DNA of 64,000 nt from a virus. The notes beneath the pieces were generated by a model, which worked only from the letters and a program-made list of their open reading frames with translations, had not been told where the DNA came from and did not search any database. The translations under genes were made by a program, and so were the position numbers. Positions 1-64,000 of the stretch are shown in pieces; position 1 is the first letter of the stretch, and every line of letters begins with the position of its first letter. The stretch covers positions 1 to 64,000 of the IMG/VR virus record IMGVR_UViG_3300027969_000063. One strand, given 5' to 3'.

Positions 1-256
1 GAGCCCATGATGAATCTTTCATAGGATCAACACCGATTTCTGCACCAAAAGGACCTAGACCATCACCATTGCAATCAATACGACCACACGAATACGATTG
101 AATAATCTCATTATACTCAAACGATTCACCAGCTTTTCTGCCAGTTAATTTAGAATCTTCGGTAAGTGTTCGTGTTACTCTTTTGGTTAATCCACGGTCA
201 ATATACCATTGCATATTGATAACACCCATCCAATTGGTTGAATATCTTACCGACAT
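1..256 (-). CDS. Hypothetical phage protein, runs off the window edge (MSVRYSTNWMGVINMQWYIDRG...)
   Basis: Manual translation; ATG at 256 overlaps the upstream TAA (TAATG coupling); open to position 1. Confidence 0.65.
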   Translation of the reverse strand, partial: MSVRYSTNWMGVINMQWYIDRGLTKRVTRTLTEDSKLTGRKAGESFEYNEIIQSYSCGRIDCNGDGLGPFGAEIGVDPMKDSSWA

Positions 257-429
257 TAGTATCTTTCACCAGTGTAAACTTCTTCATAGATTGATTTGAT
301 AACTTCACTCTCATGCTCATCGGCACAATATTCCAATACATCTTGAACCGTATATTGGCCAATATGAATAACTCTACCCGATTGAAATTCAACCATGTAA
401 ACTCTTTCAAAATCTGAATCATAACTCAT
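256..429 (-). CDS. Small acidic hypothetical protein, 57 aa (MSYDSDFERVYMVEFQSG...)
   Basis: Manual translation; ATGA overlap with 426..665 and TAATG overlap downstream; better coupled than track ORF 198..422. Confidence 0.7.
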   Translation of the reverse strand: MSYDSDFERVYMVEFQSGRVIHIGQYTVQDVLEYCADEHESEVIKSIYEEVYTGERY

Positions 430-665
430 ACAAAATCCTTTTCATCAAGGTGCCAACCTTCAGCACGCAACTGTTCACGACCACCATAGGTCTTTTTCAT
501 TTCATCCATAGCATTATGGATGGCATTAATTTGTTCAATCAACCAATCACGGTTGACCCATTGTTCTGGTGTTGATGACCGAGGACGATAACCAAAATAA
601 TCCTTATGAAAATCGGAATAATAAGATTGTAATTCATCAACACTCATGCCATCAAAATAACTCAT
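426..665 (-). CDS. Hypothetical early protein
   Basis: ORF track; stop/start overlaps with neighbours. Confidence 0.75.
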   Translation of the reverse strand: MSYFDGMSVDELQSYYSDFHKDYFGYRPRSSTPEQWVNRDWLIEQINAIHNAMDEMKKTYGGREQLRAEGWHLDEKDFV

Positions 666-1117
666 GCAATTTCCTTTACTTTACAAAACTCTGTAAACTC
701 TTTTAGATTACCTTTGAATATAAAATCATGTTTATCACTCATGGTGACACCAAACATATTACAACCACAATCAATCACTTCAACATACAAACCCTTACCA
801 CTATTATAAATGTGATATTCATAATCTTGGCCACAATCTTTTTCATCGGTTGAATAAATGTAAAAAGCACCAGGCGTTTCTTTAAAATGAGCAACCATAC
901 TAGCGGCCAAACAACCCATACCATTATAAACCAATTCTTCTGCCGTTTCTGTATAGATTAATCCATTCACCAAACGACCAGAACTCAAAAACTCTGCCAA
1001 CTCAGCACCATGACCAGTTGGATAACCATCAAACTGCCGGTACATATTAACTACTGGTTTTTGGACTTCATCATACTTTTCATATACAAATGTCAAACTT
1101 CTGGTACCCATAATCAT
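662..1117 (-). CDS. Conserved phage hypothetical protein (MGTRSLT...YRQFDGYP)
   Basis: ORF track; N-terminal MGTR..Y..DGYP motif typical of a widespread phage family. Confidence 0.75.
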   Translation of the reverse strand: MIMGTRSLTFVYEKYDEVQKPVVNMYRQFDGYPTGHGAELAEFLSSGRLVNGLIYTETAEELVYNGMGCLAASMVAHFKETPGAFYIYSTDEKDCGQDYEYHIYNSGKGLYVEVIDCGCNMFGVTMSDKHDFIFKGNLKEFTEFCKVKEIA

Positions 1118-1317
1118 TACCTCGCTAAATGTGTATTAAACTGCTCTTCATACATTTCTACAATACTCTCATCGTGGCATTCACGGAGATTATCTTTCAT
1201 TAATACTTTGGTCAATTCTAACAACTCTGATTTCTTCATCTTTTTAACCATAACCATATCATCTTCAACAATCTCAGCAATCAAACGGTTAATCATTCTG
1301 CTCATACACCTGCCCAT
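1117..1317 (-). CDS. Hypothetical early protein
   Basis: ORF track; coupled to neighbours. Confidence 0.6.
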   Translation of the reverse strand: MGRCMSRMINRLIAEIVEDDMVMVKKMKKSELLELTKVLMKDNLRECHDESIVEMYEEQFNTHLAR

Positions 1318-1628
1318 CTAATATGTTTAAATTCACCAGTCAATACATTACCACGGCCAAAATTACGAGCCGGTGCTTTCCAACTTGCCGACTTTAGAAT
1401 CTCACCTTGCTTAAACTGTTTATCATCATCAAGCATAATCCAAGAATGTGAAGAACGCTGACCAGCACTAAATTGACCAATATGTTTCATAATCACATGA
1501 GCATACTTACGACCAATCTCATAATAAAACTCTATGAATTGATTACCACCTCTACTATCATAATCTGCTTGTAGGTGTAATACATACTCTTGCAAACCAA
1601 TATCTAAATCTTTATACACATTACTCAT
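1302..1628 (-). CDS. Conserved T4-like phage hypothetical protein (GRKY...KSASWKAPA...RGN)
   Basis: Recognisable KxASWKAPA motif. Confidence 0.75.
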   Translation of the reverse strand: MSNVYKDLDIGLQEYVLHLQADYDSRGGNQFIEFYYEIGRKYAHVIMKHIGQFSAGQRSSHSWIMLDDDKQFKQGEILKSASWKAPARNFGRGNVLTGEFKHIRWAGV

Positions 1629-1848
1629 ATAATGTCACCTCGTCAATTTCCAAAGCATCTCTATCTTCATTAAAGCTTTTATCTTGCTTAATGTATGATT
1701 CGATCCATGCTTCAGCTTTTTCACGCTTGGTAAAAGCTTTGATGGTCATCCATTCCCAACCAACAAAATCAACCAATACACCAGATTTTACAACATAGAT
1801 ATTATTCATACCAACTTCTCTCAAAGAACTATTACTCATCGTTTTCAC
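1621..1848 (-). CDS. Hypothetical early protein (start probably internal)
   Basis: ORF track. Confidence 0.6.
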   Translation of the reverse strand: MKTMSNSSLREVGMNNIYVVKSGVLVDFVGWEWMTIKAFTKREKAEAWIESYIKQDKSFNEDRDALEIDEVTLYE

Positions 1849-2044
1849 CTCTAAGATAATCTAATGCTTCAATAACACAATCATCAGCACAACTCATCAA
1901 ACTGGCAATATTGGAGTTAACCTTCAACTCACCAGCAGCTTTGGCATTAGCCCAATGGTATACATCAGAAAGCAAATGCTGTGCCTGTTGCAACTTATCA
2001 ATCAATTCAATATTACTCATTAATGGCTCCTTGCATTTGCCCAA
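1832..2044 (-). CDS. Hypothetical early protein
   Basis: ORF track. Confidence 0.6.
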   Translation of the reverse strand: MGKCKEPLMSNIELIDKLQQAQHLLSDVYHWANAKAAGELKVNSNIASLMSCADDCVIEALDYLRGENDE

Positions 2045-2340
2045 TGAACGCCACGCTTAAAAGCATCACGCTCAATACGAATTTCCCTAGTATCACGGTC
2101 GCTACGCTGATATACATCAAAAGCATAAGCATCACGCTTACGGGTAGAATAACTACCATTAAAACGGGGACCACGAAAGCAAACATAATACTTGGTAAAA
2201 TCAATAAACCTTTTCACTTCTTCATACAAAGCAATTGGTGCTGCCTTATAAGTAGAACGAAAATTGGCTGGTGCCTGATAACTTTCTAATGCTTGACACA
2301 TTGCTATTTCTTTTAAACGATATTCCATATATACTTTCAA
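2020..2340 (-). CDS. Hypothetical early protein
   Basis: ORF track; fits the operon. Confidence 0.65.
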   Translation of the reverse strand: MKVYMEYRLKEIAMCQALESYQAPANFRSTYKAAPIALYEEVKRFIDFTKYYVCFRGPRFNGSYSTRKRDAYAFDVYQRSDRDTREIRIERDAFKRGVHWANARSH

Positions 2341-2382
2341 AAAGATGAGGTCTTATACCCGACAGGATGCCTCATTGAACCA

Positions 2383-2667
2383 TTATACTTTACTTAAATT
2401 TACCACTCTAAAATCAAATTCCATAAAACTGGTTTGATGCGGTACAAAAGCATACTGATCAACACGGTTTCTAGCAGTAACTTTGGTTTCGTATTTCTTA
2501 AACTTATCGACCGTTACTTTTATTTTGTATGAACTAAAACCGGACTCATGAGAATTGGCATCAATCACCACACCTTCAATAAATGCATCATCACGACCTG
2601 CCATTGGTTTAAAATCGTATGCTCTGATAATATCACCAACTGTTGCAATACCTTCAAATTTCAACAT
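2383..2667 (-). CDS. Hypothetical early protein (MLKFEGIA...)
   Basis: ORF track with start refined to the ATG after an AAGGA RBS; first gene after a promoter cassette. Confidence 0.7.
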   Translation of the reverse strand: MLKFEGIATVGDIIRAYDFKPMAGRDDAFIEGVVIDANSHESGFSSYKIKVTVDKFKKYETKVTARNRVDQYAFVPHQTSFMEFDFRVVNLSKV

Positions 2668-2690
2668 ATAATTCCTTCTCAACTAAAAAT

Positions 2691-2787
2691 ACCATTATAC
2701 AGGTACCACACTATACCACAAGCACTTTGTCATATTAGGCATGGTATACTTGGTCCTTACTTTTGGTAATGTTGTATCCACACAACA
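2691..2787 (-). promoter_or_regulatory. Early promoter cassette copy 1 (TATAAT -10, TTGTGG -35, upstream TGTTG-N8-CAACA)
   Basis: 97 bp, collinear with 4828-4924; palindrome at 2770-2787. Confidence 0.75.
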
Positions 2788-2986
2788 ATATCCGTTCAAC
2801 ATATAATTCCGCAATTGGTTGTGGATCTTCAAAACCACGCTGTAATGCAGTTAATTCAGTAATTACAAATTTCCATCTATTTCTGTCATTCACTTAATTG
2901 GTTCCTTAAATAGTTTAATAAATCCAATGCTGGCAATTACTAATAATGTACCAGTTAAGGCAAATAATACGATTAATACAGTTTGA

Positions 2987-3214
2987 CTAATCATCATTAT
3001 CTCCAAATACTGTTGAAATATCACGCTCACGCAATTCCGTTTCTAATTCATCATCAAAATACTCTTGATAACCTTTGAAACCAGAATATAGCATTTCTGC
3101 TATCATTGATTCATCATTAAATTCACCTTTCATGGTGAATATAGAATTAATATCATCGTTAATCAATGTTTCAATGGCTTTATCCCGCCATTCAGGTCTA
3201 AAACTAGTTACCAT
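2987..3214 (-). CDS. Acidic hypothetical protein
   Basis: ORF track. Confidence 0.65.
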   Translation of the reverse strand: MVTSFRPEWRDKAIETLINDDINSIFTMKGEFNDESMIAEMLYSGFKGYQEYFDDELETELRERDISTVFGDNDD

Positions 3215-3513
3215 TATTCTACCTCAGCATTTAAATAAGTTTCTAAATGACCAGATACTCTACCATCTTCTGCTGAATAGAATACATAATCACCCATTTC
3301 ATGGCGGAATTCTTTATCAACATATTCAAAACCACCATAATACTGTACCGCACGGTCATTTGCTTTATGAATAGCAATACAATCTGGTGATACAAACACC
3401 TTACCGCAACGAGGATCAAGTCCTAAACGATTTGCAGGCACCATTTCCATATTACCACCAACATAACTATCGGTCAATTCGGTAACTTCGTCAATCAATT
3501 TAAATAGATTCAT
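3214..3513 (-). CDS. Hypothetical protein (MNLFKLIDEV...YYGGFEYVD)
   Basis: ORF track, start refined. Confidence 0.65.
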   Translation of the reverse strand: MNLFKLIDEVTELTDSYVGGNMEMVPANRLGLDPRCGKVFVSPDCIAIHKANDRAVQYYGGFEYVDKEFRHEMGDYVFYSAEDGRVSGHLETYLNAEVE

Positions 3514-3514
3514 A

Positions 3515-3703
3515 TTAAAACTCCAACATATTATACAGTTTAGACATAATGACGGAGGTTGGATTATCATCCTCATCATCATTCCATTGTGGATAATCAT
3601 TTAATGCTTCATAGATTAAATCCATATCATCATCGGTCATGGTAACAGTATAATCTGCTTTACCTTCAACCGTTCTGGTAATGCTATAAATTGCTTTACT
3701 CAT
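3515..3703 (-). CDS. Acidic hypothetical protein
   Basis: ORF track. Confidence 0.6.
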   Translation of the reverse strand: MSKAIYSITRTVEGKADYTVTMTDDDMDLIYEALNDYPQWNDDEDDNPTSVIMSKLYNMLEF

Positions 3704-3994
3704 CAGTCATTTCCTCGATTTCGCCGATTTCATCATCGGACAGGTTAATGTTATACTGCTCAGCAAATAATGCTTTTACTTTGGTAATATATTCTGCTTC
3801 ATTCTCTGCTTCGAGATTATTACCATAAAATTGAACTGACACTACGCTACTAAATTCTTTCGTACTCATATAATACTCCTAGTTAATACTCACTAATGTA
3901 TATGCCATTAGTGAAAACATTGATAAAAACAGTATTGGTGCCAATAAATGGACAATCACCAATACCAATATAATAATTAATAATATTCTAATCA

Positions 3995-4765
3995 TTATGC
4001 CGCAATCTTAATAGTGAATTGATAATCACCAACGGGATATTTTACGAAACCACTTGTATCCTTCTTTGCCTTACCTTTGGCATATAGACCAACTACCACA
4101 CCTTTTGGATCTAGAAAGCGTAAATCACTTTCATCACCATTAAATACAGGCATATTAGAATTAAAGAATACCTTTGGCATTGGTGTATTCTTCTTAATAC
4201 CAAATACCGTAGCAATATTCATACCTTCAAGCACCGCCTGTTTGCAATCTAAGTAATTACCGTCTGCCATACTGAATGTAAGGTGATAATTAGCAATGCC
4301 TTTTACTTTACGACCAAGCACCTTGGTATAATCATAGAATTGAATATTATCAAAAGCTGAGAATATGTTAGTAAATACTACACCATCTTTGGTTACTGAA
4401 TACTTTTCCCATGATAAATCACTGGTGCCATTTAAACGGAATACTGGAATAAGACCTACTTTAGCAGATTGCTTAATCGCCAATTCAATATCTTTTACTA
4501 ATAATGACATAAACTCATCACGATTATCATAGAATAGGTTAGTTTTACGAATACGAGCTTTTTGAATATTATTAGTAAACTCACCTTTTTTAAACATACC
4601 ACCACGACCAGCAGTATTAAGGCAGGCAGATATACAACCTGCTGTCGCCTTAGGACAGGTATTATGACCTGATAATGTTGATGGTGCTAAATGTAGAATG
4701 TAGGTATTATAACCTTCCTTCATTCCTTTTAATGTTTTGGGATTACCCGTACTCAATAAATTCAT
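3995..4765 (-). CDS. GP88-like protein (Cys-rich, radical-SAM-like family)
   Basis: CPxAxxGCxxxCL, RLNGTSD, FYDYTK and NYHLTFS motifs. Confidence 0.7.
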   Translation of the reverse strand: MNLLSTGNPKTLKGMKEGYNTYILHLAPSTLSGHNTCPKATAGCISACLNTAGRGGMFKKGEFTNNIQKARIRKTNLFYDNRDEFMSLLVKDIELAIKQSAKVGLIPVFRLNGTSDLSWEKYSVTKDGVVFTNIFSAFDNIQFYDYTKVLGRKVKGIANYHLTFSMADGNYLDCKQAVLEGMNIATVFGIKKNTPMPKVFFNSNMPVFNGDESDLRFLDPKGVVVGLYAKGKAKKDTSGFVKYPVGDYQFTIKIAA

Positions 4766-4827
4766 AATATAACCTTTTCTAATAAAATCAATAATCAATA
4801 GAATACCGCAACTGCCGTACTTAAAAA

Positions 4828-4924
4828 ACCATTATACAGGCATTAGAATAGACCACAAGCAATATGGCATATTCTAATGACTATTCTTGGTGAATAATCA
4901 CTAACCTGTTGTATCCTCACAACA
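4828..4924 (-). promoter_or_regulatory. Early promoter cassette copy 2
   Basis: ATTATA at 4831-4836, CCACAA at 4853-4858, TGTTG-N8-CAACA at 4907-4924. Confidence 0.75.
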
Positions 4925-5020
4925 AGTAAAACTTATAATACATTATCTGGACGAATAGATTAAAGGCACAATATACACCAGTAATAATACATAATAATAC
5001 CGTCATATAATATACCTTTC

Positions 5021-5344
5021 TCATAATGGCGCCGCCTTAATCTCATGGTCACTCATTAATAAGGTATATACTGGATCGGTACGCCACCTTAATGTAATTG
5101 GATTATCTAGATTAACCGTGTAGATAATACGCTTACCATATACTCTACTGGATTCTACTTTACCAATAATCGCCTCATCCTTGAATAAACCAATTACCCG
5201 TGTATTATCTGCAATAAACTTCATATTATATCCTTTCAATACGAGCATTACTAAAACCATCATTAACCAGTGAAATATAACGATTATACGCTTCAGTATA
5301 ATTATCATATAATACCGACCTGAATGTATCACCAATCCAAACAA
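5021..5344 (-). CDS. Hypothetical protein (true start probably internal, MKFIADN)
   Basis: ORF track. Confidence 0.5.
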   Translation of the reverse strand: MFGLVIHSGRYYMIIILKRIIVIFHWLMMVLVMLVLKGYNMKFIADNTRVIGLFKDEAIIGKVESSRVYGKRIIYTVNLDNPITLRWRTDPVYTLLMSDHEIKAAPL

Positions 5345-6227
5345 AATAAAAATAACTCATAATGACCTTTCAATATTTAAATTACCACTCATAACCATAA
5401 ACTCCGTATCAATATCACTAAAATGATATGATAATGATACAACCAAACATAATACAATAATTTTCATACAAACTCCTAATAATATTACTAATAACCACTA
5501 TAATAATGGTTACTATAATATCACTATTCTATCAGATTAATAGCGTCCTGAATATCACCAGAAGCATTAATAAGATAAGATAATGGTGAATCCATATCGT
5601 CCAAATCATTATCATCTGGATAATCACCAATAACAGTATCGATTAACTCCTGTGCTTTCTCTAATAATACTACCATATCTGATTTAGATAAACTCATATA
5701 ATACCCCTTTAAATTGGTTGATTTTCTGATAGTATATCTTGGATTCTATCTCGCTGTTCCCATGTAAAATCATAAGAAAAACGAGATAATAACATACAAA
5801 TAATGCTTACTACAATATCATTTACCATATTAATGTCCACACGCTGTTAGAAAACGGTTAATATCGAATAATCTATTATCATTCTTAAACTGGACTGCCA
5901 GATTAGAACATAATAGAAAATCTGCTTTTGATTCAAATAACGATTTTGCTACGATAATATAATGCTTTTTACTCATAATAACTTCCTTTATAATAATTAA
6001 TAATAACCTTTATTACTTTTGGTAATATAGTCGCTAATATGGTCGCTGTATATGTGCTCTGTATTGGTCTTAATTTCTATTCCTGATTATCCTAGTGCGT
6101 CCTAGTTAATCCAAAAAGATATTCCGAGCATTATCTCATACTACCACAATAAATTATCTAATATAATCAATAACTTACTAATAATCTCTAAGCGTATCAG
6201 AGGTTATTATAAATCATCAATATGGTA

Positions 6228-6473
6228 TTAATTCATATCGTATTGAATTTCTTCTATAATCATATTCAATGCATCATTATAGTTATCGGTATAATCAATA
6301 CTGGTATAATCTTCATAATCACTATCAGCATTATGATATACTTCATATTGATTATCTCGTTCTACAAAATACCCGACCCGATTATCATTAAAATCATATA
6401 CTTCAAACTCATTTTCGGTACGGGATGCATATGATTGTAATACTTTATAATGGCGCTCTTTTTCTATTAACAT
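6228..6473 (-). CDS. Acidic, Tyr-rich hypothetical protein
   Basis: ORF track. Confidence 0.55.
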   Translation of the reverse strand: MLIEKERHYKVLQSYASRTENEFEVYDFNDNRVGYFVERDNQYEVYHNADSDYEDYTSIDYTDNYNDALNMIIEEIQYDMN

Positions 6474-6549
6474 ATTTTCTCTTTCATAATAAGTGGTAAT
6501 AATACTTACTAATATACTCTGATTATCTCAAAGCATATTATAAGCACTA

Positions 6550-6768
6550 TTAACTTGCCAATTTAGCAGTTAATTTCGCTAGTTTATCTTGAGCAGCTTT
6601 TATTTGCGCTTCGATTTTCGCTTTCTTTTCATTTTCTTTTGCTTGTTTTGCAAATACTGCCATTATCTTTTTATCTTTTACTTCCTCAGAGATAATAGAA
6701 CGGATTGTTTTAACTAATGCTTTTTTATCTGATAATGATAATGCTTGAATGGTGTCGATTAATAACAT
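6550..6768 (-). CDS. Basic coiled-coil hypothetical protein
   Basis: ORF track; AAGGA RBS. Confidence 0.65.
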   Translation of the reverse strand: MLLIDTIQALSLSDKKALVKTIRSIISEEVKDKKIMAVFAKQAKENEKKAKIEAQIKAAQDKLAKLTAKLAS

Positions 6769-6790
6769 ATAATTTCCTTTTAGTTTAATA

Positions 6791-7183
6791 TTAAAGTGAT
6801 ACGATTTTGGTTGATAATACAGTTAATGCTTTTACTGGTTTTCTCTTTGATTTTCTAGCATAATGGCAGATAATATGATTGCCACTATTAAGATAATCGA
6901 GAATATCTTTCTGGATTTGAATATCTTGCTTAATACGCTTATTCTCTACTGGTTTATCATATTGCTTATTAGTAAATCGTTTAGCAATATCATTACAAAT
7001 ATCATATTCGGACGGTATAATATCTGCTTTTTCTTTAGCGATTTTAATATCACGATTAACAGCATATAATAAGTGTTTTAATTCTGATAATGATAAATTT
7101 TCTATATTCATATAATACTCAATAATAATAATACATAATAAAGCGCAATAATCGTGCGCAGATTCGATTTTATTATTATACAC
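6791..7183 (-). CDS. Hypothetical protein (start probably internal, MNIENL)
   Basis: ORF track; lies downstream of the promoter at 7175-7202. Confidence 0.55.
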   Translation of the reverse strand: MYNNKIESAHDYCALLCIIIIEYYMNIENLSLSELKHLLYAVNRDIKIAKEKADIIPSEYDICNDIAKRFTNKQYDKPVENKRIKQDIQIQKDILDYLNSGNHIICHYARKSKRKPVKALTVLSTKIVSL

Positions 7184-7202
7184 GATTCCAGAAAAGAGTC
7201 AA
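7175..7202 (-). promoter_or_regulatory. sigma70-type early promoter TTGACT-16-TATAAT
   Basis: Motif seen in sequence. Confidence 0.55.
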
Positions 7203-7469
7203 GCGCTCATTTTTGATGCGGTATGCTATTGATTATATTGATAATAATACTGTAGCATTTTGGTCAAGTATTATTGAGGCGCTCTGAAATTGATAGTACA
7301 GCGCTAGAGGGGGTAAGGCGGAGAGATACAGAAAATCGACTGGGAGCGCAGACCTGGTATGAGCAGTATAATAAAAAAGCGCCACCTGGTCAAACCAAGA
7401 GTTTAGTAACTTTTTCACACGGTGATTTTTTGAGGAAATAGAAAATTTCCTGGAGGGGTTTCGTGATTC

Positions 7470-7760
7470 CTAATTTTTTTCCTGGATAGGAACCAGAGCC
7501 AATCTGTCTAGTCCACGGAGTTTATACACCGGTGATTCTTCCACAAGGTCCTCACAGACATACTCATTGGCATATGAAGAGAATACCCGCATGGTCACAC
7601 AGTCCTTGCCAGTAACGAAACTCAAAGCATGGTCAGTAGTGGATTTACCAGTCGTACCCCAAATCGCTGTGGATACTATGGTCGTTGGGTATTGAGTTAT
7701 TACAGCGCATCCGGAAAGGAGTGCTGGTATCACAGAAATCATAATATAAAAAATCTTCAT
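7470..7760 (-). CDS. Putative lipoprotein
   Basis: Signal peptide with lipobox LLSG-C. Confidence 0.65.
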   Translation of the reverse strand: MKIFYIMISVIPALLSGCAVITQYPTTIVSTAIWGTTGKSTTDHALSFVTGKDCVTMRVFSSYANEYVCEDLVEESPVYKLRGLDRLALVPIQEKN

Positions 7761-7766
7761 AATGTA

Positions 7767-8000
7767 TTAGTGGTCGTGTCTACATCCTTTTGGACAACCA
7801 CATATTTCCCATAATTTTACATAAGGTGTTAAATGAGCTAATGCCATGATTAACCACATAAGGGTCATTGATAAATCAGTACCACACATTAAAGGTGGTG
7901 AGTATATACTGTGTATAAACCCTACTAGGAATAGTGGTGCTGGTAAATATTTCAGTAATATCTTAGTGTAATAGAATAACTGTAATCTTCCTAGTTTCAT
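7767..8000 (-). CDS. Small membrane protein
   Basis: Two hydrophobic segments and a Cys-rich tail. Confidence 0.5.
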   Translation of the reverse strand: MKLGRLQLFYYTKILLKYLPAPLFLVGFIHSIYSPPLMCGTDLSMTLMWLIMALAHLTPYVKLWEICGCPKGCRHDH

Positions 8001-8175
8001 ACAGTTATTTATTTACTATCGTATTCTTGTATCCATACTAAGGCATCATCGAGATTCATCCAGTTACTAATAGGTTTATTCTTCATGTCCAACCATTGAT
8101 ACTCCAGAGTGCCTACTAACCATTTATTATTTTCATGGTCCCATCGAGCAGTCTGAGTATTCCTTTTCTTCAGAA

Positions 8176-8436
8176 TCATTCGAGTACATTATTAGAAGTA
8201 TCATATACACTATCTGATTCATACCAGTAATATTCTATGGCTTCTTTGGCCTTTTCGGAACTAATATACATTCCTAAGGTTTCACTATCTCTAGGGTTGG
8301 GATAAACTATACAAGAATACTTACTAGAGTTACCAGTACCGGTGATAGTCGTTTCAGCGATAATTCTACCTGTCTGGTTAACGTAGTAGTATAAATTGGG
8401 AAGGCCACCAGGAATCCAGGTTCTTTCGATTTTCAT
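8176..8436 (-). CDS. Hypothetical protein
   Basis: ORF track. Confidence 0.6.
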   Translation of the reverse strand: MKIERTWIPGGLPNLYYYVNQTGRIIAETTITGTGNSSKYSCIVYPNPRDSETLGMYISSEKAKEAIEYYWYESDSVYDTSNNVLE

Positions 8437-8437
8437 A

Positions 8438-8680
8438 TTAGTCGATAAAGATAGAAATGGCCAGATTCTTAATTACGTTACCGTGATAATCTTGGCAATC
8501 CCACAGATCCTCTGAGGAATTCTTTTGAGGCTTACAAAGAATACTATCCTCGGTTATAGTGAAAATATAAGGTTTACCAATATACGCATAGACCCCGGAA
8601 GCGCTGGCAAAAACCAGAAGTGTGAGAAGGACTAGGCCGGCCAGTTTCGATTTTACGTTTCGCATTATGTTTGTTTCCAA
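8438..8680 (-). CDS. Putative secreted or membrane-anchored protein
   Basis: N-terminal hydrophobic signal and a Cys pair. Confidence 0.55.
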   Translation of the reverse strand: METNIMRNVKSKLAGLVLLTLLVFASASGVYAYIGKPYIFTITEDSILCKPQKNSSEDLWDCQDYHGNVIKNLAISIFID

Positions 8681-8848
8681 TTTAATAGGTAGGTGGTTCT
8701 TTATATTCGTGTATAGAGCCTAAGATATGCATTGAAATAGTACCAGCAATTCCTTGTACTCTGAAATGGAAGTGTGTTGGTCCGTATTCTAAGTCTAACT
8801 CAATCTGTTCGGTGAGTGGTTGAAAATCTATATCGAGTTCCAACTGGT

Positions 8849-9079
8849 TCATTTAGGAGTCCTGTCATGGTAATCATTCAGAATACCAGCAACCAGATTA
8901 GCCACCAGTTTCAATCTCATTTCAAGGTCTGGATCATTTAAGTCTTTAACTGCTCTATGGCAATCATCAGCAATATTCATTAACTTAATAATAGTCCTAC
9001 TTCTTGGAATATTTTCCCTAGGCATGGCGCTCAATCTATCTTCGGTTGTAAATGTTGTCATGTCATTCTCCTGTAACAT
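8849..9079 (-). CDS. Hypothetical protein (MTTFTTEDR)
   Basis: ORF track; AGGAG RBS before the internal ATG. Confidence 0.6.
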   Translation of the reverse strand: MLQENDMTTFTTEDRLSAMPRENIPRSRTIIKLMNIADDCHRAVKDLNDPDLEMRLKLVANLVAGILNDYHDRTPK

Positions 9080-9122
9080 TCTGGTACCTATATATTAGTA
9101 TAAACACTAATAAGGATTTACA

Positions 9123-9239
9123 ATGAACTTTCTAAACACTATCTATTCTTTTTTCTGCGCAATGGGTAAAGCCAAGTATGCAGCTGAACTATCTCGTAAC
9201 GGTAAGTACAAAGAAGCTCAGGCACTTTACAGAAGTTAA
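9123..9239 (+). CDS. 38-aa counter-strand peptide MNFLNTIYSFFCAMGKAKYAAELSRNGKYKEAQALYRS
   Basis: Manual translation; AAGGA RBS; TATAAACA late-promoter-like motif upstream; fills an intergenic gap. Confidence 0.55.
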   Translation: MNFLNTIYSFFCAMGKAKYAAELSRNGKYKEAQALYRS

Positions 9240-9451
9240 TCTTTATAAGTAATCACTTCTCTTCGGTTGGCTTTTCTACATTCTTCGATTACTTGTGGTG
9301 GAACATCAGGATGCCAACCACCTATTAACATCTCACAATTATAACGGACTGTGAGGTGTTTGTCAAATTTATCATGGTAATCATTGTCATTTACCACAGC
9401 GTAGGCTACGGCAAGTAACATAATGAAACCGGTTATCTTTAGGGCTTCCAT
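9236..9451 (-). CDS. Small membrane-anchored protein
   Basis: N-terminal TM segment and a Cys pair. Confidence 0.6.
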   Translation of the reverse strand: MEALKITGFIMLLAVAYAVVNDNDYHDKFDKHLTVRYNCEMLIGGWHPDVPPQVIEECRKANRREVITYKD

Positions 9452-9572
9452 TATTGTGGTCTCTGTGATTTTAATTGGTTAATAACATTCTCTAATTCGG
9501 TACGCATGGCATTATTTTTAGGAATCCAAACGTATACTCTATGTAGGAAAGCAATTAATTGGTTGATATCCA

Positions 9573-9848
9573 TTATTTAAAAATATCTGACCAAGTTTCT
9601 AGTTTAATCTTTTTGGCTTCCATGGCTTCCATCATGGCGCTCTCATCTACCACACCTTGGTCTACGAGAATACCAATCATACAAAGTAATTGGCCAAGTT
9701 CCATATCTAGACATTCTTTGGTTGAGGCAGAATCTTCGGTTGGGTAACAAGAATCAAATCCAAATCTCATGACTTTGGATACTGCCTGAATTACTTCAGC
9801 ACATTCTTCTTGTGTTATAATTAATGCTTCTCTAACTTTATCTTTCAT
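9573..9848 (-). CDS. MazG-like nucleotide pyrophosphohydrolase
   Basis: EECAE...ELGQ all-alpha NTP-PPase pattern. Confidence 0.7.
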   Translation of the reverse strand: MKDKVREALIITQEECAEVIQAVSKVMRFGFDSCYPTEDSASTKECLDMELGQLLCMIGILVDQGVVDESAMMEAMEAKKIKLETWSDIFK

Positions 9849-10113
9849 TGGGATCTTCTATAAATCTAATTACGGGTAGAGTATTGGCTACGATAGTCTG
9901 CGCTTCTGTATAAGTGGTACAGACTACACGGCAGGTAAATACTCCGTCTTTAATGATGAGGTCAAAAGGTAATGCTTCTCCTCTTGGCATCCATTCTTCT
10001 TCAATATAACAATATACAAACCATTCTTTTGCCTGTTTTGCACGGTCAATCAAATCGTCATATATCTTCTTGGGATTAAAATCATCCGCTTCAACATATT
10101 CCATCTTATTCAT
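9838..10113 (-). CDS. Hypothetical protein
   Basis: ORF track. Confidence 0.65.
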   Translation of the reverse strand: MNKMEYVEADDFNPKKIYDDLIDRAKQAKEWFVYCYIEEEWMPRGEALPFDLIIKDGVFTCRVVCTTYTEAQTIVANTLPVIRFIEDPNER

Positions 10114-10309
10114 TCAAAAAAGTAGGTTTAGAATTTTTACTTGTGTAATCCGATGCAAAGTCAGTTGCTTCAGATTCCGTCATAAACACTTTACTAAAAG
10201 AGGATGGTGCATCTGATGTACCATAATTTACTTTCCAAAAGCCTTCGCCTTCATAAATCACGGCCATAATTTTACCAGCTTCACCAACAAAAGTTGCTAT
10301 ATCTTTCAT
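10106..10309 (-). CDS. Hypothetical protein
   Basis: ORF track; coupled. Confidence 0.65.
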   Translation of the reverse strand: MKDIATFVGEAGKIMAVIYEGEGFWKVNYGTSDAPSSFSKVFMTESEATDFASDYTSKNSKPTFLNE

Positions 10310-12447
10310 GATATTAATCCTATAAAACGATTTAATACAACACGGTTATTCAAACGGTTACCAGCATACTTACTAAATGCTGAAACCAGACCACGGGTAG
10401 TGGCATTCTCTCTCACTTCAAAAGTCACATCTTCATCAGTATCTAATGCTTCAGTTTTCAACAAATAGTATTCATCAAAACCGGCATTCTTAACAGTCAA
10501 TGATTTGTTCTTGCGGAACTCTGCTTTGATTTTATCGTGTAACATATAATTGTTAGGATAAAAATGATGTAGTTCACGACCCAATTCACGGCCAGCCAAT
10601 ACATAGAAACCAACAATGTTACAATTAGTTCTTGCCTTCAACATCTTTATATATGATGCTGTCAACTCACGACTGTATGCGTTATCAACAAATTCTTGAT
10701 GTTTAGTAATTGGATCACGAATGACCATCTTACGTTGAGCCCGCCAATCGATTGCATCATAATCAATCTGTTTGTTGGTTGTACCATCTCTCATATTACC
10801 TTTGTCATCTTTGTAAAATACTTCTTTATTACTATGGCCTTCACCATCAGTTAGAAATACAGTATTTACAATCTGTAACTTATATTGTTTCTGAAATTCA
10901 GGAACAATCGTCATAGCAGAGATAACAGCTTCATTCAAAGGTGTACCGCCTTTTTGGAACCAGTTTGGTTTCCAGCCACGGCGTAACTCGGACATCTGAA
11001 CTAAGGCAGAACCGGCATATGTGAATTCAGCCGCAGTCATCTTACTTGATAACAGATTCAATAATTTGAACCGATGCATCACAATATCACCTTCAACTAA
11101 AGGTTGTTGGTACGGTTCATCATATTCACAAGAGAAAGCATATACATCATAAGGAATATTTACCTTCTTGCAGAACATTACCAAATTGATTAATTGCTTG
11201 ACGGTATTTTCTAAGTGATTAGACATAGAACCAGACCAGTCAAGGAACATAACAAGACCGTGTGATTTAGCACCAGGAACAATTGTCATCTTTTTAAAGA
11301 TATCATCGGTTAACTGATAAGAATAAATCTTACTCATATTCAAATCACCAGTTTTGGCAATACTTGCACGTTTCAGCTGGTCGGCATTTTTACGCAATTC
11401 GAATTCTTTGGCAAGATAACCAACAACTTTCTTAGAATCATTACGCAACTTCATAAACTTCTCGGTGTCAATACCCCGTTTGTATGCGTAAGGGTTTTCA
11501 GCATCTACACGAAAACGTTTCCATAAAGTCTTGTGGGGTACAATTGCATCAGTAAGGTCAATTTTAGGAATGTTACCATAGTAATGTGTACTACCATCAG
11601 TAGCATATAACTTCTTCTCATTCTTACGGAATGCCTCATCTGTATAAGATTTGGTTTCTAACGCTTCGTGTTCAGAAATTTCGGCACCACCAGCTTCATG
11701 ATGGCCATCAGATTCTAAATCTTTATCTTCATCTTTTGCATTTGGATATTCTTCGCCAGAATTACCATCTTGACGATTTTCTTCATTTTCATCAAATTCA
11801 TCAGAATCATCATAACCATCGGCATCGATGCCTTCATAATCACCATCTTCATCTTCTTCAAATTCTTCTGGATGATTTTTTCGATGTTCTTCGGCTTGTT
11901 TCTTCATGTAATCAGAAACGAGGCGAGCAACCTTCATCACATCATCGTAGGTCTCGGTACCTTCAATCATGTGAACGAGGGTTTGCTCATAGGGGGTAAA
12001 TTTGATACCTTGTGTTGCGCCGCCTTTAGTATAAAGGTTAACACGGTCAATAAAGTTCAAATCGTTAAGGTCTGTACCAGCAGTACCAAAGAAATCTTTA
12101 TCAATTAATTCTTTGTACGCACGGATAAAACTGGAACGAATTCCAGGATATTTGTTTTTGACTTTTTTCTCAATACGAGCATCTTCACACACATTCATAA
12201 TGCCAGATGGAATCTTTTCTTCGTGAGCTTTAATTAAACCATCAAGAGGAGTGTAAAGTGCATGGCCAACTTCGTGACCCATGAAAAGGTCATAAAGGTA
12301 ACCAGAAATGTTTTTGTCTAATACAGGTACCGTCAATACACGGTTTTTGACATCGAATGACGCAGTTGATACATTGCGTTGTTCGACAATAAGATTTTCT
12401 GTTGCCATAAGTTTGGCAAGTAGTGATTTTGATTGAATAAGTTCCAT
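10306..12447 (-). CDS. CobT-like protein: HExxH metallopeptidase-like domain, acidic linker and vWA domain
   Basis: HEVGH; D/E-rich linker; MIDAS motifs DWSGS...GGTP...LTDGE. Confidence 0.85.
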   Translation of the reverse strand: MELIQSKSLLAKLMATENLIVEQRNVSTASFDVKNRVLTVPVLDKNISGYLYDLFMGHEVGHALYTPLDGLIKAHEEKIPSGIMNVCEDARIEKKVKNKYPGIRSSFIRAYKELIDKDFFGTAGTDLNDLNFIDRVNLYTKGGATQGIKFTPYEQTLVHMIEGTETYDDVMKVARLVSDYMKKQAEEHRKNHPEEFEEDEDGDYEGIDADGYDDSDEFDENEENRQDGNSGEEYPNAKDEDKDLESDGHHEAGGAEISEHEALETKSYTDEAFRKNEKKLYATDGSTHYYGNIPKIDLTDAIVPHKTLWKRFRVDAENPYAYKRGIDTEKFMKLRNDSKKVVGYLAKEFELRKNADQLKRASIAKTGDLNMSKIYSYQLTDDIFKKMTIVPGAKSHGLVMFLDWSGSMSNHLENTVKQLINLVMFCKKVNIPYDVYAFSCEYDEPYQQPLVEGDIVMHRFKLLNLLSSKMTAAEFTYAGSALVQMSELRRGWKPNWFQKGGTPLNEAVISAMTIVPEFQKQYKLQIVNTVFLTDGEGHSNKEVFYKDDKGNMRDGTTNKQIDYDAIDWRAQRKMVIRDPITKHQEFVDNAYSRELTASYIKMLKARTNCNIVGFYVLAGRELGRELHHFYPNNYMLHDKIKAEFRKNKSLTVKNAGFDEYYLLKTEALDTDEDVTFEVRENATTRGLVSAFSKYAGNRLNNRVVLNRFIGLIS

Positions 12448-12470
12448 ATAATCTCCGAGTTAATAGAACC

Positions 12471-12533
12471 ATTATACGCTATATATCGCTTACCGTCAAG
12501 TAGTTTCGGGAAAAGCGTTGTTTTTTAGCAACA
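12471..12533 (-). promoter_or_regulatory. sigma70 promoter TTGACG-17-TATAAT with a (C)GTTG-N8-CAACA palindrome
   Basis: -10 at 12471-12476, -35 at 12494-12499, palindrome at 12516-12533. Confidence 0.8.
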
Positions 12534-12693
12534 TAATGATTATTCGTATAATTCCTTGCGTTTTTGGTAGTCGGCCTGATCTTTTTCATGCAAGGAAAGT
12601 ACTGCCCACTTGCGAGTTACTAAATCCAAGTGCTTCCAATCAGGAATTTCTGCATCCTGCACATTGGCATCGAGCCAAATGTAATGTCCAATA

Positions 12694-12945
12694 TCACTCA
12701 TATGATTTTCCTTGACTTTTTTCGAAAAAATTCTGTTCAATTGCAGCTGCCAACTTGTCGGCAAGCTTCGGATCGAACTTTACTAAAAAATACGCAACAT
12801 CTTCTGTTGGTACATGACGCAAGTTGAACATAATATTGTCAATTCCTTGCAAAATTTGTGTTTCTTCGTGTTTTGCTAGCATAATCACCTTACTGTAGTG
12901 TGTCATTTTGCTCGGAAGCGACTGTACTGCCTCTTTCTTTCGCAA
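12694..12945 (-). CDS. Hypothetical protein (start probably MLAKHEE)
   Basis: ORF track. Confidence 0.55.
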   Translation of the reverse strand: MRKKEAVQSLPSKMTHYSKVIMLAKHEETQILQGIDNIMFNLRHVPTEDVAYFLVKFDPKLADKLAAAIEQNFFEKSQGKSYE

Positions 12946-13044
12946 TTCCGACTGATTTTAACCATTCCAACTCAATTTTGAGTTCCGATTCTGATAAAGC
13001 TTTGAGATAATGTTCATATTCTTCCCAATCCAAATTACTAATCG

Positions 13045-13386
13045 TCATCTTCTCATACTCGCAATCTCTTTTGCTTCATTATCTGTAAAAATTGGCACAG
13101 CATTTGACTTGTGCATCGTACCAATACCTTTAATCTTTGCTCCTGTGTAAGAATTTCCGAATTTCTTAGTACAAGCGATAAAACCAGTATCTAAGGACGC
13201 AAGACGAGGAGTTTCTCGACCTGCAGGAATGGAAAACATTGGAGTTATTTTGGAAAACTTCGTGGATTTATTTCTACTGAAATTGGTAGACATTGAATTG
13301 ATAGACCTTAACCATTGATCTTTTTGCTCTTGTTGAGCTTTAGTTAATTTCTTGGGTTTAGATTTGGGAATATAACCATATATCAT
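13045..13386 (-). CDS. Conserved T4-like basic hypothetical protein (GIGTMHKSNAVP)
   Basis: Recognisable motif; GGAG RBS. Confidence 0.8.
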   Translation of the reverse strand: MIYGYIPKSKPKKLTKAQQEQKDQWLRSINSMSTNFSRNKSTKFSKITPMFSIPAGRETPRLASLDTGFIACTKKFGNSYTGAKIKGIGTMHKSNAVPIFTDNEAKEIASMRR

Positions 13387-13415
13387 AATAATGAGTTCTC
13401 CGTGACTGAAGAACC

Positions 13416-13468
13416 ATTATCTCATAATTACAAGCTGGTGTCAAGTGCTTTGTTGCTAGGATACAACA
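13416..13468 (-). promoter_or_regulatory. sigma70 promoter TTGACA-17-GATAAT with TGTTG-N8-CAACA
   Basis: -35 at 13439-13444, palindrome at 13451-13468. Confidence 0.8.
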
Positions 13469-13518
13469 CTATTACCAATACCTCATATCAAAGGCGGACA
13501 TACCTACTTATGCCAAAA

Positions 13519-13704
13519 TTATCTATGTTGCTGAGTTTTTTCTGGTAAACTTGTATCTTCAAGGTCACTTAGTAACTCTTCTACATTCCTATTCTTCAAT
13601 TTCTTAATTTCGGAATGCTCATTACGATGTTTTCGTTTTGGCATATAAATGTAATCTTCATTATAATCTTGGTTCTTACGGAACTTACCTACAAACTTTG
13701 TCAC
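13519..13704 (-). CDS. Small basic hypothetical protein
   Basis: ORF track; AGGAG RBS, GTG start. Confidence 0.6.
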   Translation of the reverse strand: MTKFVGKFRKNQDYNEDYIYMPKRKHRNEHSEIKKLKNRNVEELLSDLEDTSLPEKTQQHR

Positions 13705-13713
13705 TTCAATCTC

Positions 13714-14088
13714 CTATTTCATGGTTTCAAAGGTTATGCCTCTAATCTTAGTTTCAGGCATATTATGCATATCCTCTTCCGAAATATAGGTAATATCGGC
13801 ATGAGGATAACAAATTTTTACGATTTTGAGTAATTGGCAGACGGTGCCATCGGAATCATTGAATGTAAACACTTCATCTACACATTTTAAATGTTGTATG
13901 ATATTTTTACGAGCAGGATAATCTTGTACATAACCACCTTCAGACCAAGCCATCCACCAGTCTGAATGAACACCAACGATAAGCCAATCACCTTTCGACC
14001 TACATCTTTTCAAGAAGTTTAACTCTTGATTAGATAATGGGTCAAAAGTACCACAAGTAATTATTATTCTATCTTTTCGACTTATCAT
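13714..14088 (-). CDS. Cytidylyltransferase-like protein (RfaE-II/TagD fold) with a degenerate HxGH motif
   Basis: GTFDPL..L..G.LIVGV.SD....VDEV pattern. Confidence 0.7.
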   Translation of the reverse strand: MISRKDRIIITCGTFDPLSNQELNFLKRCRSKGDWLIVGVHSDWWMAWSEGGYVQDYPARKNIIQHLKCVDEVFTFNDSDGTVCQLLKIVKICYPHADITYISEEDMHNMPETKIRGITFETMK

Positions 14089-14507
14089 GGTATAAGATCG
14101 GGGAATGCCTCTTTAACAAATTTGTAAGTTAAACCTTTAACGCCTAAATCTTTTCTTAGAATACCACCAACAACTTCTGCTTCACGGGGTTCTATTGATT
14201 CAATCAACTGCAATAATAATTGTTTTCTCTTTTCTTGTGTCAATTGTTCAGCGGATGGATGTCCTTTTTTGAACAAATACAACTTACGAATCTCTGTTGA
14301 CAATTGGCACGGTGAAATGCCGGGAAGAGTATGTGGAATTTTATATTCCGCAGGAATATCATCAATCAACCATTCATGTGTTGGATGAAATGCCAACTCT
14401 AATACCTGTACCAATGTCTGAGAAAGATTCTTCTCAATTACTGCCATTTTGGCTTTTTTGCCATCAGCCTCTTCAAATTCATCAAATACTTCATAAATGT
14501 TTTTCAT
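14085..14507 (-). CDS. Conserved T4-like hypothetical protein next to rnh
   Basis: QLIESIEPREA...KEAFP pattern and position. Confidence 0.75.
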   Translation of the reverse strand: MKNIYEVFDEFEEADGKKAKMAVIEKNLSQTLVQVLELAFHPTHEWLIDDIPAEYKIPHTLPGISPCQLSTEIRKLYLFKKGHPSAEQLTQEKRKQLLLQLIESIEPREAEVVGGILRKDLGVKGLTYKFVKEAFPDLIP

Positions 14508-15346
14508 TAGAATTCCTCTATCACTTCCATTAAGTTTTTCAGTTTATGTTCAATAAAATAATTCAACAATTTACCTTTAGCAGGTTTTGTTTCTTCATAG
14601 GTATTTATAATCTTTTCTCTTATCTCTTTTGGAGTAAAAGATAGGTCGATTAGTGTGGAATTACGGATAAAATTAGCCTTGATGGATTCATTCTGGTCCA
14701 AGTAATTCTCACTCATCAACTTGTCTAATACCTTCTGTGTAATAGGAGTTTGGCGGAGGTCACGGACAAAACAATCGGAAGAAGAAAGTACATTAGGTAT
14801 ACCGTCACCCTTATCTCCACGGATAATCTTCTCCTTGAGTTCTAAGATTGGTTCCTTTGATACCACATATTTCTTCTGTGATGGATTGTATTGTTTCACA
14901 TTTGCATAGTTCTGTAACTGTAGGAAATCACCATCACTTGATAGAATCAGTACTTTTTCGTGAGCAGCTTGGCGTGGTGCTAAAGTACCAATAATATCAT
15001 CGGCTTCGGCACCATCAACATCAATTACTTTGTATGGGAAGTTTTCTTTGAGTTCTACTTTGAATTTGGCAAGCATTTCAAAAATCATGTGCCAATCTAA
15101 GTTGGACTTTTCACGACTTTTCTTACGACCTGCTTTATAGAATGGAAAATACTCTTTACGCCAGTATTTACGGTTATCACAACATAATACCACTTCACCA
15201 TATTCTGCTTTAAAATTCTTAACATGGTTTCGGATAATATTCAGAATCATATGGCGAACCAGACTTTCATCTAGTTTGCCTTTATGATTGGCAATTTGTG
15301 CCATAAGTCCGGCAAGTAATACTTGGTTTAGGTCAACGAGAATCAT
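14507..15346 (-). CDS. rnh: T4-type RNase H (5'-3' exonuclease)
   Basis: WRK..FP.YKA.R, EADDII, SSDGDF, GDKGDGIPN. Confidence 0.95.
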   Translation of the reverse strand: MILVDLNQVLLAGLMAQIANHKGKLDESLVRHMILNIIRNHVKNFKAEYGEVVLCCDNRKYWRKEYFPFYKAGRKKSREKSNLDWHMIFEMLAKFKVELKENFPYKVIDVDGAEADDIIGTLAPRQAAHEKVLILSSDGDFLQLQNYANVKQYNPSQKKYVVSKEPILELKEKIIRGDKGDGIPNVLSSSDCFVRDLRQTPITQKVLDKLMSENYLDQNESIKANFIRNSTLIDLSFTPKEIREKIINTYEETKPAKGKLLNYFIEHKLKNLMEVIEEF

Positions 15347-15377
15347 AACAAACTTTCAATAGTTTCAATAGGAGGCT

Positions 15378-15406
15378 ATTGTATCACACTTTTTCTAATT
15401 TGTCAA
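15378..15406 (-). promoter_or_regulatory. sigma70 promoter TTGACA-17-TACAAT for rnh
   Basis: Motif seen in sequence. Confidence 0.7.
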
Positions 15407-15737
15407 ATATTCGTTGGATGAAGCCACCAGAAGTGGTAGTTTTCCTTACAACCATACCAAACCAATTTTGTGGTATTAGATTGGAAATGTATTCATATGG
15501 ATCCAAGAAGATTGCCTCGAACCGATCAACATCATATAACTTATCGTTTTCGGTATCATCTTTGAATAATACCACTTCATAAGAATCACCCAATGCATTA
15601 CCACCTAATTTTTCTCCTGGTGTTTTAAATATTGAAGCTTCGATATGAACTTCATCATCCTTTTCACCTGGTAGAAAGAAGATTGCATCAAATGGTCCTT
15701 CAGGATCATTCTTTAATTTTTTGAGATAGTCTAACAT
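15384..15737 (-). CDS. Hypothetical protein
   Basis: ORF track. Confidence 0.7.
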   Translation of the reverse strand: MLDYLKKLKNDPEGPFDAIFFLPGEKDDEVHIEASIFKTPGEKLGGNALGDSYEVVLFKDDTENDKLYDVDRFEAIFLDPYEYISNLIPQNWFGMVVRKTTTSGGFIQRIFDKLEKV

Positions 15738-16143
15738 TGTAATCCTTGAGATGTGATTTTCTCACTCTTACCATAATCCAACTGTTGTAGTATTCTTCCG
15801 TTTCCATAACGCCACGGATGAATTGTTCTTTTGCTTCAACATAACTACATTCGCCTTTGGATTGGCAAAGATGTAAAATTTCACGGGTGAATTTGTCATG
15901 ACCTAATGATAACACATCTGTAGTTAGTTCGGCACTACTTCCATAGTAAGTTTGCCAATCACTTGATGCTTTGTACCGTTTCTTTTTACCTTTGACTTGT
16001 TTGGTTTTGGAAGAGTAAAAGAATTTCTTCCCAATATATTTTCTACCATTCGTCAGATTGGTTATCTGATACACGAACCCGTAATTATTACCAATCAAGT
16101 CTTCCGTAAAATCTGTATTATTATATGTCCAGTTTATTCCCAT
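15706..16143 (-). CDS. denA: GIY-YIG endonuclease, T4 endonuclease II-like
   Basis: GFVY...YIGKK...W..YYGSS...YYN; position next to nrdB. Confidence 0.75.
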   Translation of the reverse strand: MGINWTYNNTDFTEDLIGNNYGFVYQITNLTNGRKYIGKKFFYSSKTKQVKGKKKRYKASSDWQTYYGSSAELTTDVLSLGHDKFTREILHLCQSKGECSYVEAKEQFIRGVMETEEYYNSWIMVRVRKSHLKDYNVRLSQKIKE

Positions 16144-16325
16144 GCCTCATCATCCAAATCATCTTCATCCTCTATATAGGATTCGGATAATTCTTCGATG
16201 ATTTCGCCACAGAATGGACAATGTTCAGGTAGTTCTTGTGAAACCAATTCTTCTGTGAATTGAACTGTGTATTGTGATTCACAACTGAGGCAATCGCCTG
16301 ATAGTGCTTTGTCTGTCATATGCAA
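16134..16325 (-). CDS. Small CxxC-CxxC zinc-ribbon/rubredoxin-like acidic protein
   Basis: CLSC...CPFCG and an acidic tail. Confidence 0.7.
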   Translation of the reverse strand: MHMTDKALSGDCLSCESQYTVQFTEELVSQELPEHCPFCGEIIEELSESYIEDEDDLDDEAWE

Positions 16326-16328
16326 CCT

Positions 16329-17315
16329 TTAATGAGCCCAAACATCACCCCAATCTCCTGATAAAGAACCTTTAGCATAATCAGTTGCTCTGTTCTCAAA
16401 GAAGTTTGTGTGTGTTGGTGCGTTAATCATTTCTTCTACCCACGGCAGAGGATTACGTTTCACTTTAAACTGACCTTTGAGTCCTAAAGAAATCAATCTA
16501 CGGTCGGCAATATAACGAATATACTTCTTAACATCTTCAGATGATAAATCTTCCATGGCACCCATTTGAAATGCCAAATCAATAAACTTATCTTCTAATT
16601 CTACCATGCGTTCAGCAATGGTATATAATCTACCTTTTAATTCATCGTTCCAAATTTCACGATTCTCTTCTATGTATGTACGGAACAATTTGACCATATT
16701 CTCGGTATGTTGTGTTTCATCAACAATAGACCAAGTAACAATCTGACCCATACCTTTCATCTTACCGTGGCGTGGGAAGTTCAACAACATAATGAATGAT
16801 GAGAACAATTGCATACCTTCAGTAAAGGCCGAGAATACGGCAATATGTGTTGCTGTATTTTCTTTGGTTGTATTTTGGCCAGAGATATTCATGACATAAT
16901 CATGTTTCTCTTTCATTTCGGCATAAGCCATAAATTCATTATATGTTGTATCTGGTAGACCGAGAGTTTCGATCAAATGTGAATAAGCAGCAATATGTAA
17001 GGCTTCACGAGCAGCAAATCCCAATAACATCATTCGTATTTCGGGTTGAGGGAAATAAGGAAGATAATTATTAACATAACCGCCAGCAACGTCAATATCT
17101 CCTTGGGTGAAGAATCTGAAAATGTGAGTGAGGAATTGTTTTTCTTCTTTTGTAAGTTTTTTCTTCCAATCTTTAACATCTTCAAGCATTGGTACTTCAG
17201 TATGTAACCAATGAGATTGCTCATGCTTAAGCCATGCATCATAAGCCCAAGGATAATTAAAAGGTTTAAAATATGAGCGATCATCGGTCATCCTTGATTC
17301 TGTTTTTTTGATCAT
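16329..17315 (-). CDS. nrdB: Ribonucleotide reductase class Ia beta subunit
   Basis: EALHIAAY, TEG, DETQH, NFFE motifs. Confidence 0.95.
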   Translation of the reverse strand: MIKKTESRMTDDRSYFKPFNYPWAYDAWLKHEQSHWLHTEVPMLEDVKDWKKKLTKEEKQFLTHIFRFFTQGDIDVAGGYVNNYLPYFPQPEIRMMLLGFAAREALHIAAYSHLIETLGLPDTTYNEFMAYAEMKEKHDYVMNISGQNTTKENTATHIAVFSAFTEGMQLFSSFIMLLNFPRHGKMKGMGQIVTWSIVDETQHTENMVKLFRTYIEENREIWNDELKGRLYTIAERMVELEDKFIDLAFQMGAMEDLSSEDVKKYIRYIADRRLISLGLKGQFKVKRNPLPWVEEMINAPTHTNFFENRATDYAKGSLSGDWGDVWAH

Positions 17316-17330
17316 TCTTTTCTCTTTACA

Positions 17331-17657
17331 TTAAAATGCTACTGATGAACCACAACCACAGGTTGATTTAACTTCTGGATTGGTTATAATAAATTGTGAA
17401 CTAAATTTTACATCTTTATAATCTAAAGTAGCTCCCATTAAGTATTGTGCCGACATTGAATCAACAAACACTTTAATGGAATCTTTTTCAATCACAAAAT
17501 CATCTTCTTCTTGTTTGTCATCAAAGGTGAATTCATATTGAAAACCCGAACACCCTCCACCTCTTACTGACATTCTTAATGCCAAATTACTGTTGTCTTT
17601 TTCTTCAAAAATTAAATCTCTAATTTTATTAAAAGCGTTATCTGTTACAGTAATCAT
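17331..17657 (-). CDS. erpA: A-type Fe-S carrier (ErpA/IscA, HesB family)
   Basis: GGCSGFQY and TCGCGSS motifs. Confidence 0.9.
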   Translation of the reverse strand: MITVTDNAFNKIRDLIFEEKDNSNLALRMSVRGGGCSGFQYEFTFDDKQEEDDFVIEKDSIKVFVDSMSAQYLMGATLDYKDVKFSSQFIITNPEVKSTCGCGSSVAF

Positions 17658-17658
17658 T

Positions 17659-18045
17659 TTATACCTTACATGAACATTTAAGTTCGTAGTCTTTTATTGC
17701 TGCTTTAATTGCATCTTCAGCCAAGATTGAGCAGTGTATCTTGACAGGTGGTAGAGCAAGCTCTTCCGCAATCTGAGAATTCTTAATTGATCCTGCTTGT
17801 TCTAGCGTTTTACCTTTAACCCACTCAGTAACGAGCGAACTGCTAGCAATCGCCGATCCGCAACCGTAAGTTTTAAATTTAGCATCCGTAATAATTCCAT
17901 CTTTGACCTTTATCTGGAGTTTCATTACATCACCACAGGCAGGTGCTCCCACCATACCCGTGCCAACATTTTCATCAGTAGAATCCATTTTACCTACATT
18001 TCGTGGATTTTCATAATGGTCTAATACTTTATCTGAATATGCCAT
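17659..18045 (-). CDS. iscU: Fe-S cluster scaffold IscU
   Basis: MAYSDKVLDHYENPRNVG, APACGD, GCGS, LPPVKIHCS. Confidence 0.97.
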   Translation of the reverse strand: MAYSDKVLDHYENPRNVGKMDSTDENVGTGMVGAPACGDVMKLQIKVKDGIITDAKFKTYGCGSAIASSSLVTEWVKGKTLEQAGSIKNSQIAEELALPPVKIHCSILAEDAIKAAIKDYELKCSCKV

Positions 18046-19839
18046 TTAACCTTCACAAGCAATACAATCGTTACCTTGAGCAATCTGTGTCATATCTAGC
18101 TCTTTAATAACATTTCTTTCAATCCTCTTAGACACCTTGTCTGCCTTACCAATCTTTTCAGAACGGCAGTAGTAAAGAGTTTTCAGTCCTTTTTTCCATG
18201 CCATAAAGTGAATGGCGTGAATATATTTAATGTGTGCATCTGGTCTAAAGAATAGGTTCAATGATTGTGCTTGGTCGATATACTGCTGTCTATCACCAGC
18301 CAATTCGATTACCCATCTTTGGTCAATTTCCATGGATGTTTTGAATACATCTTTATCGTGCTGTGACATCCAATCTAAATGTTGAACAGAACCATCGTTA
18401 GCAATAATTGTTGACCAAACATCATCGTACCATTCGGCTGGCTTATCATGTGATAATTTAATAATTAATTCATTCAACCATCTATTCTTATTTAAGAATG
18501 ATCCCGAAAGAGTATCTTGTCGATAAGCGTTAGCACGGTAAGGCTCAATACTAGGGCTAGTGTTACCCATAATAATTGAAGAAGATGCGTTTGGTGCGAT
18601 AGCCATAAGATGGCTGAAACGATTGCCAGTTCCCACCGCATCAGGAGCCTCACCTCTTTCCAATCCAAGTTCTTTATTAGCATTATCTAGTCCTTCTCGA
18701 ATAGATTTGAAAATGCGGTTGTTGGCAACTTTGGCCATAACACCTTCAAAAGCGATTCCGTTACGCTGTAGATAAGCATGAAACCCGAGAGCACCAATGC
18801 CAATAGAGCGCTCTCGTTGAGCGGAGTATCTAGCACGACTGATACTGTCAGGAGCATTATCAATGAAGTAATTGAGCACGTTATCAAGCATCTCAGCAAC
18901 GTCTTTAAGAAATAGTTTGTTATCTTTCCATTCATCATATGTCTCCAAATTTAAACTTGATAAACAACATACTGCTGTTCGCTGTTCATTGGTGGGTAAA
19001 ATAATTTCAGAACAAAGATTTGATTGATGTACTTTTAAACCTAAATCTTTTAAGTGTTGTGGTAACTGATTATTACTTGTATCAATATAGTGAATGTATG
19101 GTTCACCTGTGTGCATACGCAATTCAAGGATCATTTGCCATAACATCTTTGCTGATACAGTTTCACGAATTTCTTTTGATGCTGGGTCTACTAAATTCCA
19201 AGAATCATCAAATTCGGGATCCAACATAGATTGTTCAATGAGGTGCATGAACTCATCAGTAATATTAATACCGTGATGTAAATTTAAACACCGCTGGTTT
19301 GGATCACCAGTCGGTTTACGCATCTCTAAGAAACCAATGATATCTGGATGGCTGATGTCGAGATAAGCAGCATAACTGCCCCTACGAGTGCGACCTTGAC
19401 GATATGCAAGAGAACTAGCATCGTAGATTTTGAGGTGAGGCATGACACCAGTAGATTTATCATCTGCTGAACGAATACCAAAGCCAATACCAACGCCACC
19501 ACCAAGCATAGAAAGCCAATTAGTTTCAGAAAGATTATCAACTAATCCTTCTGCAGTATCTTCAATATAATTAAGGAAACATGATATAGGCATGCCACGC
19601 TTACTACGACCAAAACTGAGAATGGGAGTAGAATAAGAGAGCCAATGTTTACTGCTGTATTCATATAATCTTTGTGCATGTTTTTGATTACTCCCGAATG
19701 ATTTTGATACAAATGCGAATCTATGTTGTGGAGATTCTTCATCTTCCTTCATGTAGCTTTCTTTTAATCTTTTAATCCCAAGTTCATCAAATAATTTATC
19801 TTGTTCCAAATCTATTCTAATGCCTAGGTATTCAGTCAT
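18046..19839 (-). CDS. nrdA: Ribonucleotide reductase class Ia alpha subunit (short, no apparent ATP cone)
   Basis: ISCF, NLCSE, APNASSS, LYY and C-terminal CxxC. Confidence 0.95.
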   Translation of the reverse strand: MTEYLGIRIDLEQDKLFDELGIKRLKESYMKEDEESPQHRFAFVSKSFGSNQKHAQRLYEYSSKHWLSYSTPILSFGRSKRGMPISCFLNYIEDTAEGLVDNLSETNWLSMLGGGVGIGFGIRSADDKSTGVMPHLKIYDASSLAYRQGRTRRGSYAAYLDISHPDIIGFLEMRKPTGDPNQRCLNLHHGINITDEFMHLIEQSMLDPEFDDSWNLVDPASKEIRETVSAKMLWQMILELRMHTGEPYIHYIDTSNNQLPQHLKDLGLKVHQSNLCSEIILPTNEQRTAVCCLSSLNLETYDEWKDNKLFLKDVAEMLDNVLNYFIDNAPDSISRARYSAQRERSIGIGALGFHAYLQRNGIAFEGVMAKVANNRIFKSIREGLDNANKELGLERGEAPDAVGTGNRFSHLMAIAPNASSSIIMGNTSPSIEPYRANAYRQDTLSGSFLNKNRWLNELIIKLSHDKPAEWYDDVWSTIIANDGSVQHLDWMSQHDKDVFKTSMEIDQRWVIELAGDRQQYIDQAQSLNLFFRPDAHIKYIHAIHFMAWKKGLKTLYYCRSEKIGKADKVSKRIERNVIKELDMTQIAQGNDCIACEG

Positions 19840-19879
19840 TCTTATTTCGCTTTCTTTTTATTATATTTACTGCACAAAT

Positions 19880-20890
19880 TTAAATCTTTTTCCAATTAAT
19901 AAATTCTGCTTTTGCTCGCAAATTCACAAAGGTATTGTTACTTATAATGTCTTGGATTTCGTCTGGTGAGAACCCATCTAGCACCATATCATTAATGTCT
20001 TTAGATTCAATCATTTCTGGCCAGATGACCACATTATAATGATTTTCGATTGCTTTGTCAATCTTCATCACAATTTCTTTATTTCTTGGTTCGTTGTCAA
20101 ATACCAAAGTAACCATGGACTTATCGTATATATTACTGATGGATTCCAAGTTAGAATCAGCAGTCGCCACGGCATTCTCTAGGAACATGCTGTCAATAGG
20201 ACCTTCCACTACATAGATCATCTCCTCCTGATTGATCCTATCCATTCCAAAGACCTTTTGGTTATCGTCATGGAGTTTCAGAGTGATGTATCTTAGTTTG
20301 GATTCGCCTAGCGCTCTCCCCTGAACAGCGACCAGGTTCTTTTCTTTATCATAAAACGGTATGACGAGGCGGCTGTCTTTCTCTTTAAGGCTTGTGTTCT
20401 TAATCCCAAGATTTTGTATGAAGGCGGCGAAATCTTCCGCATAGTATAGTTGCGAGTGAAAGGCCTGTGGAATCCATCTCTTCTGAATATAGACCTTAGC
20501 ATAATGCGCCTCTGGTAAACTGTCGATTGATGGAAGTTCCAAGGACTTTTTAAACTTCGGCGCTTCTTGCTTAATTTCCTCGAAATCGGGCTTCGGATAG
20601 TTTCCATTGTCTGTTCCATTTTTATATCTTTCAAGTGAATACTCAGCAACTAGGTTTGGATCAACTTGGCTTAGAAAATTGTAAAAAGTAGTCGATGCAC
20701 CACAATTATGACACATATAAAAATAGTCATTCTTTTTGCGGTAAACGTAACCACGGGTTTTTGTTTTATTTTTCTGTGAGTCGCCACAGAGAGGACATCT
20801 AAAGTTATAGAGGTCGTCCTTTTTCTTGGCGAACCTCTGCAACTTGGGAGAAACCAATAACAGGAACTTCCTGTCGATAAACACGCTCAT
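19880..20890 (-). CDS. 61: T4-like DNA primase gp61
   Basis: CPLCGDS/CHNCG zinc finger; TOPRIM EGPIDS, DNEPRN, KDIND. Confidence 0.95.
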   Translation of the reverse strand: MSVFIDRKFLLLVSPKLQRFAKKKDDLYNFRCPLCGDSQKNKTKTRGYVYRKKNDYFYMCHNCGASTTFYNFLSQVDPNLVAEYSLERYKNGTDNGNYPKPDFEEIKQEAPKFKKSLELPSIDSLPEAHYAKVYIQKRWIPQAFHSQLYYAEDFAAFIQNLGIKNTSLKEKDSRLVIPFYDKEKNLVAVQGRALGESKLRYITLKLHDDNQKVFGMDRINQEEMIYVVEGPIDSMFLENAVATADSNLESISNIYDKSMVTLVFDNEPRNKEIVMKIDKAIENHYNVVIWPEMIESKDINDMVLDGFSPDEIQDIISNNTFVNLRAKAEFINWKKI

Positions 20891-20917
20891 AATATAAATG
20901 CCAAATAGGGTTAATGA

Positions 20918-21337
20918 TTAACGTAATGCTTTCAGTATTGTATCAAAACTGGAGTGAGAAATCAACCATGTTATAACAACAATACCACCGGCAAGTGTCC
21001 ACTTCCATTGGTTCAATTTCTCATATTGGTCTCTAGAAGATTCCACATGGCTAGACATGGTATCTTTCAATTGTTTAATTTCTTCCATAATACATTTTTC
21101 GGATTCTTGGACCTTGTCCAATACCATATCAATTCTTTCATGGATTTCGGCAATATTAGTATCTTTTTCTTTTCTTTGATCGTCCATATCGTCATACACT
21201 TTACTAAGGTGGCGGTCGTGTTGGTCTACCAGTTTTTCTATTACCTGGTCCATTTTATTACACAATGCTGATAAAGTCAATACTTGGGTCTTTAATACAC
21301 CAACATCAACTTTGATTTCCGAGATATCGTCTGCCAT
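20918..21337 (-). CDS. Coiled-coil protein with C-terminal TM (gp61.1-like position)
   Basis: Heptad pattern and C-terminal hydrophobic helix. Confidence 0.7.
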   Translation of the reverse strand: MADDISEIKVDVGVLKTQVLTLSALCNKMDQVIEKLVDQHDRHLSKVYDDMDDQRKEKDTNIAEIHERIDMVLDKVQESEKCIMEEIKQLKDTMSSHVESSRDQYEKLNQWKWTLAGGIVVITWLISHSSFDTILKALR

Positions 21338-21513
21338 TATTTTTTCTTTTCTGGTACTTTAGTGGCTTCTAGTTTTTTGTGTGTCTTAACATTCTTACAC
21401 ACTTCTTTTTTGGTCTTTTCATCCGTGTGGCAAACTTTCTTTACCACAGATTCAGCATAAGAAACTTGTGAAAAACAAAATATCAATCCAAATGAGATTA
21501 ATAATTTCTTCAT
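21337..21513 (-). CDS. Small secreted basic protein (MKKLLISFG...)
   Basis: Signal peptide and Cys pair; start refined. Confidence 0.65.
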   Translation of the reverse strand: MKKLLISFGLIFCFSQVSYAESVVKKVCHTDEKTKKEVCKNVKTHKKLEATKVPEKKK

Positions 21514-21514
21514 T

Positions 21515-21634
21515 TTATTTTCCTTTGGCCAACATAGCCTGGATTTTTGCTTGAATTGCTTTAGCCCAAAATGGCTGTGGAAAATTCCATCCAACAAATG
21601 CGCCTACTGCGATCCAAAAAATTATGTCTAACAT
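21515..21634 (-). CDS. 39-aa membrane peptide MLDIIFWIAVGAFVGWNFPQPFWAK...
   Basis: Manual translation; AAGGA RBS; abuts the next gene. Confidence 0.65.
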   Translation of the reverse strand: MLDIIFWIAVGAFVGWNFPQPFWAKAIQAKIQAMLAKGK

Positions 21635-21646
21635 GATGATTATCCT

Positions 21647-22027
21647 TTATAGTTCTGGTTGTGGTGCTGAGGGAGGAGCAATCTTTCCACCCATTGTTGT
21701 TAACATTGGTCCTGGTGGTTGTACAGGCATAGGTGTGGGTGCAAATGTTTGAACAGGATTTACAGCAGTGCCGGCCACCTTTTCTTGTGTTCTACCAAAA
21801 GCAGCAATACCAAGAACTGCACCCATAGCAAGGTGAAATAAACCTGCACCTTGTAATGTTAATGGTTGCCATTGGTTATGTACTTGGCCATGTTGCACTG
21901 CTTGTAATATGCTCCACAAAACAGGAAATATAACCATATCAAACATACAGACAACCATATACATCCAGCCCATGGCAGGACGCCACTTCTTTTGCATCCA
22001 ATCTTCGTCTTTTTTGATGTCGGCCAC
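21647..22027 (-). CDS. Putative holin (3TM/GTA-holin-like)
   Basis: WRPAMGW + TM segments + GRT.EK; in the lysis cluster. Confidence 0.65.
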   Translation of the reverse strand: MADIKKDEDWMQKKWRPAMGWMYMVVCMFDMVIFPVLWSILQAVQHGQVHNQWQPLTLQGAGLFHLAMGAVLGIAAFGRTQEKVAGTAVNPVQTFAPTPMPVQPPGPMLTTMGGKIAPPSAPQPEL

Positions 22028-22028
22028 T

Positions 22029-22352
22029 TTATTTACCTTTATTAATTGCAGCTTTTAATTTTTCTTCAATAACAGCAATGTGTTCTTTATTTGCTTGAAT
22101 ACTATCACGATTCTTTTGAATAGCTTCTGTTAAGTCCTGACGTAGTTTTTCACGGGCAAGTTCGCTGCCAGTATTACTAGCTTGTTTATTGTCCTGTGTT
22201 ACTACTAGACTTACTTTGCTTTCTAAGATAGTAACTTGGTGATTAAGTGTTGCTACTGAACTTAACAAATAACCTACACCTGCTATAATTAAGGGTAGTA
22301 GAGCAAACAACATTTTCTCTATAAACACACCTTTTGATGATTCTTCTGCCAT
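22029..22352 (-). CDS. TM plus coiled-coil protein
   Basis: ORF track. Confidence 0.65.
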   Translation of the reverse strand: MAEESSKGVFIEKMLFALLPLIIAGVGYLLSSVATLNHQVTILESKVSLVVTQDNKQASNTGSELAREKLRQDLTEAIQKNRDSIQANKEHIAVIEEKLKAAINKGK

Positions 22353-22361
22353 TTTAATTCC

Positions 22362-22607
22362 TTATTTTGGAGGATTATTGATTAGATCCAAAGCTCTTTG
22401 TAGGATTACTTTGGTTTCTGTGTTTTCTGGAAGGTCAATTTCAGTAGCAAATTCTGTCATGATTCCAGGAATATCAAACGGATCGATACGGCTTCTAAAT
22501 TCAGTATAATCGATCTTGTACTCATCAATAATGTGTTGTTGGTGGTAAAGATGAGCTCTACCGACTGCTTCATTAAATCGCTGTTGATCTTCTTGATTGT
22601 CTAACAT
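22362..22607 (-). CDS. Hypothetical protein
   Basis: ORF track; AGGAG RBS. Confidence 0.6.
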   Translation of the reverse strand: MLDNQEDQQRFNEAVGRAHLYHQQHIIDEYKIDYTEFRSRIDPFDIPGIMTEFATEIDLPENTETKVILQRALDLINNPPK

Positions 22608-22643
22608 ATTAATCTCCTAATACTATAAAAGTTATTGATATAT

Positions 22644-23255
22644 TTATGCCAAAACGCTTAGTGCATGGTCATAATGTTTGATCCTATCGTCCAAACCAAT
22701 ATAACCACCATTAATCACTTTTGTCATACCTTTGATGTCACCGGTATCGGCAAATCTATTTAAATTGTTAGATTCCCAAAACCAGCAAGCGGACTGAGCG
22801 GCACCTTCAAAAGATTGTAGATATTCTGGAACATCTTCAACATTCATCTCCAAACTGTCCGCAAATGCTTGATAGTTGCTCTTACCAGTTAGTTGAATTA
22901 GACCACGACCACAGTAACGGAAACCATCGCCAGACGCTTCATCTCCATTACCCATACGATTAGCGTAGACCTTGTTAGCAATCATCTCCTGCTTACCTGC
23001 ATAGGCATTGGATAGGTCGTCATTTGGAAAATACTTTGGAAATACCTTGCGCAATGTAACAGCACGGTAATTCAAGTTTTCTTTCAAGGCAGTGAAACCA
23101 CCACTCTCATGTGAACATTGGGCTATGAAAGATGCAATTCTTTTTGATGTGTCGATTTCGTAATCCGGTAATAATTGGGATAAGGCATGGTGCCATTGAT
23201 CGATGTATGGATTATTTGGTAATAGATAACTTAATTGTTCTCTAGTAAGTTCCAT
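22644..23255 (-). CDS. Endolysin, glycoside hydrolase family 19
   Basis: AQCSHES, ENLNY, GRGLIQLTGKSNY, INGG. Confidence 0.9.
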   Translation of the reverse strand: MELTREQLSYLLPNNPYIDQWHHALSQLLPDYEIDTSKRIASFIAQCSHESGGFTALKENLNYRAVTLRKVFPKYFPNDDLSNAYAGKQEMIANKVYANRMGNGDEASGDGFRYCGRGLIQLTGKSNYQAFADSLEMNVEDVPEYLQSFEGAAQSACWFWESNNLNRFADTGDIKGMTKVINGGYIGLDDRIKHYDHALSVLA

Positions 23256-23842
23256 TATTTCACACTTTCAAAAATTTGTTTCTGTTCACTATACCACTTT
23301 TGCCAACCTTTCACCGTGTTGACTAACTCATAGTATGTACCATAATTTTCATTTACTGTTGTGAGGAGGTCAACTGCTTTAAAGTTGCTGGTTCCCGTAA
23401 TAGTTCCGATGGTGCTTGAGGGAACTTCGTTACGACTGGAACTGTTGTGCAGGCCAACAGCAATATTAGACAACTTACACTCATCAGTAATGTACTTAGT
23501 AATCGCTTTAGAATTTGCATTACTATTCTCCTTAATAATATTATTTTTTACATTAATTTCATATGCTAATTTTGTATTTGCTTGAGCAGATTGTGCTTCC
23601 GCTTTGGCAACTTTTAATTCCATTTCTTTTACTTTGGCCAACCAATCATTATTATTGCTTATACCACCTTCGAACCAAATGCCAATAACTAACATTATGA
23701 TAGAAACAATTTTAATTGGTGTTGTATATGTACCAACAAAAGGAATGTAACTGAAAAACGTGGCCGCAAGCAGACCTAAAATTGCAATAATAACAATTAA
23801 GTGAAATACAAAATCAGGTAATAAACTTAATAACCATATCAT
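23255..23842 (-). CDS. Putative i-spanin (Rz-like)
   Basis: N-terminal TM helices and coiled coil; next to the endolysin; contains an embedded lipoprotein ORF. Confidence 0.7.
   Translation of the reverse strand: MIWLLSLLPDFVFHLIVIIAILGLLAATFFSYIPFVGTYTTPIKIVSIIMLVIGIWFEGGISNNNDWLAKVKEMELKVAKAEAQSAQANTKLAYEINVKNNIIKENSNANSKAITKYITDECKLSNIAVGLHNSSSRNEVPSSTIGTITGTSNFKAVDLLTTVNENYGTYYELVNTVKGWQKWYSEQKQIFESVK
23353..23520 (-). CDS. Embedded o-spanin (Rz1-like) lipoprotein, 55 aa
   Basis: +1 frame MQILKRLLSTLLMSVSCLILLLA-CTTVPVVTKFPQAPSELL...; AAGGAG RBS at 23528-23533; Pro-rich mature part. Confidence 0.75.
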   Translation of the reverse strand: MQILKRLLSTLLMSVSCLILLLACTTVPVVTKFPQAPSELLREPATLKQLTSSQQ

Positions 23843-24366
23843 TGTGGTGCCTTTCTACGAACATTCATCATAATAGGAGTATTATCTTTCTTTTTCTTTA
23901 GATAAACACCAGGTTCTCCACCCTTACCACCTGTACCAGCGATAGCGCCACCGCCAACAACATTAGTTGGTCCAGCAGAACCATCTTCTTTAAGCCTAGA
24001 ATGTTCTTTATCTAAATCTAAACGGCGTTGTTGAACTGCTTTTTGATCAACATCTTTATTTCTGGATAGGTCTTGCAATACTTTAGATTTTGATGCATAA
24101 TCTTTATGTGGATCCGCAGGATTTAATTTTGATTCTTTAACCGGCACACAGTTAGGAACTGTTCTACCATTCTTCTCTTTAGTGCCTACGGCAGTATAAC
24201 CTTTCCAACAAGCCGACTTTAAATCGCCTGTAGGTTGTTTAACTTTCTCTTCAATCTCTTCTTCTTTAACACAAGAATCTTTTGAAAATGCCTTCTTACC
24301 TGGAACAGGTTTATATCCTGTCCAGCAACGGCCTTTTTCATCCAAGTATTGTTTAAATTTTTTCAT
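23839..24366 (-). CDS. Putative internal head protein with two CWxGY...C repeats
   Basis: Starts MKKFKQYLDE (capsid-targeting-like). Confidence 0.7.
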   Translation of the reverse strand: MKKFKQYLDEKGRCWTGYKPVPGKKAFSKDSCVKEEEIEEKVKQPTGDLKSACWKGYTAVGTKEKNGRTVPNCVPVKESKLNPADPHKDYASKSKVLQDLSRNKDVDQKAVQQRRLDLDKEHSRLKEDGSAGPTNVVGGGAIAGTGGKGGEPGVYLKKKKDNTPIMMNVRRKAPQ

Positions 24367-24848
24367 TAGCAGTTCCACTTTCTTAGTGCTAGTGCTTTGC
24401 GAGTTGGTTCACCATTTGGTTTTTTCATAGCACCTTCCATGCCACCCATGCGAGCACAGAATGATTTTCTACGATTAGCCGCTTTAGAACCTGGTTTTAA
24501 TTTAGATGGAGGTGTTGTGACAGCCATCGATAACTTGGAACCAGGATTTTCTCTACGATAAGAAGCAATACCTTTACGATTTAATCCGCCTTCAGGATTC
24601 TTACCTGCTTTTCTTTGCCACGCAGCAGATTCTTCTATTTGTTCTTTAATCCACTCATCGGGAGTTTTACCGTGTCTGGATACAAAATCGTTATGCAATT
24701 CTTTACCCGTAGTGTTACCTTTTTTAGATATATTCATCATCAATTTATTAATTGATTCATAATCATGATTATCTAATTTCTTTAAGCCTTTTTCTAAGGC
24801 GGTAACGTTACAGTAACTTTCTTCTACAAATTGTTTAAAAGATTTCAT
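24366..24848 (-). CDS. Putative internal head protein (DUF6321-like C-terminal domain)
   Basis: MKSFKQFVEE N-terminus; WQRKAGKNPEGGLN...RRKSFCARM. Confidence 0.7.
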   Translation of the reverse strand: MKSFKQFVEESYCNVTALEKGLKKLDNHDYESINKLMMNISKKGNTTGKELHNDFVSRHGKTPDEWIKEQIEESAAWQRKAGKNPEGGLNRKGIASYRRENPGSKLSMAVTTPPSKLKPGSKAANRRKSFCARMGGMEGAMKKPNGEPTRKALALRKWNC

Positions 24849-25231
24849 AGTTGTCTTAACATTTCTGCAATGTGCATGTCTAAAGGTATCTCGTCTACCT
24901 TTATATTCTTTCCATTAATACCTTTTACTGTATCTGGTAAAACATTCAGATATAATAAAAAGGTTTTCAATATATCATAATCTCTTTCATCTATCCTATA
25001 GAATAGTATTCTTGTGGTCGCTTCTGGACCAAAAACATTATTCAATAGAATGATATGATTTAAAATCAATCGTTCTTTTAAAGCCTTAGTAACCTTGTAT
25101 CTACGAAACAATCTTTTTAAATATTTGGTCCTTTTCATGTCGCCTTCAAATTCCGACATGACACAATTAGGCGATTCGTAACACTTCATCGCAAATAATA
25201 AAAAATTGTCATCATTCAAATCATCAAACAT
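24845..25231 (-). CDS. Conserved T4-like hypothetical protein
   Basis: ERLILNHIILLNNVFG motif. Confidence 0.75.
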   Translation of the reverse strand: MFDDLNDDNFLLFAMKCYESPNCVMSEFEGDMKRTKYLKRLFRRYKVTKALKERLILNHIILLNNVFGPEATTRILFYRIDERDYDILKTFLLYLNVLPDTVKGINGKNIKVDEIPLDMHIAEMLRQL

Positions 25232-25257
25232 ATTATTTTGTAAACCTATAAATTAGA

Positions 25258-25288
25258 AACGGAGATATCAGTTAAGCTATCTCCGTCT
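25258..25288 (-). terminator. Stem-loop terminator
   Basis: ACGGAGATA/TATCTCCGT inverted repeat followed by T residues. Confidence 0.6.
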
Positions 25289-25312
25289 ATATATCAACTT
25301 CAAATTTCAATA

Positions 25313-26188
25313 TTAAGCGTCTGGTAATGCAATATCGTCAGAACCATCACCAGTTGGATTAGCTAAAGCAACTAGAGTTTCATATTGAACACGGCCAGCA
25401 CGACCACCAGTTCCAACTCTCTTTATATTCCAGCCAACGTGTGCTGCATTTGTAAAACCAGAATCACTACCACCGGCTTGACCTAAACCTTTAATAGCAA
25501 TTGCTGTTGTTGCGGTTGAAGCAACTTTCTCAAAGTACTGAGCATTATTACCAGTACCGGTAATATTAACAGAGGCACCCTCAAGAGTTTCTGACACCTT
25601 GAATGCGTTAGCAGTTAAACCAGAGGCAATAACATAGTAGGTATTACCACTAGTTAATCCAGTAGCAGAAGCACCGCCACCGTTTTGATATACCACTTGG
25701 CTATTAGCAGTTAGTCCGTGCGTTGTGTAAGCAATAGTATCGGTACCAGTATTGATACCAGTAGTAGGGATTGTTACCCTAGCTTTTGGAATTGTTACAG
25801 TTGGAACTGTTTCATATGATGATCCAACATTGGTAACGACAATCTTTGTAACGACTCCACCAGAAATCGTTGCAGTAGCTGCAGCACTTGCGCCGCCTCC
25901 ACCAGAGAATGTTACGGTTGGTGCTTCCACATACAATGTACCACCATTGATGATGGAAACATCGGTAACATTATCGGAACCGGCAAATCTTTCGGTTGCA
26001 TCAACCAAAAATAGGCCAACGGTTTCATTGGTAATATAGGCACTAGGTGCAGTATTACCGTAAAGATAGGCTACGTTTGTAGCGTTAGGCGCAGCATTTA
26101 CTTTAGATGGTGCAGCTTTTGTGATTGTAGCATTTACAGCCCATTTTGGTGCGCTGGATGCTTGATCGACTTTTCCCCAAGATGACAT
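25313..26188 (-). CDS. Virion structural protein (G/T/A-rich, beta-rich)
   Basis: Composition; H.GW...GR...ETLVA C-terminus; CATAAATA late-type promoter at 26219-26226. Confidence 0.7.
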   Translation of the reverse strand: MSSWGKVDQASSAPKWAVNATITKAAPSKVNAAPNATNVAYLYGNTAPSAYITNETVGLFLVDATERFAGSDNVTDVSIINGGTLYVEAPTVTFSGGGGASAAATATISGGVVTKIVVTNVGSSYETVPTVTIPKARVTIPTTGINTGTDTIAYTTHGLTANSQVVYQNGGGASATGLTSGNTYYVIASGLTANAFKVSETLEGASVNITGTGNNAQYFEKVASTATTAIAIKGLGQAGGSDSGFTNAAHVGWNIKRVGTGGRAGRVQYETLVALANPTGDGSDDIALPDA

Positions 26189-26226
26189 TTTTTTCTCCTT
26201 TAATGTCTGTTTATATGTTATTTATG

Positions 26227-27954
26227 TTAATTGCCCTTCTTACCAAACTCTTTATTGAACTGATTTTGGCCTGGTCTATTCTTCATCATAGGATCAATTT
26301 CCACCTCATCTCGCTTTTCACCAGTTAGTGTGGTTCCACCAGTCATTACTGCCAATGCTTCTGGTTTCTTTTCACCAAAACTATCTTTCTTATCGGTTTG
26401 ATTAAACTTAGGCTTTTTACCATAAGTCTGTACCGATTTATCTTCCTTTTCATGGTCATAGGTATCTTCCTTGACCATACCCTTACTCTTATATAAAGCC
26501 TTAATCATACGAGCAGATTTGGACCTCTGGCTTTTTATGCTGGTAGTTTCACCACCGTTGGCACCATCACATGGCGCTTGAGTTGCAGCCAAAGAATCTA
26601 GTGTATTCTCACTTGTTGGTTTGTAACCAGATAAACGGTCTAGAGCTCTATTCCAACTTTTAGAGCGAGTTTTGACTCTTTGGTTATGTGCCTTCTTATC
26701 CATACCTGGTTTTTTCTCAGGTACAACTGGTTGTTGTTTTAACCAAGAAAATACTGTGGATTTTTTGAGTTCATCCAATTGTTCAAATTCTTCATTCTGT
26801 TTACCATAGTAAGCACCCAAAGCCATTTTCTGACGTTCTTTTTTGGACTTACCAACAAACTTAGGATTATCTGAATGAATGAAATCATGGATCCAATCAC
26901 CAGCAGAAGCATCCTTACCTAGAACTTCATTAATCATTTGGTCGAGTTCTTCTTCATCTAACTCCACACCTTCTTTATTCAATAAAGCACGATGGTGTTG
27001 GTCAATCGGAATCTTATGTTTACGAATCAGAGCACCCAACATCTGTCTAGTTGTACTTTTTGTTGATGTTTTACCAATAGTAGATACTTTTTTGATAGCT
27101 GCATGGGCGGCTGAAGTGGCAGTAGGTTCATCAGAATCGATGGCCATAATATTCTTTAAATGCTTCTTAACAGTATCATGGTCTAATTGAGTCGGACCAT
27201 AAACTTCATCCAATTCAACTTCTTCTTTCAATTTTAATTCAGATTTTCTTTTACCAAAAGTCTTATGAACAAGAGTATCTAAGTTTTTATGAAATGATGT
27301 TTCTTTAGCCTTACTAATTCCTGCATCTTCTTTATTTAAATGTTTCTGTAAACGGTCAATAGCAGAAGTCATTCCACCGGAATTCTTTGCAAGATCGTCA
27401 TGTTTCTTTTGACGCTCATCGGATGCTTTACGAAATCTATCCAATGCACTTGGCTTTGGTTTTTTAACTGATTCGTTTACTTTTTCATTCTTACTAGTAA
27501 TGTAGTTACCAACAGTATCGATGTAATCTGTAGCCAAAGTTACTTTAGCTTGAACCCATGATGGCAATTGTTTTTCATAGTCCTTACCAATATGTGAACG
27601 AACCATATTAATAGCTCTTTCCATCTGTTCTAGTTGGCCTAAAACCATACTACCTTCATCATCTAACATATTACCCATGGCAATAGCAATGTGATTCTCT
27701 TTAACTACCTCTTCTGTGAATTCGTGGTCTCTTCTCCATTTCAAAAATTCACCAGATTTAGAATGTGCAATTTTAGTTTCTTTGGAAACAAAATTTGGAT
27801 TGATTCCTCTAGAATTCAGAAAACGATGTAACAACTCTTCTTCAGATGCTTCAGCAATACCAGACTTTGCCTGCCATGGATCCATTGGATTTACACCCAA
27901 AGGTTTAGCAGCAGGCGATTGATTGATGTTAACAACTTTTACTTTTCTTGACAT
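26227..27954 (-). CDS. Large charged protein, probably a protease-processed head/core polyprotein
   Basis: Many (V/L/I)xE motifs (VKE, LDE, VNE). Confidence 0.65.
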   Translation of the reverse strand: MSRKVKVVNINQSPAAKPLGVNPMDPWQAKSGIAEASEEELLHRFLNSRGINPNFVSKETKIAHSKSGEFLKWRRDHEFTEEVVKENHIAIAMGNMLDDEGSMVLGQLEQMERAINMVRSHIGKDYEKQLPSWVQAKVTLATDYIDTVGNYITSKNEKVNESVKKPKPSALDRFRKASDERQKKHDDLAKNSGGMTSAIDRLQKHLNKEDAGISKAKETSFHKNLDTLVHKTFGKRKSELKLKEEVELDEVYGPTQLDHDTVKKHLKNIMAIDSDEPTATSAAHAAIKKVSTIGKTSTKSTTRQMLGALIRKHKIPIDQHHRALLNKEGVELDEEELDQMINEVLGKDASAGDWIHDFIHSDNPKFVGKSKKERQKMALGAYYGKQNEEFEQLDELKKSTVFSWLKQQPVVPEKKPGMDKKAHNQRVKTRSKSWNRALDRLSGYKPTSENTLDSLAATQAPCDGANGGETTSIKSQRSKSARMIKALYKSKGMVKEDTYDHEKEDKSVQTYGKKPKFNQTDKKDSFGEKKPEALAVMTGGTTLTGEKRDEVEIDPMMKNRPGQNQFNKEFGKKGN

Positions 27955-27965
27955 ATTATTACCTA

Positions 27966-29039
27966 TTATTTAATTTTGGTTTTGTCTTGAACTCTTTTCA
28001 AAGCTGATTTGGCCAGGTCACGAGCACGGCTCATTGGCGTATGAACTGCACCAGATTTATCTTTAGCATCCTTCTTCATTGGCTCCCAACCAGATGTTCC
28101 AGCAATAGTTGCTTCATGAACTTCATGTGATTTCATTGCAGGAGTTTTTTGTATTTTAACAGCTTCAGGAGTATCATCGCCTGGTTTACGTTCACCTTCT
28201 TTATCTAAAGGACTAACTTTTAGTTTATAAGATTTGAATGAATTGATTTTGCCTCCAGGCATACGACCAGCTAAAGTATCAGTTGTAATAGGAGCATCGT
28301 CACATTGTTTGTAATTTTCTTCATCCAACTCGACTTCTTCTTTTCTTACCATGTCAGTATCATCGCTAGATTTTCCTGGACGCTTATCCACAGGAGGTTT
28401 TGCATATGGTGATGGTTTACCACCATAATTAGTTATGGGTTTGCTGATCGGTTTCATTTTTAATTCATCAATACGTTCAACTTCTTCGTTACGAGCTTTA
28501 GCAAGGTTCTCGGGAGCAGAGATAGAATCTTTCTTAGGACCTTTAGCATCAGCCATAGTCAATGGTGTATCACCTTTTGCTTTACGGAGATAAGCGGGTA
28601 CATCAGACTTACGAACTGCTTCTAAGAGTTTACCAGCAAAATGCATGCCTTCGCTGACTTTCTTTTTACCTTTGAGAATTTTAAAATCTTGGCCATCAAT
28701 CTTATTGTTGTGGTTGGCATCAATCTTATGTTGATCACCTTTCAATTCTTCTTTTACCGGTTTATCAGCAATAGCCTTTTTCATTGGCTCTTTTTTGTTA
28801 CCATCTTTATCCATATCTAAGAAATCTGGCTTAGCACCTTCTTTCATCTCTTTAGCTTTTGGACCTTTAAGATTATCAACGGCAGATTTAGTTTGGTCTT
28901 TCTTTGCTTTAGCGGAATTACCATAACTTCCACCAAACACTCTCATTCCTGTAGGTGTAGGTTCTTTAATTGGTGCAGTTTCCACAACTTGGTTAACTGC
29001 ATCAATCATTGATTGACTTACTTTATCTTTTGCAAACAT
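27966..29039 (-). CDS. K/E-rich probable head core protein with DxDxN loops
   Basis: DMDKDGN and DANHNNKIDGQDF; xxE motifs. Confidence 0.65.
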   Translation of the reverse strand: MFAKDKVSQSMIDAVNQVVETAPIKEPTPTGMRVFGGSYGNSAKAKKDQTKSAVDNLKGPKAKEMKEGAKPDFLDMDKDGNKKEPMKKAIADKPVKEELKGDQHKIDANHNNKIDGQDFKILKGKKKVSEGMHFAGKLLEAVRKSDVPAYLRKAKGDTPLTMADAKGPKKDSISAPENLAKARNEEVERIDELKMKPISKPITNYGGKPSPYAKPPVDKRPGKSSDDTDMVRKEEVELDEENYKQCDDAPITTDTLAGRMPGGKINSFKSYKLKVSPLDKEGERKPGDDTPEAVKIQKTPAMKSHEVHEATIAGTSGWEPMKKDAKDKSGAVHTPMSRARDLAKSALKRVQDKTKIK

Positions 29040-29041
29040 TT

Positions 29042-30883
29042 TTATTCTCCGTTTTTTTGCTTTTTTTTCTTCTTTAATAAATTATCTACACGAACTTTAT
29101 TATCAGCTGGTGTAACTAATGGTTCTTTATTTGTTGATCCGCCAAGAACTCCACCTACACCCATGTCACGGGCGCCTGGATCATCAATGGCCTCCGTTTT
29201 TATATTCTTTCTAAACTTCTTAAAATCTTTATTATCATAAGCACTACTCAATGGATTTACAGAACCACCAGAAGGCATTACTGTGGAAGCTGGACTTGCA
29301 TTACTGTAATCTATACTCTCACCTAATCCAGCACCACCAGTTAAACCACTACCATTGGTTCTTGTATTCCATTCTCCACCTAAACCTGATGGATCACTCG
29401 GTCTTGGATCAGATAATGTTCTGTTCTTCTTTACTTTTTCTTTGTCTTTGGAGAAGTTGCTTTCTTTGGGGCTTGGTCTCCAGCTGACTTTGGGCTGGCT
29501 TTCTTCGTAGGTGCGGAACGTGTAGCCGCCCGTTTTTTTGGTGCCGTCCCACTTGATGGTGTCACCGGCTGGATCGTTGGCTCGGTTGTCGGCTGGGATG
29601 TCGCTTGGTCGCTCTGCTCTTCCAACTTTGGTTTTCTGAATAAATCGATTAGTGCTTTTAACATTTTTTTCTTCCTTATATAAGTCAAAATTCATAACCA
29701 TTGGTTTATTATTTCTATGTAACCAATCATTAACGGTTTCATTTACCGATTTGCGATCCAAGAAGGATTCCGTCATTTGGTAAATTTCATGTATGTCACC
29801 ATCTTTACTATCTATGTCGCCTGTATTATCAAAGGAAACAAAATTTGTGAACATCTCATTGAAATATTTAGTGTTTTCTTGCGCTTTCAACCATTTATCT
29901 TGGCGTACAGATTCTACCATCATTCTAGACAATAGTGTGTTCCGTTCTTTACTGGCTTGATTGGTGGTATTGACAAACACCATTAGGGTTTCATAACCCA
30001 ATTCTTCTAGTTCTTCTCTTACATAAGAGAGTTTTTCTCTATCATCGGCAGGACCATTAATGATCAATGGACCACGATTACGAATGGCTTCTCTACGAAA
30101 ATCACTGGTTTTCTCTGATAACTTTTGTTTATCACCAAGGTAATCTCTGGCCTGTATCAGATTCAATTCAACGATACGAGCTTCAGCAATGGCTTCACGA
30201 ATGATAATATCTTTACCTGAACCAGGTCCACCAGTTACAAAGATTGCTTTAAAATGACCACGGGAAGTATCTTCATGTAGACCCATACCTTTACGAGTAT
30301 CATGCATTAATTCTTTTGAGTGCTTATCTGAAACATGAGAAGGAACACCCTTACGAAACTCTTTATGGTTGCCTGTGGAAGCGTGTTGGCGCATCTTAGT
30401 ACCAGACATACCTTCTGAACCTTCGGCATCCGGATCACGGTGACCAGCAGAATGTACAGTAATCTTTTTAAAGTTATACAAAGCACCTTTATGTGTACCA
30501 TTGTATTTGTTTAACTTTTCTTTCATTTCTTTAACACGGTCAGAACCAACAACCATATGTAAATGAGTTACACCGGATTTATGTAATTCGGTTGCATGGT
30601 GTAAAAATGTTGGATGTTCTTTAGAGGAAGTTTTGAAGTTTGTTCCTGGTGAATATCTTTGCAGGTGCTTCAATTTTTGTGCACCACTTAAAGGATTCTT
30701 TTTAGCGTCTTGTGAATGGGAAGCAACAACTGTGTGACCAGCATTGTGTTCTTTTGCTACCTCTTTTACTTTATCAATTAACTTTAAATGGCCGGTTGTG
30801 GGAGGATTCATGCGACCAAAGGTCATAACATGGTGGTTTTCACCTTGTTTGGTTTCTTCGACTAGTTCTAAGAATGATTTCAT
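29042..30883 (-). CDS. HxGH nucleotidyltransferase (cytidylyltransferase/NMNAT-like) fused to a P-loop kinase-like domain
   Basis: FGRMNPPTTGH, VGSDR, SGTKMR, then GGPGSGK. Confidence 0.8.
   Translation of the reverse strand: MKSFLELVEETKQGENHHVMTFGRMNPPTTGHLKLIDKVKEVAKEHNAGHTVVASHSQDAKKNPLSGAQKLKHLQRYSPGTNFKTSSKEHPTFLHHATELHKSGVTHLHMVVGSDRVKEMKEKLNKYNGTHKGALYNFKKITVHSAGHRDPDAEGSEGMSGTKMRQHASTGNHKEFRKGVPSHVSDKHSKELMHDTRKGMGLHEDTSRGHFKAIFVTGGPGSGKDIIIREAIAEARIVELNLIQARDYLGDKQKLSEKTSDFRREAIRNRGPLIINGPADDREKLSYVREELEELGYETLMVFVNTTNQASKERNTLLSRMMVESVRQDKWLKAQENTKYFNEMFTNFVSFDNTGDIDSKDGDIHEIYQMTESFLDRKSVNETVNDWLHRNNKPMVMNFDLYKEEKNVKSTNRFIQKTKVGRAERPSDIPADNRANDPAGDTIKWDGTKKTGGYTFRTYEESQPKVSWRPSPKESNFSKDKEKVKKNRTLSDPRPSDPSGLGGEWNTRTNGSGLTGGAGLGESIDYSNASPASTVMPSGGSVNPLSSAYDNKDFKKFRKNIKTEAIDDPGARDMGVGGVLGGSTNKEPLVTPADNKVRVDNLLKKKKKQKNGE
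29431..29664 (-). CDS. Overprinted K/A/P/T-rich basic protein, 77 aa
   Basis: Alternative frame; AAGGAAG RBS; local GC-rich patch. Confidence 0.5.
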   Translation of the reverse strand: MLKALIDLFRKPKLEEQSDQATSQPTTEPTIQPVTPSSGTAPKKRAATRSAPTKKASPKSAGDQAPKKATSPKTKKK

Positions 30884-32073
30884 TTACGAACTTTTAAAAG
30901 ATTCTGTTTAGCAAACTCAGCACGGTTAACCAATTTAGTTGGCTGATTATCGTGATGAACTACGAAACCTTCGGGTTTGGACTTCTTACCTTCAATGTGG
31001 TGTTGGTAGTGTCCTTCATGTGTTTCTAATGATTTAACTAAAGCATTTTTTGCTTGGTGTAAATGATGGTGCATTGAGAATAAGTTGCTATAATGTTCTT
31101 TGTGTTTTTCAACATGAGCAATTTGTTTTTTACCTTCGCCAGTTTTTTCAGCCTTAGATTTTTCAGTTGAAACTTTGGCAGCCAGCTTTTCGTGTATATT
31201 GTGTAAATGTTTTTTAAAACCCTCGACACTTGGCACTTCATCATGTCTTACAGTATGGTTTATGTATGTTGATAGGTGGCCATGTTCACCGCTATGTTTT
31301 GGATGAATTGCGTTATACATTTTGTGACCGTGAGTATCGTGAATTTCTTTTGCTGCAGCCATGTGTTTATGAAATTCTTTTTTGTTGGCTTCAGAATGTT
31401 GTACTTTACTGGTATCATGTTCTGCGCCATGAATATGGACATCCGGATGTTGTTTAAATTTACTCACATCTACATGAGGCGAAGCATGCTTCATGTCATC
31501 ACTATACTGGTGGTGAACCACTACACCAACTTTAGATTTTTTAATCTTTTTTGCCTCATCACCGTGAGCAGTATAGGTAATTGTGTTCGGTGTAAATGAT
31601 ACTTTACCTTCTTTAGCTTCTACGATGTAACCTTCATTTAACTTACCACTATCTTGGTGGTGCATTAAATCGCCTTGATAAACACCGTGTTTAGGTGTTA
31701 CTTTTGGTAAATGTTTAAGTGCGTGTTTGAGTGCTCTGGCTAAACCAGGAGCGTGACCGTGGTTTCTTTCAATATCTTTTTCTGTGTGATTAATCTTTGG
31801 ATTCTTGTTAAAGGCAGATTTGGTCGCCACAAAGAATTTACCATTCTTAGGATGATGGCCAAATACAATCGATGGAGAACCATCATACTTCATTGTCAGA
31901 TTTGTATTCTTGTGGCCGCCGGTCATGTGAGCATGGGCTTTCATTAGAGCTTCATGAGCATGTTCAAAACCAGCATGGCCGTGCATCAGAGGTCTATCTT
32001 CGGCATGATGGATATGCTTGAGTTCGGAACTTTTTTCCGTTTCTTCCGTTAGGAATGATCTAAATGATAACAT
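30880..32073 (-). CDS. His-rich protein with covalent nucleotidyltransferase (RNA-ligase-like) motifs, DUF6267-like
   Basis: KYDG, YQGD, EGFVV, TKLV; starts MLSFRSFLTEE. Confidence 0.7.
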   Translation of the reverse strand: MLSFRSFLTEETEKSSELKHIHHAEDRPLMHGHAGFEHAHEALMKAHAHMTGGHKNTNLTMKYDGSPSIVFGHHPKNGKFFVATKSAFNKNPKINHTEKDIERNHGHAPGLARALKHALKHLPKVTPKHGVYQGDLMHHQDSGKLNEGYIVEAKEGKVSFTPNTITYTAHGDEAKKIKKSKVGVVVHHQYSDDMKHASPHVDVSKFKQHPDVHIHGAEHDTSKVQHSEANKKEFHKHMAAAKEIHDTHGHKMYNAIHPKHSGEHGHLSTYINHTVRHDEVPSVEGFKKHLHNIHEKLAAKVSTEKSKAEKTGEGKKQIAHVEKHKEHYSNLFSMHHHLHQAKNALVKSLETHEGHYQHHIEGKKSKPEGFVVHHDNQPTKLVNRAEFAKQNLLKVRK

Positions 32074-32118
32074 TGAATTTCCTCTTGATTTGCAACACAC
32101 TTTGGTTGCCGATTTGCT

Positions 32119-32126
32119 TATTTATA
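32119..32126 (-). promoter_or_regulatory. T4-type late promoter TATAAATA
   Basis: Exact consensus, intergenic; gp55 is present. Confidence 0.8.
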
Positions 32127-32186
32127 CAACTTTTAAACTTTTGGAGCCAATTCTAGAAAGATTCGGTTCGATACATAGTGTCGTTT

Positions 32187-32681
32187 TTATTGGCTTTTTT
32201 CACCAACAATCATAAATGAATCGTTTAAATCACGGTCGGAGTAGAATATATTGGTGTAACCTCTAGATTCCATATAATCTTTGATGATTCCTGCTGAGAA
32301 CATATGAATGTGTTTTCTATTATTCCATGGTCTCCAGTATTCTTGGGCATAGTGTGGTAGATATAGAAACAGAACTCCACCATTCTTTAGATTTGCTGTC
32401 CAATAATCGAGTGCTGTAACCCAATCAGGAAGATGTTCCAAACAATGGCTAGAATAAACATAGTCTAAATCTGTGTATTCAAAATTATATGCTGTATTAC
32501 CATCGTTGAAATTCAAATCGATACCGATGGCACCAGGAAAACACCACTCTTGTCTATTGCATCCAACATCTACACCATAACCTTTACAGAAGTGTTTGGC
32601 ATAAGCAATAGCAAACTGTGAGGCATTACCTTCAGCTTGAAAGTGTGGATATGTTTTTTTGTTATAGTTTAAAATATTCAT
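32187..32681 (-). CDS. Class I SAM-dependent methyltransferase
   Basis: GVDVGC, YSSHCLEH, LKNGG.L.LYLP. Confidence 0.85.
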   Translation of the reverse strand: MNILNYNKKTYPHFQAEGNASQFAIAYAKHFCKGYGVDVGCNRQEWCFPGAIGIDLNFNDGNTAYNFEYTDLDYVYSSHCLEHLPDWVTALDYWTANLKNGGVLFLYLPHYAQEYWRPWNNRKHIHMFSAGIIKDYMESRGYTNIFYSDRDLNDSFMIVGEKSQ

Positions 32682-33393
32682 TTAGTTTAGCCAGTTCAAA
32701 GTCGTTAAGATACATCAATTTAGAATTACGATTACCGTAAAAATGTTTTTCAAATGAATAAGTTATTGGCTTATTATCCCAATTACGAATATCATCACCC
32801 CACAATACCACTTGTTGTTTGTTCAACAAGTCAGCAACACCAGAAATACCAGTAAATGTGGAAACAAATGGATGTTTGCTATTTTTAATAATATAGGCAT
32901 TTCTCATCAGACTATCATTATAATCTAAAAATTTGATTCCGTCAAGATGTGATAGTGTCCAAGACGATCTTCTACCATCTATATTTGGACCACTCCATCG
33001 ATCACCACCATACACATCATTACCAACATCAAAACCTAAATCTTCCACTTTCAATACGAAATCATCATCCACTTCAAAAACAATTCGGTAATTGTCATTG
33101 ATCCAATTTTCATAACGGCAAGTTTCAATTGGTCTATCTGAATCTTCTTTATCTTCTCTTGTCCAAGAGCTCATTTTAATAATGTCATCACCATATAAGA
33201 ACACTTCATCATCAAATTCGACCGATGAGAATATATCTTGATACATTAGAAATTCTTTGATGCCATTAAACTTTTTCATTTCACCACGAATAATGAAATC
33301 TATTTTACCAATACTTTTAGATAGACCAGATAATACGGGTAAACTATTTACAAAGTCGCCAAGATTGGCGGTACAATCAATTTGAACTTTCAT
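32662..33393 (-). CDS. Glycosyltransferase-like protein (GT9-like N-terminus)
   Basis: NLGDFVNSLP motif; context. Confidence 0.5.
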   Translation of the reverse strand: MKVQIDCTANLGDFVNSLPVLSGLSKSIGKIDFIIRGEMKKFNGIKEFLMYQDIFSSVEFDDEVFLYGDDIIKMSSWTREDKEDSDRPIETCRYENWINDNYRIVFEVDDDFVLKVEDLGFDVGNDVYGGDRWSGPNIDGRRSSWTLSHLDGIKFLDYNDSLMRNAYIIKNSKHPFVSTFTGISGVADLLNKQQVVLWGDDIRNWDNKPITYSFEKHFYGNRNSKLMYLNDFELAKLNEYFKL

Positions 33394-34180
33394 TAAAATC
33401 CTTAAAAGCAATAAACCAATCAGATTCAGATACTCTATGTAGTTCAAATAAATCTGGTGATGATAGGTACGACATTAACAATAAAGTTTGGTCGTCATCG
33501 ATTAAATTATTATCCAATAGTTCTGTAGTGTTGTGGTGTACTAGATGTTCCAACTTAGGCCACATATCTTTACCGGCAACAATACAAGGACCTGTAATGT
33601 GGACATTGTTATCAACAATAACATCTTGTATGAATGTTCCTTCTTTCCAATCTTTGATATTGAAGAAATGGATCTTATCTTTATTGAATGGATATCTCCA
33701 ATGTTTAACGCCATTGAGTGTAGATTCATCACGACAGTAACCAAAGTCCAACCAAGCAACCAAATCTGTATTGATTAGATTGGATTGAATGGCTCTGTTT
33801 ACAAATGATGATTTCAATAGATTCACTAAAACATAATCAGCATTCCAATATTCTGGATTGCGTACTTGTGTTGGATTTATTTTGCTTTGATAGTTTTCAT
33901 CTTTTTGTACTTTAGAGATTGATGTTCTCAATTCATTAAAGTTACTTTTGAAATCAACTATCAAAATATCTAGTGGTCGGTCTTGTCGTAAAAATTTAAC
34001 CTCGTCTGCCAAATCTTTTGTTGTATAAACAACCATATTATTTTCCAACTTGGCCATATGGCCAAATCGTTCAAGATATGTCTTGGTTGTTCTCTGTAAG
34101 TAATGAGGCAGACCCTTATCTGGCGTCCAATCACCACGACCAATATCAAAGAAAGCAGTAACTATGGTTATATCGTTCAT
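33377..34180 (-). CDS. HtrL/YibB family protein
   Basis: TIVTAFFDIGR, AWLDFG, DDDQ. Confidence 0.8.
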   Translation of the reverse strand: MNDITIVTAFFDIGRGDWTPDKGLPHYLQRTTKTYLERFGHMAKLENNMVVYTTKDLADEVKFLRQDRPLDILIVDFKSNFNELRTSISKVQKDENYQSKINPTQVRNPEYWNADYVLVNLLKSSFVNRAIQSNLINTDLVAWLDFGYCRDESTLNGVKHWRYPFNKDKIHFFNIKDWKEGTFIQDVIVDNNVHITGPCIVAGKDMWPKLEHLVHHNTTELLDNNLIDDDQTLLLMSYLSSPDLFELHRVSESDWFIAFKDFNESSN

Positions 34181-35205
34181 TTTAACCAACGATTATTTTC
34201 CAATGTCCATTCAACCACTTCTTTAATTCTTTCACGGAAAGAAATCTTTGGTTCCCATCCTAATGATTTCATGTATTCACCAGATAAAGCATATCGTAAA
34301 TCGTGTCCTGGTCTTGCAGAATGAAAATCATTTAATTCATAATTCAATTCTTTACCTTGTACTTTAGCAATTAATTTAGCCAATTCGAGGTTATCAATCT
34401 CTTCAGGTCCAACCAAATTAAACTTAGGACACTTTGCACCACCATAATCATAATCAGATAATTGTTCTTCTTTTAAACCCAACACAAACAATAAACCATC
34501 AGCTACATCTTTTGCATGAATGTAATGGCGAGAACCTGGAATTGTTTTGGTTGGATCGGAATGTATGGTGATTGTACCACCATCACGAATCTTACGAATA
34601 CACATTGGAATATATTTCTCCGGATGTTGTCTTTCACCAAACACATTCATTGTGTGTGTAATATAGATTGGCATCTTATAGGTGTTTTCAAATGCAACAC
34701 AAATCTCTTCTGCTGCAGCCTTAGATGCTGAATACGGATTGGTTGAGTTGTATCGGTCACGTTCTTTATAGTTAACACCTTTTGGTGCTGGACCAAATAC
34801 CTCATCTGTTGAGAAGTATACAAATCTTTCTAAATTAGGAAGTGTTCTTGCATACTGCAGTACATTTGCCGTACCAATTACATTATCTTGAATAAATTCC
34901 ATTGGAAATTCAATGGATCGGTCCACATGAGAACCTGCGGCCAAATGCAAAATAATATTTACATCACCTAGTAGTCCAACAATTTGTGGATTAAGTTCTG
35001 CTCGCAAGTCGTGATATACGATTTCAATCCTCTTACGAACTTCTGGTGCAGTATCTTTTAATAAATCAGCAAGGCGATTTAAATTACCTGAATAATCTAG
35101 TCGGTCAAGAGTTACAATTTCCCAATCAGTTTCTTTTAATATTTTGTCAACCACATGGTGGGCAATAAATCCGGCACCGCCGGTCAATAGTACTCTCTTA
35201 CTCAT
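34177..35205 (-). CDS. rmlB: dTDP-glucose 4,6-dehydratase-like extended SDR
   Basis: GGAGFI, HLAAGSHVDRSI, STDEV, YSASK, RPGHDLRY. Confidence 0.85.
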   Translation of the reverse strand: MSKRVLLTGGAGFIAHHVVDKILKETDWEIVTLDRLDYSGNLNRLADLLKDTAPEVRKRIEIVYHDLRAELNPQIVGLLGDVNIILHLAAGSHVDRSIEFPMEFIQDNVIGTANVLQYARTLPNLERFVYFSTDEVFGPAPKGVNYKERDRYNSTNPYSASKAAAEEICVAFENTYKMPIYITHTMNVFGERQHPEKYIPMCIRKIRDGGTITIHSDPTKTIPGSRHYIHAKDVADGLLFVLGLKEEQLSDYDYGGAKCPKFNLVGPEEIDNLELAKLIAKVQGKELNYELNDFHSARPGHDLRYALSGEYMKSLGWEPKISFRERIKEVVEWTLENNRWLK

Positions 35206-35207
35206 AA

Positions 35208-36062
35208 TTAACTCCTGTAAATAAACATTTGTGATTCATCATCTTGGCCAAACTTCTTCTCGACAAACTTTTTAATCTCCGGTACACGATCATATTGATG
35301 TACTATAGGAAATATTCTTCCATCTAGTGGTGGTATTTTAACCAATCCATTTTCCCAAATTGGTTCACTAAACAATAAATTTGGTTTGAACTTTTCAATT
35401 TTGGATGGATCCATAACTGTGCCGAGTTCACAAGCCCAATCATGTGTATATGTAACAACATCTTTAAATGGTAGTGTATTGATTAATACATTGAATACAG
35501 CTTGGTCACAAATAGGAATTGGCCGGTTGATTGCGTTGGTAAAGATATTGAACACCATATCTTTTACATATTCTGAAGTGCCACCAAATGTTCCAACATT
35601 AAAAATTTCATTATTTTTAAACTGTTGATAGATATACGGACCATAAGATTGTAGTAAGTTTTCATTACCCCAAGCTTCGTCTTTATATCTTAAACCTTCT
35701 GAAGCAACCACAAGTTTATGTCCAATTAACTTCTCAAATGGGTCACATTGAAAATACACATCTTTAACATCTGTGGTAATCACATACTCATATTTTTGCC
35801 AATGTTTGTAAAGATAATCATAGATTGAATGAAAGCGTAACACATGAATTGGTATGCGTATACCTTCAACTCCCAACATAGGAACAATAATGACACCTTG
35901 TGATTCTAACCAATCTAGAGTTTCATCAGATGCGTTACCATAAACTAGAACAATATCACAATCATTATCATCGCCCGAATGTACCTTTGCTGATAATACC
36001 CAAGGTCTTAACTGGTTAGCGTTATAGTTTGTGAACCCACCGATGATGAGATTTTTTGCCAC
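35208..36062 (-). CDS. GT-A-like glycosyltransferase
   Basis: TDVKDVYFQ, NVG, DQA, IVHQYDR. Confidence 0.65.
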   Translation of the reverse strand: MAKNLIIGGFTNYNANQLRPWVLSAKVHSGDDNDCDIVLVYGNASDETLDWLESQGVIIVPMLGVEGIRIPIHVLRFHSIYDYLYKHWQKYEYVITTDVKDVYFQCDPFEKLIGHKLVVASEGLRYKDEAWGNENLLQSYGPYIYQQFKNNEIFNVGTFGGTSEYVKDMVFNIFTNAINRPIPICDQAVFNVLINTLPFKDVVTYTHDWACELGTVMDPSKIEKFKPNLLFSEPIWENGLVKIPPLDGRIFPIVHQYDRVPEIKKFVEKKFGQDDESQMFIYRS

Positions 36063-36766
36063 GGGAACTCTCCATTATATTTTTTATTCATTACTGCATT
36101 ACCATTGATAAAGAATTCAGCATTAACTGAACCTTCACCGCCATCAACACGATAGTTCACGGTGTATTCACCTGTACAATCGAATTTATTGAAGTGTTGA
36201 GCAATCGTTGCCAGAAACACTCGATCCTGTCCCCAACCACCATGCCAAACGGAAGCCAATTTTACACCAATTTCCGTTTTAAGGCAATACGAATTGGTAT
36301 CAACATGATTAACTCCGTGGTAAGTTTGCCATTTACCTAACGATTCACAGTCATCATGGCAAACAAATGTACCATCTTTGTTATAGATATCTCTTAATGA
36401 ATAACACCAGTCAAGATTTTTTGATTTGATTATATTGATACAAGATTCAACATGATTAGGTTTCAACCAATTATCTTGGTCAAGGTATAACACATATTCA
36501 GTATCAATGAGGTGAGTAAAGGCTGCATAGACACGGTGACCATAAAATCCATTGGCACCCACATTCAAAGGCAAATTACAAAGCACAATCTTTTTATAAT
36601 TTGGATGTTTCTCAAATTGTTTAATATGGTTCTTTACAGCATAAACAAATTCTGGACCATCACAAACAATATAACACTTGGTATCATAAGTTTGATTCAA
36701 TACTGATTTAATTGCTTCATGTACTGGTGCACCACCAGTAGTTGGTATAATCACAGTTGCGGACAT
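36008..36766 (-). CDS. Glycosyltransferase family 2
   Basis: VIIPT...SVLNQT...YLDQD. Confidence 0.85.
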   Translation of the reverse strand: MSATVIIPTTGGAPVHEAIKSVLNQTYDTKCYIVCDGPEFVYAVKNHIKQFEKHPNYKKIVLCNLPLNVGANGFYGHRVYAAFTHLIDTEYVLYLDQDNWLKPNHVESCINIIKSKNLDWCYSLRDIYNKDGTFVCHDDCESLGKWQTYHGVNHVDTNSYCLKTEIGVKLASVWHGGWGQDRVFLATIAQHFNKFDCTGEYTVNYRVDGGEGSVNAEFFINGNAVMNKKYNGEFPWQKISSSVGSQTITLTS

Positions 36767-36768
36767 AA

Positions 36769-37068
36769 TTAATTCCTAGTTAATTTCAATATTCTTTCTA
36801 TTTGCTTTTCGATTAATGGTTTACGATTAGGCCAATATATGTATTCTTTATCTCCAGTCGAGTGGAGTTTGGTTAGAAAAGGAATAATAATCTTTTCAAC
36901 CTCAGTAAGGCGTGTCTTATAATCATCAGCCGTTTCGGCTGTCTTGTTGATGACCGAGTTATAATCGGCTTCTGAAACGGCGGAGAACCCAAAGTCGTCC
37001 TCCATTTCAAATTCTTTTGCTAGTTTATCAAAGTCTATGAGTGCCATTAGTATATCCTTATTTTGCAA
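36769..37068 (-). CDS. Conserved hypothetical protein (DDFGFSA...YIYWPNR)
   Basis: ORF track. Confidence 0.7.
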   Translation of the reverse strand: MQNKDILMALIDFDKLAKEFEMEDDFGFSAVSEADYNSVINKTAETADDYKTRLTEVEKIIIPFLTKLHSTGDKEYIYWPNRKPLIEKQIERILKLTRN

Positions 37069-38368
37069 CTACAAATTTTGCTGAATCGGATGACATTGAA
37101 GCCGCATAAGCATATGCCATTCTAACAAATGATGATTTTGTGTTTTCATCGGTAAAAATATTTTTAATTATGATAGGCCAGATTTTATTCGATACATGTA
37201 TAGCACTAAGTTGACCTACTCTCTCATCATAATTAATTTCTTTTTTAGATTCCTTTATCACTTCTTTAGTTTTTTCATCTTTATTTTTCATATCAAAACC
37301 TTTAGTTTTGACTTTATCTGTCAATTCTTTTCTTATGGGTTTTTTCAGTTCTTTAAAAGTTGTGTTTGCTGTTTTAAATTTATTTTTAATGTCATTTGTG
37401 ACACCATCGCTAATTAAAGATATAATACCTAAAATTTGTTCTAGCCCAAGACTTCCACCTCTAGCATTCATTCCTTTTAACATAATTTCACCTTTAATAC
37501 CTGCCGTAGAGGGATCATGTCGAATTAATATCTTATCGTTTTCACTATTGGTATTTTTTAAAAATAGTTTTAAATCTCTTGCTGGAGGTTTTCCAATGAT
37601 ATTTCCTGTTGGATAAGCAGTCCATGAAACATCACCTCCTTCATATTTTTCCAATTCTTTCCAATCTTGAGTTCTGTTAAAGTTTACTTTTTTTACTGTA
37701 ACTTTATCCGGAGCAAATTTTAAAGACAGCGGTAATAACTCACCATTATCAATTAATTTACTTATCATCGAATTTAATGAAAAAAATGTTGTTTTACTTA
37801 AATTGCTCTGTGATGCAGCAGTAATAATTGTTTTTTTGGCCAAAGGTGTTGCAAAATAGATATCGGCCGGAGACCACTTATTCAATTCACCAAAAGGTAT
37901 AAATCTTCTTTTAGTTTTTGTTTCTCTATTGTTTTTTTGTTTTTCATTAGCCACTTCAAATAATTTTGATATATTGTCCATTATTTCGTCTTTGTGTTCA
38001 TAAAACACATCAGACCATCCAAAAGGAGCAATCTTAGCATGAAGTTTATTTAAACCATTAACCTTGGCTACCAATTCTTTTCCAATATTAGAAGATGAAA
38101 TATACCAAGCTTTTTGTTTTGTTAGAAAATCATCTACTTGTTGAAATGATGCTTGGCCCGATTTAACGTGATTTTTAAAAATTTCTTCAACAGAATTTTT
38201 TTTCTTTGAATACATCATATTCCAAGCTGTTTTAAAATCAGGATAAGTTTTGTAGGTGTTTACATCAAATAAACTTTTTGATAGTTTAATTTTATCTTGG
38301 CCAAGGTAATCAGCCATAGCACAAAACAATGCTTGAGCAGTTTCTTGTATATCTTCTTTAGAAGCCAT
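37058..38368 (-). CDS. K-rich protein, possible PD-(D/E)XK nuclease
   Basis: WSPADIY...LPLSLK pattern; visibly AT-rich. Confidence 0.5.
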   Translation of the reverse strand: MASKEDIQETAQALFCAMADYLGQDKIKLSKSLFDVNTYKTYPDFKTAWNMMYSKKKNSVEEIFKNHVKSGQASFQQVDDFLTKQKAWYISSSNIGKELVAKVNGLNKLHAKIAPFGWSDVFYEHKDEIMDNISKLFEVANEKQKNNRETKTKRRFIPFGELNKWSPADIYFATPLAKKTIITAASQSNLSKTTFFSLNSMISKLIDNGELLPLSLKFAPDKVTVKKVNFNRTQDWKELEKYEGGDVSWTAYPTGNIIGKPPARDLKLFLKNTNSENDKILIRHDPSTAGIKGEIMLKGMNARGGSLGLEQILGIISLISDGVTNDIKNKFKTANTTFKELKKPIRKELTDKVKTKGFDMKNKDEKTKEVIKESKKEINYDERVGQLSAIHVSNKIWPIIIKNIFTDENTKSSFVRMAYAYAASMSSDSAKFVVAK

Positions 38369-38371
38369 ATA

Positions 38372-39481
38372 TCACCTAATAATTTGAATGTCTTTACCTG
38401 AAGTCCAGATTTCGAGTTCTGTCCTTAATCTACCCTCGGTTCTAAGGGTTTCGTATCTATTTATAGCTTTACTCCGCCACCATTCAATAATATTGGCCAG
38501 TTCATGTTTGGCATAGTTTTCACCAGGTAAAAGAGTATCAGTTTTACAGTTCATGTAATCTACTGTATTTTTGAAACCATAGTCCGATGTATAATATCTT
38601 TTCTTCTCTGTCAACTTTTTGGCGTTCTCAATCGTTAGGTTGAAAGTGTCACCTTCAGTTGTTCCTTTTAGAGCGGCTTTGGTTAAGGCAATAATTTTGG
38701 TAAATGTTCTTAACTTTCTACTGGTCGTTGAAGTATCACCACCCAATAAATCTCCAGTAATGTTCTCAACATAATCTTTTAGGTCATGATATCTTTGGCC
38801 GTGCATCATGGGTACCATATCAGATTCGGTCAGACCTCTAAATCGAATATAAGGTTTCATACCATCGTATTGTGATACTGACTTTGTAGAACCATATAAA
38901 CTGGTGGTTTCAAATAGGCAAAGATTCATACCATATTTCTTATTACAGATTTCTCTTACTGTATGGCTGGTACAAATGGCCGATAGAAGTTTGCCACCTA
39001 GGTAATTAAAACCAAATGGTTGAGCTGGTACAATTACAAATCCCATAGCACAAGAAACATTGAATCGTTTGGCAGTATCTTCCTGTTGGATCCAGACCTG
39101 TCCTAAGAGTTCGTTTCTAGGTTTCATATAGATTACTGGTGAACCTAAACGAATGAATCCTAGAACCTTTCCTGAGTTCTTCTCTCTAACTGCCAACTGT
39201 ATATTCTTACCAACTGGAGATTTATTGATGTGTGAAGAGGTAATGGCAAGTAATGTTTCAAATTGAGTATTTGGTATTTCACACACCTCAATATCCATAT
39301 CATTTGGGTGCATGGAGAAATCAGAGAACAAATCATCTTCGGGTGGAAATAAAGAAGATGGCAATTCTGCCACCGACTTTAACTTCTCATCACGCATGTA
39401 TTCTTCGGTACTTCCAATGTTACTAAAATAATCATTGAACACCTTAGAACAATGTAAGGCTTGTTCTCTAGTTAGTATCAT
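38372..39481 (-). CDS. DUF4338/DruA-like protein, paralogue 1
   Basis: VPAQPFGFNYLGGKLL...TTSLYG...SQYDG. Confidence 0.7.
   Translation of the reverse strand: MILTREQALHCSKVFNDYFSNIGSTEEYMRDEKLKSVAELPSSLFPPEDDLFSDFSMHPNDMDIEVCEIPNTQFETLLAITSSHINKSPVGKNIQLAVREKNSGKVLGFIRLGSPVIYMKPRNELLGQVWIQQEDTAKRFNVSCAMGFVIVPAQPFGFNYLGGKLLSAICTSHTVREICNKKYGMNLCLFETTSLYGSTKSVSQYDGMKPYIRFRGLTESDMVPMMHGQRYHDLKDYVENITGDLLGGDTSTTSRKLRTFTKIIALTKAALKGTTEGDTFNLTIENAKKLTEKKRYYTSDYGFKNTVDYMNCKTDTLLPGENYAKHELANIIEWWRSKAINRYETLRTEGRLRTELEIWTSGKDIQIIR
38458..38465 (-). promoter_or_regulatory. Late promoter TATAAATA inside the 3' end of the DUF4338 gene
   Basis: Exact consensus about 90 nt upstream of the 38368 start. 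Confidence 0.55.
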
Positions 39482-40860
39482 ACTTTAAAGCCTTCAAAGT
39501 TCTTCTTTTCATGTTTAATTTTATTATTGGCACCAATATGACCGGCATCAGCAAGACCGTGTTGTGCTGATTGTTCAACATCATATAGTTTCATCTTGGC
39601 TCTATCGACACCAATGGTGAATCGTTTGTAATATGTTGGATCATTATAACGATTCTTTAATTGTTTAACCATCATCTGACCCATCTCTTCCAATTCTTCA
39701 GAAGAAATCAACGCAAACATTAGGTCGGCGGTTGCAGGCAACCCGAAACTCTCACTCGTATCCTCCAAGCCTGGATCGCTCGATGTGAATCCGCTTCTGG
39801 TAGTTTGAGTAGCAGATACAATAGGAACATTACATTCAACCGCAAGTCCCCTAAGTTCTTCTGCGATGGACTTGACATAGGTGTAAGAGTTAATATTCGC
39901 ACCAGCTTTGATACGAGAAGAACAGCAGATATTAAGATAATCCACAAAAATAATATCAGGCACGAAAGACCTTTTGAGGTTGAGTTCATTTAGTAAAGTC
40001 CTAAAATGTGTTGTCGATGCAGATGCTGTAGGATATTCTTTGATGATTAATTTACCAGTTACCTTCTCTTTAACCTTGGCAACCTTTTTATCATACATAT
40101 CTTTTGGTAAATCCATTAGGTCATCAAGAGTTACATTCAATAAGTTCGCATCTATTCTTTCTGCAATCTTTTCTTCAGCCATTTCAAGTGTAATGTATAA
40201 CACATTTTTTCCTTGAACCATAGCACCGGCAGCAACATGACACATAAACAAAGATTTACCAACGCCAGTACCAGCAAGAGCAATATTAAGGGTTTTGGCA
40301 GGTAATCCTCCCTTTGTAATTTTGTTAAAACATTCCAAATCAAAGGGGATTCGTTCTTCTTTTCTGTGATAGAATTCATATCGTTCATCGCTGTTCTCTA
40401 AGTAATCATGTCCTACGGAGTTATCGAAACTGACGGCCAAAGCGTCCGATAATATAGAGGGAATTGCACCTTTCTCGTTGCTTTTGTCCTTACCATCGAG
40501 AATTGAAATAGCCCGTAATACACCATTGTATATCGCCTTCTCTTGGCAAAACTTTTCCGTTTTGTCAACAAGCCATTGAACCTCGGTTTCTGTTTTGCTA
40601 CCAGCCTCAATTTCTTGGAGATAAGATTCACAGTTCTTAACTTCGTCATCCGAGAGATTATTCTTTTCTTTGAAGGCAATACTAATTGCTTCAATCGTAG
40701 GCGAAGAATTGTAAGTTTCCGTGAATGATGTAATCTCATTAAATAATGTCTTTTCAGTTCTGTCTGAAAAATATTCAGGCTTTAAAAATGGTAATACTTT
40801 CCTAAGAAAATCTTCATTGTAAATCAGATTCTTTAATATCGTCTGTTCCAGTTTCATCAA
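39478..40860 (-). CDS. 41: Replicative helicase gp41
   Basis: AGTGVGKS, TLEMAE, DYLNI, SESFGLPATAD, KNRY. Confidence 0.97.
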   Translation of the reverse strand: MMKLEQTILKNLIYNEDFLRKVLPFLKPEYFSDRTEKTLFNEITSFTETYNSSPTIEAISIAFKEKNNLSDDEVKNCESYLQEIEAGSKTETEVQWLVDKTEKFCQEKAIYNGVLRAISILDGKDKSNEKGAIPSILSDALAVSFDNSVGHDYLENSDERYEFYHRKEERIPFDLECFNKITKGGLPAKTLNIALAGTGVGKSLFMCHVAAGAMVQGKNVLYITLEMAEEKIAERIDANLLNVTLDDLMDLPKDMYDKKVAKVKEKVTGKLIIKEYPTASASTTHFRTLLNELNLKRSFVPDIIFVDYLNICCSSRIKAGANINSYTYVKSIAEELRGLAVECNVPIVSATQTTRSGFTSSDPGLEDTSESFGLPATADLMFALISSEELEEMGQMMVKQLKNRYNDPTYYKRFTIGVDRAKMKLYDVEQSAQHGLADAGHIGANNKIKHEKKNFEGFKV

Positions 40861-41137
40861 TTATATCCTGCTCAAGATTGGATGACATAATTTCTACAAG
40901 TAGGTCACCAATATGGTTTTTAAAATTACTATCTTTTTGCAACTTCTTTGGTTTGTGTCCTATAGATTCTAACACATCATAAGCAAAAAGTAAATACATT
41001 TGTTCATCTTTTTCTTCAAACTTTACTCTACCATACTTAAATGTGGTATCTTTGTAAGGTCCATCCAAAAGTTTAATATGTACCGCAGTGTCATCCGTTT
41101 TAGGATAGATGTAACAATAATCAATTCCTTCAATCAT
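40814..41137 (-). CDS. Hypothetical protein at the T4 gp40 position
   Basis: Lies between uvsX and 41. Confidence 0.65.
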   Translation of the reverse strand: MIEGIDYCYIYPKTDDTAVHIKLLDGPYKDTTFKYGRVKFEEKDEQMYLLFAYDVLESIGHKPKKLQKDSNFKNHIGDLLVEIMSSNLEQDIIDETGTDDIKESDLQ

Positions 41138-42206
41138 CTTCTACTCCGTTTGTTGTCTCCACTTCAAATGCTTGGTCAACATCTCCTTGCATGATATTAC
41201 CTGAAGCAATTTGATAGGTGTTCTGTACAAAATCTTGGAAGGATTTTTGTTTGAGTATTGGTAGCCAAAATTCAGATGAATCGGTTTCTTTGATACGGTA
41301 TTTTTTATCTTCTATAACACCATCTGTGTCCACTTTGCTGTACCAACCATTAGTTGGCTTAACAACATGACCCGAATCAAGTGCAATATCAAGTAACCCG
41401 CTCCACTTACTAATGCCACCATCGTGACGAACAGTAACAGGAATTTTAGATTTCTCTCTAACATATCTACTCTTTTCTACATTGATGATAAAGTTATAAC
41501 CTACAACTTCAGTACCTTCTTTTTCTTGTTGCCGGCCAATAATGAAAACATTATCAGCCGAATACATTGAACCTGTTCCACCACCAACAATGGCTTTAGG
41601 GAACATTCCAATTTCCATGTAAGTATGATTTACCACAATCATTGGAATATCTTTAAGATTCAGGTGTGGTGTTACCATTCGAAATAATGATTTAACTTGT
41701 TTTGCTCTTGACATATCAGCAACAGACTTTTCAGCCAAGGCATCTTCTACTTCTTTCTTCGATGCTAAGTTACCAATAGAATCAATTATGATGATGAGTT
41801 TGTCACCCCTATCAAGTTTCGTAAGTTGTTGCATAATGTCGAATTTGAGTTGTTCGATATCTGTGAGGGGAGTGTGCAGTACACGCTCGGTATCGATACC
41901 AAAGCTGTCAAAATAACTCTGAGGAGTACCAAACTCACTATCGTAGAATAAAAGAGCCGCATCTTCATATTTGTCCAAATAAGATTTTGCCATCAAAAGT
42001 GAGAAAGCAGTCTTAAAGTGTTTTGATGGACCTGCCCACATTGTAAGACCTGGTGTTAAACCACCATCTAGTTTGCCACTCAATGCCACATTAATAATTG
42101 GCACAGAAGTAGGAATCATATCCTTGGCAGTAAAGAACTTTGATTTCGACAGAATGGCCGAATCTTTAATACTACTGTTCTTTTTAATTTTATCTAATAT
42201 ACTCAT
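41130..42206 (-). CDS. uvsX: RecA-like recombinase UvsX
   Basis: GPSKHFKT, DSEFG, DSIGNLAS, EKSR. Confidence 0.97.
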   Translation of the reverse strand: MSILDKIKKNSSIKDSAILSKSKFFTAKDMIPTSVPIINVALSGKLDGGLTPGLTMWAGPSKHFKTAFSLLMAKSYLDKYEDAALLFYDSEFGTPQSYFDSFGIDTERVLHTPLTDIEQLKFDIMQQLTKLDRGDKLIIIIDSIGNLASKKEVEDALAEKSVADMSRAKQVKSLFRMVTPHLNLKDIPMIVVNHTYMEIGMFPKAIVGGGTGSMYSADNVFIIGRQQEKEGTEVVGYNFIINVEKSRYVREKSKIPVTVRHDGGISKWSGLLDIALDSGHVVKPTNGWYSKVDTDGVIEDKKYRIKETDSSEFWLPILKQKSFQDFVQNTYQIASGNIMQGDVDQAFEVETTNGVEDD

Positions 42207-43213
42207 TTCTTATCCTTTTCACGAAATGCAAACTCTGCTTCATAATCATACTTAGGTTCTAATTTCTTAACTGGTTCTTCATCATGATGTTCACTATAAA
42301 ATCCTGGTGCATGATGAACTCTTTGGAAATTAGATATAGGTGGAATACTTTCACCAGTAACTCCATCGATAACAATATCTTCTTCCGGTTTTATTTCTGC
42401 AATGTTTTCCTTATCAACTTTAACTCTATCATCAACCGGATCTTCTGGCTTTTGAGGCTCTTCTGGCTCAGGCTTTTTATCTGTGAATACGGGAATATCG
42501 TTGGCAGTTAAACCTACCACTTCACCATTACGAACAATTGGCTTACCAACTGATCTGTTGTTCATAGACATATTTGCTGCTATCAATAATAACACAGCTA
42601 GCGGGTCAAATACAACCATGATTAACATGATTACCAATCTTACTGCTTTATCTAAGGCATTATCATCTTCCACTCCATAGATCATATCACCAACATACTT
42701 GATAGGACCAACTTCTGCGGTAAGTTTATTATTCTCTTTGAGTAATGGCAACTTCCGTTTATTGATTTCGGTAAGTTCTTTTTGAGTATCTTGAATTTGT
42801 TTATCGAGGCGGTTACTTGCCGTTGATGGATCTTTGGCACGAGCAAGTAAATAATCCAATCGTTCTTTGGTAATCTTTTCTTGTTGTACTAAAGTTTTAA
42901 TCTCTACTGTATTCATACCAGAGTCCATGGTAGAATCAATATGTGCTTTTGATAAGAAACCAAAAATACCCATCGAGGTAATAATCATCAGAATGACAAC
43001 GGCAAATGTCAAGTATGATTTTAATAAAAGTGGGCAGGTTTTCCAATTACGATACAGCCATGATGTAGTTACCAATTTGCTCAACTCAAGAACCGAACCC
43101 ATAAAAACGATTGGCCAAAATGCGCCAGTAAAAATTGCAGCCAAACCAATAACGGAATAATAGGCTGCAATACCTGATAGTAGTAGTGCTGATAATAGTG
43201 TTAAGAATATCAT
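42203..43213 (-). CDS. Multi-TM coiled-coil membrane protein
   Basis: AAYYS..GL, GIFGFLSKAH, EVGPIKY, FDPLAV. Confidence 0.75.
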   Translation of the reverse strand: MIFLTLLSALLLSGIAAYYSVIGLAAIFTGAFWPIVFMGSVLELSKLVTTSWLYRNWKTCPLLLKSYLTFAVVILMIITSMGIFGFLSKAHIDSTMDSGMNTVEIKTLVQQEKITKERLDYLLARAKDPSTASNRLDKQIQDTQKELTEINKRKLPLLKENNKLTAEVGPIKYVGDMIYGVEDDNALDKAVRLVIMLIMVVFDPLAVLLLIAANMSMNNRSVGKPIVRNGEVVGLTANDIPVFTDKKPEPEEPQKPEDPVDDRVKVDKENIAEIKPEEDIVIDGVTGESIPPISNFQRVHHAPGFYSEHHDEEPVKKLEPKYDYEAEFAFREKDKK

Positions 43214-45744
43214 GAGAAAAAATCCTCTAGTGAACTTACCTTTTCTGTCGACCAACCCATACATTCTAGAATAACCCTAATTGGTTCTATGAATGCTTTA
43301 TCAAACTGTGTGTCATAATCGATATACTGTTGCATTTCAAATTCCTTTGGTAAGCGTGACGGAAATGAAATGACCATATCTTTAAACGGGTTTGGCATTT
43401 TCAAATAAGTAAATTTAACTTTCTCACCTTCTTGTATGAGTGGATATTTTTTGGTTAGATTTAATTTATTTAAGTTATGATTATATATGATGGCACCCTT
43501 CACATGAATGGGTGTTCCCTTTTTATATAGTGATAAAGAATCGGAGTAATTCTTCAAACCGTTCAGGCCTCTTGGAAAAGAGATATCTTCTACCGGTAAA
43601 GTTTTAAAATATTCTTTAAACTCAGCAATAAATTTATGTACATCATCTTCTGTACCAGTTACCAACAGTTTAATCAACTCATACATCTTACCACGAATAA
43701 CGGATGGTGTCGATGACTTCACCATTTCAAGACCCATTACCTTGAGTTGGGGTTCATTATACTGTACGCCTTCGTTATTATACACATTAAGGATGTATCG
43801 TTTCTTGGCAGTCCAAATACCTTTGTCAGAGAGGCCTTCCCTCTTCATCTCCATTTTCTGCTGATACGCATTAACATACTCACCAAGTTCATCGTAACTT
43901 TTATCAATGAAAGGTTGTATTTTATCTTCACATATCTTATCCATGAAGGAGATGACTTTGTTAGGTTCGCTTGTATCTTTAATAAATTTGCTGACCAACG
44001 GACCAAGCTTAAGATAAATCGAATCTGTATCTGATGCAATGACATAATCTTCCTTACTTTGTAATAACTTATTCATCCAGCCATTAAGTTTGGCTTCTAT
44101 CCAACGAATACTTAATTGCCCAGCAGTTGTGACACCGAGTGCCATGCGTAAATCGTAAAAGCGAAAGTACTGAGAGCCCAGAGCACCGTAAGCTGAGTTG
44201 AGGGAAACTTTCTTTGCCAACTGGATGTTATTGTACTTTGCAATTCGTTTTTCAATTTCATAAAGCTTGGAAGGATCTTTTTCATTCTCATATTCCTGTT
44301 TTGCTTTTAACATTAAGTTCTTAAACTTCTTACGATCAGTATACATCTCTTCCATCATCTTAGGTAAGAAACCTTGGAAGTCTGTACGAAAGAATTGGCC
44401 ATTAGGAGTTATTGTTGCACCTTCAAGTTTAGATAAATCAATTTTCTTATCCAACAACTTATTCACATCAACGCCTGATGAAAGTATTTTACGCATCTCA
44501 TCTGTATAGTTCTCAGGTTCAATCAATGTTTCTGGACTGATATTGTATTGCATCATCAAATGTGGATACAAAGAGTTCAAGTCAAATGAGGCAACCCAAT
44601 CGTGCTTGCCTACTTGAACCTCTTTAACATAGGCACCTTCAAATGCCGAATCTTTACTCTTGGTAATTCGTGGTGGAACAATAATACCTTTCTCAAAGAG
44701 ATAGGCATATGTCATTGAATCCCACATACGAGTTTGAGCAAAAATATCTTCAAAGTTGGTTTTAGTATCATAGGCCAAGGTTACTCCTAGTTCAAGTAAC
44801 TTTAACTTTTCTTCCAACTTGATAATGATCTCAACGTCACGAATGTTATATTCAATAAATTTCTGGAAGTTTAGTCGATATAAGGTATGGAGATTATCAT
44901 ATTCATCATAGGCAATCTTACCTTCACCCAACTCAACTTGAGCAATGTTATCCAACCGATACGATTCTTGCGACTTACCACCAGGAGCATACCATTTGTA
45001 TAGTTCGATATAATCAAGTGAGGCAACACCAACAAGATAGTATTCGGTCATCTCACGACCATTGATGATGGCTTTTCGTTCTGAAATATAATTCCAAGGA
45101 GATAGTTTCTTGGTTGCATCTTCTCCAAGAAGTTTCTTAAAACGATTTACGATGTATGGTATATCAAAGAATTTGGTATTCCAACCAGTAATGATGTCAG
45201 GACATTTACTTGTCCACAAGGCCATGAATTGTTTACATAAAGAATATTCATCTTTACATTTCACATAGATTTCTTTACCTTGTGTTTCATAGATTCCACA
45301 ACCAAAGACATAGGTCTCACCATTAAGATATTTCACACAAATGGCTGTGATAGGTTCATCTGCTTTATATGGATCAGGAAACCCATTCTCAGAACCTACC
45401 TCGATATCGATTACGGCAATTGAAATTTTCTCATAATCATAGTCGACCATACCATTGTGTTCATCGGCAATAAAAGCATATTCAAAACGAGTTTGACCAT
45501 AGATTTTAGAGGCGTTAGCCACACCATCAAATTGCTTGATAAAATCTCTGGCCGATTTGGTATTGCCAAAGATTTTCTGGTCGAGGTAATCACCTTCGAG
45601 TGTGGTGAAGTTTGTTATTTTCTTGGATGGCAAATACAAAGATGGAGAATACTCTATCTTATCTTTGATTCTTTTACCATCAACAACACCCCGATAAAGG
45701 ATGTTGTTACCAAAACATTGGACATTTGTGTAGAATTTTGTCAT
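43210..45744 (-). CDS. 43: Family B DNA polymerase gp43
   Basis: DIEV, DLNSLYP, K..LNSAYG, DTDS, KKRY, C-terminal SLEDFF. Confidence 0.98.
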   Translation of the reverse strand: MTKFYTNVQCFGNNILYRGVVDGKRIKDKIEYSPSLYLPSKKITNFTTLEGDYLDQKIFGNTKSARDFIKQFDGVANASKIYGQTRFEYAFIADEHNGMVDYDYEKISIAVIDIEVGSENGFPDPYKADEPITAICVKYLNGETYVFGCGIYETQGKEIYVKCKDEYSLCKQFMALWTSKCPDIITGWNTKFFDIPYIVNRFKKLLGEDATKKLSPWNYISERKAIINGREMTEYYLVGVASLDYIELYKWYAPGGKSQESYRLDNIAQVELGEGKIAYDEYDNLHTLYRLNFQKFIEYNIRDVEIIIKLEEKLKLLELGVTLAYDTKTNFEDIFAQTRMWDSMTYAYLFEKGIIVPPRITKSKDSAFEGAYVKEVQVGKHDWVASFDLNSLYPHLMMQYNISPETLIEPENYTDEMRKILSSGVDVNKLLDKKIDLSKLEGATITPNGQFFRTDFQGFLPKMMEEMYTDRKKFKNLMLKAKQEYENEKDPSKLYEIEKRIAKYNNIQLAKKVSLNSAYGALGSQYFRFYDLRMALGVTTAGQLSIRWIEAKLNGWMNKLLQSKEDYVIASDTDSIYLKLGPLVSKFIKDTSEPNKVISFMDKICEDKIQPFIDKSYDELGEYVNAYQQKMEMKREGLSDKGIWTAKKRYILNVYNNEGVQYNEPQLKVMGLEMVKSSTPSVIRGKMYELIKLLVTGTEDDVHKFIAEFKEYFKTLPVEDISFPRGLNGLKNYSDSLSLYKKGTPIHVKGAIIYNHNLNKLNLTKKYPLIQEGEKVKFTYLKMPNPFKDMVISFPSRLPKEFEMQQYIDYDTQFDKAFIEPIRVILECMGWSTEKVSSLEDFFS

Positions 45745-46055
45745 TAACCTGTAATAATTTGTTTTTGTGGAGGTACAACAAGGCCGGAACCAAAGATTTG
45801 CTTGTAATTATTAACAAAATCTTCTGCCGGTACATAGGAGTATACTACATGTTTCTTGGCCAAGGCAACCGTGGCACCAGTCTTTTGTTCGGCATGAAGT
45901 GGGAATGGAGAGAATCCAATATTAGGTTGGCCATCTTTACCACGGACTACCGTGATACCTACTGGATTGACAATGACAAATTCAGTTTCGGATTGAGAAT
46001 CGATCTCACCTAAGATATCTTCACCGGTGATTAATTTTAAAGCAATGATTTCCAT
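45744..46055 (-). CDS. Conserved Sm-like hypothetical protein (LKLITGED)
   Basis: Motif and position. Confidence 0.75.
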   Translation of the reverse strand: MEIIALKLITGEDILGEIDSQSETEFVIVNPVGITVVRGKDGQPNIGFSPFPLHAEQKTGATVALAKKHVVYSYVPAEDFVNNYKQIFGSGLVVPPQKQIITG

Positions 46056-46071
46056 GTTATTTCCTTTTTAT

Positions 46072-46079
46072 TATAAATA
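46072..46079 (+). promoter_or_regulatory. Late promoter TATAAATA for the plus-strand operon
   Basis: Exact consensus upstream of 46151. Confidence 0.75.
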
Positions 46080-46101
46080 CTTACAATGATTTGAACATTT
46101 A

Positions 46102-46130
46102 ATTATACTATTTTTTATCCTTTTTGTCAA
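46102..46130 (-). promoter_or_regulatory. Consensus sigma70 promoter TTGACA-17-TATAAT for the gp43 operon
   Basis: Perfect match. Confidence 0.85.
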
Positions 46131-46150
46131 CACAATAATGGTATACTTAG

Positions 46151-46594
46151 ATGCCCGATCCAATATCTGCTGGCGGCCAGACCGCTGTTTCCTCTTTGAA
46201 AAGTGCGCAACAAGTTGGTAAACAACTAGGCGCTGTGGTTGCTGATCAACAAGCCGACATGGAAAAATCGGTCCAAGAACAGCATAAACAAAGGCTCTTG
46301 GCACAAAAAAGAAAAGACTATGAGCACTCAATAGAAGAGTTTAGAGCCTTTGAAAGATATGAGAAAGATAAAGCTCACGAAAAAGAAATAGCAAAAATTA
46401 AAGCTCAAGCCATTGCAAAATATGGTGCTGGTGCTTGGAATGAAATTGAATCATTAAAACAGAAATTGAAAAAAGAAAAAGAAGAAGAAGCAAAATTAAT
46501 GGACAAAGATCGTGAAAAGGTCCAAGAATTATTCTGGTGGTGTATGACGGCAGCAGCTTTAATAACATATTTTTTTAAGTTGTATAAAATATGA
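46151..46594 (+). CDS. Coiled-coil protein with C-terminal TM
   Basis: ORF track; late promoter upstream. Confidence 0.75.
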   Translation: MPDPISAGGQTAVSSLKSAQQVGKQLGAVVADQQADMEKSVQEQHKQRLLAQKRKDYEHSIEEFRAFERYEKDKAHEKEIAKIKAQAIAKYGAGAWNEIESLKQKLKKEKEEEAKLMDKDREKVQELFWWCMTAAALITYFFKLYKI

Positions 46595-46680
46595 AAAAAT
46601 TGCAACCAACAGTTTTTATTTTAGTTTTGATTCTTTGTTTGGTATTAATGGTAGTTGAATCGGGACACGTTTTCAAATAA
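46591..46680 (+). CDS. 29-aa hydrophobic peptide MKKLQPTVFILVLILCLVLMVVESGHVFK
   Basis: ATGA overlap with the upstream gene. Confidence 0.55.
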   Translation: MKKLQPTVFILVLILCLVLMVVESGHVFK

Positions 46681-46697
46681 ACTAAAGTGAGGTTATT

Positions 46698-46778
46698 ATG
46701 TTATCTAAAATTGTTTTTATATTTTGTTTTTTAGGAATGTCGTTGTTAATGATAATGGAATCTTTAGCTAAGTTTTAG
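46698..46778 (+). CDS. 26-aa hydrophobic peptide MLSKIVFIFCFLGMSLLMIMESLAKF
   Basis: GAGGT RBS. Confidence 0.55.
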   Translation: MLSKIVFIFCFLGMSLLMIMESLAKF

Positions 46779-46779
46779 C

Positions 46780-46920
46780 CTATCTTCCTCTTCCCGCTTT
46801 TCTCATCACATTAGGTTTTGGAACAAACTTAGGTTTATTAACCTTTGGTGCTGGTCCTACTGGCTTTAGATCACGAACCTTTTTTAATTGTTCTTCACGA
46901 AATTTTTTGTCATCAGACAT
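46780..46920 (-). CDS. 46-aa basic peptide (MSDDKKFREEQ...RKAGRGR)
   Basis: Manual translation; AAGGAG RBS. Confidence 0.6.
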   Translation of the reverse strand: MSDDKKFREEQLKKVRDLKPVGPAPKVNKPKFVPKPNVMRKAGRGR

Positions 46921-46929
46921 ATTTTCTCC

Positions 46930-47166
46930 TTAATAGATAAAAACAACTTCCGTAATGGGGATAACATAATCTTCATCGGCTACCTTAACCGCTTTATTCC
47001 AATTCACCAGTAACTCATCACCAATCTGTACTTCATCAACTTTAGGACCAAGAGCAACAACTTTTGCACGGTCTGGTGCTTCTGTGTACTTTAGAATGAT
47101 ACCTGATGCCGTCTGTTTCTCTGCGGCGATTCTTGTCACAATGATATTATTTTTTAATGGTTGCAT
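46930..47166 (-). CDS. groES: GroES-like co-chaperonin
   Basis: PL.N.I.V...E.QTASGIIL...VVALGP. Confidence 0.85.
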   Translation of the reverse strand: MQPLKNNIIVTRIAAEKQTASGIILKYTEAPDRAKVVALGPKVDEVQIGDELLVNWNKAVKVADEDYVIPITEVVFIY

Positions 47167-47324
47167 AATTTTCTTTCCGCAATAGCTCTTTGAATTTTGT
47201 TGATATGTTTTTTACGAGCACCTTCAAGTAGTTTCTCTAACTGTTCAATATTCAACGGACCTAATCTCTGTTTACCATTTTTGGTCAACATTGGATTTTT
47301 CTTTTTAGATTTTGCAACAGCCAT
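47154..47324 (-). CDS. 56-aa basic hypothetical protein (MAVAKSKKKNPMLTKNGK)
   Basis: Manual translation; AAGG RBS. Confidence 0.55.
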   Translation of the reverse strand: MAVAKSKKKNPMLTKNGKQRLGPLNIEQLEKLLEGARKKHINKIQRAIAERKLCNH

Positions 47325-47341
47325 AATATACCTTTTAAAAG

Positions 47342-47415
47342 TGGAGCGGGATATTGGAATCGAACCAATAACGAGAGGTTGGAAACCTCTAGTTTTACCA
47401 TTAAACTAATCCCGC
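47342..47415 (-). tRNA. tRNA-Gly(TCC)
   Basis: Cloverleaf with GCGGGAT/ATCCCGC acceptor stem, AGAGG-TTTCCAA-CCTCT anticodon arm, TTCGA T-loop and encoded CCA. Confidence 0.95.
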
Positions 47416-47416
47416 A

Positions 47417-47477
47417 TGGACTACATTAGCCACAGTTTCTATGTTTGCTACCGATAACTCGGTTCGTCTAATGCAGT
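47417..47477 (-). ncRNA. CCA-terminated three-way-junction RNA
   Basis: 10-bp terminal stem ACTGCATTAG/CTAATGTAGT + CCA; two internal hairpins. Confidence 0.55.
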
Positions 47478-47483
47478 TTAAAC

Positions 47484-47550
47484 TGGAGCGGTGGTCTGCT
47501 ATGCTCAGATAATATAAGAGGGTATCTCACATCGTACTATTACACACCGC
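47484..47550 (-). tRNA. Non-canonical tRNA-Gly-like RNA (possible ACC anticodon)
   Basis: GCGGTG/CACCGC-T-CCA acceptor; minimal D arm; T-loop lacks TTC. Confidence 0.65.
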
Positions 47551-47680
47551 ATATTACTTTTCTTTATCTTTTCTTGCCTTACCTTTTGCTTCAATTCTGG
47601 CAAGTAAATCTAATAATTCTTTTTTAGTTAACATTCTACCCCAAGAAGGAGTGTTATTTGCTTTTTCTGTCATATGTAAC

Positions 47681-47710
47681 ATGATATCATTACTTATACA
47701 TCATTGTCAA
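47681..47710 (-). promoter_or_regulatory. Possible promoters for the tRNA cluster (TTGACA-18-TATCAT; TATAAGTA at 47691-47698)
   Basis: Motifs seen in sequence. Confidence 0.45.
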
Positions 47711-47875
47711 ATGGTTATAGCAAAATATACCAAAATAAACTTTACTATAACCACTCTTCTTAGACTTCTCTAAACGCCTTACTGCTTTGTTACTTTTACG
47801 ATGAACTCCAGCCTTACGAAACAATGCCAACTTGACAAGATAGTTTCGTGGTTGAGGAGTAGTTTTCTTTTTCAT
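47690..47875 (-). CDS. Small basic protein (RN..V....RKAG.H..K)
   Basis: AGGAG RBS. Confidence 0.6.
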   Translation of the reverse strand: MKKKTTPQPRNYLVKLALFRKAGVHRKSNKAVRRLEKSKKSGYSKVYFGIFCYNHLTMMYK

Positions 47876-47906
47876 GATACTCTCCTGTTGATAATACTTT
47901 ATAAAC

Positions 47907-48419
47907 TTATTGTGGGGGTTTCCAACCTAGAGATTCTGGAACAATCTGACTGTCCGGATCTTGAATGCCAAAGAATACTTCCCACAATTTCTCTTTTATT
48001 GCGAACTTACTAAACAAACCAACTTCTGTTCCAAATGCTTCTATTTCCCAAGGCTGAACCCAATAATCCATACTATCAGAATCAACCTTCTTTCCTTTCC
48101 AACGAGTTAATGTTTCGTTGGTTTCATTATAAGCATATTGCTTAATGTGTGTCATTTCGTGTGCCAAGGTTTTTAATATCTCAGCTGCACCAATTCCAGG
48201 ATGAAGTTCAATTTGAAACTCTCTCGCCTTACGACTTTCATTGTACTCTAAAATTTCAGCGTAACCATAGGCCTCAATCTTAGGATTAAATCTAATCCGT
48301 AGATAGATATTTTCTCTTAACTTTGGTGATATAAGTTGTTCAGCATAAAATACAGCAGCTCGTTTTACATACGGCCTGAAGTGCTTTTTATCGGGACAAC
48401 CAACTATACTTAGCTGCAT
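47907..48419 (-). CDS. Zinc metallopeptidase-like protein
   Basis: TLAHEMTHIKQ...PWEIEA. Confidence 0.8.
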   Translation of the reverse strand: MQLSIVGCPDKKHFRPYVKRAAVFYAEQLISPKLRENIYLRIRFNPKIEAYGYAEILEYNESRKAREFQIELHPGIGAAEILKTLAHEMTHIKQYAYNETNETLTRWKGKKVDSDSMDYWVQPWEIEAFGTEVGLFSKFAIKEKLWEVFFGIQDPDSQIVPESLGWKPPQ

Positions 48420-48515
48420 TTGGGGCCTCTCTCCTTAGTAAATTGACCCAATACAAAGCTATTTAGGAACCAAACTCTTTTCACCAGGTGAAATCACAAT
48501 ACTACTTTAGATACC

Positions 48516-48544
48516 ATTATAACACACTTCTCCAAGAAAGTCAA
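48516..48544 (-). promoter_or_regulatory. sigma70 promoter TTGACT-17-TATAAT
   Basis: Motif seen in sequence. Confidence 0.7.
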
Positions 48545-48556
48545 GCCGTCTGTCTA

Positions 48557-48730
48557 CTACCATTCACCATTATCAAACCATAAACGAATTGTAACAGGCA
48601 ACAATTCAATCACCAAAGCATCTTGTTCCCAAGCTTCATTCGACTTGTTATAATTAAAACTAATTCTCCAATGAAATGGATTTAATTTAAAAGTAATATT
48701 ACAACCAGAGTACATTAGCCAATCAATCAT
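48557..48730 (-). CDS. 57-aa hypothetical protein (MIDWLMYSGC...DNGEW)
   Basis: Manual translation; TAATG coupling. Confidence 0.6.
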   Translation of the reverse strand: MIDWLMYSGCNITFKLNPFHWRISFNYNKSNEAWEQDALVIELLPVTIRLWFDNGEW

Positions 48731-48933
48731 TATATTCCTAACTGAGATTTAATATATTTGTCTTTCAACATATCTGGTATGTTTAGATATGGTTCTTCTA
48801 ATAGAAAAGGACAAGGAGATCCCCACCTGTTTTCATTTAAAAAATATCTCAATAAATTTATATGATACTTATTTCTTGGATCAAACAAATATTTTGGATT
48901 GCCCAATGTTTGTTGCTGTGTTAGAAAACTCAT
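48730..48933 (-). CDS. Hypothetical protein (CPF.LE.PY)
   Basis: ORF track. Confidence 0.65.
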   Translation of the reverse strand: MSFLTQQQTLGNPKYLFDPRNKYHINLLRYFLNENRWGSPCPFLLEEPYLNIPDMLKDKYIKSQLGI

Positions 48934-49175
48934 TTAATATACTCCACATTATCTTTGCGCATGTAAAAAACCACCTGATTTTTTTTTGGATCAGGTACTT
49001 CTCTAACTACGGGAATAAAAGTTATACCTTCAATCTCATTGGTTGACCAATTCGAATAAGTGTAATAGACATCTTGATTCGTTTTTGAACGAACCTTTTT
49101 AAGAATGGCTTTACCGCCAGTTGTCATGGCAATATAACCAGGTCGAGAGGGTTTAGTTTTGTTCCAGTTTTTCAT
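48930..49175 (-). CDS. Hypothetical protein (MKNWNKTKP), probably leaderless
   Basis: ATG 7 nt downstream of the -10 box. Confidence 0.6.
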   Translation of the reverse strand: MKNWNKTKPSRPGYIAMTTGGKAILKKVRSKTNQDVYYTYSNWSTNEIEGITFIPVVREVPDPKKNQVVFYMRKDNVEYIK

Positions 49176-49181
49176 GATATA

Positions 49182-49220
49182 ATTATAACTCAAAAGGAGG
49201 GGGCTGTCAAGAGCCCCCTG
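49182..49220 (-). terminator. hsp20 terminator hairpin overlapping a TTGACA-17-TATAAT promoter
   Basis: AGGGGGCT-CTTGAC-AGCCCCCT-CCTTTT; -35 at 49205-49210. Confidence 0.7.
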
Positions 49221-49280
49221 TATTATCTACCGTTTGGGTAGTTCAATTGTTCCCATTCCTCATCGGATACAGGCCACCAG

Positions 49281-49748
49281 TTACTCATCTTTTGATTTTA
49301 CGGCAATCTTCTTTACCGCATCCTGTGCTTTTACCATGGCTTCTAACCAGATTTTAAGCATACCATTAGTAATTACGGCATCCTTAATCTCTACCTTATC
49401 GGCAAGAGTAAAGGTACGAGAAAAATTACGGTTGGCAATACCTCTGTAGATGAAACTAGCCGGATCTTCTTCAGATTCAACTGCAGAACCTTTGATTACC
49501 AATTTACTACCGTCTAAGGTAACTTCAATATCAGTTTTAGCAAAGCCAGCAACTGCCAGTTCGATGACATACTTGTTGTCTTTTACTTGTTTGATATTGT
49601 ATGGAGGGTAGCTAGTTGTTGCTTTAGCGACTGTTTCAGATACTTCACGGATTTGGTCCAATACGTCATCGAAACCAACTGTGAACGGATCCAAAGTTTT
49701 GTGGAGGGAAGCCCATTGTGGGATTAAAGATAAAGTTGTGCTTGTCAT
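49281..49748 (-). CDS. ibpA: Small heat-shock protein (Hsp20/IbpA)
   Basis: YPPYNI, ELAVAGF, YRGIA.R.F.R.F.L, NGML.I. Confidence 0.93.
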   Translation of the reverse strand: MTSTTLSLIPQWASLHKTLDPFTVGFDDVLDQIREVSETVAKATTSYPPYNIKQVKDNKYVIELAVAGFAKTDIEVTLDGSKLVIKGSAVESEEDPASFIYRGIANRNFSRTFTLADKVEIKDAVITNGMLKIWLEAMVKAQDAVKKIAVKSKDE

Positions 49749-49754
49749 AGATTT

Positions 49755-49771
49755 CTCCTTAATTAAGCGAG
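49755..49771 (-). promoter_or_regulatory. ROSE-like RNA thermometer hairpin over the hsp20 SD
   Basis: CTCGCTT-AATT-AAGGAG with a bulged G opposite the SD. Confidence 0.6.
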
Positions 49772-49808
49772 TTACATTAAATTAAGATACCCCGAAGGCA
49801 TATCTGGT

Positions 49809-49901
49809 TTATACTGGTTACGGTATCCAGCGGCATCGTAACGTCATGCCCGCTTTAAAACGCTTCGTAAACTTAGCGGTCCTAAGGTGAAGCCAGTATA
49901 A
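49809..49901 (-). ncRNA. Structured RNA upstream of hsp20
   Basis: TTATACTGG/CCAGTATAA closing stem, two internal hairpins, possible pseudoknot. Confidence 0.55.
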
Positions 49902-49904
49902 TCT

Positions 49905-49912
49905 TATTTATA
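49905..49912 (-). promoter_or_regulatory. Late promoter TATAAATA
   Basis: Exact consensus immediately 5' of the structured RNA. Confidence 0.7.
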
Positions 49913-50948
49913 CTAGAAAAGTAAATAGTCCAGCGGTTATTAATAATAAACCAGCCCAACTACCTAGTGCTTTATAATATGTTTTGAGTGGTGTACCAAA
50001 ATAACGGTTACCAACCATAACACATTTATGCGTAGGACTTAATAAGTAACCAGCATAATCTACTGCAAAGAACCACATAAAATATTCTTGGCCAAATACT
50101 TGAGCCATCAATACGGCGATTGCAATAAACTTACCGCTACTACCCATCAGGAAACTTACAACAAATCCAACAAGCGAAATCAAGGTCATACCAATTAAAG
50201 AGTGTGGGTCAAAACCCGAACCTTTAATGTATGTAATAAATTCGTTATTGTAGGATTTAAAGAAGTTACCTAGAATGATAACTGCGGCGACTGTACCTAA
50301 TACTTCCCAATTCACATAACTTAATAATTTTGGAATACGCCATTGTTGTGTAATAAAAACATAATACAATGCCAACAAACCAAAAATTATAAAAACATTA
50401 TCTTTACCGCCACCATAAATGTAAGCACCCAAGGCAATAAACATAGGAAAGACATTACGCATTACTGTGCTGAGTTTGAAGGTGTCTGGTTTGATAACCA
50501 CATCTTCTTCTTTTACTTCATGCCAAATATACCAAGAAATAAAAATAAAACTAACAATCAGTAATGGTGCAATCATGCCCATAAATGTTGCATAGGTAAG
50601 ACCAAATGCTGCAATAGGAAGAACAACTGTTTTCTCTAAAGGTGACCACATATAATAGTGGTGTGTCGATAGATAATCAACGATGCCCATCTTCTCACGA
50701 CCTGGACCATTTTTTGGAACTACGGTGTCTAATAAACCTGCTGATACTGTTACTCTGCCTTCAATTGGTAAAATACCGCCAATAGCACTTAGAAGAACAA
50801 CAACAAATTTATTAGAACGGAAGGTGTTCTTAATATAAGAGTACGCTGGGGCAAAAAGAGAATACTCTTTGGCTAGTCCAGCAGCAATCATTATAAAGAA
50901 TACCATCCATAGATAGCCTAGGCCATCTAATAGTTTTAATACATCCAT
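49908..50948 (-). CDS. Multi-pass membrane transporter (ion-transporter superfamily, citrate-transporter-like)
   Basis: About 10 TM segments; GYLLSPTHKC. Confidence 0.65.
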   Translation of the reverse strand: MDVLKLLDGLGYLWMVFFIMIAAGLAKEYSLFAPAYSYIKNTFRSNKFVVVLLSAIGGILPIEGRVTVSAGLLDTVVPKNGPGREKMGIVDYLSTHHYYMWSPLEKTVVLPIAAFGLTYATFMGMIAPLLIVSFIFISWYIWHEVKEEDVVIKPDTFKLSTVMRNVFPMFIALGAYIYGGGKDNVFIIFGLLALYYVFITQQWRIPKLLSYVNWEVLGTVAAVIILGNFFKSYNNEFITYIKGSGFDPHSLIGMTLISLVGFVVSFLMGSSGKFIAIAVLMAQVFGQEYFMWFFAVDYAGYLLSPTHKCVMVGNRYFGTPLKTYYKALGSWAGLLLITAGLFTFLV

Positions 50949-51009
50949 ATAATACTCCTCAAATCAAATGCACCACAGAATCATGGTATAATCATATTTA
51001 TTACATCAA

Positions 51010-51417
51010 TTAATAGGCGCCTGGTTTTTTACCAATATTGTATTTTGGTACCAGTTCCCAATCATCTTTTTCTTTATGAGATAGTATCTTAATCTGTGAT
51101 AGAAAAATAGGAGGAGGATTCTCTGCCTTATCTCTATTGATAATCTTTACCAGTCCCCAATCTTCCAATAACTTAGCAATTGCATTTCTACGAGATAAAT
51201 CGTTTTCAGAAATGTCACTAGGCTTACCATCCAAAGCAAATAGTTCTTTGAAATGTACGATATAATATCTACCTTGTTTATGTAAGATATGGCAAGATTG
51301 GTATAAAATTCTGTCTTTTTTGGAAGCCACACCGATTCGTGTGAGAGTTTCACGCACTTTGAGGAAATCGTCCTTCTCACCTAATGTAACTTCAACCAAA
51401 TCTAAAATTGAAATCAT
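51010..51417 (-). CDS. regA: Translational repressor RegA
   Basis: DFLKVRETLTRIG, LYQSCHILHKQG.YYIVHFKE. Confidence 0.97.
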   Translation of the reverse strand: MISILDLVEVTLGEKDDFLKVRETLTRIGVASKKDRILYQSCHILHKQGRYYIVHFKELFALDGKPSDISENDLSRRNAIAKLLEDWGLVKIINRDKAENPPPIFLSQIKILSHKEKDDWELVPKYNIGKKPGAY

Positions 51418-51806
51418 TACTTGTTCACTCCGCCTTTTGCTGTTTTTATTTTTATTTCAGCGAGTTGTTCATCATTTAGAATTCGTAAGGCTTCCTTGGC
51501 TCTTTCATTAGAATAGCCAAAATATTGCTTCACACATTCTATATCTTTGTCGACCTCTGATTTCTGCCACGGTTGAAATTTCCGTTTCATTGGTCTTATG
51601 GTATTTAGAAGATATGAATATTGCATATCGGAGTCAAGCCCCGTATGAATATTCATCTCATTCACATATAGAACACAGTCCATATGATACGACAAAGCAC
51701 GATTTACAACAAAAGGTTTGTAATCCTTGTAATCATATTCATCTTGAAAAACAGACTTCTTCTTCTCCAGTATAGACGGAAGAATCTCTTTGAATAAATC
51801 TGGCAT
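51417..51806 (-). CDS. 62: Clamp loader small subunit gp62
   Basis: Sequence pattern and synteny. Confidence 0.9.
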   Translation of the reverse strand: MPDLFKEILPSILEKKKSVFQDEYDYKDYKPFVVNRALSYHMDCVLYVNEMNIHTGLDSDMQYSYLLNTIRPMKRKFQPWQKSEVDKDIECVKQYFGYSNERAKEALRILNDEQLAEIKIKTAKGGVNK

Positions 51807-52741
51807 TATTTGAACTCACAATCCACCATAATTTCTGTCAGACAAGCAACCATATTAATCTCATGATCAGCCACGAAAGCTGCCTGATATTGATACTTAG
51901 CAAGAATCAAAACTAGTTGAGGAACGGATTGAGGTTTCAATACCTCATAAAGAGTATCGTATAGTTTACGATAGATTTTGACCGGATCATTGTCAAGGTT
52001 AGCAGTAACCCATTTACGAGTTGAGCCAAAGTCTTTAGATTTTAAAGCTGTAATGAGGGTATCAAGTTGAATGTCAGCAACATTAGAAAGAATACCAGAA
52101 TCAATTGTGCCAGAAACCGAATATCGTTGCAGTTCATTAAGAACCCTACGATTATCAGGAAAGTGTTTTGTGATAACTGCCGCAACGACATCTTTTGAAT
52201 AGGTGATATTTTCCTTTTCAAGAATCCATTCAACTCTTTTAAAGAATTGAGCAGCCATTTTTTGTTTGGCGCCATTGATTTTAAAATCGACCACAGAACA
52301 ACGAGAGTGGATTGGATCGATGATACGATTCTTATAATTACAAGTGAATATGAACGAACAGTTTGAGGAGAACTCTTCAATCGCTCCACGCAATGCTGGT
52401 TGAGTTGAATTAGGATTAAGATAGTCGGCCTCATCAATGATAACAACCTTCCGGCCACCAGCAAGAGAAACTGATGAAGCATAGTTCTTAATCTTTGTCC
52501 GAAGGACATCAATACCTGATTCGTCTGAACCGTTAATAACAATAAAGTCACACCCAACTTCATTACATAGTGCTTTAGCAATAGTTGTTTTTCCAACACC
52601 TGCTGAACCAGATAATAATAGATTAGGTATTTCTTTTCGGTTAACGTACTCTTGAAAGGTAGATTTAATCGCATCAGGTAAGATACAATCTTCAATAGTT
52701 TTTGGCCGATACTTCTCGACCCATAGTAAATGTTCCATCAC
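51806..52741 (-). CDS. 44: Clamp loader AAA+ subunit gp44
   Basis: WVEKYRP, GVGKTT, DEAD, SRC. Confidence 0.97.
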   Translation of the reverse strand: MMEHLLWVEKYRPKTIEDCILPDAIKSTFQEYVNRKEIPNLLLSGSAGVGKTTIAKALCNEVGCDFIVINGSDESGIDVLRTKIKNYASSVSLAGGRKVVIIDEADYLNPNSTQPALRGAIEEFSSNCSFIFTCNYKNRIIDPIHSRCSVVDFKINGAKQKMAAQFFKRVEWILEKENITYSKDVVAAVITKHFPDNRRVLNELQRYSVSGTIDSGILSNVADIQLDTLITALKSKDFGSTRKWVTANLDNDPVKIYRKLYDTLYEVLKPQSVPQLVLILAKYQYQAAFVADHEINMVACLTEIMVDCEFK

Positions 52742-52764
52742 AAACTCCCATAATATAATACATC

Positions 52765-53373
52765 TTATTCAAAAATACAATTAATAATCAAGCGATACTT
52801 CTTGTCCGTTGGTATGTTACCGGAATGTATCTGGTTAGAATCAAATATGATAGCACGACCTTTAACTGCTTCTATCCTTTGTTGTATAGTTAACTCTTCT
52901 TTAATAGGCACTCCATTATACTTCTCATTATATAAAATGGTTTCACCGTCAGAATTGTTTACATAGTACAACAATGTTTTTCTATTTCCAATATAACCTG
53001 TTGAATCATATGAAGATTCATCACCATCATCCGTATGTGGTCTTTGTAGTTTTACTCCGACCTGAGGCATTAATAAATTAGCTTTGATTCTTGATGCAGA
53101 TTTTATCTTACCAAATTGATTCTCATAACAAGCAATCAATGGTGCAATATAGTGCAGGTGTGCTGATTTGATTTTATTGTTTTCAATAAACGTATGTCGG
53201 AATTGAATATGTTCAGCCGTTGGTTGATTTGTAAAAAACAAATCTTCTAACTCCGTACTACTACTCACCGAATGTTTATGGAACGACCAAGCGATATCTT
53301 CACCACCCATTAATTTATAAATTGAATCTATATAAACTTCTGGTAAGAAGTTATCAATAATGATTGGTTCCAT
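52765..53373 (-). CDS. 2OG-Fe(II) oxygenase-like protein
   Basis: PHTD...H...R.IIN pattern. Confidence 0.8.
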   Translation of the reverse strand: MEPIIIDNFLPEVYIDSIYKLMGGEDIAWSFHKHSVSSSTELEDLFFTNQPTAEHIQFRHTFIENNKIKSAHLHYIAPLIACYENQFGKIKSASRIKANLLMPQVGVKLQRPHTDDGDESSYDSTGYIGNRKTLLYYVNNSDGETILYNEKYNGVPIKEELTIQQRIEAVKGRAIIFDSNQIHSGNIPTDKKYRLIINCIFE

Positions 53374-53573
53374 TAATTGGTGGCCAATGCACCGTTAATA
53401 ACACCAACCACTTCACTATAGTTTTGTGTAACGCCAATCGTTGCACTAGGAATACCAATGACAACAACCTCTTCATTGAGTTCTTCATTTTTATGTGTAA
53501 CAACACACAAAACGTGTTTTGGATTAATTGCAACTGGATTACCAGTCATTTTGTCCGTGAATTGAACTAACAT
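53373..53573 (-). CDS. Small hypothetical protein (MLVQFTD...AINPKHV)
   Basis: AGGAG RBS; start refined. Confidence 0.6.
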   Translation of the reverse strand: MLVQFTDKMTGNPVAINPKHVLCVVTHKNEELNEEVVVIGIPSATIGVTQNYSEVVGVINGALATN

Positions 53574-53574
53574 A

Positions 53575-54246
53575 TTATTCTCCTGTTTTAGTTTCTTTTG
53601 CTTCAAATGCGATCCAATATTGGATATCTTCTTTCGTATTCTTGAAATGACCAATACCCTTGAAAGAGATTTCAACATCATAACTTCCAGGAATCATTTT
53701 GATATTTTCAGTTTTGAATACAATATTATACTTCTTGCCATTACCTTCGCCAACTTGGGTCGAGTTTGTGTGTGCGGAATTATCTAAGGCATCAAATGTA
53801 ACCACTTCGATTGCATCACCATCGGACTTGATACCAATGTGTGGTGAACTCAAAACAGAAGATGATGACATGATTGATTTGTAATCTTCTTCAGAAAGAG
53901 TGAAAGAACAATCAACAGAAGGAAGAGTAATCTCTTTTTCTGGAGGAGTAACAATCATCTCCTTTGCCGTCATACGATAGTTTGTTTTTCTCTTACCACT
54001 CTTAAAAATGATATCGGAATCACTAAAATCAATTTCAGAATCTTTAAACAAAGAATGTACCGATAGGAATTGATTCAAATCGTATACACAAAAATCTTGT
54101 GGAAAAGAATCTTTCAGAACGGCTTGTGCCAAAACAGTTTTACCAGATGATACTGTGGTAAGTTTGGTGCCTTTTTTGAATTGAATACCTTGATTGATAC
54201 TTGAAAAGTTTTTCAATACGGTTAGTGTTTCATTTGATAACTTCAT
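53575..54246 (-). CDS. 45: Sliding clamp gp45
   Basis: MKLS.ET..LKNF.SIN, YDLNQFL, YWIA.E. Confidence 0.95.
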   Translation of the reverse strand: MKLSNETLTVLKNFSSINQGIQFKKGTKLTTVSSGKTVLAQAVLKDSFPQDFCVYDLNQFLSVHSLFKDSEIDFSDSDIIFKSGKRKTNYRMTAKEMIVTPPEKEITLPSVDCSFTLSEEDYKSIMSSSSVLSSPHIGIKSDGDAIEVVTFDALDNSAHTNSTQVGEGNGKKYNIVFKTENIKMIPGSYDVEISFKGIGHFKNTKEDIQYWIAFEAKETKTGE

Positions 54247-54269
54247 TTATTTCTCCATTATGTAAAATT

Positions 54270-54692
54270 TTACTGCTCTTTCGAATACATTATATCATGT
54301 TCATACAGAAACATCAAGCAGCACATGGCGTGTGCCAAGTGATGTAAACCGGATTCAGGATCAAACTTCTCTCCTTCTTTCCAAGCCCATGTATGCCGTT
54401 GCATTGCATCAAAGTACCTACGCTTTGCTTCTGGTACATGGATCCAATTATCTCTTTCATACTTCTGAGCACCAAAAGTTAAAACTTCTGTAAGGGCTTT
54501 TAGCCCGTGAGGGGGAACTAAACCATATTCTAATTTACCACCATCAAATTTACGGCCAATATTTGTATTAAAAGCATCTTCATAACCTGGATGATAAGGT
54601 GCTTCTTCAACTAGTTTGTTACTTGTAGATTCAAAAAGCTTTGTTCCATAAGTTATTTCTTTACCTTTAACACCATACTTTTTTGTTCCCAT
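54270..54692 (-). CDS. dATP/dGTP diphosphohydrolase (DUF5664-like)
   Basis: KFDGGK, FGAQKY..NW, DPESGLHHLAHA. Confidence 0.8.
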   Translation of the reverse strand: MGTKKYGVKGKEITYGTKLFESTSNKLVEEAPYHPGYEDAFNTNIGRKFDGGKLEYGLVPPHGLKALTEVLTFGAQKYERDNWIHVPEAKRRYFDAMQRHTWAWKEGEKFDPESGLHHLAHAMCCLMFLYEHDIMYSKEQ

Positions 54693-55510
54693 TACATTTC
54701 TCCAACATAATTAGCAACAGCTGGCATATCTCCTTGGAAATGATATGTACCAATGTGTGCAGTTCTCATCCAAGGACATAAGAAGATTTCTCCACCAATC
54801 TTACGCCACATCTGGCAGAACATATAATCTTCTGATAGGTAACGGTCTGAACCACCACCTGTAATAGAATCTTTGGTGTCAATTACTGTATCAAAATAAG
54901 CATGAATGTAACGAGTACCATCAAAGTGTGCCTGACCTACATGGTCTGGTTTATATTTGATTTCAGGATAAGCTTCTTTCATTTTGGTAAATACTTCACG
55001 CTTAATCATCATGAATCCCGTTCCAATTTCCAAAACATCTAAAGGTTCTGTTACACTAAACTGTGCCGTTCCTTGTACTGGATTGAATACAAAGTCACCA
55101 GCAATTTTTTCTAATGTCTGTGGGTCAATGTCAGGATTCTTTATAACACCTTTTTTAATAGACGACCACTTAATTGCTTTTTTAGGATAAGGACCACCAA
55201 TCACATCTTTGTCTAGTGCCAACATGGCAATAACATCCTGTGGCTGGAAGTGTACGTCAGAATCTATAAACAACATATGAGTACATTCTGAACGATTTAT
55301 AAATTCGTCAACAAGGTAATTCCTTGCTCTTGTAATTAGTGATTCATTAAACAGAAATGAAAATTTTATATTTACGCCATATTGAATACAAGAACTCTGT
55401 AAGTCTAAACAGGCCTTCATGTATAGTCCGTGGTTCATACCACCGTACATGGGTGTGGCCACAAATAAACTTTTCTTTTGTAGTTCTTCTTTTTTGATTG
55501 ATATTTCCAT
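54692..55510 (-). CDS. GT-A fold glycosyltransferase-like protein
   Basis: ATPMYGG, ESLITRARN, LFIDSD, LSEDY.FC. Confidence 0.7.
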   Translation of the reverse strand: MEISIKKEELQKKSLFVATPMYGGMNHGLYMKACLDLQSSCIQYGVNIKFSFLFNESLITRARNYLVDEFINRSECTHMLFIDSDVHFQPQDVIAMLALDKDVIGGPYPKKAIKWSSIKKGVIKNPDIDPQTLEKIAGDFVFNPVQGTAQFSVTEPLDVLEIGTGFMMIKREVFTKMKEAYPEIKYKPDHVGQAHFDGTRYIHAYFDTVIDTKDSITGGGSDRYLSEDYMFCQMWRKIGGEIFLCPWMRTAHIGTYHFQGDMPAVANYVGEM

Positions 55511-55528
55511 TTGTGCTCCGTGAATAGT

Positions 55529-55562
55529 AAAAAAGGGAGTATCTCCTATGAAGAACTCCCTA
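55529..55562 (-). terminator. Rho-independent terminator
   Basis: GGGAGT/ACTCCC stem followed by a T-run. Confidence 0.65.
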
Positions 55563-55569
55563 TGCTAGA

Positions 55570-55833
55570 TTAGGCTAAAGAATAACCTGATTTGATAGCC
55601 GCCTTAACCAAAGCTTTGGTTGGCTTACCCATGCGATAGAAGGCAACCTTCTGACCATCTACAACTTTTTTATTTGTGTAGATTACATGGCCTTCTTGAC
55701 GCAGTTCATCAATACGGGCTGAAACATTGGTGATGCCGAAACGGCGTTGTGCTTGTTTGACGGTAAAAGTGTTGTAACCTTCGGTTTGTTGTAAGGCATT
55801 CAACATCTTTTGTTTAGCAGATAAATTGCTCAT
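55570..55833 (-). CDS. Winged-HTH DNA-binding protein
   Basis: ARIDELRQEGH.I pattern. Confidence 0.75.
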   Translation of the reverse strand: MSNLSAKQKMLNALQQTEGYNTFTVKQAQRRFGITNVSARIDELRQEGHVIYTNKKVVDGQKVAFYRMGKPTKALVKAAIKSGYSLA

Positions 55834-55885
55834 TGTAATACTCCATAGTAAAGTTAAAAAATCCTTGCCTTAAGCAAGTATTCAC

Positions 55886-55915
55886 ATCATATCATTTATG
55901 TATGTGATTTGTCAA
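55886..55915 (-). promoter_or_regulatory. sigma70 promoter TTGACA-18-TATGAT
   Basis: Motif seen in sequence. Confidence 0.55.
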
Positions 55916-55919
55916 GCGT

Positions 55920-57179
55920 TTATCGACCAACTTGTGGTAAATATTTCGCTTTGGTATCTTCCCATGACAGGTAAATAAGGTCGTCATAGAAAAGAGTTTC
56001 GTAGGATACCGTATTCTTTTTCTGTAATTGCCGAATACGGCCTTTGGCATACTTTGTTTTCCAAATAGTTGCCAATGCTTGTTCACTGGTATCGAATGAT
56101 TTTACCAATGCCTCATCTGTAATTTCTTTACGGAGAAATTCATTGGTATTATTATAGAGCGGACTAAAATAGATACCACGTTGGTGTTCGGTACGAATCA
56201 ATTCTTTTGGTATACCAAGTTTAGAATAAGCAAAGTTCAATGAACGATTCTTATGATCACGCTTGAGTGGAAGTCCTTGTGTGTTCTTGGCTTCCCACCA
56301 TTCAAAATATTTACGAGTATGGTTTTCTTTAATCCAATCGAATACTAATTTTTTAGTCGATCTACTTGGTTCGAAAGCCACAGAACCAGAAGAAAAACCC
56401 ATAGGAGTCCAATGGTCAAGACCATCATACTGTGAGAGGCCTCCGGTTTTTGTTTTTCCATATAGTGATGTTGTAGTAACGCCGACAAGAGTGTCTCCAT
56501 ATTGCCTCTTCCAATCTGCTTGAACTGTATCAGATAAACACATCAATGCCAATAATTTACCACCCATGTAATTAAAACCAAGTGGTTGTAACGGAACGAT
56601 GGTGGATCCAATCGCTGTATGATTAATCATATGTTGTTGTGTCTTAACATCTCTCGACCATCCGATTGCATTATCTCTCGGAGTCAAGTCCAGGAAGTCT
56701 GAGGAGATACAAATAACACCAAGGTATTTACCTGTTACTTCATCTGTCAAAACATAGAATAAATTACGACCAATGTTGGAATTGTTTTTCATTGTGGATG
56801 AAAATGTACGAATGGCATTCCACTTTTCGGCATCAGGACCATTTGAAAGAACCATAACAGGTTTCAATTTCTCATAATCATCAGGTTGTGTTGGCATCCA
56901 GAAATTTGATTTCATTTTATCAACCAATTTCTTTTGTTCAGGATCAACCATCTGTGTTTCTTGGCCAAACAATGTAGATACTTCTTGAACTGGATATCTC
57001 TCTTTTACTTCACACCACTTTTGATATAAGGTATATTCACGAACATCCATTTGAGAAGCATAAGTTAAGTCCTTGATGAGGACTTCTTTCATGTTACCTT
57101 CATCGATGTGTTCAAAGATAGTGTTCTTTTCAGACCACTCTTTCCATTGTTTTTCTACATACTCAATTGGTGTTGCCAT
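55920..57179 (-). CDS. DUF4338/DruA-like protein, paralogue 2
   Basis: VPLQPLGFNYMGGKLL...TTSLYG...SQYDG. Confidence 0.7.
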   Translation of the reverse strand: MATPIEYVEKQWKEWSEKNTIFEHIDEGNMKEVLIKDLTYASQMDVREYTLYQKWCEVKERYPVQEVSTLFGQETQMVDPEQKKLVDKMKSNFWMPTQPDDYEKLKPVMVLSNGPDAEKWNAIRTFSSTMKNNSNIGRNLFYVLTDEVTGKYLGVICISSDFLDLTPRDNAIGWSRDVKTQQHMINHTAIGSTIVPLQPLGFNYMGGKLLALMCLSDTVQADWKRQYGDTLVGVTTTSLYGKTKTGGLSQYDGLDHWTPMGFSSGSVAFEPSRSTKKLVFDWIKENHTRKYFEWWEAKNTQGLPLKRDHKNRSLNFAYSKLGIPKELIRTEHQRGIYFSPLYNNTNEFLRKEITDEALVKSFDTSEQALATIWKTKYAKGRIRQLQKKNTVSYETLFYDDLIYLSWEDTKAKYLPQVGR

Positions 57180-57754
57180 TATCGTATTCTCAAACCATTC
57201 ATAATTTTATTACGCTTCTTGATACCTTGTTGTAATGCCAAAGGTTTTACTTTACTAGTATACACTATTCCATTCATGTGGTCAAGCTCATGTTGGAAAC
57301 AACGAGCAGATATACCAGAGAATGTAGTTTGTTGCCATTCACCTTTAAAGTCTTGGTATGTTACCGCAACTTCTTCTGGTCTTGTAATTCTTAATGCCAG
57401 AAAAGGATAAGAAAGGCAACCTTCCACCATGTGAACTTCCGTTTTAGAATTCAATACAATACTAGGATTGAAAAATGCCACATAATGATCACCTGAACCC
57501 ATCACAAACATTCTATATGGAAATCCACATTGATTGGCTGAAAGTCCTACACCACGATGTAGTTTACAGGTTTCTACCATCGATGATGCAAACTCAACTG
57601 GATCAACCGGTGGATTTTTAAAATCAAATTCCGGCATTACTTCACGGAGAATTGGATGTTGTTCTGATACCAACTCAAAGGTTTTAAATTGTTCAATGGG
57701 AGTATTCGGTTGTATTAACGAATCTTCTGTATTAATTTTAATTACATCACTCAT
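57179..57754 (-). CDS. def: Peptide deformylase
   Basis: GVGLSANQ, EGCLS, QHELDH. Confidence 0.95.
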   Translation of the reverse strand: MSDVIKINTEDSLIQPNTPIEQFKTFELVSEQHPILREVMPEFDFKNPPVDPVEFASSMVETCKLHRGVGLSANQCGFPYRMFVMGSGDHYVAFFNPSIVLNSKTEVHMVEGCLSYPFLALRITRPEEVAVTYQDFKGEWQQTTFSGISARCFQHELDHMNGIVYTSKVKPLALQQGIKKRNKIMNGLRIR

Positions 57755-59466
57755 TGTGCTATCCTACTAAAGTTATTATGTTTCTCGAATTTAATAATGG
57801 ATCTAAACTTATCAAACAGTTGGTCTCCTTTGTGTGAGATAACAAACACATTGGTGTCGGTTCCCATCTCATGAAGCAACTTTAAGAATTCTTCTGTACC
57901 AACACCGTCTAATGATGAATCAAATACCTCATCTAGAATTAATAGATTGGTATTGGTGGAGTTCTTCAACTTGGCAATCTGACGCCATGTAAACAATAAG
58001 GCCAAGTCAATACGCATTTTTTCACCTTCTGAAAAGTTAGCATAAGAGAACTCATCACGGTGCCTACTTTTAATTGTTTCTTCAAACGATTCATTGATAT
58101 TAAAGTTTACAAAGAAATCCATGGCAGTCAAATACTTATTAATTAACTTATTCATAATAGGTAAGTATTGACGAATAATCTTGGTCTTAATACCAGTATC
58201 TTTTAATAGATTTCCAGCAAACTCATAATACTGCTTCTCTACTGATAGTTCTTCCATCTTGCTGAGCAACACGGACAACTGTTGTTTGAGTTCCTTAAGC
58301 TTCTGATTTTCTTCCTCAACAGTATCTTTACCAATCGATAACTCATCGATTTCTTTTTGTAATTTAGTAACATAAGCATTAATTGCCGATATCGTGGAAT
58401 TATGTTTAACAATTTCATTATTATGTCCAGAAATGTGTTTGTTGATATTAATAATTTCTTCTATTCGTTGGTTTGTTTTAGCAATCTCCGCTGAGATTTC
58501 CGTAAGGCCTTCCCGTTGAGTAACGACTTTGGATTTTCTTTCGCTGACTTGTTCTGACTTGAAGTCTCCTTCAATGGTTTGTTTACAGGTTGGGCAGTTG
58601 TCGTGTTCTTCATAGAAAGCAATGTCCTTTTCATTTTTCTTAATGTTGGTTTCAATCTTTGATTCTAGTTGTAACAACTTCTTACTCTTCTTTTCCACAG
58701 AAAGTTTATCTTCAATCTTTCTTTGTAGTACATCAATGTGTTTTTGGATTAAATCCACATCTCGTTTGAGTGTAAAGATTTGGTCTATGCTATCAGCAAT
58801 TTCTTTTCGTTTCTTACCAATCTCTTCGTCACTTCTATTCTTGTGGTCCTCAATACTTTGTTTTTGGAAATTAATTCTTTCAGATGTCAAGTCCATCTCA
58901 TGTTTACTTTTAACCGAGAGGTCTTTAATTTCTGCCATCTTCTCTTTAACAACACCATTCATTGAGGAGAAGATATTAATATCCAATAAGTCCTCAATAA
59001 TTGCCCTACGATCCGCAGGAGTTAATTGCATAAATGGAACAAACGATGCAGAACCTAATATAACAACTTGAGTAAAGGATTTAAAATTTATTTTGAGAAT
59101 GAACTTCTCTAAGAACTCTTGATAGTCCTTTGCTTTGGCATCTTGGTCTAGTAGTTTATCACCAAGGTACACTTCAAATACATTTGGTTTAATACCACGA
59201 ATAACCTTATAGTTCTTTTGGCCAATGGCAAATTCAATCTCCACAACACAAGCTTGTTGGTTGATAGAGTTTAATAACTGTGGTTTGTTTATCTTACGAA
59301 ATGGTTTACCAAAAAGACCAAAGCACAAAGCATCCAGAATTGTGGACTTGCCTGCACCATTATGGCCAATGATTAGTGTATTGGGTGACTTCTGAAAATT
59401 AATTTCTGTAAAGGTGTTACCTGTTGATAAGAAATTCTTCCAACGGACTTTCTGGAATATAATCAT
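57751..59466 (-). CDS. 46: Recombination endonuclease ATPase gp46 (Rad50-like)
   Basis: GAGKST, CPTC hook, FSEGE, LDEVFD. Confidence 0.97.
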   Translation of the reverse strand: MIIFQKVRWKNFLSTGNTFTEINFQKSPNTLIIGHNGAGKSTILDALCFGLFGKPFRKINKPQLLNSINQQACVVEIEFAIGQKNYKVIRGIKPNVFEVYLGDKLLDQDAKAKDYQEFLEKFILKINFKSFTQVVILGSASFVPFMQLTPADRRAIIEDLLDINIFSSMNGVVKEKMAEIKDLSVKSKHEMDLTSERINFQKQSIEDHKNRSDEEIGKKRKEIADSIDQIFTLKRDVDLIQKHIDVLQRKIEDKLSVEKKSKKLLQLESKIETNIKKNEKDIAFYEEHDNCPTCKQTIEGDFKSEQVSERKSKVVTQREGLTEISAEIAKTNQRIEEIININKHISGHNNEIVKHNSTISAINAYVTKLQKEIDELSIGKDTVEEENQKLKELKQQLSVLLSKMEELSVEKQYYEFAGNLLKDTGIKTKIIRQYLPIMNKLINKYLTAMDFFVNFNINESFEETIKSRHRDEFSYANFSEGEKMRIDLALLFTWRQIAKLKNSTNTNLLILDEVFDSSLDGVGTEEFLKLLHEMGTDTNVFVISHKGDQLFDKFRSIIKFEKHNNFSRIAQ

Positions 59467-59684
59467 TTATTAAAGTGGTCTTTGATCGCTTCACATACCA
59501 GAACTTTACCATCATAAGATTCAGAAAGTCCTGAATGTTCTAATGTGTGTTTTCTAGCCACATCCATACAGGTATTAATAATCAATTCCGCAAAGAATTC
59601 AATTTCTTTATCGGTCACTTCACGATTGTCATATGCAATGTATAATCCAGACCTCTCAACCAATTCTCTAATTTTATTATTCAT
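59463..59684 (-). CDS. Hypothetical protein (FAELII..C)
   Basis: Coupled between 47 and 46. Confidence 0.7.
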   Translation of the reverse strand: MNNKIRELVERSGLYIAYDNREVTDKEIEFFAELIINTCMDVARKHTLEHSGLSESYDGKVLVCEAIKDHFNK

Positions 59685-60757
59685 GCTTGCTCCTGATTCA
59701 ATGCCTCAATATACAGTTCTTTTAATACCGTTTTGAGTTTGTCATTATCAATATGTTCTTCTTTAATACCATCCACAAACTTGTTAATAATCGTGATAGT
59801 ATCTTCAGCTTCATTAATCATATCATCATCCACGCCTTCTGTCAAGTCAGCAAAGTCTTCCGCAATGGTAATATCGACTGGATTGACCTTGTATAATTTG
59901 TCCATGAACCGGTCAAATAGATGTGGATTGATCTTGTTCACTACCACAACTTTCACATATGTTCCGGTATACTTTTCTAAATCTTTGGCTAACATCTCGG
60001 AAATGGTGGTTTCTTTATCATCATATGTAATACGATGAAACATTACGTTGGGGTTCTCAATAAATTCCAAATCAAGAGAACTAAGATCAAACAAATGAAA
60101 GCCCCTCGGATCATTATAATCCTGCCAGGTGAGTTCGTAAGGATTACCAAGATAACGGATATTATCCTGATTTGAACGATGATGATAGTGACCTGAAAAA
60201 ACAGTATCAAACTTTTTAAATAATCCACGGTCTAGTCCTTCTTGTGATGGCATACCACGATGCATGGCAAAGCCGGCAATTTCAAGATGTCCCATACAAA
60301 TATTAGCATCGGTATCAGACAATACAAAAATTGAATCGTCATAATTTTCTGGACAAATCCAAGGTATCATGCAAATAGGATATTTTTCATTGTCTAACCA
60401 AATTGTAGTTGGTTCATCAATTACGGAAATGTTATTATATTCTTTTAATAGTAAACGTACCGAATTAACTTCATTGGTATTTTTGAAATAGGTATCATGA
60501 TTACCTGCCAACATATGAACTTGAATGTTCCTTTTGGCCAATTCATCAAAGAACATCTCCTTGGTTCGTTTTAAGGAGTAAAAGTTTACATACTTACGGC
60601 GGTCAAAAGTGTCCCCAAGTATGAGAACAGTATTAATACCATTACTGTCAAGAGTAGGAAAGAATGTATCTTTATAGAACTTCTCATAGTAATCCAAAAA
60701 GTGGGGTGAATCGTTTCTAGCTCCGAAGTGCTGATCTGTTATTACTGCTATCTTCAT
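59681..60757 (-). CDS. 47: Recombination endonuclease gp47 (Mre11-like)
   Basis: TDQHFG, GDTFD, GNHD, SGHYH. Confidence 0.97.
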   Translation of the reverse strand: MKIAVITDQHFGARNDSPHFLDYYEKFYKDTFFPTLDSNGINTVLILGDTFDRRKYVNFYSLKRTKEMFFDELAKRNIQVHMLAGNHDTYFKNTNEVNSVRLLLKEYNNISVIDEPTTIWLDNEKYPICMIPWICPENYDDSIFVLSDTDANICMGHLEIAGFAMHRGMPSQEGLDRGLFKKFDTVFSGHYHHRSNQDNIRYLGNPYELTWQDYNDPRGFHLFDLSSLDLEFIENPNVMFHRITYDDKETTISEMLAKDLEKYTGTYVKVVVVNKINPHLFDRFMDKLYKVNPVDITIAEDFADLTEGVDDDMINEAEDTITIINKFVDGIKEEHIDNDKLKTVLKELYIEALNQEQA

Positions 60758-60888
60758 GTAGTTTAATCTCAATTACGCTGTTAATGGGACTCGAATTAGA
60801 AAACAAAGTGGCTTCAAACAAAGTTTTAAAAAATTTATAACTAACGGTTGAAGAACCATTTAAATAATAAGATACTCTGTACATTATA

Positions 60889-61455
60889 TCATTCTCCTAA
60901 GAATTTTTCAATACCTTTTGGTTTCTTTACCTCTTTTTTCTTTTCTTTGGCTTCCTCATAGTTCTCAATAAATTCTGCAATGTTATCATAGAGTTCGAAC
61001 TGTTTAGAGGTACCATCTTCAAACTCCATTAGTTCCATTTCATCAAGTATGCCCATTTGCTGTGTGGCTTTATACTTCACATATAACTGTTTCTTCTCTT
61101 TTTGGATCCTACGCAGAAAGGCATAGTAAATAATTTGAGTAAAGTAAGCAAAAGGGTTTTTGGATTTGGTAGGATCAAAGTTGCTAAAATACATTAAACA
61201 GTTTTCAATACCATCCGATATCATTTCATCACGGTAAGTATAGTTAATGAAATTGGGTTTATGTGATAGACCTTCTGCTATCTTCATGAAGCACTCACCA
61301 ATATAGTTTGGAATAGGAGGAGGTGTAGTTTTATTCTTCTTAGCTTCTTTGGATTTTTCTTGATAGTCCATCAAAGCTTGTAGAAAGTCCCCATTATTGA
61401 CATATTGTTTAGGTTTCTTTGGTGCTTTAGGTGCTGGTGTATTCATATTTACCAC
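60889..61455 (-). CDS. 55: Late sigma factor gp55
   Basis: YVNN, NFINYTY..EM..DGIE, NPFAYFTQI. Confidence 0.97.
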   Translation of the reverse strand: MVNMNTPAPKAPKKPKQYVNNGDFLQALMDYQEKSKEAKKNKTTPPPIPNYIGECFMKIAEGLSHKPNFINYTYRDEMISDGIENCLMYFSNFDPTKSKNPFAYFTQIIYYAFLRRIQKEKKQLYVKYKATQQMGILDEMELMEFEDGTSKQFELYDNIAEFIENYEEAKEKKKEVKKPKGIEKFLGE

Positions 61456-61464
61456 ATAATGTTA

Positions 61465-61493
61465 TTGACATGTGCTTGACAAGTGTGTATAGT
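61465..61493 (+). promoter_or_regulatory. Counter-strand sigma70 promoter TTGACA-17-TATAGT
   Basis: Near-consensus match in the intergenic gap. Confidence 0.55.
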
Positions 61494-61528
61494 CGAGTAT
61501 GTCCTTGGTTGAAAGTAATAAAGGATCA

Positions 61529-61909
61529 TTAATGTATGTTATGTCCATCGTATTTTAATTCGTCTAATGCTTCCATAATATCTAGGGATTCTATATCATC
61601 TAAATCGTCCATGATATCTCTTGCCTTAAGCAGCTTCTTAATTTTTTCCACAGAGTTGACATAGAACTCACAGAGGTCGTCAAGTGGTTCAAACACACAC
61701 ATAATATCTTTAGTTGATATTACCGCTTCATTCTTCTTCAACAACTGTACCGGCAACCAGTGATTCATTATCAATCCAGATTCATTATTTTTAAATTGTA
61801 TTCCAACTGTCATAGGCTCACATATAGTGAACTGGTCATCATCTTGACTAATCACGGTACCAACAATATCTTCACCATTCTGTAAGCGAACTATTTTAAT
61901 ATTATCCAT
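61529..61909 (-). CDS. Conserved Sm-like hypothetical protein (IVRLQNGEDI)
   Basis: Motif and position after uvsW. Confidence 0.75.
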   Translation of the reverse strand: MDNIKIVRLQNGEDIVGTVISQDDDQFTICEPMTVGIQFKNNESGLIMNHWLPVQLLKKNEAVISTKDIMCVFEPLDDLCEFYVNSVEKIKKLLKARDIMDDLDDIESLDIMEALDELKYDGHNIH

Positions 61910-63425
61910 TTTTTAGTCCAATCTTGTATATTTTAAATGGGAACTTCTCTTCATTATATATCTTAGTCCTATCCACAAAATGTTTCAAAGTAAAATTCAT
62001 GTGTTTTCCAACACGGAGGTCATCAGATATATCATAGAGTGTGGCTATTTCTTTGCCATCACTTTGTCGTAAGCCTCGTCCAATGCTTTGCAGAGTTCGA
62101 ATGCTCGATTTTGTTGGCATTGCAAATATAATGTTATGCAGGTTCCTAATATTAATTCCAGTACTAAAAGTACCAAAACTAGCCACAATAATAGCATCTT
62201 GTTCTATCTCCATAATTCTTCTAACTTCTTCACGGTCTGATGTATCTACACCACCATGAATAAAGAAAACTTTTCTGTTGCCAATCTTCTCTGTATCCTT
62301 TATCATATCATACAGGATCTTGCCATGTTTGTCAACCATTTGATATAGTACCAGAGTATTTTTGCCTAAGCTAACTGCAAGATTCTTAACGAATTTATTT
62401 CTTGCCTCATGCGATATCAAGTAACCAATCTCTTCAGCATATGTCATACCTTTAACTGCCTTAGATTCTTCATTGGTATGTTTTAATACAAGACATTTAA
62501 TTTCAAAGTTAGATAGCTGGTCTTTGTCGATCAGTTCTTTTGTGGAGATTACCTTCTTAACTGGACCAAACAAACCTTCTAATACTAATTTGTGTGTCTT
62601 GGTACCATCTAAGGTACCCGTAAGGCCAATACGGTATTTGGCATTAGTACAAGAAGTAAGAATAGTAGTAAGTGATTGTGCTTTAAAGTTATGTGCCTCA
62701 TCACCAATTACATAATCAAACTGTTCAAAATATTCTTTTGGCATTTTATACAAGGACTGCCAAGTGGATATTGTCAACGGTTTGTCTGTGGTCTTTTCTT
62801 TACCTTGATAGATTCGGTGTAAATGTTCTTCCATACTACCATCATTGTAATCACCAAAGTCGGAGAATAACTGTTCCACCAAAGATGTAGTTGGAACAAT
62901 AACAAGGCCTTTTAAGTTTTGGTATTTCCAAAGTTGTCTAAAGATGAGGTAGATAATAAGGGATTTACCTGAAGCTGTTGGAGATAATAGTAACGCTCTT
63001 CGCTTCTGCATTGCATGAACATAGGCATTGATTTGGTGTTCTCTAACTTCAATTGGTTCGCCACGAGCATGTGGGTTAATTTCTGAGATAAATTTCTTTG
63101 CATGGTATATCGAGTATTCACTTTCTATATCTAAATCATTTTGACATTCATATGTGTAACCTCTTGATTCACAAAACTGTTGGATATAATCCAATAGACC
63201 CAAATACAACTGTGATGTTTGTAAGTTGTATAATCTTATTTTGCCATCCCAAATTTTATTTCGGAATGCTGGAACAAATTGGTAACCAGGAACAAAGAAC
63301 GTAAAAAACTCCGATAACTCTCGAGCAATATGCTTCTCGCAAGTTATCTTGGCATATACTTCATCCTTTTTGGAGATTATTATATTACTGTCCGCCAATG
63401 AACTTTTCCCATCCAATAAAATCAC
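61902..63425 (-). CDS. uvsW: SF2 helicase UvsW (start may be TTG near 63398)
   Basis: PTASGKS, DEAH, TGT, QSIGRGLR. Confidence 0.96.
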   Translation of the reverse strand: MILLDGKSSLADSNIIISKKDEVYAKITCEKHIARELSEFFTFFVPGYQFVPAFRNKIWDGKIRLYNLQTSQLYLGLLDYIQQFCESRGYTYECQNDLDIESEYSIYHAKKFISEINPHARGEPIEVREHQINAYVHAMQKRRALLLSPTASGKSLIIYLIFRQLWKYQNLKGLVIVPTTSLVEQLFSDFGDYNDGSMEEHLHRIYQGKEKTTDKPLTISTWQSLYKMPKEYFEQFDYVIGDEAHNFKAQSLTTILTSCTNAKYRIGLTGTLDGTKTHKLVLEGLFGPVKKVISTKELIDKDQLSNFEIKCLVLKHTNEESKAVKGMTYAEEIGYLISHEARNKFVKNLAVSLGKNTLVLYQMVDKHGKILYDMIKDTEKIGNRKVFFIHGGVDTSDREEVRRIMEIEQDAIIVASFGTFSTGINIRNLHNIIFAMPTKSSIRTLQSIGRGLRQSDGKEIATLYDISDDLRVGKHMNFTLKHFVDRTKIYNEEKFPFKIYKIGLKNG

Positions 63426-63819
63426 GCAACTGCCAAGTTCTTTGTTTTAATTCATTCATAATAGATTCGATCACAGATACCGTTTCTTCATGATATACTT
63501 TCTTTTCTAACATACGAATAAGGTCATCATCACCTTCCAAGTAAGCATTGATATCCGATTTCAAAACAAACTGAAACGGTTCCCATCCATGTTCTTTTAA
63601 CTCATCGGCATCCATACGGCCAGAATAATAGTTAATCTTTACCTTACGCATACGCAAATAATCAAAGTGTGCCTTTTTAGAGGCAATCTTATGTTTGGTA
63701 AGAATGGAGAGGTACTTGTTGTGTAGAGTGGGTATCTTGATGAGTTCTTTACCAGGTTCGGTTTGGTCCATCTCTGCATCTTTTTCCCAATACTTTAATA
63801 CTTGTTCTAAGTTTTCCAT
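63385..63819 (-). CDS. uvsY: Recombination mediator UvsY
   Basis: IP.LH.KY, YYSG, C-terminal W.KF..G; synteny. Confidence 0.9.
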   Translation of the reverse strand: MENLEQVLKYWEKDAEMDQTEPGKELIKIPTLHNKYLSILTKHKIASKKAHFDYLRMRKVKINYYSGRMDADELKEHGWEPFQFVLKSDINAYLEGDDDLIRMLEKKVYHEETVSVIESIMNELKQRTWQLRDFIGWEKFIGGQ

Positions 63820-63849
63820 AATATAATAAAAAAGTTATCCTAAACCTGT

Positions 63850-63878
63850 ATAATATCACATATACATTACGTTGTCAA
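63850..63878 (-). promoter_or_regulatory. sigma70 promoter TTGACA-17-TATTAT for uvsY
   Basis: Motif seen in sequence. Confidence 0.65.
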
Positions 63879-63881
63879 TAC

Positions 63882-64000
63882 TTAAACACTTTCAAATTCA
63901 AAATAATCAAATATAAAAGTGGCATCTGCCGTCATGATGTCATCTGCCGATTGAGAACTATCAAAAATAATATCCGATAGACTAATTGGGAACATGTTAA
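63882..64000 (-). CDS. 3: C-terminus of tail completion/terminator gp3 (partial)
   Basis: FPISLSDIIFD...TADATF..DYFEF; upstream of uvsY as in many T4-like phages. Confidence 0.65.
   Translation of the reverse strand, partial: NMFPISLSDIIFDSSQSADDIMTADATFIFDYFEFESV

Follow-up and report, generated by a model that had tools for sequence, protein, structure and literature searches.

What is the 67-nt sequence, carrying the acceptor end of a glycine tRNA, that lies next to the only canonical tRNA gene of an uncultured freshwater T4-like phage? Phage tRNA genes are commonly interpreted as helpers for codon usage or as replacements for tRNAs cut by defence systems, but this RNA, which we will call the mini RNA, differs from both: it is widespread and strongly conserved, and it looks made for glycine charging, not for decoding. 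In the window, that is, the whole 64,000-nt stretch of DNA that was analysed, the neighbouring tRNA-Gly(UCC) is called by ARAGORN, scores 68.6 bits against the Rfam tRNA model and is the sole canonical tRNA of the 105.5-kb record. The two RNAs have GCGG...CCGC-U-CCA in common. The letters quoted in the original prediction are found on the minus strand, reading from 47550 to 47484, and the canonical tRNA, placed there about 70 nt off, begins 68 nt downstream of the mini RNA.

47484 to 47550, minus strand: class A mini tRNA-Gly-like RNA, 67 nt (model R1 scores 95.4 bits here)
47550-47545, minus strand: acceptor 5' strand (RNA 1-6)
47543-47534, minus strand: D arm (RNA 8-17)
47532-47512, minus strand: 8-bp stem and pentaloop (RNA 19-39), with the invariant CC at 47522-47521
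47509-47495, minus strand: T-like arm (RNA 42-56)
47493-47488, minus strand: acceptor 3' strand (RNA 58-63)
47487, minus strand: U73-equivalent, followed by CCA at 47486-47484
47416 to 47483, minus strand: spacer between both RNAs, 68 nt, with a 10-bp terminal stem and its own CCA end
47342 to 47415, minus strand: canonical tRNA-Gly(UCC)

The minimum-free-energy fold of the mini RNA is a cloverleaf (-18.1 kcal/mol, z = -2.2). Its acceptor end is GCGGUG/CACCGC followed by U and CCA, CC stands in the anticodon-like loop, and the D loop (AUAG) and T loop (AGCAUAG) are without GG and TTC, all of which had been predicted from the letters. The acceptor stem consists of 6 bp and a seventh pair that is usually mismatched (U.C in 32 of the 59 class A sequences described below), the D stem of 3 bp with the 4-nt loop AUAG, and the T-like stem of 4 bp with the loop AGCAWAG, while the variable region has 1-2 nt. 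The anticodon arm had been drawn with 7 bp and a 7-nt loop, and of that drawing the CC stands but the stem and loop lengths do not. The supposed positions 32 and 38 covary as a Watson-Crick pair (A-U in 49 of the 59 sequences, G-C in 10, unpaired in none), which lengthens the stem to 8 bp and leaves a 5-nt loop of the form Y-N-C-C-C/A. The acceptor/T stack comes to 10-11 bp rather than 12, and only one possible G-C pair (G14, C48) is left at the elbow.

Class A comprises 59 distinct homologues in IMG/VR phage contigs, with pairwise identities of 65-100%, and its pattern is matched by more than 117 IMG/VR contigs. Standard pairs fill 98.9% of the 1239 pair cells of the 59 sequences, with double changes in 12 of the 21 pairs and compensatory changes in all four stems; none of 500 shuffles reaches the observed values, and slid controls pair 25-61% only. 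Conservation begins at G1 and ends at CCA, between flanks that are unrelated. The 3' half of the mini RNA was left out of the search pattern. Each of four complete genomes (162-236 kb) has a single copy. The original prediction had named conservation and covariation among related phages as its check, and both are found; its argument that fully paired arms make random decay unlikely is now borne out by covariation in four helices across the 59 sequences. One might still read the locus as a decaying tRNA-Gly pseudogene or a chance cluster of hairpins, since it goes unrecognized by tRNA finders and Rfam, but covariation in every helix, sharp boundaries, an own promoter and a single copy in complete genomes all speak against this. 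The covariation refutes that reading, to which we assign next to no probability. The sequence at 47484-47550 is a genuine conserved RNA gene and no decayed tRNA, and the mini RNA, whose origin lies in tRNA-Gly, is a small-RNA gene in its own right.

ARAGORN makes no call on the mini RNA in its standard, relaxed or mitochondrial modes, and with relaxed and mitochondrial settings it leaves class A and the sister classes B and D, described below, all uncalled. In a 2-kb search, Rfam RF00005 matches the canonical tRNA only, and not the mini RNA at E <= 10. The mini forms are thus missed by ARAGORN and, in the present window, by the Rfam tRNA model, and even in HTVC008M, a cultured Pelagibacter phage, a form of the gene goes without annotation. 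With blastn, the 700-nt region finds only canonical tRNA-Gly genes among GenBank phages, and the class A pattern has no match in 185,579 bacterial and archaeal genomes. Within the loci, the weak matches of model R1 are only the adjacent tRNA-Gly genes and the sister classes. In the T4 tRNA region, with filters off, its sole match is the T4 tRNA-Gly, at 14.5 bits, and a kinship with the T4 RNAs rnaC and rnaD was rejected because model R1 matches T4 tRNA-Gly only.

To describe how the mini RNA may be transcribed, we considered the elements around it.

47681 to 47710, minus strand: sigma-70-type promoter (TTGACA, 18 nt, TATCAT, with a TG extension)
47554 to 47673, minus strand: 39-codon ORF between the promoter and the mini RNA
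47154 to 47324, minus strand: conserved basic 56-aa ORF

This promoter matches the one that directly precedes the mini RNA in most relatives, and TTGnnn-N16-18-TAnnnT is present in 63 of 95 distinct contexts, where the -10 element ends 8-9 nt ahead of G1. The 39-codon ORF is an insertion between promoter and mini RNA in the present phage, with a stop codon 3 nt before G1; it is probably leaderless, because its ATG lies only 7 nt after the -10 element. The same promoter-ORF-RNA arrangement is seen at four other loci (L002, L007, L015 and L026). The 68-nt spacer is lineage-specific, its place being taken by 1-8 nt in relatives, and a contig in run X17 has the mini RNA and tRNA-Gly joined by 5 nt, not 68 nt. 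The 56-aa ORF, which in many relatives starts 19-51 nt past the CCA of the mini RNA, has no family match and is unlike the S21 gene that follows the HTVC008M RNA. Often the mini RNA is found within tRNA clusters or 1-8 nt upstream of tRNA-Gly. In genome G004 a single cluster holds 33 tRNAs, Gly-UCC and Gly-GCC among them, and the mini RNA is kept 74 kb from it, with a 13-bp terminator that begins 7 nt past its CCA. From these sequence elements, the mini RNA would usually be transcribed from its own sigma-70-type early promoter, and in some phages would have its own terminator. Among Logan contigs from RNA data, one 151-nt metatranscriptome contig, of depth 2, covers 47511-47661, while the remaining RNA runs cover the canonical tRNA only, and these contigs are too weak to count as expression.

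The bacterial glycine identity set consists of U73, G1-C72, C2-G71, C35 and C36 (PMC9976931). All of these, together with G3-C70, G4-C69 and CCA, are invariant in the 59 class A sequences, in keeping with the original claim that identity for glycyl-tRNA synthetase (GlyRS) had been retained, and classes B and D and the pelagiphage forms carry the identity set too. The D loop (AUAG) and the T loop (AGCAWAG or UGCAAAG) recur in all 59 sequences, and since the identity set is no more invariant than these loops and the core nucleotides, conservation alone cannot single out GlyRS. The companion claim, that translation features were gone, holds as well: there is no G18G19 and no T54-Psi55, positions 33, 34 and 37 are altered, and the stem lengths are non-canonical. 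The mini RNA shares its four-armed cloverleaf with canonical elongator tRNAs, but lacks the 7-bp acceptor, the 5-bp T stem, the 5-bp anticodon stem and the 7-nt loop with U33 and a purine at 37. Within class A, position 34 is free (A in 43, U in 13 and G in 1 of the 59 sequences), position 37 is C in 57 and position 33 is C in 10, and two sequences have a 4-nt loop. Where U34 is present, a canonical tRNA-Gly(UCC) follows after 1-6 nt. Since the GlyRS nucleotides are held constant and the EF-Tu and ribosome features are lost or free, the mini RNA is likely glycylated and non-decoding.

Two sister classes depart from class A in size and loops. Class B is 70 nt long, with the T loop UGCGAAU, and class D is 65-67 nt long and includes a CCC triloop. 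Class B, which has G33, fills the same genomic slot in close relatives whose partner protein (discussed below) is 93% identical. Two Pelagibacter phages carry a longer form.

HTVC008M (KC465899), 91140-91213: tRNA-Gly(ACC)-like gene, 74 nt, unannotated
Mosig (MT647606), 7779-7852, minus strand: tRNA-Gly(ACC)-like gene, 74 nt, unannotated

Both copies have the acceptor GCGG...CCGC-U-CCA, as in the mini RNA, and an ACC loop; their D loops are without GG and their T loops, AGCGUUA and GGCAGUA, without UUC. Unlike the mini RNA, they have canonical stem lengths, a 5-bp anticodon stem, the 7-nt loop UUACCAA and A37. Model R1 is blind to both copies, and ARAGORN labels the HTVC008M one tRNA-Gly(ACC). 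They lie a few kb downstream of an orthologue, 56-58% identical, of the partner protein, and are probably a less reduced state of the same lineage.

Could the mini RNA nonetheless be a working, miniaturised elongator tRNA-Gly, whose ACC reads GGU and complements the neighbouring tRNA-Gly(UCC)? Compact-core tRNAs are known in tRNA-Pyl and mammalian mitochondrial tRNA-Ser(UCN) (PMC7609411). The mini RNA shares with these its spacing, a small D loop, a long anticodon-like stem and a short variable region. In both of these tRNAs a single nucleotide separates the acceptor stem from the D stem, the D loop is small and lacks GG, T-Psi-C is absent, the anticodon stem is extended and the variable region is short. 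That tRNA-Pyl, with no GG, no T-Psi-C and a longer anticodon stem, yet decodes must be counted in favour of an elongator, although tRNA-Pyl and mitochondrial tRNA-Ser(UCN) decode with a 7-nt loop, U33, a purine at 37 and a 12-bp acceptor/T stack, which the mini RNA does not have. GGU makes up 68.8% of the glycine codons in the 105-kb record and ACC is the commonest mini RNA loop, A34 being the majority state; the pelagiphage forms have a canonical anticodon arm, and the position of the gene, often in tRNA clusters or just upstream of tRNA-Gly, would suit a decoding tRNA too. Against this stand the near-constant C37 and the occasional C33, the pair 32:38 that is always Watson-Crick, the 7-8-bp stem with loops that in some cases have 4 or 3 nt, and the short acceptor/T stack. 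Position 34, moreover, flips between A, U and G among close relatives, the U34 copies adjoin a canonical UCC tRNA, a G33 form (class B) occupies the same slot in close relatives, and the phage with 33 tRNAs, Gly-GCC and Gly-UCC among them, keeps the mini RNA outside its cluster. On balance we think an elongator role unlikely.

Other roles outside decoding deserve mention. As an abundant early RNA that shows, charged or uncharged, the tRNA-Gly acceptor end (U73 with G71, and CCA), the mini RNA could act as a decoy or sponge that absorbs anti-phage toxins of the host acting on tRNA-Gly or Gly-tRNA-Gly (GNAT acetyltransferases of the TacT/AtaT2 type, or CCA-modifying enzymes), sparing the translating pool. 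The invariant acceptor end and the consensus early promoter would fit, TacT specificity lies in U73 and G71 (PMC9976931), phage tRNAs have been described as countering tRNA-targeting defences (PMC11555353), and a decoy with a non-decoding body would be harmless once modified. However, no such toxin is known for the host, an acceptor-end mimic would not need invariant C35 and C36, and competing substrates neutralise catalytic toxins poorly, so that we regard a decoy as improbable. An uncharged structural or regulatory mimic, serving as a mark for RNase P or other processing, as a titrator of GlyRS or as an imitation of uncharged tRNA-Gly at a sensor, would account for the mini RNA standing first in its operon, before tRNA-Gly or a small ORF, in most contexts. 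It also has a possible precedent in T4 rnaC and rnaD (the species 1 and 2 RNAs), which like the mini RNA are small, stable non-tRNA RNAs with tRNA-like parts in a T4-type tRNA cluster and whose role is still unknown, although at 119-139 nt they are not cloverleaves of the mini RNA type. Yet what follows the mini RNA is not constant, being a tRNA, an ORF or a terminator, and a processing signal needs no invariant C35, C36 and U73; where the promoter is adjacent, the leader would be about 1-3 nt, which leaves little for RNase P to remove. We give this reading little credence. Two further ideas were dropped: an anti-Shine-Dalgarno-like loop (CCCUC), because the 3' strand covaries freely, and a T-box mimic, because position 34 is free and the elbow non-canonical.

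The reading that we prefer, a glycine carrier kept apart from translation, has a cellular counterpart in the staphylococcal non-proteogenic (NP) tRNA-Gly species (NP1-NP3, and Ia/Ib in S. epidermidis), which feed FmhB, FemA and FemB and are thought to be kept from translation, their glycine going to a non-ribosomal transferase (PMC7826273). Like the mini RNA, they are extra tRNA-Gly species that have kept GlyRS recognition and lost the D-loop GG and the T-loop UUC. Their T loop is of the UGC type (PMC7826273), as is UGCGAAU of class B, class A having AGCAWAG. They are, however, cellular tRNAs confined to staphylococci, 7/5 cloverleaves of full size whose anticodon loop is an ordinary one with UCC, whereas the mini RNA is viral and 65-70 nt long, with 7-8 bp and 5 nt in the stem and loop of its anticodon-like arm and with D and T stems of 3 bp and 4 bp. 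The mini RNA is thus, by comparison of features, an analogue of these tRNAs and not a member of their group. The staphylococcal parallel drawn in the original prediction is apt in that GG and UUC are lost with glycine identity kept, but does not extend to the transferases: Fem-family (PF02388, PF13480) and MprF-type (PF09924) domains have no match in five genomes (G000-G004, four of them complete), while control genomes do match; such an enzyme might still be supplied by the host. Another tRNA-like RNA with a physiological role outside translation is the pseudo-tRNA tRNA-Other of Bacillus cereus (PMC3399842). Unlike the mini RNA, it is cellular, of normal size and unrelated in sequence. Its identity is related to Lys.

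We propose that the compact cloverleaf is transcribed early from its own promoter and that host GlyRS charges it with glycine through the invariant identity set and the encoded CCA. With the features for EF-Tu and the ribosome missing, the glycyl-RNA would stay outside translation, and the mini RNA would be the viral counterpart of a non-proteinogenic tRNA-Gly, a store of activated glycine. Judging from its nucleotides, the chances appear about even that the mini RNA is glycylated by host GlyRS but takes no part in ordinary decoding, which would leave the phage with a glycine pool of its own. If it is charged, the concept of the non-proteinogenic tRNA would reach viruses and extend beyond staphylococcal cell-wall synthesis. 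The mini RNA also marks how small a tRNA body with an aminoacylation identity set can become, at 65-68 nt with an 8-bp stem and a pentaloop, and such a shrunken body is useful for work on tRNA recognition and orthogonal carriers.

Where the glycine might go is a more tentative matter, and three genes on the minus strand bear on it.

55920 to 57179, minus strand: DUF4338/DruA-family ("DruA2-like") protein, 419 aa (PF14236; GNAT-fold core)
57179 to 57754, minus strand: peptide deformylase (PF01327, E = 7.7e-37), its stop overlapping the DruA2-like start
47907 to 48419, minus strand: SprT-like HExxH protein, 170 aa

Glycine could be passed to the DruA2-like protein, a suggestion that builds on its fold and gene neighbourhood only and that we hold to be possible, though doubtful. 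A precedent is Mom of phage Mu, a GNAT-fold enzyme that transfers glycine from Gly-tRNA-Gly to the N6 of adenine in DNA; it probably reads mainly the acceptor end and takes any host tRNA-Gly isoacceptor, with no dedicated RNA (PMC13219725). By analogy, the acceptor here could be phage DNA, modified as a protection against restriction. The full proposal, a dedicated viral glycine carrier serving DUF4338/DruA proteins as a new aminoacyl-tRNA-dependent GNAT family that glycylates DNA, in the manner of Mom, or proteins, is likewise speculative and perhaps somewhat unlikely. If true, it would provide a testable function for the DUF4338/DruA family and the first viral pair of donor RNA and transferase of this kind, and would suggest a tRNA-dependent modifying role for DruA in the Druantia defence system. 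Taken with Mom, a charged mini RNA would indicate that phages rely on tRNA-dependent glycyl transfer more broadly.

The AF2 model of the DruA2-like protein has a GNAT fold (pLDDT 93.6), and its best structural matches (Foldseek, VIA) are all GNATs. In an unbiased search of 48,161 PDB chains, Mu Mom comes out on top, with a Z score of 9.9 and 172 of 202 residues aligned at an rmsd of 4.1; this Z score is within 1 of ordinary acetyltransferases, generic GNATs reaching at most 9.4 over about 145 aligned residues and FemA 8.0. Foldseek alone gives weak GNAT matches (E >= 0.014). Mom-family proteins are marked by an HTH-like insertion and the catalytic residues R111, S124, D149 and R151; the DruA2-like model has a three-helix insert at 273-320, ahead of the last strand, and its match to Mom, over 172 residues, is one of overall fold. 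The DruA2-like protein, at 419 aa, differs from Mom in its additional N- and C-terminal helical parts, and has no kinship with it at the sequence level: a Pfam scan matches PF14236 only, and not the Mom family PF25680, hhalign probabilities stay below 1% both for Mu Mom and for a profile of 25 Mom sequences (0.07% with the profile), and phmmer against the PDB finds no sequence link.

As to gene neighbourhood, the DruA2-like gene lies 23-65 nt upstream of the class A RNA in 18 of 99 distinct contexts and 37-44 nt upstream of the RNA in all 8 class D loci, while in the present window it is 8.4 kb from the mini RNA. Among 50,697 GenBank phage records, full-length orthologues are present only in the Pelagibacter phages HTVC008M and Mosig, and in the remote DruA-like lineage P0174 (28% identity) no mini RNA is found within 3 kb of the gene. 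Class A and B RNAs also often have the SprT-like gene directly upstream; for class A it is no more than 64 nt away in 23 of the 99 contexts, as against 18 for the DruA2-like gene. The RNA and both genes belong to one syntenic replication module, so that their linkage may merely reflect ancestry. The pairing of peptide deformylase with the DruA2-like gene recurs in G004 and in phage Mosig, and because the deformylase is translationally coupled, the acceptor of the glycine could instead be protein N-termini.

The record containing the window is 105.5 kb long, and its DNA is found in sequencing runs from freshwater, lake or river metagenomes. All genes in the window lie on a single coding strand, G+C is about 36%, and the gene set is T4-like (DNA polymerase, GroES-like protein, Hsp20, clamp/clamp-loader genes); by polymerase, the nearest cultured relatives are Synechococcus myoviruses, at about 50% identity. 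At 29042-32100, minus strand, two overlapping proteins were assigned by Pfam: a DUF6267 protein of 406 aa and a cytidylyltransferase-like one of 613 aa. The 67-nt tRNA-Gly-like RNA of the original prediction (the mini RNA; with its homologues, class A) reads as described, with the canonical tRNA-Gly(UCC) nearby.

47415-47342, minus: canonical tRNA-Gly(UCC), 68 nt downstream of the mini RNA (ARAGORN; Rfam 68.6 bits)
47416-47483, minus: lineage-specific 68-nt spacer from mini RNA to tRNA-Gly
47550-47484, minus: mini RNA, 67 nt, GCGGUGUGUAAUAGUACGAUGUGAGAUACCCUCUUAUAUUAUCUGAGCAUAGCAGACCACCGCUCCA
47554-47682, minus: small ORF as annotated (39 codons from its probable start), inserted between conserved promoter and RNA
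47710-47681, minus: class A-type promoter, matching that of relatives
47907-48419, minus: SprT-like HExxH protein, 170 aa (viral 'SprT-like' clusters)
55920-57179, minus: DruA2-like protein, 419 aa (PF14236, DruA/DUF4338)
57179-57754, minus: peptide deformylase, overlapping the DruA2-like gene start and translationally coupled

Neither ARAGORN, in any mode tried, nor the Rfam tRNA model at E <= 10 calls the 67-mer, whose minimum-free-energy fold (-18.1 kcal/mol, z = -2.2) is a cloverleaf. We gathered homologues from loci reached via a neighbouring protein and from matches to a degenerate pattern (more than 117 contigs); among the loci and matches listed there are 59 distinct class A homologues, with pairwise identities of 65-100%. 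Conservation runs from G1 to CCA exactly, the flanks being unrelated between loci. In a MAFFT alignment of the 59 sequences, standard pairs occupy 98.9% of 1239 pair cells, and double (compensatory) changes occur in 12 of 21 pairs, with at least one in each helix; none of 500 shuffles equalled the real alignment in pairing or covariation, and pairing fell to 25-61% when the partners were slid. Class A is a conserved, structured RNA, and the earlier argument from paired arms against random decay is strengthened by this covariation. The cloverleaf proposed earlier stands, with one correction to its anatomy: positions 32 and 38, drawn as loop, are A-U in 49 sequences, G-C in 10 and unpaired in none, so that the arm is an 8-bp stem with a pentaloop. 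This loop is Y-N-C-C-C in 57 sequences and Y-N-C-C-A in two, and a 4-nt loop is seen in two class A sequences. A covariance model of class A finds exactly one copy in this record and in each of four complete relatives (162-236 kb). The defining pattern of class A has no match among bacteria and archaea (185,579 species, one genome each).

All 59 sequences have G1-C72, C2-G71, G3-C70, G4-C69, G6-C67, U73, CCA and the loop CC. The search pattern left the 3' half of class A free, and 21 sequences came via the neighbouring protein, free of any pattern constraint. The bacterial glycine identity set consists of U73, G1-C72, C2-G71, C35 and C36 (PMC9976931), and the predicted retention of GlyRS identity positions, anticodon CC and CCA extends to all 59 class A sequences. 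The end GCGG...CCGC-U-CCA is common to the mini RNA and the neighbouring canonical tRNA-Gly. Weak extra matches to the covariance model are tRNA-Gly genes and sister families only, and the T4 cluster has eight tRNAs, of which the model selects tRNA-Gly alone. The core of the original prediction is supported: class A derives from tRNA-Gly, and has retained the GlyRS identity set and shed decoding features.

We considered the possibility that class A works as an ordinary decoding tRNA-Gly, as GGU accounts for 68.8% of Gly codons in this record, ACC is the commonest loop reading in class A, and the pelagiphage forms discussed below have a canonical anticodon arm. However, C occupies position 37 in 57 of 59 sequences and position 33 in 10, the 32:38 pair is Watson-Crick throughout class A, the stem has 7-8 bp and the acceptor/T stack 10-11 bp, and some members of the family have loops of 3 or 4 nt. 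The translation features said to be missing, G18G19 and T54-Psi55, are indeed lacking in class A. Position 34 varies among close relatives (A in 43, U in 13, G in one), and the U34 versions lie directly 5' of a canonical UCC tRNA. In G004, a complete 168.9-kb relative, 33 tRNAs including Gly-UCC and Gly-GCC form one cluster at 82-90 kb (81995-89953), yet the mini RNA is kept at 7.9 kb and has a terminator of its own, 13 bp long and 7 nt beyond the CCA. An ordinary decoding role is therefore unlikely, and we favor a non-decoding derivative of tRNA-Gly.

A TTGnnn-N16-18-TAnnnT promoter, usually TTGACA-17-TATAGT and often with a TG extension, ends 8-9 nt 5' of G1 in 63 of 95 distinct contexts, so that the primary transcript is predicted to have a leader of a few nucleotides at most. 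On the 3' side there is tRNA-Gly(UCC) at 1-8 nt in 27 contexts, tRNA-Gly(GCC) at 7 nt in one, and, in 45, a small ORF that has a Shine-Dalgarno sequence of its own. Judging by these arrangements, class A is its own gene, with a downstream element that differs by context. The small ORF inserted in this window has its annotated first ATG within the -10 element; translation therefore probably begins at an in-frame ATG 7 nt past the -10, which would give a leaderless product of 39 aa. The 68-nt spacer is in none of the relatives examined (1-8 nt there), nor in a contig from sequencing run X17; its features are a terminal stem of 10 bp, an inner hairpin (CCGA-GUUA-UCGG) and a final CCA, one nt ahead of tRNA-Gly. 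G004 also has a tmRNA gene (104907-105277, tag ANDEKFRIAA).

Sister forms were found at the following loci.

L058:3559-3628 and about 20 further loci (L042, L044, L048, L053-L066, L072-L079): class B, GCGGUCGGGGUAUAGAACC...UGUCCAA...UGCGAAU...CCACCGCUCCA
L128:4696-4763 (also L161, L178, L130): third pseudo-tRNA form, 68 nt, GCGAGG...UGUCCAA...CUCGCUCCA
KC465899.1 91140-91213 (L241:1501-1574): 74-nt tRNA-Gly(ACC)-like gene of HTVC008M, unannotated
MT647606.1 7779-7852 (L242), minus: 74-nt tRNA-Gly(ACC)-like gene of Mosig, unannotated

Class B is 70 nt long, and its 13 distinct sequences are 95% paired. Its acceptor/T stack is 7/5, with a Y.C mismatch conserved at pair 6:67; the D stem has 3 bp, as in class A, the anticodon-like stem has 7 bp and carries the loop UGUCCAA (G33), and the T loop, UGCGAAU, is of the UGC type. 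This class sits about 55 nt 3' of the SprT-like gene and fills class A's genomic slot in phages with a DruA2-like protein 74-93% identical to the window's; in some phages classes A and B are in tandem. Class D (65-67 nt, loops CUCCAA or merely CCC) belongs to a lineage in which the DruA2 orthologue shows 58-59% identity. The 68-nt third form lies 3 nt 3' of class A in some phages. HTVC008M and Mosig, cultured Pelagibacter phages, have one 74-nt gene apiece, with a class A-type acceptor end, anticodon loop UUACCAA, a D loop without GG, and T loop AGCGUUA or GGCAGUA; these genes probably represent a less reduced state of the class A lineage. In HTVC008M the gene for ribosomal protein S21 follows the 74-nt gene after 14 nt.

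Rfam has no entry for the mini RNA family, ARAGORN, the tRNA finder tried, misses the mini forms, and we found no description in the literature searched; in the cultured pelagiphages the family is unannotated. The family is most appropriately grouped with the non-proteinogenic or pseudo-tRNAs, as a new form that is viral and miniaturised.

The suggested parallel with the staphylococcal tRNA-Gly that supplies Fem transferases holds as an analogy only, as no Fem-family (or MprF-type) domain was found in the five genomes searched. The DruA2-like protein might instead be the partner, a possibility we raise tentatively on modeled structure and gene context. Its AF2 model (pLDDT 93.6, 43-sequence alignment) has a GNAT core, and an unbiased search of 48,161 PDB representatives placed phage Mu Mom first (Z 9.9, rmsd 4.1 A, 172 of 202 residues aligned), with a Z lead of less than 1 over ordinary acetyltransferases (Z <= 9.4, about 145 residues aligned); FemA scored Z 8.0. 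Sequence-level similarity to Mom was not found. Mom transfers glycine from Gly-tRNA-Gly to adenine N6 in dsDNA and probably reads the tRNA acceptor end (PMC13219725). In 18 of 99 distinct contexts the DruA2-like gene lies 23-65 nt 5' of class A, and in others the gap is 5.5-7.4 kb, on the same side; class D has the gene 37-44 nt upstream in all eight loci. Of 50,697 GenBank phage records, those of HTVC008M and Mosig alone contain a full-length orthologue, and both of these phages also have the non-canonical 74-nt tRNA-Gly(ACC)-like gene; no mini RNA lies near the more remote DruA-like genes. The SprT-like gene is as common an immediate neighbour of class A (23 of 99 contexts), and all these genes lie within one syntenic module. 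The peptide deformylase overlap makes protein N-termini a possible alternative acceptor.

Directly 5' of classes A and B, the SprT-like gene is the one most often found. The replication module holds two divergent DUF4338/DruA paralogues (38372-39481 and 55920-57179, both minus), and one homologue in GenBank, from a cyanophage (PQ898602), carries the annotation 'methylcarbamoylase mom'.
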